From contig JAAILG010000756.1 of assembly GCA_012026655.1 (NCBI GenBank), positions 1 to 64,000 on the forward strand: 64,000 nucleotides of DNA. Direction: 5' to 3'. Each line of letters begins with the position of its first letter. The first letter of the stretch is position 1. The notes beneath the pieces are model-generated. The model did no database searches, was not told where the DNA came from, and saw only the letters and a list, made by a program, of their open reading frames with translations. The position numbers were made by a program, and so were the translations under genes. The DNA comes from Hydrolagus affinis. Taxonomy: Eukaryota. Shown piece after piece: positions 1 to 64,000 of the stretch.

Positions 1-397
1 AGAACCCCGGCGTTTAAATACATTACAATTCTACTCAAATACTGGGCAATCTGATTTGCACATTTTATACGCACGCTTGGCTTTTCTCTACCATTTGGAG
101 CAGTCGGAAATGGGGTGGAGGGGTGGGGGGGAGACGACTCACCCAATTTTTTAAAAAAATTATAAGAGATAAGAACAGTTATTTGAAATAAACCGTACTT
201 GACACGAGCATCCAGGTTTGCTCTTTGGCGGAAAGTAGAAAGTAGACTCACTGCCTTTTACGGATGCCGTGTTCCTGCCTGACCAAAGTAGGGTTGCTTT
301 CAGACTAACCTAAGAATGAGCAGTTTGACAGTCACATCAAATATTTAAAGAGGAATGTAAACACGGTGGGCAATATGCTCTTACAATGCTGTTGTTG

Positions 398-437
398 TTG
401 TGTGTGTGAGGTGTGTGTGTATGTGTATGTGTGTGTG
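398..437. repeat. Imperfect (TG)n microsatellite
   Basis: Direct reading. Confidence 0.85.
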
Positions 438-1167
438 GAGACTAGCAGTTTATGAACTTTGGAAGATTGTTGTATTACATTACCTGACTGCGAGATTTGC
501 TCTCTCTCTTTTTAAAAAAAAGCAAAGAAAAACTAGTTCACGTTGAACAGAGCGTGAGACGCCGCACTTCTGGGCGTTGATGCAAAGTGTTTGAAACATT
601 TAATTTTTGAGGCGATGCAATGAACACGCTCGTGTTTTTTTTATTATTTGGGGGGTTTTTTTAGAAAAAAAACACCCCGCACACACTCTTGTGATATACG
701 CTTCACTCTTTTAGAACCCGAGTTCTTCTTTCACGTGCCTTGGGCATTTTTTTTAAAAAAAACCGATTTTGGTGTTTTTCTTCCCAACGCTGGGAACTGA
801 AATCCTCGCCCTTTTGTATTTAGGTTTAGTGGGTGGACACACACACACACACACATCTTCAGCAAAGAGGACACAATCTTTTTTAATGTCACTCACCGCC
901 TTGGCCAAACTACAGACCAACTGTCTCTGTTTGGAAGCGTTATCAGCAGCATGTCAGCTTGTGAGGTGGGGAGTGTTTTAATTTTATAAGAAGAATAAGA
1001 AGAAGAGTAAACCCGAAAAAGAGAATGGGGGAAAATAAAGCACACACACCAAGGAAAAGGTCTGATTCCTTTTTTTTTTAGCAGCATCTACTTGTGGAGG
1101 AAAGTCCAAGAAAGCTGAAGCCATACAGTTGTGTTATAAAACAGAAAAAAAATCTAAAAATGAAATA

Positions 1168-1173
1168 TTTATT
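1168..1173 (-). terminator. Polyadenylation signal AATAAA (distal, probably major)
   Basis: Plus strand tttatt. Downstream on the minus strand is U-rich (tttcatttttagatttttttctgtttt). Confidence 0.7.
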
Positions 1174-1470
1174 ACGGCATTTTGTGACTGAACACCTTTT
1201 AAACATACGTCACAGTCCTCATACAAGTATTTATGTAATCTGACAAAGCTCGCAAGGGAAACAGCATTTTTTTTCTCTAGTGACACGTGCTGATAAAGTA
1301 AGGAATTCATTGACATACAATACCAATTCCACAGCAGATTTTGATACTAGCAAAACATTCGTTATTTTCTCATTGAGGTAAACACATAGATATCTAACAT
1401 GTAACAATTAATATACTGAACTCTCTGTACGAAGTATGTTACAGTATTTTTCTTGCTTGTTCCAAGCAGT

Positions 1471-1476
1471 TTTATT
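1471..1476 (-). terminator. Candidate proximal polyadenylation signal AATAAA
   Basis: Plus strand tttatt inside the 3' UTR; motif match only. Confidence 0.4.
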
Positions 1477-2270
1477 CGAGTTCATTTAAAAAGGTCTCTG
1501 TTTTTTGGTGCAAGACCAACAAAAGGATCTTTCACTAAGAAAATTCTGCCCAAGAGCATTCATTCACCGTTGCCTGTTTATGTTCCATGTGACAACGTTT
1601 TTTTTTCTCAATGCTATGGCCCACAGCCATAGAAGGAAGCTGCTAATTCACCTTCAGGTTTCCATCAACAAGCTCTTTGAAGAAGAGTCACCTCCAAAAC
1701 ATGATCGGACTTGGGCTCTTCACCCTGAATAGGCCTTGCAACTACAGGGCACGTTTTGTTCCAGTAAAAATCAGGTATGTGAGCACATTCTTAAAACCTT
1801 TGCTTCTGGCCGCATCCAGCAAAGTCTTTACATTTTCCTCGCCTTAGCTTTTTCCTCTATGGCAGGTTGGCTACCGTGGGCCACAGTCTGTCCTGTAACA
1901 TGGCTCCATTGCTGTTCGAGGTCAACCATTTTGGGAACAACACACATAGTGTGGAAAAAGGATAACTTTCTTTCTAAAAACTATTGGAAGCAACAGAAAT
2001 AGAGTGATCAACAGAAATGTACAAGTTAACTTAGTTCCTATATTTATACTACAGTAGTAATAAATCTTTCAGTCTTTTCCAGAGGAACGTTACATTGAAG
2101 GTAAGTTCACGTGAAGAAAGCCTTTGACTTCACAATAGCCTGGGCTTGTGCCGTTGGTCCTCTGCTTGATGTTGAAAGAAAAAAAATCACATCTCGTCTG
2201 GAATTCCATTAAGTGTCAACATCTGTTCAAAGTTTAAAAGTCTTACATTTTTTTCTTTATTTCCCTTATA

Positions 2271-2557
2271 CTATTGGGCGTGGATGTCCATAACTTGTCC
2301 TCCCACACTGGGGTCTACAGGATTTAACATTGTGGGGCTTTGTGCTGACATTGGCATTCCAGGGTGAGGCGGGGGTCCTCCATGCATCATCATGGATGGG
2401 TGATGTGGGTGACTTGGGAGATATGAATGCATTGGGGGTCCGTGTCTTAACTGGGCAGGGTGCGGGGTCATCTGGGGAGGAGTGTAACTTGGCTGTGCCA
2501 TACTCATACCCATAGGACCACCCTGAGATACAAAGTCCCCTGGCATGCCTTGTAAAC
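2271..2557 (-). CDS. MEIS2: Meis2 last coding exon (long C-terminus isoforms): GLQGMPGDFVSQGGPMGMSMAQPSYTPPQ...GGQVMDIHAQ*
   Basis: ORF 2271..2576 contains the Meis2 C-terminus ending VMDIHAQ. Acceptor tttgcAG at 2559-2558, TAG at 2273-2271. Confidence 0.97.
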
Positions 2558-2836
2558 CTGCAAAGACATAAATCACGTTTATAGTATGTTAGGTCTTTCA
2601 GATATCTGTAAAAATCAATTCCTAAAAATAAATTCTACTGTATAATTGTTTGCAATTATGTTTAATTCTGCTGTGTGCCAGCACACACGTGTCTTGGCAC
2701 ATATAGAAGTTATATTAAAACTGATGCTTATTACATATGCTACTCATTATATATTCACAAACATTTAATTCAAAATTACCATAGTCAATGTTGTTACAAT
2801 GATGAATGTAATAACTATGCGTTTGATTTCACTCCA

Positions 2837-2861
2837 AGGTCATGTGAAATTCATTGGTTCA
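2837..2861 (+). promoter_or_regulatory. Candidate composite DR5/DR2: AGGTCA-TGTGA-AATTCA-TT-GGTTCA
   Basis: Three direct half-sites spaced 5 and 2; the middle one has a single mismatch. Confidence 0.4.
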
Positions 2862-4429
2862 TGTCACCAAATATATATCAGATTTCAGAGAGGAAATACA
2901 GTGGACAACAGAGTAATGACGATTAAATAGAACCAGAGAAGATATCATTAGAGAAACAGAGTAAGAGACCAAGTAAACCATTCGCACATAAGAAATCTGC
3001 AGGAGTGGGAATTCTTCCATTCACACATGCAGCGTAACAATGCCAAAGAGTTACACTTGAAGGTAAGAAATCTCTTTGGGCTTCCATAATAAAAGGGAAA
3101 TTGCATCTCGTTCCCTCATTTATTGAACATGGTTTGAGTTGGGTGGGTTGTCTGGATTGACTTTCTACTACATCATGAGCAAGCAGAGGTGAGGTGGGGG
3201 GGTGGGGGGGGGGGAGCGGTAGGGCGAATGTGAGATCATGGAGCAAGTTCAGTGCTGCATACCTGTAACTCAGAAAAAGCGTGGGAAGTTTGCTTACGGT
3301 AGGAAAAATCAGTCTGTAAATGTTAATCAGATCAGAGCATCCAGCTGGAGCTTTTTTCATATATATATTATATACATACAAATAACTCAATCTAGATATT
3401 TTCCAATTCAAACTAAATATGAGATAATTAAGGTTGCTTCTATTTATCCGCTGGCATTTACCAACAGAACTACAGAGCAGATTTCTCTCCCTACACTTTA
3501 AGCTGGTAATCTAAAGATTTGTAAGCTCTTGTGGTTCTAAGTGGATCTGCAGTACATTATTAACTGCAGTGGTAAAAGCATACTGAGGCAATAATACAGT
3601 CTGCACTGTGTAACAAGTCCGACTCAGCTCTGTTTATTCTAGCACAGCGGCATGTTCACTGGATGATGATAATTAAGTACCAAATATACCATAGTGTGTG
3701 GCTGCATAATCAACTAAAATAATAATATTGCCTGTATTAAGCTATTAATGTAATTGGTTATGAAGCATAAAATATGTTATGTAATTAAATAGACCAGAAA
3801 TTATATTGCCTATATTAAGAATTATCCAAGCTGAGAAAATGTTGTCTCAATGGCTGTTTTAGGGAACATTGCTTTTTACATTTTTGACTGCATTAGTGAA
3901 GGGAGGGAGGGAGGGAGGAAGGAAGTTGATTCCATCAGTAATCTGCTATAGTGACCTCCTCAAAGATCTCGCATGAAAATATAACCATTATTTTACATAA
4001 CCAAATCAGGTCAAGTCAAGTGACTGCAGTAAAAGCCATATTTCTTTTGTAAGTAGACCACAGTACAATTTGAAGTGTAAAATGATTGGAAATTATTTTA
4101 TAACAAAGTAGCTTTTTTTAAATGTAAGCATTAAGCTCAATGGTAACAATTTTGAGTTATTGGATAATAAACGAACGCTCCGTTGCCTCAAATTATGTAA
4201 TATATTGCTGTTTGCTGGATCTGAAATTCTTCAAACATCATACGCAGTGGACATACTCTCCTTGATGGATCATTTTGGCTGGAGCCAATTAACTCCACGA
4301 AAAAAAATCCATTCCTTCATTGCAGTCTTTTTTTAATGTCTGCTTGTAGTTGTTTTTAAATGTTCTTGCTTCTTTAACTCACACAGGGAGACAATGGATC
4401 AAAAAATGAGAAACAGGAAAAGAATTCCC

Positions 4430-4830
4430 AGTGTGAAATGCATAGTGTCACCAGTGCCATAGATCCAGAGAGTGGATTGTGAATTACAGCATTTCATCTT
4501 TGCATATAAGATAATTCATGCATCAATCGTCTCCTGACAGATTTATGTCACTCAAAGGACAGTCTCACTACTCGTTTTTATCGCTTCATGAAGCCTGGTT
4601 AATTTCTCTCAGTCAATTGGTGCCCTCAAGATGTTTCTTTTCCCTTAAATGTCCCAATTGTTCATTTGCTGGTTGAGTTTGGTTCTCTAGGCTTCATAAT
4701 TAAACCGAATTACAGGCCTATTTGCTCTGTATACTGTAAATTAGTTAGCTGACCTTTTCAGCTTGTGAAATGGTGTCAAATGTCATGAGATAAAGAATTA
4801 CAACTGGCCCTTTCATTGGATCAGCATGCA
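4430..4830. promoter_or_regulatory. Candidate conserved enhancer with a TALE/HOX motif cluster
   Basis: CATCAATC (4521-4528), TGACAG (4535-4540), GATTTATG (4540-4547) and ATGTCACTCA (4545-4554) lie within 35 bp. Conservation is inferred, not tested. Confidence 0.4.
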
Positions 4831-4900
4831 AGTATGGGCAAGGAGATAAAATGGGGGGAATAAAATTAAAAATTATATTATAGTAACCGATCGTACTTAC

Positions 4901-5034
4901 TNNNNNNNNNNNNNNNNNNNNNNNNNNNNNNNNNNNNNNNNNNNNNNNNNNNNNNNNNNNNNNNNNNNNNNNNNNNNNNNNNNNNNNNNNNNNNNNNNNN
5001 NNNNNNNNNNNNNNNNNNNNNNNNNNNNNNNNNN
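4901..5034 (-). other. MEIS2: Inferred position of the alternative Meis2 short C-terminal exon (approx. exon 12), hidden in an N-run
   Basis: A perfect donor A|GTAAGT at 4900-4895 abuts the 133-N gap. The expected exon is not found elsewhere between 2558 and 5291. The exon sequence itself is not visible. Confidence 0.65.
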
Positions 5035-5291
5035 CAGCAAGGTCGACTACCGAGATGGTGAAATAGATCCCTTATAATTTTTGTATTTTAGGATCTGTGG
5101 GGCGGAAAATTCCTTACAAATCTCTTTGTCTGAAAGATTTGTTTCCCCATGGGTGCAAAGAAGACAGGCAAGGCAGGCAGCAGGCAGAATAGGAAACCCT
5201 GTTATGGTGGGACATGGTATGTGAAGTGGATGGGAGGGATAGAGGAGGTGATGAGGCTATATTTAGGGTGTGAAAGAGTGCAATGGCTTAC

Positions 5292-5402
5292 CAGCAGACC
5301 GAATTCCCATGTGTTGTTGACCATCCAATACAAAACTTCCCATTGGCTGGCCCTCTGGACTGTATGCTGCTCCTTGGCTCACTGAAGGATCAAGAAGAAA
5401 AC
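5292..5402 (-). CDS. MEIS2: Meis2 coding exon (approx. exon 11): [37 protein letters not shown]; alternative internal acceptor starts the exon at 5381
   Basis: Manual translation. Acceptors cAG at 5405-5403 and 5384-5382, donor GTAAGC at 5291-5286. GFLLDPS and AAYSPEG distinguish Meis2 from Meis1/Meis3. Confidence 0.96.
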
Positions 5403-5989
5403 CTGATTGTAGTCAAACGAGGACACAGAGGAGAAAGAAAAAAAGACACACCAAACAATCAGCAATCGTCCCAGCTCCGACTGAAACAGTAAACACTGCC
5501 AAACAGCAGAAACATACACGTGAAGCACCATTATCAGCTACTTTTAGTATCTATCTTGTAACCATTCTGACTCCCTATGCCTGACAAATGTAACTATCAT
5601 CCACCCCCCCCTCCGCCCGCCCAGCCACCACCTATTTTAAAGGTGCGAATAGCAGGTGCCTTTTGTTAGACCAGAATGAAGTGAGGTAAGAGCATATCTG
5701 CAGAATACATCTCTCCTCCCCCAAAAGCCTTTAAGACATGTAACCTTTTTTTATCCTGAGGTACTTTCTCTTTTGAATGCGGTCTATTACCTCATCATGT
5801 AGATATTAATTGGCTGGTTATGGTCACACTGCTTTTCCTCCATAAATAACTGTAATGTTGACTCGGTAGTTTTTTTTAAATTGTATGTCTGTATCGTAAA
5901 TGTGAGGATATTCTGCCCTAAATATTGATGAATTTATTTAGCTCATATTAATAAAATAACATAATGATCACTAAAAGTTTTACCGTGTG

Positions 5990-6085
5990 AGAACAGAGGG
6001 TAGGTAATAAGTGAGGGGAATAGATGGGGGCTCGTGTGGAGAATAAACACAGACTAGTTTGGTTGTATGGCCTGTTTCTTTACAG
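5990..6085 (+). mobile_element. CR1 LINE 3' end fragment
   Basis: ggctcgtgtggagaataaacac...ttggttgtatggcctgtttct resembles fish/shark CR1 3' UTRs. Confidence 0.45.
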
Positions 6086-7185
6086 TCCCACTCTATTTTA
6101 ACTCTATGTCATTGCATTTTGTGTAATTAGGTTACAAAACATCTCATGTTGTAAGAATGTTGTTGGGTTTTATTAGACAGGAGTCAGGCTTACTCCTCCT
6201 TTCCCTTTAAATAAACTCATAGCTATTTATTGGCTAGCACAACAAATGTTTATGATGTTTGGCCTTTTTATTTGGTTTCACGCTATACTTTTTTTTCAAA
6301 TTGCAAAGTTGCACTAAAAGGACAGAGAGGAGCATTTTGGACATGTTGTGTAAAATTCACATAAATAAGTTTATAATGTCTTAAGCAAAGCACCAGGCAG
6401 AAATTACCACTGAATACAAGCACTCAGAATGACAACAATTACGACCAATATTTAGAAAAGGCGTTTCCCAAACCATTGCAGAAAAACACAACTCCGTGGT
6501 GAAGCACAAGGAAATGTGCTTTGATTAGGAACAAAAACAAAATTAAATTCAGATTTTGGGGAAATCAAATCAGACTATATTTTTGTTATAGATTTTCCAA
6601 TGGGGTTCATAAACAAAAGCAATGTTATAACATGCCAGCTAAAACTGTTGGAAGAATGTACTTTGCAGGCAAACAGGAAATGAGATGTCCTGTTCAAATG
6701 GCCAAAACAGACCCGGTGAACAGAAAATGCAGTTTCATTATCTGTGTTTATATGAGCTCTAACTGGAATCATTTAAACAGTGGTGAAGATATCATTAATA
6801 GTGGTAAACACTAGCAGCACTGAACTAAATAAGTGCTTGCATCAAGGAGTTGTGATAGCAAGGAAGGCATTAGTGCCAGGGCAAAAGAGAAGCAACGATT
6901 CAGCAGCAGAAAGAAACAAACACACAAACACACATGCTGCTTCAGGTGTGAAGACATGTGACCAATTACCCTTTTACAAATAAAAGCCGCTTAGTAAAGT
7001 GAGGGTGGAAGATTTCCAATTAGCACCAATTAGTGAGGTTGCTCCCAACACTGGAATTCTGGGACCACAAGCACCCCAGAATACCTGGTTGCCAGTTTAT
7101 TTACCAGGTGAAGGAATTCCTGAAGAATAACTTGATGAGGATTTGCGCCTGTGGGACTTGAATACAGTTACTACTTGGGACTTGC

Positions 7186-7244
7186 CTGCTCGATTTGACT
7201 GGTCAATCATGGGTTGTACTATTCTTCTTCTGGCGTTAATGAAC
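7186..7244 (-). CDS. MEIS2: Meis2 coding exon (approx. exon 10): (W)FINARRRIVQPMIDQSNRA, homeodomain helix 3 and end
   Basis: Completes WFINARRR with the previous exon. Acceptor tttcAG at 7246-7245. Non-canonical donor CAG|GCAAGT at 7185-7180. 59 nt. Confidence 0.95.
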
Positions 7245-7683
7245 CTGAAAAAAGTAAATGGAAGGAGGAAAAAAACAGGTACAGTTTTCATTGTTTTGTG
7301 ATTTGAGAACTATCATCATTTCATAACTCCAACTTGTTGAAGGTGTTCAGAAATCGTACATTGCCACTTGTTTTTTCTAAAAAAAACTCTCAAACATTTT
7401 AAGCTTCAACCTTCTAAGCAACAATCACTACCTTCTGTAAGAGGCACAAACATGGTAAAAGTTCATTGTCTCAAATGGGTTGCTTTCTCATCATAGGGGG
7501 TGCAACTCCCTCCAGCTGTCCATAAATGAGGACCAGGCTTTGCCACTCTCTGCTTTCACAAGGTATTGTTATGTCAGCAAGCCCATCAATTAGGCTGTCT
7601 GAAGTTTTATCACCACAGCAGCAAATAAGTGCTGGTACAGAAAGGCTCCTGCTCAATCGCAGCTCCTGCAGTTTTAGACTGTA

Positions 7684-7709
7684 AAGTCAGGGGGGTCATT
7701 TAGAGGTTA
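7684..7709 (+). promoter_or_regulatory. Candidate DR5 RARE GGGTCA-TTTAG-AGGTTA with upstream AAGTCA half-site
   Basis: One mismatch to DR5 consensus at 7693-7709, inside a repeat-free motif-rich block. Confidence 0.5.
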
Positions 7710-10700
7710 GTGACTGGCAACAGTGACCTTTTCAACCAAGATTTTGACACCCAGGGCAGAAAAAAAGGCAAATGCCCATCAGAAATGTGGGTACTAAAAA
7801 ATGTTGGAACCATAATGTTTGTTTTCTACAGTTTCCAAAAAGAACTTTGTTTTAAGACTGGCAGGCATTTATTGTTTGTTGCTAAGTATTATTTCTATTT
7901 TTGTGGTATTAAAACAGTCTAGGCTGTCGGCGATTGTTTTCTTTTCCAAACCAAATCCTCTTTACAAATAACAGAGCAAATAAATAACCTGTCATAATCT
8001 TTACAAATAAAATGCTTGTGGGGAATTTAAGTGTCATTCGTATGAATGGGTTGTTTACTTTGCAAAACCCACACAAAACAAGTTGTTAAAAACTGTGACA
8101 ATCCACAATTTTTCTTTTGCCAGTCTGTCGTTGTTAAAGCTTGGTTGCTATCATCAAATTGCTGTCTTCCACTCTCTAAAATTAAAGGCACCACTCTTTA
8201 AAGATTATGTGAAATTATTCATAAATCTGGATTTAATTTAACTGCTATCCTTCTCTCTCTTTCCCGTCCACCCCCCACCCCCCAAACACACATTGACCCA
8301 TGTATACAAAAAGAGAGGGGGAAAGACTGTCATATTTCTTACTACCTAAAATGTTAATCTCTATGCTGAGGCCAAAAGTTTGAATTTGAAATGGAGCCAG
8401 GGTACTCCATTACTTTTATGACCAACTCAGTTCAAGGAATATAACTCATTCAAATGGCATGTAACAAATGTCTCATAGCTGTGATGCTGGGGGAAGGGTA
8501 GAAATGTGTAGAAATGGATCACAATGAACCAGGAAACAAAAATCTAATCCTATGAAGGACTTTGAAGCCTGCATTGCTACGGTCAAATACGTTACTTTTA
8601 AAGTAAGCACAAACTTTTAAACTGGAAGCTACATAATCTGATAATCTTGCTGATGTTTCTGAAGTATTTATGATTTTTTTTTCTGTGAATGTACAAATGC
8701 CAGTCAAATTCCCAAAAGGTATGTGTTGTATCATTGTTTTCCAAAAATGTCACCCAACACAGCTTTGTGTATTGCCTAAGATCCAGCTAAAGACCTGCTT
8801 CAGGCACTAAAACTAAGCAACTGAAGAGAGCCACTGATCTTCAGGGAAATGGTGAAACTCTCTTTGCAACGTGCATTTACAGATTTCATTAAATCAAATC
8901 ACTGGAAAACAAACCAGCTGTTCCACAATGATCTTAGATAAAATCATCCTGTTCAGATATGGAAGTAGACTCTTTTGTAATTGAAGAGGGAGGTGAGTTT
9001 GATTTCATACTCACTAGCATGCACGCTTGCCACTATATAGCATTGGAGTAAGTAGCCCGCAGGATCAGGTTATCTGCATGATGTGGGATGTGATATCATC
9101 TGGAGGAAAGGGAGGCAAGCAAGGTTTGGATGCACTTATTGGCCTTATGGGGAGGTTTGAACGCCACATGTAATTGGACAGATTAGAGGGAACAAAAATC
9201 CATCTAAATTTGTTAAAGAGTTTGCAGCCTGTTTATAAAACTACAATCTTGAAACAATAAAAGTACAGCTTTTGCGTGATGATCACACTTCTATAGAGGA
9301 AGTTCTGTTGCTCTCGCCACGTCAGGATTGATTCCCAAATGGTGGACCCATCTTTGGCTGATGTTTGAATTGTTGCCAATTCACAGTCAAGCCACCAGAT
9401 AGCACACTTTGCAATTGCCCCCAAAGTGCATCTCCCATTGCCCAATCGACATTCATGGCAGCCATAGACAAGTCTGTGTTCCACCCTCTGAGTTGACTGA
9501 GCAAATATAGTACAAGTGACAGCAGGAGGATAGTAAAGAATAATGTAATAGCATTTTATTAATATGGATCAGTAGAATGGTGCTGCAAACCACTGCTGCA
9601 GAGTGGGACTCGAGTGACCTCAATGTCTATTCTCCCAGTTCTTGGGTGGGAAAGATGTGCTTGGCACTCCCTGTTGATCAGGTACAGTAGGACAGATTGT
9701 GTTCCAAGCATCTGCTCATGAATGCAAAGGAGTAGAGATCTAAATAACTAAGGAGGTAACTTGGCTGTAAAAAAAAACAACTTGGCTCTTTTTTAAAAAA
9801 AGTTGGGTGTTCAAAACTATTCAGAAAAACATTTTACTATTGTTACCGTGTTGGACCAATGCTAAAATTGACCAGCCATGATACGATGATTTGAGATGAC
9901 TCGTATGATTTTTTTTCAATGCTCTCTATGGGGCTGGCTGTGTGAGCAGCCATTAGTAGGAGGGTTAAGATCAGGAACTTTCAAATTGGGGGGGTGGGGG
10001 GAGGGGATGGAAGAGGAATGCTGAGGCCTATCACTCTGTTGCCAGATGTTCCTTTGCAGTGTTGCACCGCTGCATTGGCCAGCCACCTCTGACGTTTTCT
10101 TGAACTAACACTTTCACTGTGGCAATGCTCAGGCTGCTCTAACCTGTTATCAGTATAATGGTGCCTCCCCACCTTCCTTTCTTATTGCCTTTAAAAACAG
10201 CATTAATAGCTGCGAGCTTGCACTATGATCCAATGCATGAGTACGTTTATTTGTACTGTTTACACTGCACATTTTTTGATTTGAAACAGCTGGAAAAGGG
10301 AGAACAAATCCAAATTTAACCAGTTGAGGTCTGGGGTTCCAAAATGTAAATGTATAACAATTGTTTAAAAGATACAACACTACAAAGTAATATCCTGTAG
10401 TTTTGTGTCCTGTTTTAAATTTATTGCGCACTGTAGTGTAAAATGTTGCCTTTTGAAATTCTCAGGTTACTTTTTCAGATGTCAAGTGAAAGAAAAGATG
10501 TGCGTAGGACTGTCAGTGCTCAAAAGGGTTCTAGGTGTAGAGTAAATGATGCTTTAGATCTTTTGGTGTCCGTGCTTGCTCATTTTGCGTGTACTAACCC
10601 TCTTCATACTAGTCTCACTGGCAAGGCTAATGGGCAGTGTCCCATAGGGAGTTGATTCAAAGCTCTGTAGCTACACTCCCTTTTATCAATCAGAATACAG

Positions 10701-11079
10701 CCAATTGAGATTATCAAACCAGGCAGATAAGACTGTTTTCTCTCCTCCCAAGAGCTGCTAATGGTGTGTGCACATGACAAAAAAAAGCTCTAGAGATGAG
10801 AAGGGAGCTTCACGTGGCCCTGTATCACATCACAGAGTAATTCACCCCTCCTCTTTCCCTTCCCCCATTCATTTCTCCCTGACATTCTCTAAGTAATGGG
10901 CTGAACTAAATTACTAGTTTTTTTACCCCCAACCATTTTTATTATTTACATCTGGTAGTCTCCTTATTATAAGTCTCTCTTGCTCCCTCATACACACTTG
11001 CACACAGAGCTGCAAGCCATTATAGTCCCCCTCTCAGCATGGGAACTCCATACTGTCTTCAAACAAATAATTACAGGCA

Positions 11080-11104
11080 AGGTTAAGGGGTCACATAGAG
11101 GTCA
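11080..11104 (+). promoter_or_regulatory. Retinoic acid response element: perfect DR5 GGGTCA-CATAG-AGGTCA with an overlapping imperfect DR2 (AGGTTA-AG-GGGTCA)
   Basis: Exact RGKTCA-n5-RGKTCA at 11088-11104. Meis2 is an established retinoic-acid-responsive gene. Confidence 0.7.
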
Positions 11105-14100
11105 TATCTTTGGATACTCATCAGAATGTTTACATTAGCCAGAACAGTGGTCCATTTAACATGTGTGGAGGTTAAAGCATGTTTCTACTGTCAGATTTCA
11201 AATGGACACTTTAAAAATGATCCAAAGACTGTAATGCTGTCGGTTGCAAGTTCAAAATGATGTAATCCTGAAAGCTTACAAAGGTTTGTTTAATGCATTC
11301 ACTGGCTGCTCTCAACAGCAGAAGTAGTCATTTCTCTGGGCTAACCGGCTGCAATACGATCACTCTCCACACCGGGTTAATTTCTGGGATTTAATGGTAC
11401 AGTACTCATTTCTTTAGTCATCCCCACTCTGTTTCTGTTTCATACTAAATGCAACACCTGGTAACCTACTATTTTTAGCCAGCTTTCTTACCATGAGAAA
11501 ATTTCTTGGCAATCCATATTTATCTGGAGCATAGCCAAAACTAGCTGCTCTCTTCTCCTTAAGCAAACCATCCTCTTAAACCAGTTGTTTAACCGGTTTG
11601 TGAAATGTACTTGTTTACTGGAATCTGGCCTATAAACTGAACGCTGTGTCTTTTAAGTCCTGCCACAGAATGAAAGGCTTACGAAGAATATTGGTTATAT
11701 ACTGATGAACTCTGACATTTAGACAACAAAATATGCTTGCATGGTAAGCAGAATGCTAGTCCCATTGACGGCTTGATTTAAATCTTTCTGCGAGTAAATA
11801 TTTGAAGCTTGAGTAAAAAAGCAAATATACTAGTTACACAAATCGTCTACTTTACAGATTATCCCCAATACAGTTTAAACTGAAATAATGTGGTGTAATG
11901 TGCTGCCAGGTGTAGCTTTTTTAAAAAAAATGGGACATTTTGTTTTAGTCAGAATGAACTTCTGTTTCAAATTTTGGATGGTGAATTATTCCTCTCTGAT
12001 TGAAGTATTAAGTTCACTTTATATGCAAATATTGAAACTGTGTAAGCAGTTTCTTTGCTGCTTACATTTAGGTGCAAATTCCTCTACCCTATCATGTTAC
12101 TTTCCCCATCGACACACCTGTCTTCCAATCCAATGGAGAAATCATGAGGAAGGTAATTCCCTTAACACATTCTGCACTTTTTTCCCTTATGCCCTATATA
12201 TAGCACCCCCATGTGGTTTCTCTTTAGTTCCATTTTTTTTAAAAGCCAGGTAGTCTTTTTTTTAAAAAAATCTTTGGTTTTTTTATTTATCAATAACTGG
12301 TCAAAAAGGAAATGAATAATCCAGCAAAAGTTTCAGAATCAACTACTTGTCTTTTTTTTAATAAAAATGCTTGTCTGGACACTATTTTGAGATAATTTCA
12401 TTTTATAAAATAACTTCATTTGCATTCCGTTACAAAGTGAACACTCTGCTCTTTGTTTGTTTGTTTTGTGTCCCAAAAGTAATTTATCAGAGTGGATTTT
12501 TTTTTAATAATGGCAAAACCAGTTTTGTTAGGATCCACAGCTAGCACAATCCAGCCAGCCTGCAAGCCCTTTCATAAGTATGGAATTGGAAAAGTGTATC
12601 GTCTCCAACAATCCCAAACCCTCTGCAGACTTTGTACAATTTGCCCTATTATGGACTCTACCCAACTTGTTCCATCTACTGAGAGAGGCAACTAAATACT
12701 GGTAAATTTCCAAGATGTTTAAGTCTTTCAAAGGCAATCGAGCAAAACCGCACAATATTAATCCTGTCCACATTGAAATCTCAGGCCAGTTACATTCCGT
12801 GGGTGACTCATCTATTTCAACAAGTTTAAACAAATATTTGGTGGAAGTGTGATGTTTACTCCATGTGGCTGCGTTGCTAACGTCTTCTTGTGGAGCATGT
12901 TTAAAACTAGCCCTTGTAATGCTTACAATTTTAATCATTCTTAATATTGCAAGGGCAATTTTCACACTGCGTGAAATGGGAGTATTCATTGATCAGTTTT
13001 TCTGGTAGATTTTTTTCACATCAGTACTTTTTGTCATATTGAACCATATTAAGTCATAGTTTCAAATATTTTATTGGAAATATCCAAATCAAATTTGAAA
13101 CTCCAATTAGGGTTTGTGAGGAGGCATAGGCTCCTTTTTATTTGAATATTACAGTCCTATGTTAAGCTCTCTTCCAGTGGAAATGGATTGCAGATGATGC
13201 TTTAATGCATGTCCAAAAAAAACTAAATCTTGAACAGTAAACTTTTGTCATTTACCCTCTTTAAACAGCTAAACCAGCAGACAAAGAGTGCAATTGCAAC
13301 ACGCCAAAGCTCTCCTGCTTTAGGAATGCAGGTCCTCTTGTCTGGTACAGTCAAAGGGTGAGGGTCCAACAGGGAGTGTTGGTGACCAAACTATGGAATG
13401 CGTAAGTCGGTGTGAAGCAATTATCACCCAAGTTTTTCCCCTCCAGTAATTTTGTCAAGTAAATGAAAAGAATAAATACAGAAATCTCCATTACCAAAGA
13501 GTTAACATGCTGTCAAACTGTAAAACTCTGGACTTTCTCCTAATGGGTAGAAGATTTAGGTATTTATTTTGCGATCAGATTTATTGCTGGGTGTCCCCAA
13601 TTTTAGATTATACCTTGGGCATGCTCACTCTTGAGGCTTTGTCATGTTCCTTTATTAGAATTTCTATTGCACCGTTTTGTTAGGTGCTGGGTTGCTAAAG
13701 CAGTGGGCTAAATTCTGTATTGAGTTTAACTAGCTGACGCATTCAGTACTTTTGCAACACTGTGTGGATATTTTAATCGAAGTTTGATGCTGCAGCACAA
13801 AGGATTAATATGCAGCAATCGAGCAGATGATTTCAGAGCACATTTTCTTGTTTAGCTGATGAAAAAAGTATTCTTATTTTTATAAAAGTGGGTAAAGGAT
13901 GGTGATTTTATTTGGTTGGTTTAGAGGAGCACAGAATGCTAATGTGGTTGTCAATGAACCACATTTTATATGAGAAAGTACCATTGTCTTAATTCTTCTG
14001 CCCCAATGCTCAATCTGCATGGCATTCCTGCAAAGCATCAAGAACATTGTCCCTTCCTGTTTATTTTACTACGGTTTGACCACTATGTGCTATTTTTCCA

Positions 14101-14689
14101 CAGAATTGGCCGTATAGTTCAGGATACAAGTATTGGAGAGTTAGCAGATTGCACTTAACTCCAATGTACTGTATGTCATTGTATCCCTTGAAGGGATCAT
14201 GTGTCTGTTCCCCAGATGCTCTCCCCAGCTTGCTAAGGATGCATCTGTTGTACATGTTGAGGAAGGTTGTGGTGGTTGCCGCAATGTCACAATAGCCAGA
14301 ACATTGTCCAGTGCTTTTATTTACCGCTGAGAAGCCTCTATAGAAGCTGTATCTATTCACTTCCGAGCGATGTGGGAGAAGGTGTGGATGACTTCTTGTA
14401 CCAATAGAATTAGTTACAATGATCTCATTAACATCTGGCCTTACAAAACAACACTGGCATCAGCCTTGTGACAGATGGGCTTTGGATGCATTATCTCAGC
14501 CTGGAGAGCTTGGCTAAGACCGATCCTGAACATCTCTCTAGGATGCTAATGATATATCATGGCCTTCTGAAGGGCATTTTAGACATAGTCACCTTTAACA
14601 CTGTGGGAACACGGCATTAAACTTATCAAAGGAGATTTGCAGTGGATCACAGTTTAGATTCCTCCCTGCTCTCCCCCTCTCTGTTTTTG

Positions 14690-14953
14690 TAGACTGTATA
14701 TCAAATCCATTCCCTGTTGTTTCTGAATTTGGTCACCCTCTTCCTTCTGCCTTGCTTCCTCCCTTGCCTACTTCAAGGCTCGTCTCAAGACCCTCCTTTT
14801 GGACTGTGCTTTCAACTGCCCTCCCACCTCTCTGCCTCCCCTCACCCCTACCCTGCCCATCTTCCTTGCTTGGGTCCTGACCCTGACTGTTCAATGTCTT
14901 GGGACCTCCTCCCGACGTGAAAAGTGCTCTATAAATGTAATTTTATTGTTGTT
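14690..14953 (+). mobile_element. L2-clade LINE 3' end
   Basis: ttcaaggctcgtctcaagaccctcctttt...gtcttgggacctcctcccgacgtgaaaagtgctctataaatgtaatttt(attgttgtt), a typical L2 3' UTR and tail. Confidence 0.65.
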
Positions 14954-17820
14954 AAGATGTTTTACAAATACAATTTTGTGTTGTACTGTACACATATCCT
15001 CAATCCTGATCTGTGTAAACTGAGCTATTGCTAATATTTAATGCACCTGCTAGATATTAAGAGTTTACTATACCACCTCAGCAAACAGAAAAAACGTGTT
15101 GCGTATAAAACATATTCTCATTTGTTGCACTGAAGTTGCCGACATGTTTACAATAGCATATATGTCAGTCTTCTTTCAGTACCCCACCCATATGAGTGGC
15201 TTCTTTATGCGTGAGGTGTGAAAGTGATTATTGGCATGCAATTCAATGGTCGGGAAGCAAAATTGCCGAGTTAGTTCCTGAGATCCATGATTGTGCTTTC
15301 TACCTGAAGTTATTAGATATCTACCAGCAGTGGGGAAACTCTACTGATTTTACTTTACACAACCCTTTCCCCACCCAAAGTCTAGGAGCATTAAGGTCAA
15401 CTGTATGCCACAGAGGCCTTGCTGGTCTGATCAGTTCAGAAAACCACTTATTGGATGAGTCAATAATAATGGCGAAATTATTGTTTCAGCTCTAAATTTG
15501 TTGGGTGGGAGCAATTTAAAGTCTTATTCCACAGTATTTTTTTTTGGTTTATTCCAAGCCATGTAAAGTGAGTTTAAATACAAGAATGCTTTTTTGAATA
15601 ATCCAAGCAATGAGAGGGGGAGGGGGAGGAGAAAGGAAATCCTGTCCACATCCTTTAACTCCTCCCCTAAGTCTTCATGCTTCAAATGTACATGATATAT
15701 TTATAGAGCTATTTTCTCAATATACTGTCATATTGTAGTACTATTTTTATAAAATCAATGTATCAATGGTAAACAATATGCATTAAAAAATCCACATTCC
15801 TGTCTGTTCTTAATGTTTTGAGGTTCAGGGTAACCAATCATCCGTACTGCAATTTTCTACCTCCCTGAACTAATATTCATAAATTAAGATATTCAGCTAC
15901 AGATGTCTTGCTTTATGAAAGTTCTAATTTCTTCAAAAACAATTTAATTGATCTTAATGAAATGTTAATTTTTGTATATTGTTGAATGTGCTATTACTTA
16001 GGAATGCCAGATTTCTAAATTGGCTGTTGCTTTTTAATTGGTAGATGATTACAGATCTAATGTATTAATCATACTTAATTTTAATAAACATTTTGTGCTC
16101 CAAAACCTACTTGGATTAATGTAGTGAAAACATTAAATTTGATACTTCTGCAATACAGTTAATTAAAATGTTGCCAAGGGTTTTTGTGTTGGTTAATTAT
16201 TTATACATTTTCTAAATAAATAGTACATTTCAAGACATCAAATACCGTACTTTAAACCTAATTGTAATCTGATGCAGCAAATCCTATTCTACAGATGAAA
16301 TTGAATATTGTATGGCAAAAATAATCGGGGCAGCCACGTTTAACATTTAAAGAAAATCTTTTGAACTGGCTAACAGATCTGCAAAATATTGCTATAGATA
16401 AGAGTTAAGTAATTGTAGGGAATCCAATGGGAGAGGAGGAGATTTTCTCAATCATGGATGATTGTTTGATGAGTAAATTTTGCTGATAAAGATTTAAAAA
16501 ATAATTTGGCTGTCTATTCGATTGATTGGGGGGAGGGGGAAGAAGACCTATATTCAAAATAATTGATCCAAACATATTGATTTTACCTAAATAAATCAAC
16601 CAGCACATATTAAACAGAAAAAGTTTTGGCACAATTTGAAGCAATTGATGGAATGAGATCTTGCTGGGTTTAATCTGAAGGCAAGTATGCTCTAATGCTG
16701 TACTGCTTTTCCTTTTGACCTTATTTTTCTCTTTGCAATTGCGATTAAATAATCGGTTAATATTATGAAAGTTATGACATGGCCCTGTATCTTCTTCCGC
16801 AGTAGGCCAGCTGTTAGCTGTCTATCAACCACCTAAAGTGGACAAGCAGACCAGGAGTGAATATGTCACTCTTTGATCTGGCGAAGAGCAGCTGCTGATT
16901 TATGTACCGGGACTTTGTTCTTCTGTTCTATTTTACTTTCTTTCCTAAGGCAGAACCACAAAATCTGGTGGAAAACTGCTCTGTTCGCTGCAACATCAAC
17001 AAGCTCTGACAACTGCAACAGGCTTTGGTTGGCTCAGAGACAGCTCTCAGGCATCTCTTCTGACACTCACCTTTTGAGATTCAGTTGTTATTGTTCAATT
17101 TAACTTCTGTACATTCAATGGACTCCGGCCAATAAGCCTGAGGCATCAACACACCTGTATGAAAGAAGCCTTATTGTGGCAACTATCTACGTCCAACCTG
17201 TACACACACTACCTATTTCCATACCAAGAAAGAATGTGCCATCTTCCCCAATGGCAAATCTTGCCTGAAGTGCACTTCATATTTCTGTTGACCTCTAATA
17301 CCTTAACCACAGTAGCAAACATTTTTTTATGAAGTCTGTATGGCCCAAAGAAGGGGGTTAGAGAGGTTACTTTACATCTGTCTGTAAGTCAGTCACATAC
17401 ATCTCCCATGATCCAAAGAAAGAAAAAAAAATCTGAGTGCAGATCCTTTTCTTAGGGGAACTCCTAATAGAGCTAAGGATAAATGTTTATCTTTGCTACC
17501 ATGATATGTTTATGTTACAAGGGTAAATTTTCCACTTGAGGTGTATTGGTGTACTTACATGCAACTTGTAATTCTTAATGTACGGAGTTGGGGTTTTCTG
17601 GAGAAGAGTTTGGGACCCAGTACAATTTTCTGCCAACCGTTCATGTGAAAATGAAATGTTTTATCATTTATAACTACACAGTAAACCTAACAGCTCCATT
17701 TTCAAGCACTCATGTTAGGTTATTTGATTGGATCAGAGATTACATTAATGGATTTATCCAAATACTCAAAATCTTTCATATGCTGAGTTTGGATCTCAAT
17801 ATTTGTATACCATTCAACTT

Positions 17821-17836
17821 TATATATATATATATC

Positions 17837-17862
<26 letters not shown>
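17821..17862. repeat. (TA)n microsatellite
   Basis: About 20 TA units with one interruption. Confidence 0.95.
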
Positions 17863-17867
<5 letters not shown>

Positions 17868-18724
17868 GTACCTAGGAATCTTAAAAGAACCTTTACTCTG
17901 GCAACAGATTGAAACTGTTTTTACATTGTACTTGTCATCTTGTTCTTTGTTTCTATTTTGTGATTAGCTGCTTGTCCTACCTTTTTGCAACCACCATTTC
18001 AGGTCAATAAACTGAAGTGCCTGACCTCCAAGTACTCCTCCAAGTGTCATTCAGAATAAGAGCAGTGAATCAGGAGCAGAGTGGAAAATATCTCAATTAT
18101 GGGACTGATTGACTCCACAGAGAGTTGCTGCTCTGTCATTATAGTAGGCAGCACACAAGCTGAACTATCTATTGCTGGGGTTCAAAACCACTATTTGCTG
18201 AGTAACGGCAACAAGGCAATTCTATACAAGATGAGGGTAAAATGATAATTGTTTGATCAATAGTGTCCAACATTGTTCCGCTATAAACCATACTCAAAAG
18301 TCATATAAAACACCCAATTCATTCAGCCTGAGCTTCTTTGTGAACCATTGTCTATATGGGAAAACTGTTGTGCATTTGCCAAGCAATGCACTTAGAGTGC
18401 ATAAGAGTGAAATCTAGTACTTGGCATTATTGCTTTACTTATAATCATGTTTATACTTGTATTGTAATTATTTTAGGAACAATAACCTAGGCTATAATAG
18501 AAAATACTACTGTAGGGAAAGGGATTCAAGCTAAATTTGATAATTTTTGCAATGATTTAGGTGAGGGTGTAGATGGTAAACATCCATTGTCCTTTATGAC
18601 CATGGATGGCAGGGGATGAGGGAAATCAACTAGTTTTCTCTGACTAGATCACTTTTCTGAGACCCTCCTGCACAAGGCATGTCAGGTGAAAACCAAACCT
18701 AGATCAAATGTGATGATATTTCTA

Positions 18725-18915
18725 GAATAATCTTTGTATTTGATGTTTCACATTGGGAAGATGTCTCCACATGCTTCACAGAATATTGTGTAAAGAAAAG
18801 TGACTATTTGTGGGTGAACATAATAATATAACAATCCTTAGATTTGATATGGCAGCCAATTTACGCACAGCAATGTCCCATGATCCAGCCATGAAAACAA
18901 TGACCAATTTTATCT
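18725..18915 (-). mobile_element. Degenerate SINE 3' fragment, same family as the 44.4-45.0 kb cluster
   Basis: atgcttcacagaatattgtg and ggcagccaatttacgcacagcaatgtccca...aatgacc match the 44.4-45.0 kb copies. Confidence 0.6.
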
Positions 18916-18949
18916 GGGGGAAGGATGATCAGATCTGGTAATCTCCTTT

Positions 18950-19055
18950 CTGACACTCGCTATACAAGATCACCTAAAGAATAATCATCTTAGTGAGTTA
19001 CTTGAAGGTATAGTCATAGAATGTTTCAGTGCCTTCAGGAAAGGAGAAGGTGGGT
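18950..19055 (+). mobile_element. 3' fragment of the 59.5 kb SINE-like repeat
   Basis: ctgacactcgctatacaagatcac...agtgccttcaggaaaggagaagg resembles 59746-59870. Confidence 0.4.
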
Positions 19056-22000
19056 GGGGGGTAACGAGAGTTGGCAAAAAAAAAAATTCCAATCAGATAA
19101 ATCCCAAGGCAAAGCCCACAAAGCCTAACTGTTGTGTGCAAATGAAAGCAGATACTGGTTGCCGAACTAGTGTGTCAGTTTCATCCCTAAGGCCAAATTT
19201 TCAGATTCAAACAACATTAGTAAATGTGCACCACTTTCTCCCCTTTTTTCATTTCTGCTAAGTCTCAAATATTTTTATTGTTGAAGCTACTCTTCACCGT
19301 ATTGCTTTCTAATTTATAAAACATTAATAGGTTTTTCAACTCCGCTTGCTAACATCTTGTAGAAAATTGCTGATCCTTTATAAAGTGCACTCTACCTTGT
19401 AAAGCAAAACACCCATGCCCTTTGGAGTATGAGTATATATGAAATAATCTTCTTTTCTTTCACCTCCTGCCTCCCCCTGCCCCTGCCCCTTCCTTGTTTA
19501 TAATAGGCTGTCTTTCAAGTGATTTTCCCCAAGCCATTATCTTTTTAACACTGCAATAATACACGCAATGTCCTCACAAACTAGTTATACTTGCGACTGA
19601 CTGATATGTGCACTTGCCAAAGTTTAATACTGTAGAATTTACTACCACATATGCATGCCACATTGGCCACGTGTCCCGGTATGAAATGCTGATAGTGTCA
19701 TATTTGTAAAAAAAATTATTCGCTACAATTTATGTGAAGTTCTACAGCATCCAAAAGGGGACACTATTTTAGATTTGTCTATTCCATCGATAGGATGTTT
19801 ATGCACACTTCAACAGCTTATTTTTAAAACATCTGAAAATGTTGATGTGTTTTGATTTAAAAATTTATTTAAACAAAATAAAAAGAAGAAAAAAACTTGT
19901 GATTCAGTTATTTTGAAAGTGGTATGAGCAGTTATGTATATAAAAATGTTTTAAAGAATTTGAATACAGTATCTGCTCAGTACCTTTTTGGAAAAAAAAT
20001 TCAGTTGAGTTGATCCAATGCAGGTTTAACCACAAGGAAAACAATATCAACAGAAAATACATTTGAAATGTTTTACTGTATTGAATTTTTTTTAATGCAG
20101 ATTATTTTGCTGTTTCCCACCCGCCAACCATCCCACCTCCCCTTGCACATTAATGTTTGACCAATGTAGACCACAGTTTCGTACACCAGGGATAAGTAAA
20201 CTGATGTCTAGACCTAATCACTTAAGACAGGTGACTATTAGTCTCGGTCCCTGCGGTGACAGCCTGTTAACTAACTAGCTGTCTGATGCACGTTAATATT
20301 TTTAGTTCCTCTTCTACTAAAGTTTTATCTGATTAAAAAAAAACTGTTTGAAGCCCTCAAACATCTCTATGGGGAAAGAGCGAAACAAAACCCTACTGCG
20401 GTAACTTAGCAACCTTAAGCAAAAATAAAACAACTGAGCTGATTATGTAATGAATGTATTTTTTTCTCTCTCTCTGACTGTTCAAAATCCATTGCCAGTA
20501 GTGAAGAAACAAGAGTAATTAACATGTTCTCAAACCACACTACACATCAGAATGTCTGATTACATTGGATAAGATCAGACCTTGGCTAGAATCTTTAATT
20601 CAATTTATCCTTGCCTTTTACCAAAACAGTGTTTTACCTATATATCTGTATGCCACAGGCCCTGCCATCATTAATTTTAATGTCACTGATCGCTTCCTTT
20701 TGAGCATGTTATCACTTGTAAAACTGACAGGTGGTAAACAACTAATAATGATTTCAGATTCCTTTCTTGAATTCACATCTGCAATATCCAACGCTGTTAG
20801 CAGCACTGTTAGCTATTTATCTTTTGAAATGTGATATTTATGCATACATTGCATTTGATAATTATTCAGATGATAAGAATGTGGGAAAATATATATACTT
20901 CAAATGAGCTACACATCATTGTAGGAATCTAAAAGTGAATTGATCTATCTGGCATTTCTATCCAATAATGCCCCAGGAGGAGGATATGCTTGAAAAGTTT
21001 CCAACTAGAACAGGTCAGCCAGTGGTTTGTCAGAGGTTCTTGCCCTGCCAGGCATAAAAAGTCTTTCTGAACTCCCAGGACTATAAATATGAGCTCTGGT
21101 TCAGAAAATAGTTTTATCTGTGCAGTAACAAAGGTGCAGTATAATAGAAATGTGTGTAATTCCAACAACTGGACCTGTTTTGCCGGTACTGTAGTTACAT
21201 TTCTGACTTTACCGTAAGATTCTGTGGATGTCTCAGCAATATTTTCTATAGGAAGGCTATTTCAGGAGACACTGCCCATCTTCAAATTTGCCTTAACTTA
21301 CAATATTTCCTTTAAGTTTATTTACAATGTGCATCAACCTAAAGTAAAATGTACTTTGTACAATATTGCAGTTAGCACACCCAATCAAATCAAAATATAG
21401 CTTTGGTCTAAAATAATGCTTTCACGATGCTTTAAAAATATAATAAATAATAGTATCTAGTCTTTTTTTCCTAGGCTGTACATTACAATTGTAATATTTT
21501 GTAGATATTGATACAAAAAAATGAAACTTATGCACTTAGGAGACGAGCAGAAGAAGCATTTCCCCCTTAAAGTATTAAGAGCAAATGGTTATTGTGTTTG
21601 AAATTTTACATACATTATTCCTACAGCTGTTAGATCAAAAATACCTGTCTGACTCTACACTCTACTATTTTTAAAAAAAATTGTTCTTTTTTATAGCTTA
21701 TAGCCTTCGATGGCCTTTTCATCTGAATGATGCAGTCTTTGGCCACAAATCTCACTGCTATTCCACTGTGTGACATCTTCACTCGTTTGCTGCTGCTCAT
21801 TAACAAACAATACTGCTGTGAAATTGGTTTAATGACAAAGTAATAAAATTGCTATTCAACTCACAGATTGCCTCAGGCTTTCCAAGCTCCTACAAGGCTT
21901 ACACTGTGTGCCAAGATGCATTAAGCTGCTTATTTGTGTACACTGCATCCTTCACTCTGTTTCAGTCTATTTTTCTCTATCTATATTGAATACGGTTTTC

Positions 22001-25000
22001 TTACTGCCACCCACCTTAAAATTAAAGTTGATTTATGCAAGCAAGGTATGTCACATTGACTCTAAGCATGCTGGATCACACAACTGATGCTACAGATATT
22101 AAGAAAAACATGTTACCTCAACCCCACCCCCCCAAAAAAAGTCCAGCTTTAATATAAATTCCCTGTTCAGATATTATAATATTGCAATATTAGCTCATAA
22201 TTTCAACCTGCCTCTAAGCAATTGAATAATCTGTTCTCGTTTCACATTTTTCAGATATTAGGACATCTTGCTTAAAGTATTAAAGAGCCCATGTGATCTG
22301 GCATTTCAGAATTACAAGCCGTAAACATCCATTGACATAACATTTTGACGTGATTCTGATGTCACTGCTGTCATCTGATCATTGACTGCTGCTCAGACAG
22401 TAAGCAACCAGTCTCTTTGCAGGTGAAATGCTACTATTGTTTAAATCAGAAAGATTTAACTTGGTGTATGATGTAATTCCAGCCACTATAGTCACAGCAA
22501 AGAATGCTCCCAAGCTAATGCCAATGATATGGCAACATGTCACCCTCTCCACCCCACACACAAGATGACATGGCTCCTTTAAGTATCAGTTTGCATTTTG
22601 CTTTGGCTATTTGAAGGTTTTATTAATACAAGGTGCACATACCTACAAAGCCATCACTGCTGCCACCTGTTTTCTATAACAAGAGCTCATTTCTAAATCT
22701 ACTTGGTTACCAATTCTGGGGGCCATTACCAAGCCAAGATTTATGATTGTCAGACAATGGTGAAATAACAAAAGCTCTATGTAACAGGTGGGTCGTTCCT
22801 GCTAGTGATTAGCAGTCAACATTTTTTTATTGGAGTTCTATGAAGAATTGTAAGGATATTTTTAGTTTAATCAAAAAGCTTTTCTTTGAATACAATCAAA
22901 AAGGGAACCTACGATCTCAATTGATTTAAGCATTTAGCTCACAACCAGGAGGCTGTGAATAGGAGTCCCAGAGCCGCCAGTCCCTTCAACTTGCCTCTTT
23001 CTGTTCAATGAGTTATCGGTTCTAGACCGGACCCCTGGATGGAACTCAGCACAATAGCAACAGAGTTTTCATCTCTAAAGGGAAGGGAAGGCTGACATTG
23101 TCCATTTTACCACTACTTAAATCGTGCATCATGCTGGCGTGTCGTTAACAAGAGACGTGAGAAAAACAGTGCCACAATATCCATCTTTTGAATTCAAGTG
23201 ATGGCATTGGGAAGGCAGGGGGGAAGGATAGAGGAACAAAATATTGATCTATTACTACAGTGTCATCGAATTCAGATGATATTCCCAACCCCTTGTAGGC
23301 ATAGACCATATATCAAAAGGGAAACAAAAAATATAAAGTAAAGGTATCTATACAAAATATCTCTACATTAAATTACTCCACCATTCTGTATGCATGTGTA
23401 TTGAAAATCATTCATATTCTACCTACAAGAAGAACTGATGTTTTTGAAGTAGGAGAGAACAATCATGAGGGTGGAAAATTAGCCGTCTCTGAGGGCATGA
23501 AGTACAAGATGGGGCATGAGTTGTGGGGTAGACAAAAGATGATAAAGCACACATTTGGGAACTAGTCAGTGGTCAATGAGGGAATTCATGGATGCAGAGC
23601 AATATACTACTGTCTGGACTGAGAAAGATCAGGTGTGTAAAGTGCTGCAAAGTGATTTAATGATGTGAATGCAGGTAGAAATTCTGGTAATAACTGGCAG
23701 CTGCCTGACTTTTGAGAAGAAAAAATACTTTGAGTTAAATTTATCTAGTAGTGATTGCTGAGTTCCATGTGTAACAAAAGCAATAGTTGCAATTAATGTC
23801 CTAGTTAGAAAGTCAGTTAATTCTAGGATCTAGTGGCAACACCAGTCTCCTAATCAGCATGATCAAAGTTGGGTTGACCATCTCATCTATGTTTCATTCA
23901 CTCCCATTGCATTTCCATCACAAAACTGCAAATTTGAAGAGTTAAAACTTGCTGTGCATAACCTTCCAGAACATATCTGTTTAACACTGACATCCTACTT
24001 GGCTAATCTTTCGGTTCCATTAAGAAGTTGGTAAACTGAACCCGTGTACTTTGTGTCACCACAGGCTTGAGATGCAGAAGATTGCAGTATAAACACACTG
24101 GGGTATAAGTCACTGACCCCTAGTGTTCCTTTCATAGCAAATTGATAGCATAATTTTATTATGCTCTGAATGACGACTACAGGGAATGTGCAGGATCTGC
24201 ACAACTCTACATATAATCCATTTGACTAAATGTAACACTTCCATTAGATGAGGGTATAATGAAAGCAGTACTGGATGCCAGCAAGGACTATAACATTTCA
24301 GTTTTTAGATCTTGTCAAAAGGGCACACAATAAATCATACACATAGCTTATTAAATGTCATAGACAGGTGATCCAACAGGGAGCCCAAGGAGGGTGCTTA
24401 TATTGCAAGATGACTTCTGTGTCATATGATATGTATTCCTCAGAGTACTAAGGTCAGAAAATCTTTCCATGGATTTTAATAAGCTACTTATTACCGTCTT
24501 TTGATGCTAATTATTTGATATATTCTTTTGGTACTTGTCCATTAATATTGAACCGGCAGCCATATTTTAACAATGATTGGGTATCATAAACATTGTTCAT
24601 TTTCATATAATTGACGTACATTTTAGCGAAATCCTTAAGAATGTCAGAATTAGGATGAAACAACTAGGAAAAGATAAGTCTTGTTGGCTCTATTATCCCT
24701 TGTATATTGGTCAGGACGTGGAGAGAGAATTTTCCAATTTAGGATATTGAACACTTATAATGACTAATGTGGTATCAAGGCCTGGTTTATGTTAGACAGA
24801 TAAATTAACAAAAGTTAATTAATTACCATATTAAATCTTTAAAATTGAGGTTTATTTTAAAACTTTGCAGATTTGTCGCTGTCATCCCGTGATTAAAAAA
24901 TAAATATGAGGCTATTAAAAGATGTATATACTAGTGGTTGGTAAGCTCATAAAATAAAATTGCAATACACAAATGCAGCATGGAATCATGTGTTTGTACT

Positions 25001-26662
25001 ATGAGAATCCATGCTGCAAAGTCCAATTTAGGGCATTATAAATTCTCTTCCCATTATTCAGAACTAAATTTTTTTTTATATATTTTTTTGACCGGATGGA
25101 TAACAGTTTAGAGCACATACTAACTAACCCAGAAAGATGAACTGAATCTGTGCATGCATGCAGAATTTGGTATCTGTCATCATTCATCATATAGAGGGAT
25201 AAGATAAATTTCACACCATATGCTATTAAACACTGATTCTTGGCAAAAGCCTGGATTTAACCACCACAATATTTTCCCATGAGTCATAATTTAATCCAAA
25301 GATGTTTTCCCAACAAGCAGATAAACTCAAAAAGAAACAGTAATTTGACACTAGAAAGCAAAACCTCAGTCTTCAGGTGCCATGCGATTTTAAAATCCTA
25401 TATAGGACTAAAATTCCTCTAAGTAGGCACACCTCAGAGAATTAAGTACATCTTTTAAAATTAACAACTGAAACAACAAAATCTTTCATCCCACCTAAAG
25501 GAAAAAGTAAGCGAACGTATGTAATATACAAAGTGCATTTGATCAATCTTTGATGGCAATACAAAGGGCTTTACAACGTTTTCAGCTTCTCTTTATACAG
25601 CGTAGTCTAAATATTGCTCCCTGTCTTTCTCTCTCTCTTCCTATAACAAATGAACATTTAGGTAAACTCCAAGGAATCACCAGCCCAGTTTTGCCAGCTG
25701 GATGAGAATGATGCAGCACTCGCTGATATCAAAACAGTGCTTCCTTGTAGCTTCTCCAAGCCTTGATTGTGCGGCTGAGACAAAGGAATGATTCAGCATC
25801 TCTCCTCTCATGTGGTTGCTGGAAACTAAAAACGACTGCTGCAGCTCACTGTCACTGGCCATTAATTTGCTGTCATCAAATAAGGAAGCTCTTAAAATTG
25901 ATTACAGTGAAAGCACTTTGTGCAAAAAGGTGTTTAGTTCAGTAAACAAGAATTACATTGAATGAGGTGGAGGTTCGGTGGGGGGGCCCCATTCATTTAG
26001 TCGCTTGCTATATGTATAATATATACTGTATATAGATAATATATATATTTATAGAGAAGTGTCCAATCCCTATATGCTGGACAGGTGGTTTTTGAATACT
26101 GAAAACATGTTCTGATTGGTTCAGTGACAAGTGTTATGTTTTCTCTTGTTTTTTTAAACAAAACCCTTCCTTCACTTTTGACTTTCAACTTGCCAACCTA
26201 CATAAGTGTTGTGTATAATTAAAAGAAATTACAATGTCAGCTGACAAACGTCAAGCCTATAATTTTAGTGTAATAGTTGAGCAGCTGGCTCTCAGCGTCC
26301 CCAATTCCTTAAGATACAGTAAATTAGCACACACAAAAATCTACAGAGGCACATCATATCTCAAAAAGACATCATGTAAACTGTTAAATCAAATTACTTT
26401 GTCAAACCAACAGCTTTAACTTCTCTTGAACCTGTGCCACTTCTAAATCCATTCCAAGGCATAAACATAATTGTTGATTTTTGTGAAAAATTACGACTGT
26501 TTGCAAAACAATTCCGTAATTTTGTCTTTCATCTTCGTGTTTGGCAGTTTATTTCTGCATAAGTCATCCTGACAGAACCTAAGCAACTCAATTTTCTGCT
26601 TCTGTAGCTAGGCGCATTGCCTTCTACATAGCACTAGCATGAAAAGGCCGTGGCTAAGCTTT

Positions 26663-27071
26663 NNNNNNNNNNNNNNNNNNNNNNNNNNNNNNNNNNNNNN
26701 NNNNNNNNNNNNNNNNNNNNNNNNNNNNNNNNNNNNNNNNNNNNNNNNNNNNNNNNNNNNNNNNNNNNNNNNNNNNNNNNNNNNNNNNNNNNNNNNNNNN
26801 NNNNNNNNNNNNNNNNNNNNNNNNNNNNNNNNNNNNNNNNNNNNNNNNNNNNNNNNNNNNNNNNNNNNNNNNNNNNNNNNNNNNNNNNNNNNNNNCAGGC
26901 ACGGAGTCCGATAAANNNNNNNNNNNNNNNNNNNNNNNNNNNNNNNNNNNNNNNNNNNNNNNNNNNNNNNNNNNNNNNNNNNNNNNNNNNNNNNNNNNNN
27001 NNNNNNNNNNNNNNNNNNNNNNNNNNNNNNNNNNNNNNNNNNNNNNNNNNNNNNNNNNNNNNNNNNNNNNN
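26663..27071. other. N-runs 26663-26895 and 26916-27071 (others at 4902-5034, 42286-42433, 54336-54467)
   Basis: Undetermined bases. Confidence 0.99.
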
Positions 27072-27643
27072 AAATGGGGTTCCATGTAATTAAGTTTGTA
27101 TAAGACCTGAAATCCGTGCAAATACCTTCCCTGAATTTTGAAAGGAAACTGTCAGTTCAATTAATCTGAACATCACCCGAGAATGTACTGAACAAAATTA
27201 AGCTGCAGATAAAACCCAGCCAGTATTTTGATAAGTAATTCCTGTATCATTTCTTTGGTACTGTGATCATTTTATTTAATCCAACCTTCCCCCCCACCCA
27301 CCCCTCCCCCCCATTCCAAGTTATATGTTAAGCCATCTACAAAGGGATGACTTCTGTGACTGCAGTGGCAGTAATCCATCATATCACACATGTAAAATGT
27401 GGAGAAGTGGAGTAAATATTTTTTAAATCGACAAGGGGAGGAGGAGAGAAAACTGCACTATCTTTTGAAATACTACTCTATTTTTTAAACTGAAGCTACA
27501 ATTGGATATCTCCTATCCAGCACACTCCAGTCTGGTATTGCACGTTTGTGCACTAAACAGTTTCATATCTGAGGGGGAAAAAGACTGTGTTATTTACAAA
27601 TCAAAGAGTGCCTCCAGCAGAAAAACAGAGATATGTCACTCAC

Positions 27644-27720
27644 CAGTTGTTCACTTGTAGGATTGTGAGTCCTGTGTCTTGGGCTAACTGTTTCTTCTGC
27701 TCCTCTGATGGGTATGGATG
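27644..27720 (-). CDS. MEIS2: Meis2 coding exon (approx. exon 9): HPYPSEEQKKQLAQDTGLTILQVNNW, TALE PYP loop and helix 2/3
   Basis: Read by hand on the minus strand: CAT CCA TAC CCA TCA GAG GAG CAG ... GTG AAC AAC TG. Acceptor cAG at 27723-27721, donor GTGAGT at 27643-27638. 77 nt. The ORF track shows this region only in another frame. Confidence 0.97.
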
Positions 27721-30700
27721 CTGCACAAATTAAAATGAATAACAAAAATATCAGTAATAGATGTAGAGAGGCATAAAATAAAAATGGTGCTAATTTAATC
27801 CAATCTAAACGACAAAGGCATACCATTTCAATATTTTTTTCCAAAAAATCACGGAGATGGAAGATAATGCTCACTAAATATGGATTTTTAGAAATGAAAT
27901 AAATTATATTGATTTCTAGGTGTTGACACTTTTTTGGATCGGCCTCTAGTCCTTTCGAAAGCCATGTAATTGCAGAAGGCTTTCCTCATCTTACCCTGTC
28001 CACATTAGTAATGACCCCTCGCTACTACTAAACCACTAATAGTTTTCAGCAGAGGCGAAAGAAATGAATAGGATGAATCTAAATTCACAGTTGGTAATTT
28101 GCATTGTGTAAGGCTGCCTCAGCCACTTGGTCTACTCCTGGTCATCAATCGTCCATTGTCAGGTGCTGCACTATGCCACAGTGATAAATACCCTTCCTAA
28201 CACCAGAATTCATCCAAACAATGTAATTGTCTTTTATTTTCTACTCAGTAATGAAGATAATTAATGGTTTAGACAAACAAAAATGATATTTCATCAAGAA
28301 AAGCAGTGGATAAAATCAAAAGGCTTAAGTGAAAAATTTTGATTGACGAAAAATACATATTTCTGAATAATTTATCCATATATCACCACTGTTCTGGACT
28401 GCAGCACCCCACATATTGTTTACTATATATTATTAACATATGTATTTTCACCCATAAATCATCAGTCAATTTTCATTCTCACTCTACTGAAACCCAAGTA
28501 TTCCAGTAAAATGACAGTAGAGATGACAATAAGGTGTTAGTATAAAACCAAGATTAACTGTCGAAGGAAAAGCAACACATCTCCAGGTAATGCATTTATG
28601 TTATGTATATGGCCATTTGAAATCTCTAACCCATTCATTTTCTGGCCTAGCCATCCTGTAGCAATTGAAGTTTCCCAGTGGAATACATGCTAGAATATAG
28701 TAACAATGATGATGGATCACTTCATCATTGTGGAACCAGACTGTGGTGAATTAAGGACACAGGTCATAGGTTTGGCTGTCCTGGAACCACTCTACACTGA
28801 TGAAGCATTCTCGGAGGTGTAAAATAGTAGCTACACAATGTACACATTTAACCAGATATTCATTTACACCTTTTATTGCAGCAAATTTAAACTGAAGTAC
28901 CCACCCTCCGAATCCATTGTCAAGATAATGATGACTTCTAATTAATTAGCATTGATTTTTTTTCTCTGTATTTGATTCAGGATTTTTTCTGCACAGATTT
29001 AATTATTTTGATTCTCAACTGGCTGTGTCAGTTTATGCTTTACAGTTTGTGGATCAGACTATTGCTACTTCCTGACAACAGCCCAAAACAGGCAGGAATG
29101 TTGCATGACTCACTTGGCCTTGCAGGCTTTTACTACTAAACATGGAGAGGTAGCAAAACTCAGACATTCATACTGTAGCAAATAGCTTGACTTGCATGCT
29201 GGCTCAACTATGCTTGCAGGCCACAGAATCACAATTAAGGAAGCTACAATTAATAGCTTTAGCAATTGTGTTGAGAGAGGTGGGGTGAGGTGGGGGGAGA
29301 ACAGTTATCATTTCATACACTTCAAAGGCCATACACAAAACCCAGCAGCAACGTCGCGCTTTTCTGAACAGGGCTCCCGCATAGAATACAGTACTGCCCC
29401 CTCAACAATAGCTGGCTCCTCTCCTGCTCCTGCCAGGCTTCCAGCCAGATGTCTGTTTGCTTTACACCATTAATTTATGTTCACTGAGATGGTGCAAGGT
29501 TCTAGAGCAAGGTTTGCTATCAATTTGCTTTTCAAGTTGAGTCTGTGGCTGGCATACTTTGTGAAAATACCCCTGAGGCTTCATACAGAAAAGTACTATC
29601 AGTACTCATCTATGAGGTTAAGGTGAAATGTTGTCATCCCCCAGTATCATCATGCATGTATAATGAATGTGTGGAGATAAATGTCCAGTTGTTGCCTTAA
29701 CATGTTTTTTAAAAAGTGAAATGTCCACGAAATACAGGAAATAATCTATAAATTACCTGTGTTACCCAGTAGTCATAAATTCATAGAAAATGCATACTTC
29801 ACTCAATCAGCAAGTCCTTTGGATAAACATCAACACCAATTGAATGGCTCGTGCACACATTGTAAACCCGAGAATCTCAACAGAGGCAAATCTGATTAAA
29901 GACAAACCCAGCCATAATTCCCAAAACAAGCAGAGACTTTTGACTAGTCCACAAAATAACTTTTTTTTATATTGAAGATGCGAAAACTATTCACAAATAA
30001 TGTAACAAATGCTGCCAAGTGTAATCTGTAGTGATTTCAGGTGTACCGATCTGTGAAGCTTTTTTTCCAAAAAAAGATTTAGCCAACAGAAACGTCTCCA
30101 CCACCCCCACCCCATGGGGTGTATATACATGGTAAATATAGATTGGTTTTATTTTTAACTTTCCGTCCGGATTATTCCTCTCTACTTATTTTTGTTTTTA
30201 TGATATATACGGTCATTTTTACACGGTGTAATTTTTAGCTTTTTTTGCGTTGCGCTGATATCAAAAATAATGTTGTAAAGATAACATTGCAGAATTTGGC
30301 ATTTTACCACTGATTCACCTGTCCGACAGCTGAAAGCGTAACTCTGACTGGCTGTTCACATCTCTGTTAAGCTTTACGAAGCAGATCAGTATTTTAACTG
30401 ATCCATTTTATCCCCTTTTCCCACACCCCACAAATACTGTAAATTAAACAACCCTCAATTCCACTGATTAGGGAAATGTTGTAAATAATTTTCACAGTAG
30501 AGGGGAAAAATCGCCCTCTGTTCCCTGCTTTCTACAGAAAAACTTTTATGAAAAAAATTGCTCAACAGAAAAAATCTGAATCATAGATCGCAAGCACTGA
30601 TGGCTAAGGTTGACAGTTTCATCCTGTACCCTAAATTACTGGATCAGTGTAACCAGAATTTATGACAGGCAGACACTGGACTTCACATAGCTCACATATT

Positions 30701-32446
30701 AGACCATTAGGCATCTAACTACCTCTGAACAATTTCAATGCATTATCTCTCCTTCTCCCTGGGGCGCAAACTTCACTCTTCCATACTTTTAATATATTTT
30801 GTCTGCATGAAGCAGATCGAGTTATTACATGCCAGAAGAACACAGCAAACACCAGTGTCCTGGTGTAGCAATTGTTATTTCAGCATGCCTACTGCGTGGG
30901 CAGTAAAACAGATAAACACCGACATGGCAAACTTTATTTAGGGATCACAGATTTACTCCTGCCTGTAGCTTAGCAGTTTTTTTTACACAAATTTACAATG
31001 CACCAAATCTTTGCATGAAGTAAATTTCAGTATTTTTGTTTACAAGCCTTGCATCAAAGGAATTCCCAGGTTTTTATTTTGAGGAGAAGCCAATAATGAC
31101 CTCAAACATTAGTGGTTTCCATGCAAATCACCTCCAGTCAGTGGTTACGAGATGTTTTACCAGAAACCTCTGCTGGCAGCTCTTCAAATATAGAACACAA
31201 TAAAAAGAGCATTGATTTGCTGCTAACATAAAGGGATGGAAACAGCATTAGGAAAATATTCAGGTGAAGAGTTTTGGACTTGTAAGGCTCCGTTTTACTC
31301 AAGAGTGCATGTTCAGTGCTGATTCAGTGACAAATTGGCACCAAAAGTGAGGTGTAAAGTATGGTTTTAAAAGCTGTGATTTGATTTTTGGGACTTCTGC
31401 TGAAACCACCTGTGTATCTAATGGTTTCAGTATTGCCTCTGGGGCTGCAGTATAAATCGGGCTTTACTGCACCCAATTTTATTTTAAGATTAACTTTAAA
31501 CTTAAATTAAAATTACATTTGAAAAGTTTTCAGGCAGGCCTTGCTTTGAAGGGTTTTTTTGTTTGGTCCTCGGCCTTTACCACTTCCAGCTCTTCCACAT
31601 TAAAAAAAATTAACTGGCATTCAGTGCTTATTTGTGCAATTCAGCACATGTACAGAGCAATCCTCAGCTCCAGACGGGAGTGAATTGCAACAGGAAATAA
31701 AATTCCGGTTTTGCGGTCTGAATCACTCTTCTGTTGGAAGGGTTATCACATCACTTCTGTAGTTAAAGGGGCATTAGAAACAGACTGATAAAGAAATCTT
31801 TGGGTAAAGATTCTTGTGAGAGTTACACACAACGCCTTTGGTGGTGTGTGATTATAATGGGAAATCCCATTAGTGGTCTACTTTGCCAAAGGCAATGAGC
31901 GTAATACTCATCGGAATTTTCCCCCGTTTCAATCTTCCATTAAGATTATGCACTCACTTTATTTATTAAAAAAAACTCAAACAGAGCTTATTGGATGTGA
32001 ACGTAATGTTCCACCTTGCAATCTGAGTGAGACAACAATTACTATGAACTAATGAAGAGACTGAAAAGGGTTGCTTGCCTTTAAAACCGGTTGGTTGTGG
32101 GATTAAGTCACAGCACTCAAACACACCTTTTACAGTCGGGATTAATTTCATCAAGTTTTACAGTTGACCTCCAAATGAAAGGGCATTTAACCTCTGAGGA
32201 AAGGAAAAAAAACTGGAACCTCTCACCACTATAAGCATATTGAACTCCTTTCAGATTCTTTTTACTATAGTGGAGAAGCCCTAATATTATTATAATAATC
32301 CTTGCATTTAAAATTGACTATCACTCTCTATCAACTAGCAGAGACTAGGTAATACAACAGATCTTGCAGGGGAAACAATTGTCGGAGATTGGTTGGGGAC
32401 TAGCCAAGAATAATAATGTAAGAAGTGATGTGGAGGGCCTGAACTA

Positions 32447-33175
32447 CAATAAATGCCCATTTATCCTGCACCCGCGGGACCTGGCGAATGCCGGTTAAAG
32501 CACCTGCCGGATATTCAGGCAGTCTGCGGCCGAAAACCCACAACAAAAAAAAATTCAGTTCTTTTAACACACACCATCCACACCAGACTAAATAATAACA
32601 GATAATAACGGAATATTGTATTGGACTTATGGTTAAAACTACTCTCTTTTGTTTTTCACCTTTACTGATTTGAGGTTTACAGTCCAGCGATTCTTTTTTA
32701 AATGGAGGATGCCAAGCGGGTGAAAAAAACGGCAGTGCGATTTTAAAGTCTCGAGACTTTACTAGGGGCAAGCCAATAGCCCTACTAGCAGAAAACCAAA
32801 ATACTGCACCTGCGCGACAATGCGGGTTATCAGCTAGCGTTATCAGCTTGCCGCTAGTATGGCTTTAAAATCGCGCTCCGTTTTTTTCACCTGCTTGGGG
32901 TGCTCCATTTTAAAAAGAATCGCTGGACTATAAACCTCAACCGCAGCATCATGGCTTCAAGTGCAGCATCTACTAGTAAAGGTGAGAAGCGCAAGAGAGT
33001 AGTTTTAACAATAAGTACCAATATAATATTCTGTTATTCTGTTATTATTTATGCATTTACAAATGCTCCACTGTTCCGGATAAGTTCCGGTTTATCGAAT
33101 GGGGACTTTTTTTTTGGTGTGCTGGTTATATGGAAGTGCCGGTTCCTCGAGTCATGGATAAAAGGGCTTCTACTG
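32447..33175. mobile_element. Non-autonomous Tigger/pogo (Tc1-mariner superfamily) element with internal fold-back arms
   Basis: Imperfect TIRs CAATAAATGCCCATTTATCC / CAGTAGAAGCCCTTTTATCC (16/20), TA on both flanks (32445-6, 33176-7). Both arms encode the KRKRVVLTI-type N-terminus of Tigger/Jerky CENP-B-like proteins. Confidence 0.8.
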
Positions 33176-35820
33176 TATTTGGGGAGTTCAAAAGCGATTG
33201 TGGAGAGAGTATATTTTTTATACTACCAGGTTGCAAAGTCTGTTTTCTGTAGTGGTGGTATAATCCTACAAAGGAAAACCAGCAAAGGTCAGTTTGTTGA
33301 AAATTTCCAATGGAAAGCCTGTAAAGAGGGTAAAAAAAATTCCAACGACTTTGTCCCAACATGTGACTCAATTTTCTCTGTTCCATGATATTTATCATTA
33401 TTTGTCACTATAACTGGGGAAAACATTCGTGAACATAATTTTTTGAAACTACATTTAATTTGTAATTTCTTGTTATGAGAAACAGTGTCCAATTGATGCC
33501 TGGTTGTCTCATAAATAGGTGCTCAATACCAGATGGTCTAATGGGAGAGGAATAAGCAAAATTATGGCGAGAAAGCATCTGAACCCATTCTTCTAGTAGT
33601 GGGGGAAGGTGTTCGTTTTGTGTAGAGCATGCACCTGGCAGCCCTGTTTGAAGAAGAGTTTCATTATTCAACCTATAGAAGAGGTATATCTTGGACTCCT
33701 CAAATTTTAAAATGGAAGTCTGATCTTATCCTGACAAAGTAATGACGGATCTATTTTCTCTCATTGAGTTTTTGTAGTAAAAATACTACCTCCTTACTCA
33801 GTTTTCTGAAGCTATGAACCACAGGATTCATATTGAGCAAACTTGAATGTCTGAGTGATTTTAGCTGGAAATTGCAAGTTGCCACATGCATTGAACACCT
33901 AATGAATACCTCACTTTAATACCATGAACTAATTTGGGGACAGCTTCTACTTTTAACCCTGAAGAAACTGCTTTTAGTTTGAGGCAGAAAGGGCCAAACC
34001 TAATACAATTTGCATATACAGGGGTTTCTTTCAGGCAACTGAAGAGAATTAAATGTTCTTGCCTATATCAAGCATTTCTGAAAACTGACATTTCTGAATA
34101 CAGACGTAATTTGTTTGGATCTGAACCACAGAAATTAAATCGAATAAACAAGGATAGCTAATCAAACACTGTAATTATTAGTATAATGCATAACTAGCAG
34201 TAGTGTGAATAAATTATCAACATCAAAAATATTTCAGTTAAAATACTCCAGCACTAAGTATTTCTCACTTGGAGAATCAGCATTCGCTTCTTTTCTTTCA
34301 TTAGATTTTTCCCAGTCCAGTCTAACAGGAAGCCTAAAGTGAGGCTGACTCCTCCCTGGAGGTTGCTCATCAGCTAGCTCAGCTTACAGCAATGAAAAAT
34401 TGGTAACACACAAGAGCTCTGACCCTTTAGTTTCTATCAAATTATCTTTTATTATGAAAGGTAATAAAAGAGCAACTGACTATACCCCAGCTAAGACTGC
34501 TGGTCTTTTATGTTTCTTTGTTATTAGCATGACAATACTGATGTTCTACCATTGTGATCATTACCAACTCCAGTAAAGCTGACTAAATTGTTGAGCACAC
34601 CAGCAGGTCATTAGCCCTTGAGCTGGATATATAATAGGTCTGAAACAGATTTGATAAACCTCAAGCTCTATGCTGTTGACAAGTGTCTTCATTCTTTTCA
34701 ACAACTTTCAAAACCATATTGGAAGAATGGAACAAAACCGTCAACAGAGAGCTTGGATGGCATATGCTAAATTCCTGTTGACGAGAGGTGTAAGACAGCT
34801 GTTTTTTTTACTTGACATCAGAATAATTAATGATATAGTCCAGCTATCAACTGCAGACTTTGACCAGCAGGCAATACCTTAAATTCTATCTTCAACCGAG
34901 GCGCCAGTAGTAATTGTCCTCAGCATAATGATCCTTCTTTTATTTTGTTGTAAGAGAAGTGGTTGGTAAAAAGGAAACAGTAATCCAGGTTTCCTCTACT
35001 GACTGCCTGCTGTTGTGGACAGCATCTAATACACTTATAGCTGTGAAAAATTACTGTATAACACAATGTTATGAGACCACTATATGGGATTGCCAGCATT
35101 TTTATTTCCACTCATCGTGGCTAGAGCCATGATCTGACCTGGCTACATGATTAATAGACACGTCTAGTGCTACCAGACAGGCTAGCTACCCATAGTCTTT
35201 CTCCTTGACTACCATAAATGTAGTCATTATTCAAATCCTGAACAAACACCAAAAGGCATTTCAAAACCATAACCTAGAAAATACAACCAGCACCTTTTCT
35301 TTCTGTTTGAAATCTATAAGCTTGATACAAAACTCTTCTGATGCAAATTTTCAAAACTACTGTATCTCAAACACACATAATCCTGAAGCAAACATTAAAA
35401 AAAAACCCTGAGACAATGTGTTACACGCTGTGTGAGCTAAAAATGTTTCAGTATATTAGAGAGGAATCTTTGGGTGGGGATAGAAAGGAGCATTTCTCGC
35501 TATAATGCGGTAGTACTAACTAGCAAACTTGAATTTGAATCCAGTCTTGACTGACATTTGTACTTGGGCTCTCCTAGGGGTGAGTTTGCCAGTCTCAGCC
35601 ACTAGTCAGGAGAAGGGATGCAAAACTGCCTGAAAGGGAATCTTTCCCATGTCGCTCAAGTGCACCTCCTGGCGAATCAGGCAAAGAAAGGCACTGCCTT
35701 CTGTCCTGTGGGTTGCAATAACCCATAGTGACTGAGGGGATATTCAGTGTGTATGAAAAATATGGGAGATTTTTTTTAAAAAAACACACTGAATGCAAGC
35801 AATTTCGTCCCCCCCGTGTG

Positions 35821-35883
35821 AGTTTGTGCTTTGGGACGTCCTCCTGACACGAAAGGTGCTATACAAGTATAATTTTGTTGTTG
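35821..35883 (+). mobile_element. L2/SINE 3' tail
   Basis: gtgctttgggacgtcctcctgacacgaaaggtgctatacaagtataattttgttgttg, homologous to 14895-14953. Confidence 0.6.
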
Positions 35884-38800
35884 CGGTTGTGCAATTTTTT
35901 TTAAAAGTTGCCTTGTAATCATATTATCATATAATAATATGATTGTATCATATAATTGTGTAGGGGAATTTACAATGACGGAATGCTGTGTGGAAGAAAG
36001 TTTATTGCAATTTGCCCTCTAAAAATCTTAAACCATTTCAAACCAATAGAAATCATAGAAAAGAAGCACCTAGGCCTGATAAAACCTAATGCCTGATAAA
36101 CCCTTCCCCTCCCCCGCTCATTGAGTTCTCTGCTTGACCCTGGTCACTCGCTGCTGTAATAGGATATCACAGAGATTCTCCCCTGGAATCCTCAATCACC
36201 ACCTGAAACACCATTCATAGACACTGCTCAATATCTCAGTAGCTGCAGAAACTTGGATATGCACACAGCATTCATTTACTGTCCATCAACTCAAATGCTC
36301 AATGTGTCACTAGACTACTGTGTGTCTAACAAAGCTAGCCATAGCAAGAGAAAGTATAAATTACAGTAGCTTGTGTTTACCTGGATGCAAGCAATATCTG
36401 CATTTTCTGCCTGATTTTCTCTCTCAAAACAAACTGAATAGGGCACGCACCAGGATACTGAGGATAGAGAATTGTTCAACCCTACCTCGGCAGGCCATGA
36501 CTTTCTGTCTTCATGTAAATCAGTGCCTGTCACTGCATGCATGATTCACTGCTCAGAGTGTACTGTTCTGTGACGAATGAGTCCCGCTTAATTTGGCAGT
36601 GATTATGCAGGTTGCTAGCCTTCTAAACCCCTTTGAACTTGTAATTGCTGCTGGTTTAAATAATGAACATTAAGGGGGAACTCAGAAAAGTGTGGATAAT
36701 TACAGGGTTTTTTTCTTTACTGGCAAAGGGTTGCTGAGGCCACTGTGAACGGTGTCATAGAAGCCTGTGCAAGCTTGCTTTTGACATCAGAAAATCTAAA
36801 CGGACCCAAAGAAAGGAGGGGCGAAGGCACCAATGAATATTCATAGTCGCTACCTCTGTGGTAGTTAGCTTCCCACTTTGTGCTTTTCTGATCAGTTTAC
36901 AATTATGCATACACAAAGGAGAATGGTTTAGCAGTTACACTGTATCAAAAATTATATCATGGTTATAATCACTTTTTTCAATGGCTGTGGCCTCCAAAGG
37001 TTACGTGAAGCCAGTGTTGAATGACATCCCCTCCATTATCACAACCAATGTAATGTACTCCCTAATCAAAAAAATGTTTAAATGTAACAGGCAGCATTTC
37101 ATTTTCAAGCCAAATGGTAACGATTTGTAACAGCACCAGTAAATCAAACATTATACAGTCTCTGTGTCTGTTTTTGATTTTTCTACTTTTTTTGTTCCTT
37201 GTCTATTTGCACTTTTGCTCTGGATTTTCTTTACCCTGGTGTGAGACGAATATCAAAGACCTGTGCTGTTTGTAGGCCTCCAGCACATAACAACATCTCA
37301 ATGGTACATTTTTAGAACCTGCGTCACAACATGGCAGCCTATGATTAATGGCAACTACATTGAAAGCAGCAGCTCGTCAACAACGCCCTCCAGCAGCGCT
37401 GAAAAAACTCCGCAATCCTGCTCTGCGAAGGCTGGCGCAGCCACAATACCCCTCATCACTTGCAACTCTTGACACCAAACTGAGGCAGAAATCAATTGTT
37501 GCAGAATTTGCTGTAAACTTACAACAATGTTTGGTTTCATCATCAAACTTGTCTCCTTGCAATATAATGAACAATCAAATAACACCTTGAGTACGAGTTC
37601 AACTATCGCAAAAGGGCAACACGATTAAGAGTTTATGTGTTCAATAGTGTAAAACAGAATATTTTTATGATGATTTTCTAACTATATATACTCCAACACA
37701 ATGGGGTTTAAATTTTTTCCAGACAGAATTGCAATTTGCTAGGTATTACATGGTACGTTAGTTAGATCACTAACATTAGTTTGTTTTTTTTAATGTGCGA
37801 ATTGGGGAGTTTTGGAGAATTAAACAGAAGGTTATAATGTTTTTCTGCACATCAAATTGGGAACTAATGCAGTACCTAATAATATTTATTGTAAAAATGT
37901 ATTTGGCTTCATAAAGCTAATCACCTTGCAGATGTATATAAAAAGGATTGCATCTTCATTTTTTTGCCATCTGAAATAATGATTCATTCACACAGATTCT
38001 TTAAAAACTGAAAAGCATATGAAAAATAGACATAAGAACTGTCTACACTGAATATATACATGAACACTTGTTTGGAGGAACAGCGTCTTCAAAGTGTACA
38101 TAAAATCACAAAAAGGGATTACTGTACAACATTGATCATTTATTAAACACTAAATGGTAGCAATAGATACTGTAAGCCATAATTTTAAATCTCTCAAAAA
38201 CCACACTGCAAAAAAGGTATCATCCCTTGATACCATCCCTTGCTCAGAAGTTTCCCATTCTATTCTTTGAGCGTTATAGATAAAGTCATCAATAAGCACT
38301 GTGTTTGAGTTCTAGTAGTTCAAAAATATTTATGCTCTTTAAAGTGTAGCTAAGCTGGATTTGGGATTTACCTACGGTAGCACTTTATATAGAAGGTGAT
38401 CTGTAAAGCATGAGACATCTTAAGGTAAATGAAAAATAAATGCTGAAGACTTGTTAATATTTCTAGCAGTATTATAATTCCAGCTACTGCCTATCATTTT
38501 CTACTTGTCACTCGCCATATGAATCATTTGTTCATTAGAAATTAGGCTAAAGCTTTAGCCATTTCAGATTCTGTCAGTAAATCTACAATGAACCAGCTAT
38601 TATTCTCAGAATGTATATTTACACCTTTGTTGTGGTTTACATCTCAATACTAGGATTAGACTTGAATGTAATGCCAAGAAAATTTTTACTTGGGATCCAC
38701 ATTTATATTGCATTGATGGTATAAACCTATTGGTTTGTCCCCATTAATGAGGCAAAACATTTTTTCTTGGGGCAAAAAGCACTTTGGATAAGGAAGGTGA

Positions 38801-41800
38801 GTAGGTTTGGGGGCAGGGGTGGTGAGCAGAGGTAAATGACACAAGAAATAGGCAGCACAATAACAGACAAACCGTATACTGTAGTTTATATATTGAAATT
38901 CAGTGACATTGAAAAAAAACTTGTGGCAGGCACGCAAAATTATAATATCTAAAAGAAATATCTAAAAGAAAATGTACACTGACTTAAGTAAAAGAGAGAC
39001 AAATATTGGCGGGTGGAAGAGAGGCATTGTTGCCCAACTTGCTAACTCTATAAGTTGCCAGGAAAAAAACCGTATTCCACCATCACATACAATTCAGAGC
39101 ACACACAATGAAAACAAATCAAAGAACCTAGCTATTCTATCAAGAGCAGAATAAGGGTTTTCAATGTCCAAAATGGTACTAGTTTAATTTGCCTTCATAA
39201 AATATAGCTACTATTGCATTCATATTATACAGCTGGCTCTGAGAATTAAAACAAAGTTCTGAAGATGTGTAATAGAATCCCATTCTATTTTATATTTGAT
39301 TTAAGTCACCCCTCGGCCCCCATAAATTTTCAATGTTACTGCAATCTTCTAAGGGTTAATACCCCCTCTCATAGCTTCATTACTTCATGTGAGAAAACAG
39401 CACAAAGACAACAGATGGCAGACAGTGTTGACTTCTGTCCTTTCCAATGCACAAAAAGGCTGCAGAGAACCTTGTTTGATAAAAGCAGAGGCTTTGGTGG
39501 CCTTCACCATAATTATCTGATAGCTGTGTGACTGATGAGCTCTGGAACATTTAGTTTTCTATAGACACGGTCTGTGACAACCGAACTGTCCCTAGGTTGC
39601 CATGGGTGACCAGAGTGCTGACATCGAGTCCCTACAGCAAACAAGCACATGACAAATGAGTCTAGGGGCCTCAATCAGCTCCGAGTCTGGGTGACCCCAT
39701 CCCCTCTAGACAAAAAACTGGCCAATGGAACAGAATGGGTTAAAAAGGGGCCGTAATTAATTCAAAACTTTTAAACATTAGAATCTGTGTAAGAAGCATA
39801 CATTAGCAATACCTCGCTCAATACATCGCGTGCTTATAATAATGACCTCCAGAAAGTAAATATCTAATAAATAGTTGCACTTCACTTCAATTGAAATTCT
39901 ACAAAACATGATAATAATGGTCCAAAATGCAACTTTGACAATAATTCGTATAAACAATGAGCAGATGTGTTCTCTAAGTTACAGACCTAACTATCAGCAC
40001 TGCCTGTTGAGCTGCAGTCCACTCCTGAAACAAGGCAGATTGTAAAAGAGGCCCTGCTGAACTAATGCTGGAAAAAGGGCAGTCTGTCAAACAGGGTGTG
40101 CTAAAGCCTATGTCCATGCTATAATGGGTGGACTGGTCTTTGTGTCAAGCAAACATCCTCTCCTAGGATAAGATTGCCTCTAGCCATGTGTAACATGGTT
40201 AACTGTTAGCCTAACAGCTCAAAGGCCATGTGTGTTGTATCAAACCTAATGATAATTTTCATCACCACAGGGTCGTCATGGAGACAGAAATGAAATTGTA
40301 CAAATGACCAGTATTTGTCATAATTTAACTTCCCATAAACTGTTTCAACGATTTTCCTCTTTCAGAATACATTTTGTGTCCCTGTGATCTTCCAACTCAC
40401 TTTCGTTCTGTCTTCATTTTTATACCAATTTAGGATAGTGCACATTCTGCTAAATTCAATAATTTTATCTTCAATTAAATTTAAACATTAGCTGACTAAA
40501 AGATTAATTCTTCATATATCAGAGGGAGAAGGGAGGTCATATTCTAACAGGAAAGCCTGAAAAAAAAGTTTAATTCTAAATGTATGAATATAAACAAGCT
40601 TCTCTTGAGTGCAAAGATTTGTAAAGTCTCTTTGAAGTAATTTCAGAGCCACTGCACTGAAATTGAAGTCATCTCAACATGTTTATTGTAGCAGAGATAA
40701 GAACAACTATCTGAAAATTGATGTCAGCATTAAAGGGTGGTGAGAGATTTTTTTGTGGCTTAGCACTTCCTGTTTTCTTTCTGTGTTCAAATATGTTCTT
40801 TACAAAAGCATACAGGGGAGTCCTTGAGAGGAAAATCAAGGTAAGCAGAGGGGCTAATTGAGAGGTCTTATGGCTTCTTAAGATACCATTTAAGGACCCT
40901 TTCCTCCCAATGAATAAAATTGAATCTTGGGTCACGTGCACTCAAATACCTTTGCTGTTTGGCTTAAAGAATTGTTCTAACCAAACCACTGCTTAACTCA
41001 GTGTTAATGTTGAGCAAAAGTGCAACCCTGCAGCAACTTCATTAATTTTAGATTTCACTTAATTCAGCAGATTTTAAGAAAAAAATAGTCATAGAACAAT
41101 GTGCGTGCATAATTCCAGAGTATGCAAGTGTCCTGCAGCTGCAGTGAGGCTGAAACATCTGAATATGGTTCACTCGATGTACGTGGTAGGGAATAACTTA
41201 TCTGACGCTCTCAATGTTCAACGTTTGAAAAACGTAATATCTACACGTTAAAGTACCATTCATGTACAATTTCATTCTGCACTCCCCCACCCCCCCCCAT
41301 TATGAGTTAGGACACAAAACCTTTATTCAGGGTAACAAAACAAAGCGGTAAAATGAATGCAACCAGTGACTACTGGAAACTGTACTTTATTTCATTTTTT
41401 TTCCCCTTTGCCACATTAAACTAACTGCTGAGAATTGTTGTGGCAAGCCTTTGTTGTTTTTGTCCCTCAGAGTTGTTCAGAGTAGGTGACAATGGCTCAG
41501 AGTTGAGAACATATGTAGAAAGACCCCTGTGGTTGATGGAAAAGTTGCTCCATGCTGCTTGGGTGTTTGAAAAAAACAACTAGTGTTCCTTTATTCCTAC
41601 AAAGCTAATGAATGCATGAATGCTAGAATGCAGCAACGACCCATTGAAAAGAAAAGTCTTAGGACACTCCCTGCAAGAGCACATCCTGAGATGGTAAAAT
41701 ACATTTGCTTAACAAATTAAATTAATGAGATAATTCAATTAGTCTTTTTGATGTGAAAAACAATACTCCTTAAGGAAGGGATTACTGTAGTACAAGAACA

Positions 41801-43102
41801 GGTTGGCCTTCACAAAGAGGGGAAAAAAGCTTTAAAACAATGTATTTAAAAATGGGAGAACAATAAAGAGAACTTGCATTGAATTGTAGCATGTTGTTAG
41901 TTGTACACTTGTTTGCATTAGCATAGCCAGATGGGAAATTTCTCACATTACTTCAGTCAAAGGGAAACACAATCATTCAATTAAAATAAGAAATGTTGAG
42001 ACTTAGTAGTAGACAGGAAAATGAAACTTTGTGACTTGCACGTAGATATAAAATACTATGGTGGGTGGTTCTGCCAAGGTCTGCACACCACACAGCCATG
42101 CCCTTCAGGACAGGAAAAAACCTCCCAGCAGCTTCCCGAGTAATACTCACTCGACTCCAAATTAAAAACATTTTACAGGTTACTAAATCTCCAGCTGAGG
42201 TGATGTAGCAAAGAACAGCTGTGAAGTAATTTTGATAATGATGAGAATAATAAGCACATGGCAAGGTTCGGGGCTTTGCTGTTGCNNNNNNNNNNNNNNN
42301 NNNNNNNNNNNNNNNNNNNNNNNNNNNNNNNNNNNNNNNNNNNNNNNNNNNNNNNNNNNNNNNNNNNNNNNNNNNNNNNNNNNNNNNNNNNNNNNNNNNN
42401 NNNNNNNNNNNNNNNNNNNNNNNNNNNNNNNNNCATGTTCTGTCTAATTCCTCTGTGCAAATGGGCACAGGGCACCTGACCTCCGAAAAGGCCATAGCTG
42501 CAAGGCAGAATACCCACTGCTACAACCAAACAGTGACCATTCTGGTTAATCCTGACCCCTGAGCCATAATCAATATATCTTTATTTACTAATAATGTCTT
42601 TGCATCAAGATGACAGATAAGAAATAGGGATCCAATATTCACTTTTTCCCCCCAGTCTTTATGATTTACTTTAATAGTTTCAAACATCAATAAGACTTTC
42701 AAACAGTCTGAAATCATACTGTAAATTGATCTTCAAAAACAAGGGAAGGATTTTCTCTTTTTTTTGTAACTGACCCTAGGTGAATGCATGTGATAAAGGA
42801 AATCCATACGTGATTAAAACAGGACCTGAACTCAGAACCTCACTGATTGAAGTACAGTAGTAAAAAAAACTTTCTGTGTAACTTGTTTTTTAAAAAAAAT
42901 ATATCTACTGGATGAACAAAATGCTGGAAGGGGAGGGAAGTGTGTTCTACCGAATTGTTACATAATATGAAGTGGTATGAAGGAAAAAAAATACCTGAAG
43001 ACTTATGGATGTCTCTTAATCATCTTATTTCCCTGGTTTAGAACTACTGATTGGAAGCAGACATTTTGTGCAGAATTCCCTCTCACATTACATCATGAAT
43101 AC

Positions 43103-43161
43103 GAGGAGGAGGGGAGAGGGGGGATAAGAGAGAGAGAGAGAGAGAAAAGGAGAGAAGAGAA
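43103..43161. repeat. Purine-rich (GA)n tract
   Basis: Direct reading. Confidence 0.8.
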
Positions 43162-44439
43162 AACTAATCCACTGTCCATTCGCCTGGATCTTCATGATGT
43201 AATATAAGGAGCTAAACTCTAAATCTCTGCTTCCAGACTTTCTCTAAACAGCAGTCCTAAAGCATAAAACGAGATAACAAGGATGAGAGAGGCATTGTAA
43301 ATTTTCAACCATCTCCCCATTATAACACTTAAGATTGCGGTCAGTTGCGTAAACTAAATATCCTCTTCAAAATTCGGATACATGAAGAGAGAAATCAAAG
43401 GGATTTAATTAGAGAGATTTAATTAAAAACATATCCGTGCATTTACATGCGTGAGGCACACCCTGACTTTACCCTGGATATTTTCTTCTCCACACAGTCA
43501 AACCAATTCTGGAAACCTGCTTTAAATTGGTGCAAAATCAGCAGGTCACTTAGAACAGATAAAGTGCACTGATCAAAAACGGGATCTCTATCTGGGCAGC
43601 TCATTGTAGAGCTCACACTCAATTGTCTTTCCCATGTTTTAAAAGTTACTTTTTGCCCTATGCAATCCGATTTCAGACCACTGATAACAATCCTGTTAAA
43701 ATAACCACAAGAATCTGACCAAGAATTGGCCAGAGATGTTTTTCCTTTCCCCTCTCTCACAGATCACTTCACCCCTGCTTGTTGTTTCTTTCAAATGACT
43801 CAGTTAAGATTGGAAACTCAGATCTGTAAGAAGCAATTTGGAAGTGCAAGGCTATGTAACAATTCACTTCCTCTATTTTCTCACCTGCTCATGTATTTTT
43901 TTTTGGTCATTGCCTCTTTTTCTTTCTCTCTCTGTCACCTTTGTTTTATTTTCTTGCTCCTCTTGGTAATTTTACTCTCACCTCAAACGCATTGTCATTA
44001 AATCTGTGCTAGCTTGTTTTGCCTGCACAGTGCACTCACTCCACTTATGGTAATTTGAAAGTGCTTGATCAACTATAACCATTAAATTTGGTTCTCCTAC
44101 GCGGTCATATTTTTAACAGGTCACTAAAATTTGATAGCGTTTCTTAAGACAGTTATACAAAGCAATATCTGCCAAAAAAAAGTGACAAAGTAATTTAATT
44201 TTACAGGTGGAAAATATTGCTGTAAAGTTTGAGCTGTGTGGAGATTAAATATTTTTTGATTAAAGGTATGCAGGTGATGACAGGAACTGCACACTTCACT
44301 GCACATGCTGCTACAAAGGAAGCAGCTGCTTCCCAGCTGCAGTATCAGACTGGTATACTGTATTCAACATCTTGGAGCCTGAATTGCTTGTCGTAGTACT
44401 GTACATCAAATAATGCAATTTAATGTACTTTACTACTAT

Positions 44440-45015
44440 TAATAATCCTTGCATTTCATACAGCGCTTTTCACGTCTTCTAGATATCTCAAAGCGCTTCA
44501 CCGAATATACTGTAAAGTGAATTGATTGTATATATGTGGGCAAAATGCGGCAGCCAATTGTAAACAGCAGTGTCCCACAAACAGTCGTGGATTGAAATGA
44601 CAACTTTATTTATTGTTTATTTTGATGGATTATTATTAAGTGTGTGGAAGACAGAAACTTGGCCAAGGTTTCACCCTGCCTGGAATTGAACCCTGGTCTC
44701 TCACTTGTAAGGCGAATGCTCAAACCACTGAGCTGCAGGACAGCAGCTAACTGCGCACAGCAATATTGCACAAAAGGTCATGGATTGAAATGACCAAATT
44801 CTTATTATTTTTGAAACAAAAATAATAATGACTGAACAAGTGAGGTGCAATAATCCTTGCATTTGATATTGCACCTAATCACACCTTCGAGACATCTCAA
44901 AATGCTTCACAGAATATATTGTAAAGTTTTGTGATTGTGTTTTTTGGATGAAACTCAACAGCCAATGTGCGCTGCGACATCCCAAAAACAGTTGAGGATT
45001 GAGTGACCACATTAT
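44440..45015 (-). mobile_element. Cluster of about three degenerate SINE 3' portions with L2-type tails
   Basis: aataatccttgcattt...tctcaaagcgcttcac...gcagccaat...cccacaaacag...ggattgaaatgac recurs at ~44440, ~44743 (partial) and ~44849. Confidence 0.7.
44641..44741 (-). mobile_element. tRNA-derived SINE head
   Basis: A-box CAGCTCAGTGG (44735-44725) and B-box GGTTCAATTCC (44692-44682) at tRNA spacing, continuing into non-tRNA sequence with no closing acceptor stem. Confidence 0.75.
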
Positions 45016-46584
45016 TATTATGTGTTATGCAGGGATTATTATTTAATAGATATCATATTCAAATATTTCTCCAAAGTAACAATTTCTTTTAACTAAATCC
45101 GATTTCAAACATCTAATGCTAAAGTTAATTCCTTAAGATTCGGTCATCATCACATCGGAAACACTAAAAGTTGTGATTTTAGAAAAATAAACCCTTGGAA
45201 ATTTTTTGTTTAGAAAATTATACTTTTTAAAAAAAAGTGTATTCAACAAAAATAAATTAATAGAACAAATATAATGATGTCAATGCCTGACCAATCTATT
45301 TGCTAAACACGATATCAACTGAGAGATATATCCACACTGGATAATATTGAATAGCACAAGACTATATCAGTTGAGTATTCATGTACAGGAATATTCTACA
45401 TAGCTTTTTGAAAAAAAATTATCTTTGTCTTTAATTTCTCTTTCTCCCTTTAAGCGGTTTGGCACGACACTCCACTGTTGAATTAAGATAATAAAATGAG
45501 ATTTTCTTAAATGGCGCAGATTCAATTCCAAAAATGACCATCAGGTGATGCAAACTGAGGAAAGCAGATTGCTCCCTGTCTACCCTATTGGAACATCTTC
45601 TTTCCATGTACTATTTCATGCATTTAACTGACCAATAATCAATGGCACCAGCCTGAATGAAGCAACTATGTGAGCATTTCCACCAGTCATTTCACCTTCC
45701 AGTTAGGCGCTAACAGCACAGTTCCCTGAGGTAATTGCCCCAAATTTGAAGAAGCCATTGAAATTCTGCCTCTGAAAACAGTTCATTAAATATTTTTCTA
45801 TGATACATAACACTTAGTGGAAGTGCTTGAAATGTTGTTCTGTGGCACTGAATCTATGACCCTGAATACTTTCACTGAAGTTCTATTGTCAATATCCTGA
45901 AAGCAGAATCCACAATCTGGGGTACAAATAAAATGTGAAGAGGTGGGTGTCTCGTTGCTAACGGATCAGTTTCCCTGTTGACATGAATGATGTGATTAAA
46001 ATTAATATTTGAGTTTCCCTCACCACAACTGATTGAGTTGGGGACCCTGTCCATGCATAATGCAATCCCCAGGGAAGTCTGTTCTTAATGGGTTAATGGA
46101 ATCAAAGCAAAAAAAAGTTAAATATTTACAGCATCATTCATGTTTAAACTGTACCTCTCCAGTAAATAACAAAAGAAATTTCTGGTTCAGAGCCTTGCAA
46201 TATATGCAGCACACAATCATAAACTGTGCTCTCTCTCTCTGTCTCTTTCACTTCGACCCTCTTTTAGAAATGTATTCTTCCTTGAAGTAATTTTTGATCT
46301 CCTCAAAAAAGGCTCTGACCAGAAACATCAGACACAATGTGAAAGAACTGTTTCACGTGCTTCCCCTCGTGTTAACCTATTCATAGTTTTTTTTATATAT
46401 GAACTTTATCATGTACACTAAAAGGTTTAGAGAATGAATGTTTTTGAAAGACAGCAATCAGAGTAACTATATATATAGAAACACACACACACATTATCTA
46501 TCATTATATTAAAATTTCCTGTGTTAATAGGCAACTAAATTGTAGACAATGTTTCTAAGCATTAAGACATTTTTGGGGACTTCA

Positions 46585-46824
<240 letters not shown>

Positions 46825-49800
46825 TTACACATTCTGAGTTTTTAAAAACTAATAACATGCAAATTAATTGAATTTTATTCAGAACTGCACACTGATTTGA
46901 AGTAATGAAAGCTGATAAAAAAAAATCTCATTAAAATACTGGGTTGTTATGTGAATAATATTTAATGTGGGCACCAAGTCTCCCAATGCTGTTTTGATAA
47001 ACTTCACATGAACACACATGTATCATTAATTCAATTATTACTGTGCTTCTGACATAGTGAAATAGCTCTCTGCCAACTAAACTGATATATGGTTCAAAAC
47101 CTGCAATTAGAATTTTGTTTCATTCCCTAAGTATGTGGGATGGCTTAGGTGCAGAGTTTCTAACTAACAAATGCTACTTAAAAGTAGCAAAAAATGTATT
47201 ACAGGGATTTCATATAAGGTCTAGGTAAATATGTCATGCCTCATTGCACAAAACATACCTCAGCTCATCACCCCCTCCTCCCATTGTATTTGCATGGGAT
47301 GACACCCTCTGTATCCCTCCATCACACTGTTTTCAACTATTATATTTAAGAAAATTAGGTACATATCAATACAAGATACATTCTTAAATCCAGAGATATC
47401 TCCATCAGCTCTCACCACTGTTCTGCTTTTCCTTGCATTAATTGTGCATTAGCAAAAATCATTTACTTTTAACAGTCATAGTTATTTTTCTTTACCCTCA
47501 GGCAAAAATGCCTTGAAAGCCTGCCTAGAGGGCATCTAAATTATGTATCTAAAAAACTCTGCACCAAGGCAATCCAGGACTCGTACTTTCTTAAAATTCA
47601 TACGTGCTTGTCCTCCTGTTTTTGAGAGGCATCAATCAGAGTACCTATATATACCATATTTCTGCATTAATATTTGAACCAATAACATTAAAAAGAAAGA
47701 AGAAAGAACAGACCCAAAGTATAATCAAATGCAAAATAAATGAAGAATACTGAAACAGCATCAGGGTTTTTATTCCACGGCTGTGTTCTTTTCTTGCACA
47801 TCATTAGCCTAAAGCCAACCGAAAGAAGAAAACAGAGAAGTGTAGAGTTTATGCTCCCTGCTGGTGTTTAAGAACCTGAGGTTCTGGATGGACATCTGGA
47901 AATTACACTGAGACTGTGGGTTTTGTAATTTAAGAATAGACATTCATTAGCAGTAAATGCCATAAATCCCATGCTAAGTAAAAACCTTGTTCAGGAAAGC
48001 CTAAAACAATAAACTTTGGACTCAGAGTAGCCAGAGCTGCATAGCTTCCTGAGGAATGCTACAAACCCAGTAGCTAATTCTACCACTGTCTTCTAGTTTT
48101 AAGATTACCGGGATTGGTATTGCGAACACTTACATTACACGAGGCCCTTTCCACAGCAACTCTTATACTAAGTTAAAAAAAATTACCTCTCCAACCACAG
48201 AATCTGAAAACCCACAGCAAAGAGTTGGCAGATTAATTTTATTGACGTTTCCATTTTCACTGCAATGTGATACCCTCCATCACATCGAAGAGGCGACCCC
48301 AGTATTTACAGACTGACAAGCCACTTCATTACAGCCACCCAGCCCCAAGGCAGTGCAGCTCCCTCCATCTGCACAAATGTCAGTGCACAACCCTTCATCT
48401 ACCACTAACTTTTGCTACCTCTCAACGAAAGTGAATCATGAAGGCGAGCCAAAAAGGTGGAAATAATCATAAAAATGATGCTGGACCAGAAACATTCACA
48501 CAGCCTCATTACAGTTGCCGACCACAGAGGGCTGGTGATTTACACCGCTCTTCCAAGATGCCAGGAAGGAATGCTGCAGGGCAAATTTTCCCAAATGCTA
48601 ATGGCTTCTGACTGTTCCTTGGCAACTATGGCATTTTAACCTGTGTGGATGTACTCTCCAAAACAGAAACTGGAAAGGTCTTATCATCTGTCCATGTGAC
48701 ACAGATGGAGAGTGGCTATTAGGAGTCAGGCAATGGGCCTTGGGGATCTGAGGTGCTGTATTGTAGCCTACGGCAGTTTTGGAAAGCTGTGCCTGGGGAA
48801 GAGAAAAATTCTATACCTAAAAAAAGCTGGCATCAAAAATGTGTGTGCATATTAGGAAACAAGATTGGGAGAGTCAGGGGTGGCAAAAAAAATAGTAAAA
48901 TATATGTAATTTTTAGTACTAGTATTCAACAAAATTATTTTTGAATTAAAATAATCCTGGTTTGTTTATGTCATTTTGATCATTTACAAACTTCATTTCA
49001 TATCATCTCTAAACTACCTCTTGATTGTGTTTTCTTCAATGCTTCAAAATATTGCACTTTCCAGGCTTAAGGTAATTTGCTGATTTCTAGTAATTTCTTA
49101 CCCAACCCCCTGTAATTTATGTTTACCTTGAAAAACAGAATGTTTTTTGGTCCATTTCAATACATAAAACTAGGCTGAAATCTTATCAACTCGGTGTCAT
49201 TTAAAAATTACAATACTTTGCTGTCAGTTTGACCAAATGAACCATTACCTGAACCTCTAATTACTAGTCTCTCTTTCTGTCCCGCTGTGCTGCATGCTCT
49301 TGTGTGTTAAAATTGAATTTTTGTAAGATTTTTAAGTGACCAGATCTTCAGCAGGGCATGGCCTACTGTGCTGGAGTTCTGTATAACAGCTGCACCTCTT
49401 TTGTTGTATGCAACATTTACGAACTGCGTGGGTTTTCCTACGTTAAAGAGGAGACAGTGACCCATGCCACCTTCTTTACACTCAAAGGAGCACTGAAAAA
49501 CACTCCTCATAGGCTTACCTCGGGCTTCTCTGGCCCAGAACAACCTCCCCCCGGGTAACAGCAGAGAAAAAAAAAGGGATTTTATGCTCCTTTCTCCTCA
49601 ACTTTTCAGGCGGTATAAGCAGCATTTAGCACATTCAACCCCCAAATGGCTCCAAATGCTCCAAGCTGCAGGGGCTCATCTTTTGTTAGTCTCCCTCTAT
49701 TTACACAGGATTTACGCAGGCTCTCCAGTGAAGAGACCACATGTTACTGACAGAAAGCGGCTCCATTCACACCACATCAAGCAACAGGACTGTAGCCATT

Positions 49801-50834
49801 GCTGCTTGCTTCATGCTTATGCAGGATTAAGAATTCAACTACATTGAGCCTAAAGACTCTTGCTAAATGGTAAACAAATTTTTACTGGTGACTACTTATA
49901 TCAAATTAAGAGCGATGAAACATAATGGTAAGCATGTAAGGGTTAAAAAAAAGGTTAAGTCTTTATATCTGTCTTTAAGCTTCACCTTCAATAAAACAAT
50001 GCAGTACACCTCACTGATTTATTTATGCTAATTATTGCCCTATTATCTTCTGTGCTTCCAATGCATTTTCTACATCTATAAACGCATTTGAAATTTGGCA
50101 TTAAATGACATTGAGATTTGCTACGTTAAAGCTACAAATATTCATTTCCCCAGTGATCAAAACAAGAGTTAAAAAGAAGGGAGTCGACTTAAGGCTACAA
50201 TTATTTTGTATATTTTCCTTATTCACTAGTTCCATGGTGCATTTTATCTAAAGGACGTTTTTCTATTTTGAGTTTTAAAATGTTATGCTGACATTCGTTT
50301 CCACCGACGCAAACGAGTGCGCCACGGTGTGAAAGATGCAGATAGAATTCAGGCTAATGAGTGTCCTGAGGTTCCATCTCATTCAATGAATGTCATTCAG
50401 GAGCAGTTGAGGTAGAGGGAGAAGGAACACATTTGAATAGTACAAATATAGATTGCAAAATTCAACTTTTTGGGTATCTGTATCCTCCGTACAATGTGTG
50501 ATCACAAGCGCTGAACTTACTGTCCATAATTGGTGATTAACAAAATGTCCAGAATAAACACTTAATTGATTACAATCAAGGTACTTATTTCAACCAGGAG
50601 AAAAATCTAGTGTGTTGATAAGCCTGCGCCCCAGACAGTTAGAATTGATGCTACCTTGATAAACAGCAGTATATTATTAAATTCTCATCCTCATCAGTTC
50701 ACTAATTAGATGCTGGTGTTGAACTGAGCTATATAAATCAGGACAAAACTATAGTTGTCTTAAATCAGTCAAATGATTTCTACATGTATGATAATAAGAA
50801 TGCTAGAACAAGTACCCGGTTTCGGGAGATGGAG

Positions 50835-51016
50835 TGTTGGGGAGGGAGGAGAGAAATCTGGGTTCCTGCTCCTGGTCCCTATCCAAGAACCCAACTGGAA
50901 GGCGTGTCTATATATAGAATCGGGTTCAGCTGTGATTATAACAAAAATGATATATATGTTGTGATGTCCGCAATAACATTGTGACAGTCTCTATTTAGCC
51001 TCACATATGCAGAATG
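50835..51016 (+). mobile_element. Diverged partial copy of the 59.5 kb SINE-like repeat
   Basis: gggttcctgctcctggtccctatccaagaaccc...cgggttcagctgtga...tgacagtctctatttagcctcacatatg is colinear with 59620-59780. Confidence 0.45.
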
Positions 51017-51276
51017 ACAACAATTTGCATTTAATATAGAGTCCTTCATAGTGGTAATGTCGCAGAGTACCTTACAGGGGCTCCGAACAAGTGAGAAGTG
51101 GCTGTAGGCATATTTGATGTTGTAGGATTTGAAAGGGACTTTAAGTCAGAAAGGACACAGGGACACAGAAACTGAAGCTGGGCCATCAAAGGTACTGAGA
51201 ATGTGGGGTGTCACACGGCAGAGGGGCTATTTGACTACTTGGTTGAGCAAATATTGTGAAATATTATGAATAGCAT

Positions 51277-51351
51277 ATGTGTGTATGTATGTGTGTATGT
51301 ATATTATATATACATACACACACACACATATACATACGTACACATACATAT
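51277..51351. repeat. Compound (TG)/(TA)/(CA) microsatellite
   Basis: Direct reading. Confidence 0.85.
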
Positions 51352-52461
51352 GGTGACTATCCTTCAGGGGGCGGGTGGAGTAAGTGGGGTCCTCTTGGAG
51401 CTGAACTGGCTACAAGTTGACGTGTTTGGCAAAGGAATGACAGAATCAAGGCTGCTCTCTGTGACAGTCTCAGTGGTCCAGTTACTGAGCCACGTGGGTC
51501 CAGGGCCCTGCTGATAACAGACAGCCAAGCTGGCTCATCAGCAGCCCTCGGAAGGGCAGACCAGTTACTGGAGGGGGGTGGGCAGAGATTCTTCCCACTC
51601 AGCTCGTTAGTCTTGCAAGCCAAAACCCTAACAAGTAGGATGGTCCTTGAAGGACAAGCAGTGAGAAACCTGGTCAGGCAGTGACTCCCAATGAAAAAAA
51701 TATGCAGTTTTAGCAGGTTAGATTCCAACGGTACCCCGATGCACACTCTGGGATCCCCAAGTCTTGGCTCTTGCTAACCCACGTCTACTATGTTTCAGAA
51801 TTAGGTAAGCAGGATGCATCCCCACCAAGGAGAGAGTGCGCATTCCATTCCAACAAATATCTTTGGAATTTCCATGTATAGGTGGGGTGCATGAAAATCT
51901 CAGCTTGGTTTGGATACTCTTAAGCGTGGTGATGGGTTTCTGCATTTGTCAAGACACCTGGCTGACCACAAAACAAAGCACAATGCTTTTCATAATCTAT
52001 CTAATTCACTACAAACCTGTATATGCCCATTATAGGATTTAGTGCAGAAGTTGCAAACGCAGCATAAAAATCTGAATACTGTACAATAGCATTGTGTCAA
52101 CTACAGTCAAGCACAAGGAAGCTAAGTAATGTCATGTAATACATCAACTCAGCTATTCAGCTACCTGTGATCCCCTCAATTGACCAATAAAATGTTAGTA
52201 GGTACAACTGATCACATGTTTTTATCATTCTACTATCCTTCAAATAGTAAAGCACCATCGGCTGGAGGGAGTGGGCTGCTTTGAAACAAGCACTTGTGCA
52301 GTCACAATACTTGAAAACGTTTTATTCAGCATGTATAATATATACAATCAAGTATCTGACTAATATAACCAGTCTAACACCAGTAATGCAAATCAAAAAC
52401 AATACTTCCAGGCAAACGGGCGAGGCATTGAGATTAAAAATCTGTCAACATCTAATAAACT

Positions 52462-52525
52462 GGTGGAACCAGCTCGATGGACTAAATAGCCTGCTCTTGT
52501 TCCTAATTTCCTATGTTACTCTGTG
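52462..52525 (+). mobile_element. CR1-type 3' tail
   Basis: ggtggaaccagctcgatggactaaatagcctgctcttgttcctaatttcctatgtt, homologous to 56082-56130 in the opposite orientation. Confidence 0.6.
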
Positions 52526-55500
52526 TCCCGACTTGTCCTTGTAAGAAAATAGTGTGGGACTTGTTTCTGTCAAACGTGCATCCTTTATTTATTTTACAAG
52601 TGCCTTGACCTGAAGGATTTAGATTTTTTTTAATAAACAAAATTCTACATACTGTAGCTGCATGAATAGGTAGCGTAAGATCAATGTAATGCATCCTATT
52701 TACAGTATGACAAGCATTCTTCACTAGCTGAAGGCTATTCCAAAATGAGCAATCTAAAAGTTTGTAATATTGTATACATATTGTGTCAGCTTAAAATTAC
52801 AGAGGAGGGGTTATGCTACAATAATAGCTCTTGATGTCTCAAAATTCTCTGACATAGATCAGTACCTAATAAAGGCCCAGGCTCAAAACAGGGATTTCAC
52901 AGTTTGTGTTTCTTTGACAACTCCACCCCATTCCTTTCTGAGAGAAGTGAACAATCCTGCCAATTCTACAAAAAATTATACTAATTGGCCCCAGAGGTTA
53001 TCTAGGTGCTGTGCCTCAAAGATGCCATTGTTCATGCAGCATTCAACTACAGCTCCAGGATTCTAAATAGGGAGACAACCCTTTAAAGCAGGTAAACTCC
53101 AGAGCAGATACTTGCAGTATCAGGTACTTCCGCTGAATATTGGTTTTGTCATTTGATACCTCACTTTAGTTTGCAACCTACTTAGATCTACATTTCTCCA
53201 GTGTTTTTAAATATGCTTTATTCTAGGTGTTACTCCTAATTAGTCAGACTAAGCCCAAGGAAGGAAATCTGGGTCATGTTAAATTAATTGAAATGAGCAT
53301 GAAAATTAGCAGAGCAAAATGCATAAATTTTCCTAAAGAACAAAATTCCTGAGAACCACAAAAATGGGCATTCTGAAGAAGGAAAAAAAAGTCAGCTTAA
53401 GTTAGTCTCCATCTATAATGCTAGCTGTGAATCAGCATTAATTTTCAGCTATAACACGCCAGTTAAATGTTTAGTCAGTGATGAAATGCAGTTAAAATGT
53501 ACAAAAAAAATCACTAATTAGTCGACAATTGATTGTCATAGGCTTATGTGAGCAAGTTATCATTTTAAAATGACTGAAATTACTTTGGAATAGAATTACA
53601 GAGCAATCGTGTAAATAGATATGAAGGCTTATTAATCGTGTAATTTCTTTGAAGAAATAAAGGATTAAATTGGAGAAATAATGAATTAAGGGTTTACAAA
53701 TCAACAAGTCAACCATCAGATTCCAGATTCCAGGCTCTCTCAGCATATTCTCATCAGTCCCTGGCATGAAGTTTTCAAAAATGTCCCGAAGGCAGGGAAC
53801 AAAGCGAGCAGAACTGATTACAGCTACGTTCACTGCCTTGCTGTCTAAACTCTGTTTGGCTTCCTAATGAGCTCACTAAAAACCTAATTCATCTCCCATA
53901 ACCCCCTCAACCCTCCTTGAAATTCACCATTATGGAAATTACAGATGAAACGTTTACAGGCTGTGTTCAAATTACTGTTTCTTTAACAGGCAGGTCCCTG
54001 ACCCTAGAATTGTACAATAGAGGTTTGTCCAGCTTGAAACCAATCAGTCCTAAGCCCACAGAAAAGGACTGCAGGAAGGTTAAGTCTTTTTCTCATGGCA
54101 CTGATGATTGTGGTATTAATTGTTTCAATCCATTGAATGCTGGAATTTGTGTAAATCATATAGATTTGATAATTTATCAAATATAAATTTGTGAATGAGA
54201 GGTTAAATCACCAGCACTGATGCTACACAGCTTGAAACAGACTAATGCAAATTCCCAAACCATTCATGAGGAAACTCCCTCAGTTCCTCATTACAAGAAG
54301 CCAAAATGATCCTCACAGCACCTAGGCTGTAACTGNNNNNNNNNNNNNNNNNNNNNNNNNNNNNNNNNNNNNNNNNNNNNNNNNNNNNNNNNNNNNNNNN
54401 NNNNNNNNNNNNNNNNNNNNNNNNNNNNNNNNNNNNNNNNNNNNNNNNNNNNNNNNNNNNNNNNNNNAGTGGCTTCCCCATTTGCTCAGGAGAGTCAATG
54501 AAAACTTCCTACTATTCCACCTGCCTCCTTAGAGTGCTGATCCAGTGAACAGCACAGTTTTTTTCTCATAAATTAGTCAGGCTGTGTGGAGCTGTGTTAG
54601 CTGATCACTGCTTTTGTCTCTTTGCTTGCCTACTTGCTTTTCTATATCACTGTCCTTTGTGCTGTCAGATACAAAGTCAGTATGCAGCTGCTTCTGTGAG
54701 TCAGAACCAACATGAAGAGTGCTTCTTACAAACTACATTTTATTTTACACAGCTGCATTCCCTGATCGACTTGGAGCTCAACCAGACCTCAGGGGACCCA
54801 ACTAGCACAGAAATCGGTGCTCAAGCATACAAGGGCACTGGAGCACCAGGAAAGAGTTGCCTGTGCCTTGTTAAGGCCCTTCACCTATCATTCCCCTTGG
54901 GAGTGAATACCTGATGCCCAATTTCTTCTAGTACACTGCTTTTAACTTAGAATATCATTTATGAAGAGTAGCTTCTGCTCTCTTCATCCACATCAACATT
55001 GTGAGATGAAATCAAATAGTAGGGCAAGTGGCAAAAGACATCAACTGACAGTGAAACCATGCTCTCTGAATGTTCATAGGCTGTGTCAAAGGACATCATA
55101 TGTAAGAGTTCACAAAGGTAACACTCACAGCAGCTACAACAAATAACCTTGAACGCAATTGATAATGACCCAGTCGTGTTGAGTTGGAATTCAAATTCCC
55201 CGAAGAACGGGAACTATTTAGTGCAAATGTGTGCACGTTTTAACTTGTATGTGGCTCTAGAATAACTTTGAAATTCTGCAGATTTGGTTGAGTGGAGAGA
55301 AGGACAATACTGCAGACAGAAAAGCAGGTGCCCAAAATTTGCAGTAATCCCTGTCATATGGTTCACCTCTCACCCTAGCCATCTCCTGAACTCTAGCCTT
55401 TCACTTAAAGGAGCCTTAACTTATCACTCGAAATTAACAATGGGAATCATTTGGAAATGGAATGGGTGATATTATGTTTTTTTTAAAAAGTCTCTTGAAT

Positions 55501-55624
55501 TGTGTCGACATTCAATAGTTAAAGAAAATTTTAATGAATTCTTGTGTATCCTCGTGGATACTTTTCAATCTCCTCCAGGCCATAGAGGGTAGTTACATTC
55601 CCCCACCTCCAGAGCATTCTTTGC

Positions 55625-55638
55625 AGGTCAAAAGGTCA
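55625..55638 (+). promoter_or_regulatory. Perfect DR2 nuclear receptor element AGGTCA-AA-AGGTCA
   Basis: Exact match to the RAR/RXR DR2 consensus. Confidence 0.5.
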
Positions 55639-56081
55639 GCATTCACAGATGTCTCGAGCAGGCACCCAATTGTCTACAGACTGTACCCTGGATTGCATAC
55701 AACAACTTCTGTTATGTAGTACCCTCCTTAGGTTTAATGTTCAGTGGTCAGGATTAAAAACACTGTAAAATTTTGCAAAGCACTACCAGTATAATTGCAG
55801 CAATATAATTTTTTGCTAATCTAAATTTCTTTTCAAAGTTTCTCTGGCAAATTGGGACTAAATCGGTCGAAGTGCCTTGTTTAAAAGTTTGCCGCTGTTA
55901 GTTAATTATGCAAACATTTTTCCTTTGAGGTCATCCATTAGTTACAGTGATGGGTACTGTAATTTCCTATTAATTATTTAACATTCTGCTGGGTCTGATA
56001 TGATGTAAGTTTTTGAATATTAAATTTTCACCATCGTGGAGGTAAACCTAATTTAGCTCAGATGGAATTACTCAAACTGCA

Positions 56082-56130
56082 GGAAAACAGGAACAGAATG
56101 AGGCCATTCAGCCCATCGAGCCTGTTCCAC
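56082..56130 (-). mobile_element. CR1-type 3' tail
   Basis: Reverse complement gtggaacaggctcgatgggctgaatggcctcattctgttcct is the characteristic CR1/SINE tail motif. Confidence 0.6.
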
Positions 56131-59100
56131 TGATTTAAACAATGGTTCAGACTATTTTGTTAACTGCAATTATAGCCTGGTTGGAGTTCTGCCCCAATGC
56201 ATTGTGAATGAAGAGAAAATTCCATTTATAAATCTTTTTGTGCAGATCTTGAAAACAGTCTTTCACAGTTTCTATAACTAAAATGCAGACATTTGATACT
56301 CATAAATGTTATACAGCTATTAATTATGCATTTCAAATATCTTGTGTTAGAATCTCCAGAGATTAGCATACTGTTCTTTGATAGCTAAAAACAGGGTAGA
56401 TGATAGTTAAAAGAACGGAAAACGGTTATATCAAGCAGACCTTGATAATCTGCAGTGTAACACCGTTGTGAAAATTATTCCAGCTATGCTCAAATCTCAG
56501 CCTGGCTGACAAGCTTTATGAACAAACCAAAATACAATTTACTGCCCAGCAAAGGCTGTGTATGTCCATTATTTCCAATGTCCAGCCCAGCACAATGAGC
56601 ACATTGTTATAGAAATGCTGAAGCATGGTTCAAGCTACTTGAAATGCTTACTGATTACTAAATGTTGATTTATTGATGGCACCTCTCAATATGTAGGACT
56701 GGGGGGAGGCTATTTTATTAATGTAATAAATTATCCTTAATAAGTTATATTATTGTACATTTATCTGTGCCCTGATCTGCCATCCCAATTATGCGACATA
56801 ATGAACTCCCCAAACTGCAACTCAGTTTTTGCTCCACCTCTGAATTTAAACTTTGCTCCCTCTCTCTGTGCTGGTTTCCCACTTGACATACATGAACATA
56901 TTGGTTAGTGTTACACTTTATACTGTTGATATATAAAGGGGAAAGAGAGAGAAAGGAGATACGGATAGAAAAGAACAAGGAATGGCTCCTCTCCATTTAT
57001 TTTCAAAAGATTGTTTTCTTCACAAGCACTTTTCAAGAATTTCTTTAAAAAATGTGAAATTAAACACTCTTAAGCACCTGGTTTGATCCCTCTGCAATTT
57101 AACCAGATTAATCCTCTGAAAGTTACCTTCCCATACCAATTTTCTTTCTATTTTAATATGGAAACATGGAAAATAGATAATTTAGTTGGGCATCATACTG
57201 TAAGAGCCCGGGGGTTGGGGGTCAATAAAATCAGCTCTATACTGGGTGCAACCACTGAGAAGCCAACATGTTGACAATGAGGTTGTCATTGACATCAAGT
57301 GTTGTTGGCAACAACTGAATGACCCAAAGGTAGGCCATTTTGTATTAAGCACACTTGTACTGACTGCTTTTTAATGTGAGCTGGCCAGTCTTCTGTAGAC
57401 ATATTTGATTTTTTTCCCACAATTTAATGTCGAGGCTCACAGCCTAGTCAAACCATAAGCAAATCAACATTCTAATGGAGTACATTATATTTGGGGGTGT
57501 TTACTGCATTCATTTTAACAGCACTGACCTTCTTCAGGAAAGAAGCATATAACATTAGGTCCCGACAAATATCAATCAATAGGATACTTAGATTGATATC
57601 CATAAATTGGTGACCAACAGAATACTGAAGCACATCATTCCCTTGAGGGTCCCTAATGTATTTTATCTCTCAATGCCCTCCTGATGATTCCTCGTGTTCA
57701 GGGAGAGGGCTTCAGATTTCGCACAGTTCAATTTCTATTTAGATATCAGTCAAAAATCCTACACTAATGGCAAAGCTGTGAGCAATGTTTTTCAGGTTTT
57801 GGAACATGACCAAAATGTCATTAACATATAGGGTTCCATAGTGATACAGCACAGAAAAAGTCCATTTGGACCAACTAGCCCATGCCGGTGTTTGTACTGC
57901 ATGCAAGCCCTCACCCCTCTTGTTGCTGCACTTGTTCACTTCTCCCTTGTGTATGCATCAAGTCTTCTCTTAATTACATTTATACTAATTTCTCAATCAC
58001 AATTTCTGGCAGTGAATTCTACATTCTTACCACCCTCTGCTGTAGAAGGTATATAGTCCTAAATTCTGGATGCCTAATAGCAATAGCTAAAGCTTTGAGT
58101 GCCATTCCAAAACATAATGGAAACAATGTTTACCGCCCCAATACAGCTTCCCCAGAGTAGCGATGTTGCATTTTGGCAGCACCAATGCAAAGGGAAGATG
58201 CATATATTGTTCTGATTCACTGGAGATAGCAAAATCCTCCCACCACATTAGCCAGGTGCCGTCACTCAATTCTGTCAAAGGCCTTCTCATTGTCCAACGA
58301 AACAGCAAAATTGATATGTTGATTGTTAATATCAATTGTCAAAAATGTTGATAGGTGTCGTAAGAGTACCTGCTGAATATTTACTCATCAAAACATTCTT
58401 GGTTATTGTACTGTTTGTGGTGATACAATTTCATTTGAAAGGTTGTCACTTTTAGCTCGGATCTTCCAATTTCCATTCAGAAATGAAATGGTCTCTGGAT
58501 ACATAGCAATTAAGCCAATTTCCTTTCTTGGATGTTACCAATACATTGGCAGAGTGAAATTAATCAGATCATCTATTAGTTTTGAGTGTTTGTGGAAAAA
58601 CTCATAGTAAGGACAATTGTTATCTTGTGTAAAAATGTTTGGTCAAACTTTACCTGTATACCCATCAACCCAGTTAATGCTCCTGCCAAACTGGAACTGT
58701 CCAGCCATGTTCCTTTTACTTTTCCTGTGATTTTTTGGCCTACTTCTAACCTTTGCCTAGCCTAACAATAAAGAATTGAGTGCATATTTTGTCCCTATTA
58801 GTTCTTTCAGCACCTCCTTTGAATGAAAGGATTTATGTTAACATTTAAGCAGTTGGCTCCGCAGATCACGTAGCCGTGTCCCTTCCACCTTTGTTATCTG
58901 AACTAAAACATGATACTGTACATCCTCCTAAAGTCACTCTCATGCCAGTGCATCAGATCAAACAGAGACCAATTTTCACTTGCATGCAACTTATATGTTT
59001 CCAATTTAGTTGTTTCTTTTAAAGTTTGTCTGTTTGCATATTATTTTCATACAGTCTCCATCAAGGGCATTTCTTAAGATTTTGTAAAGGACATATGACA

Positions 59101-59479
59101 AGGGATATTGGCTTATGGATAGAAACTCCAATTTGCCTAACTTGAATGCAGTCACTGACAAAATCCACAAATGAATAAGATCTCAAAACTGTGCACTTAT
59201 GCACAGATCATGCATGGAAAGGAATGTGAATAAACTTTTTAAACTGCTGGAGTTGCCAAACATCCATTCTGCTGCCAAAGATCTCTTTTGCATTTGCTGT
59301 TTAATATACATTTTTAATGTCACATTAGAAAAGGGCATGAATACATTTTTATTTTTAAAATATTGTGTTTCATTAAGCACAATTGTTTTTCAGCAAAACT
59401 TCCAGTTAATTTAAAATTTTAAATAATGCTGGCTGCACTCTCCGCTAACCACCCCCACCACACCGTTGGTAAAACAAGT

Positions 59480-59875
59480 ACCCAATCTGAAACTAAGCCG
59501 CAAAGGTCAGGAAGGTCTCCGGTTCAAAGCTCTGTTGGTGCCGAGTTAGCTCATCTCAACCGGGATGAAAATAGAGGTGCTACAATTGGCTTCAATGTGC
59601 CTGGCCGAGGTGGGGGGAAATCATCTAAGGCTACCACTCCCGATCATTATCCAGTGACCCATAATGGAACATGTACATGCATCTCAATGTTAAGCGATGA
59701 CATGAAATGGTTTGGCTGTGAATCAGCCCATAGTTGCATAGTCTGGTGACACTCACTATCCAGGCTCACACATTAAGCATGGTTACTTTGATGTGATATT
59801 GACGGATGATCGATGCCTGTGATACCGTACCCTAGCACAAGTCGCCCAATGCCTTCAAGGGAGGAGGGGGAAAAA
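59480..59875 (+). mobile_element. Old tRNA-type SINE-like repeat, near full length
   Basis: B-box-like caggaaggtctccGGTTCAAAgc. Body motifs (ctcccgatcattatccagtgaccc; gacactcactatccaggctcacac; gccttcaagggaggagggg) recur at ~50.85 kb and ~19.0 kb. Confidence 0.55.
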
Positions 59876-62800
59876 TTAGAGAGCGTGGAATGAAAATGAT
59901 TCTGTCAGTATGTAACTGAAAGAAATTGTCGAAATGGTGCTCTTGACACTCAATTGGAGTTCTTTAGAAAAAATGATTTACTTTGTGCTGTAGCACAATT
60001 AATAACATCTTGCTCAGAAATAGTAAAAATCCAAAGTACTTTGATCACAATCTTTCAGACTGTTATATTGTTACACCAAGCAGAAGAGCTCATTTCGCAA
60101 GGACACCAAACTGCAATGTAGTTACAGATTCATAATTACAGATTCATATCTGTAACCTCAGTCCCAATCTTTCTAATAATAACCTAGTAAAAGGCTCTCA
60201 ATATCAGTTTAATATTCATTTTAAAGGACACATAACAAATAATAATTTAACATTTCTCTTTGAACATTAAAAGCACAGCAACTCATAACTATTTTTGCTA
60301 GTGCAGACAATAGTTTTATAATAATATTGTTTCTGTGGTTGTCAATTAAATTAATAACATTCTAAATTCAGAATTACCCTTTACGTTCAGAGGAAAGCCT
60401 CGTCTGTAGGCCAAATAAATGAGGACAGCGTGTGATCTGCTACCATTCAGATTGTTTAAACCAGCGAATGCATCATGTAGGCTTGAAAATTAGTGAACCA
60501 GAAATTGTTTGGGCATATTAACTGGACTGAAGTCAAATGTGTTTATGTTTGGCTGTGGTCATAGGGATCCACATCAGCTTAGCAGCGTGTTGTGTGTGAG
60601 AAAAAGGAGTGTTGGGGGAGGAGAAGCTGTGTGTAAAATAAGCAGTTAGACTGCTTCAGTTTAGTTTTCACTTTCAAAATCTGCTCTTTGCTGCGAGTCA
60701 GAAACATTTACCTCCCAGGTAAGAATTGGACTCCTAATTATTTTAGTGGGAAACCATACTTTCATACCATTCATCATGTAACAGCGAAAGTAAATCCAAG
60801 AACATTGGATGACATGAAAGAAATTTTGCACAAATCATATTATGCTTTAAGACTTTGAAGAGATTATAAAGGTTCATAATGAGAAAACTTTGTTAAATAA
60901 GAGAAAATAAGGCAGAAATTAGGAGAAATTAAAACAGGATCACATCTTACATTTTGTCTGAATCTACAATACCAGTCTCTCTGACTGTTTATTCTTAGAC
61001 TATTTAACACTTTAGAATCCAAACTGTAGCCAAGATGAAAGCTGTTCACACATTACAAAACTGTAGATTTGTTTTTGCACATTGATAAACATGAGGCCAT
61101 TAATTGCTCTTTTCTGTGGACCGCAATTCACTCCTCAGACTGACACATGCAAGGTTTGTACCACGAACACATGCAAACAAGTTTAAACACAAAAGCAAAC
61201 ATTTAACTTTTGAAATCAATAATTTTTTTAAACATATTTTTCCACAAAGGCATTAAAGAAAAAGTTTAAACTAAAAGTCACATGAAAAGTTTGATTAGGA
61301 AGAACATGCAGCAGACTTGTTTTACTTCTTTGCAAAATTTAAGCAATCGAGTTCTAAATCTATGAAAAATTAAGTACCTTGAACAATTAGAAATGTGCTA
61401 CAAATTATTTCTGGTCTTTGCATGCATTATCATCACACTGGTGGGTATAAAACAACTGACCTAGTAGAAGATGGCAAAGATGACTTTTCCTTTGCAGAAG
61501 ACCGAATTTATCTATCAAGCAACCAAAAAAACATGGTATTGGAACTCAGCCTATTTGTCAATTTTCTAAAAATATAAATAACTATTCTGACCATTTGTAT
61601 TTAAGAAGGCCAGTTCATTCTCCCAAAATGTATCTTGTGTGCTGACTTAACGCCTCTTTGGATTATACAGTACATTAAAACTAAAGTCACAGTGAGCTTT
61701 GCTGCCAATGCTAATTCCCAGATACACGCACCATAAAGGCAGCAATGGAGTGGTCAGGCTGGGTTTAAAGTCAGCCTGCAGGTGTTTCCTTGAATGAATT
61801 GTGTTTCTCATCCCTAATGAAGGATAACGGAGCCCCACCATGACATGAGAAGGCTGGTTGTCCACGATACAAGTGTAAGTCTAATTCTGAAGTAAATTCG
61901 ATTCATTTAGCTGTTATCTAAGAGGACACAAGTTCTAAATTTGCTGGCATCATGCTGTGATATCAGACCTGCTTCCTAAGTGTTGGCTTTACTGCAAAAG
62001 TTATATTGCCAGCAGCCATAAATGTTTTTCAGTTAACTTTCAATGCAGTTCACTGTCACTCAACTAAACATTTCAAAAATATGCATCAGAATAATCTATT
62101 ACCAAACATAAATTCCACTGCCTCTCGTTTAATCATATTGCATGCTCGGTTAAAGCAGTCATTCAGTATATTTGAACCGTGGTCTTGACCTTGTCCCACT
62201 CGCCTGTTATCTTGACTCAATATTCCACAAATATGTATGTTTTCCCTCAAACAGGAGGCAAAACCACTTCTACTTTTAACCTCCAGGAGTGGTACTTAAA
62301 AATTATCTCCTAGTTGTATATTCAAGTTGCAAGCCGCATCAAACATATTTTAGTATGGCTCTCTTTTAGCTGCCAGAAAAAAAATTCCAACTGCACTTCA
62401 CTTCCCTTTAGCATAAATTCCCTGTGCCTGTTGTAAGAATAATTTTGGTAATTTTTTCCCTCTGTCTAGTAACTTAAGACTGACCTAGTTAATATGACTT
62501 GTGCTGTACCATGGGAACAGACAGTGCTACTGAGAAGGCCATTTACACAACCTGTTCGTGATTATAGGCCATACGGTTACAAAGATGGCACGGATGTATC
62601 TGAACACTCCAAAAGGATGACGTTTGCAGTTTGGCCCAGGTCAGATGTTTTTTTTTAATCCACAATTTTGGACATGTGACACAGCAACTAATGCTGATCA
62701 ATTTGTTTAATCACCTTTTGGAACTTTTCCAGATGGTTTCTGTTGAGAGCAGTGCTTAGAGATGAATCTCAGTGTGTTCATTGCACAACTGCTCCTAACA

Positions 62801-64000
62801 TGCCACTAGAGCTTTCAGTAAACGGCTGCATGCTGAATCCAGCATTGGTTCACTCTCGCAGCAGAAAGGAAGAGAGTTAAAAACTACATGCATTAACTTT
62901 ACTTTTCCCCATTGGATCATGTCATGAATAATTTAACCTCTCTTATGCTAATGGGATAATGAAAGTCTCCTTCTCTTCAGAGTCCCACTCTCAGCTTTCA
63001 CCATAACCCTCTGCCCTGCCCCACCCCCCAAACCATTTTCTTGCTGGGAAGGCCTGTTCCGACTTGAAGTAATATATGGAACTCCTTTTCTGAATACCAC
63101 TGTTTAAAACACAGGCTGCCACTGTAGGAAATGCCAATAATATACAGAACATCAGTATGATTAGATGTATTCTACAACTGAATTTGACTTTTAGAACACT
63201 GAAACCTGTTTATTCTGATTTATTTCGCTTTTGTAGCAAACTTCTAGCATAATCAGTATAATTGGGGAAGCATGAACAATAGGCAGCTATTTACTCTGAT
63301 CAAGATTCTGATTAAAACAAACACCCCCCACCTCTGCCATTTGGTTTGGTTTAGGGCTCGATGCCAAGAAATCTACATCCGGATCTAATCTACTAGCCTT
63401 ATGGGTTAGTAGGGAATGCCTGATGCAAATCTCCTGTGGGTGTAGACTGTAAATTAAAAAATCAATGCATGCGTTGGACAGGCAATTTCATTTAAGACCT
63501 TCAAACTCTGCGGCCAAATATGCTACCTGATATGGCAGGGAGCTGCACAAGCAAGAAACATTTTGGGTCTTGGTTTGGACTCGTTAAATTAACCAATCTC
63601 AATTAAGGCAGTTGCAAGGCTGCTTCAATTGGCCTGAATATTGTTAGACTAAGATGAGAGGGAATAAGTGAAAGTTCTCACTCCTGATCACTGTTCAGGG
63701 CCATTGTAGAAAGTGTCACTGTGTGTACATAGGTTAAATTCAAGATTGGGAAGGGCTGAGTACTTTCACAGGAGCGCATCCTGGGATAATGTGAAGCAGC
63801 ACACCACTTTTCTAAATGTCCCGTTTCACAAAATTGTGAAGGACAGGTTAACATTCAGTTTACAACTGAGCCATCAGAAGAAACACCAGGCCATTTGGTT
63901 TCCTCACAGGAAAGGCGGCACACAATTCAGAGGCCATTTCGCCCTGGGCTACTCTTGCATATCTAGCAGATGGATTGAGAGCTATATTGGCAAAGATCTG

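Follow-up and report, generated by a model that had tools for sequence, protein, structure and literature searches.

An intact copy of the ancestral Meis exon 10′ after the homeodomain of Meis2 in the cartilaginous fish Hydrolagus affinis

We have analysed a stretch of 64,000 nt from Hydrolagus affinis, which we call the window. It carries exons of the gene Meis2. Directly after the exon which closes the homeodomain there is an 81-nt extension which, by position and sequence, is the Meis "exon 10′" already published by Irimia et al. (2011; PMC3140891). This segment is ancestral coding sequence, and the window has another intact copy of it in a lineage unsampled by that study. The best explanation, which we hold with good confidence, is that exon 10′ represents 27 ancestral codons between two donors of the same phase: the GC donor mostly wins and the GT donor yields a rare isoform with 27 additional amino acids. 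The first-pass annotation had described a splice switch in this place. The pair of alternative donors is indeed real, but it is not new, and what had been taken for an extension is ancestral coding sequence. The longer form that it had proposed is well supported at the level of the family: it appears in annotated Meis2 and Meis1 models and has been seen by RT-PCR in vertebrates (PMC3140891).

The features of the region are collected in Table 1. All those annotated at first are present on the minus strand as listed: the GC donor, 27 open codons, the GT donor, a TAA, the AATAAA, the sequence CAG|GTATT and the acceptors at 5402 and 5381. The assignment of the gene was also correct. It is Meis2 and not Meis1, as decided by the matches of exon 12b: 94/95 residues are identical to Meis2a of Callorhinchus milii (P0148) and 83/95 to Meis1 of Callorhinchus (tblastn), while five Meis2 proteins of sharks and rays give 91–92/95. 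Exons 8, 9, 10, 11 and 12b are found by tblastn in colinear order within the window. Translation of the window did not reveal exon 12a: its expected place, 260–390 nt past exon 11, is occupied by an N gap (4902–5034), and the A|GTAAGT which comes next on the gene strand (4901–4895) is likely to be its donor. About 1.1 kb past the stop of exon 12b there is an AATAAA (1173–1168, minus strand) with TGTA upstream and a U/GU-rich stretch downstream; from these signals it is likely to be the terminal poly(A) signal of Meis2.

Table 1. Features of Meis2 found in the window, with their positions and the basis of each assignment
Feature	Positions	Strand	Basis
Exon 8	46654..46799	minus	tblastn
Exon 9	27644..27720	minus	tblastn
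Exon 10, 59 nt, end of homeodomain helix 3	7186..7244	minus	tblastn, 20/20 to Callorhinchus Meis2a P0148
Proximal GC donor CAG|GCAAGT, 8/9 consensus matches	7180..7188	minus	same 9-mer in teleost-like Meis1 locus L001
Exon 10′, 81 nt in frame, 27 aa	7105..7185	minus	sequence, peptide homology, PMC3140891
Distal GT donor CTG|GTAAAT (GT 7104–7103), 7/9 consensus matches	7099..7107	minus	same 9-mer in L001
AATAAA over donor positions +4 to +9 and in-frame TAA (7099–7097); candidate poly(A) signal	7096..7101	minus	sequence; absent in L001
Donor-like CAG|GTATTC (GT from 7084), 6/9 consensus matches, weak	7079..7087	minus	absent in L001
Exon 11 with 21-nt 5′ extension; acceptors 5402 and 5381	5292..5402	minus	sequence; PMC3140891
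Exon 12b, coding part and stop	2271..2557	minus	94/95 to P0148

Exon 10 ends at 7186 and its donor has GC at 7185–7184. The codons for Ala-Gly-Lys-Ser spell this donor, CAG|GCAAGT, which suggests that it arose within coding sequence. Past it the frame remains open for 27 codons, GKSQVVTVFKSHRRKSSSSYSSGIPSP, as far as the distal donor, 81 nt away in the same phase. This distal donor is likely to be the ancestral end of exon 10 plus exon 10′. A frame of 81 nt free of stops is common by itself: it is found at 11,293 of 55,688 positions (20%) in the part 7300–64000 of the window.

Irimia et al., who gave exon 10′ its name, describe it as due to an alternative 5′ splice site inside exon 10, the upstream site being GC in 46% of the genes studied. 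In the non-bilaterians Nematostella and Trichoplax the region lies within one exon, and all nematode transcripts include it. Inclusion in vertebrates is very low: RT-PCR needed specific primers and many cycles, with primer sets which spanned exons 10 to 11 and 11 to 12b. The segment has been lost at least six times in vertebrates. The authors count it as one of the most ancient cases of alternative splicing and do not settle its function; they also describe exon 11 with a 5′ extension (PMC3140891). The window shares with this system the gene family and the position, a GC donor upstream, an ancestral peptide in frame and a second donor downstream, before exon 11. It differs in being a chondrichthyan copy, since the species set of that study has no cartilaginous fish, and its main text mentions neither polyadenylation nor nonsense decay. 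Among the papers listed in searches of the literature it is the only one on exon 10′.

Many public models of Meis1 have the segment annotated, as do Meis2 models from shark, ray, sturgeon, turtle, bird and wolf. The same 27-aa insert is found at the same junction in Meis2 of bamboo shark (XP_043553936.1), stingray (XP_059811702.1), turtle (KAM9147977.1) and wagtail (XP_037992741.1), with 22–24 of 27 residues identical to the window; these are predicted models, not expression levels. The one Meis2a model of Callorhinchus examined (P0148) skips the segment, unlike these shark/ray, turtle and bird models. Models P0003, P0005 and P0137 have an exon junction at the residue of the distal donor. A junction of the segment with exon 11 at the expected residue is seen in named Meis2 models: 3 of the 15 listed members of the shark/ray cluster and 4 of the 15 listed in the reptile/bird cluster. 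The GKS...PGK read-through, which the first-pass annotation had mentioned for predicted Meis1 models, does exist in them (P0007 cluster). Open copies of exon 10′ joined to exon 11 are also found in Meis2 X13 of the wolf (P0044) and in three bird Meis2 models (P0123, P0127 and P0129), whereas PMC3140891 scored the segment as lost in mammalian Meis2 and interrupted by a stop in chicken Meis2.

The peptide is shared by distant animals. In groups picked by hand among the matches found by similarity, the 27 residues of the window are identical at 22–24 positions to Meis2 of sharks and rays (5 sequences), at 23 to sturgeon (2) and at 24 to turtles and birds (8). Chondrichthyan Meis1 has 18–20/27, hemichordates 22/27 (3 sequences), cnidarian Meis 14–18 (9) and nematodes 12–14 (5). 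Mammal-type copies are degenerate (14–17/27). Glycine followed by lysine or arginine comes right after exon 10 in 120/120 listed proteins (120 of the 204 matches are listed), and V6, V8, F9, K10 and K15 are common to 106–117 of them; the proteins were chosen by similarity and these counts are biased upwards. As a control we have taken 48 loci whose exon-10 donor is GT: their identity is 0–5/24 and a stop appears within 27 codons in 35/48. The conserved peptide is not a product of chance, as these sequence comparisons indicate, because it keeps 14–18/27 identities with cnidarian Meis against 0–5/24 in the 48 GT loci.

At the codon level we have compared the window with a Meis1 locus which we call teleost-like (L001); such labels, as well as coral-like and mammal-like, are inferred from similarity to named proteins. 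Codons 4–15 have pN/pS 0.26 against L001 and 0.14–0.23 against loci L002, L003 and L007, with most differences in third positions; these values come from 12 codons only, with synonymous sites near saturation. The serine-rich second half (codons 16–27) has pN/pS 0.67 against L001 and is less constrained, on small numbers. This substitution pattern indicates that the basic core of the peptide is under protein-type constraint. Conservation of frame and peptide in relatives, which had been put forward as a check, is found from shark to bird (22–24/27) and in the pN/pS of codons 4–15 against L001, but it breaks down in two cases: in the mammal-type copies and in Meis2a X7 of the manta ray Mobula birostris (P0070), which uses the segment with a shift of frame inside the serine run, either a true loss or an assembly error. 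In a search among short proteins we obtained 9 matches, none of them a Meis2 read-through extending to the distal donor, and among viral contigs none of 120 pattern matches was confirmed. An alternative frame (7167–7033) was rejected as coding: none of 37 candidates matched, and a search among representatives gave three matches which look repetitive and unrelated (two of the three were inspected).

The history of the donors can be followed in 80 loci; a rough rule scored 66 of them as genomic and 14 as cDNA or intronless. The loci are related and the counts are descriptive only. The exon-10 donor is GT in 50 of the 66 genomic loci, and in 0/50 of these is the peptide kept. Six genomic loci keep it. 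One is L001, which has GC at the first-donor position, like the window; the other five are coral-like loci (L002–L006) which have no donor: they show GA at this position and the peptide is simply part of the coding sequence. GGA, GGC and GGT all code for glycine. A synonymous change to GT is likely to accompany loss of the segment. The upstream GC donor would win most splicing events and give normal Meis2, while its weakness would probably leave a small share to the older GT donor downstream, the likely source of the rare isoform with 27 more residues. The GC donor is likely to be a shortcut and not the original boundary of the exon, so that a description as normal donor plus extension reverses the history. 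That survival of the segment goes with a non-GT donor adds a little to the published work; we have not found it stated in the main text of PMC3140891.

For the long isoform we predict that the insert forms a disordered tail, basic and rich in serine, directly after helix 3 of the homeodomain, because in the AlphaFold2 model of the shark protein P0005 (40-sequence alignment) the helix runs up to residue 345 and pLDDT is below 50 at residues 348–384. Between the homeodomain and the activation domain the 27 residues are likely to tune phosphorylation or the contact with DNA or with partners. We take the sequence RRKS in the peptide to fit the consensus of protein kinase A, as a putative site, and the basic patch presumably resembles a nuclear-localisation signal.

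The segment might also have ceased to matter as protein in jawed-vertebrate Meis2 and survive only through an overlapping conserved non-coding element, the longer transcripts being leakage. We consider this reading rather unlikely, but several facts agree with it. Inclusion is very low and losses are many (PMC3140891), the manta ray copy is out of frame and the mammalian copies are degenerate. Furthermore the likeness to the mammal-like sequence P0013, as judged by eye, goes on for about 75 nt beyond the distal donor, in a frame which is not coding. The conservation of Meis2 in shark, turtle and bird could be at the DNA level, as these were compared as proteins and the DNA comparison concerns the paralog and distant loci. 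On the other hand sharks, sturgeon, turtles and birds have preserved the reading frame, the length and the two donors; all 8 copies from turtles and birds have 24/27 residues in common with the window, and changes against the paralog L001 are biased to third positions. The stretch which resembles the tail of P0013 (7104–7030, minus strand) suggests conserved intron sequence; an inverted repeat within it, 7085–7073 with 7065–7053, is not significant with respect to shuffles.

We come now to the distal end of exon 10′, where donor, stop and AATAAA overlap. Why exon 10′ is conserved though rarely included was left open in PMC3140891, and this overlap bears on the question. One reading is that exon 10 plus 10′ is also a last exon. 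Only one of the two, U1 at the 7104 donor or the poly(A) machinery at the AATAAA which overlaps it, could then bind at a time; such a composite exon, internal and terminal, we consider unlikely. Cleavage about 10–30 nt downstream would give a Meis2 which ends in the basic tail and GK and is devoid of the activation domain, a product which we regard as equally doubtful. There is also little probability that exon 10′ owes its survival in jawed-vertebrate Meis2 to a second use as terminal exon, with the homeodomain and its basic tail acting as a natural repressor or dominant-negative form. If this were true, a truncated form would be added to a major family of developmental, leukaemia-related transcription factors. 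It would be invisible to RT-PCR from exon 10 to 11, so that the segment would appear conserved yet hardly used; the primers of PMC3140891 needed exon 11 or beyond and would miss such an end.

Composite exons with intronic polyadenylation are marked by a weak 5′ splice site, AATAAA, TGTA upstream and a GU-rich stretch downstream. Candidates for these are present in the window: a weak GC donor upstream, an AATAAA which covers positions +4 to +9 of the distal donor, a TGTA (7167–7164) and a GU-rich stretch downstream. However, the AATAAA is absent in some relatives which keep the peptide. Donor-bound U1 generally suppresses poly(A) sites nearby, which also speaks against an end in this place. An upstream TGTA with an equally GU-rich downstream stretch is found in 3 of the 75 AATAAA sites on the gene strand, this one counted, by criteria chosen after looking. 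The TGTA is forced by the conserved codons for Thr-Val-Phe and is also present in L001. This locus keeps both donor 9-mers and the peptide; it has no stop in that place and no third donor, and neither AATAAA nor ATTAAA occurs in it up to 300 nt from the distal donor.

Among 29 listed proteins with GK or GN we have set aside 10 of invertebrate type (9 of one cluster type and 1 nematode). The 19 vertebrate-type read-throughs which are left end at GK in only 9 cases, a protein end at GK being taken as a stop, and continue as GKY in 8, as GKW in 1 and as GNK in 1; an in-register AATAAA is ruled out in 9/19. Of the three mammal-like Meis2 read-throughs two (P0022 and P0061) do end at GK, in favour of the terminal reading, and in the third, P0013, the sequence G-N-K would fit an AATAAA kept after loss of 1 nt. 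Stops are common after GTAAAT because the T at donor position +6 opens the next codon: on the gene strand an in-register stop follows at +6 in 14/36 such hexamers and AATAAA in 4/36, this site counted. AATAAA is present in 549 of 5,561 stretches of 102 nt. None of the three, stop, AATAAA or third donor, is far from the background rate. The TAA, the AATAAA and the 7084 site are likely to be by-products of the donor sequence GTAAAT and of chance, and the same is more likely than not for the truncated and decay forms which the first-pass annotation had proposed. As to intronic polyadenylation in MEIS1 or MEIS2, the titles and the beginning of the abstracts of the papers listed gave nothing relevant, and the passages of PMC12946277 which were consulted deal with exons 1 and 12 only.

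The third donor, at 7084, could be imagined as a regulated poison donor which sends Meis2 mRNA to nonsense-mediated decay. Its use would put the TAA 12 nt before the junction and more than 55 nt before the later ones, and decay is predicted by the 50-nt rule for a stop so far upstream of later junctions. Even so we find this reading highly improbable. The site has only 6/9 consensus matches, and a motif [AC]AG|GT[AG] is expected 0.11 times per 102 nt. No donor after the stop is conserved in the two sequences compared: L001 lacks it and the codons of P0013 imply GA, not GT, at the matching place. Moreover the site is the reverse complement of the arm of the 7104 donor in a non-significant stem of 7 bp. 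From these comparisons it is likely that the 7084 site is not a maintained donor. The stem itself, which pairs the 7104 and 7084 sites with the AATAAA in the loop, was rejected as an RNA structure: its z values are −0.64 (101 nt; 56 of 200 shuffles are as stable) and −0.25 (211 nt), and L001 has no such stem.

In intron 7 of Meis2, positions 61511–61461 of the minus strand contain a 51-nt in-frame cassette exon (AG...G|GTCAGT) which codes for 17 aa, all of them identical (17/17) in the Callorhinchus model. Thirteen chondrichthyan Meis2 models have an insert here: ten with the same peptide and three from skates which differ in one residue. Such near-perfect conservation may be at the protein or at the DNA level. 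Lineage-specific exons between exons 7 and 8 have been reported only for arthropods (PMC3140891). A different insert of 34 aa is found at the same junction in 14 models of reptiles and birds. It is also present in two Meis2 models, P0131 (crocodilian, 366 aa) and P0134 (amphisbaenian, 336 aa), which as models are likely to be homeodomain-truncated forms, because the motif of exon 10 is absent in them.
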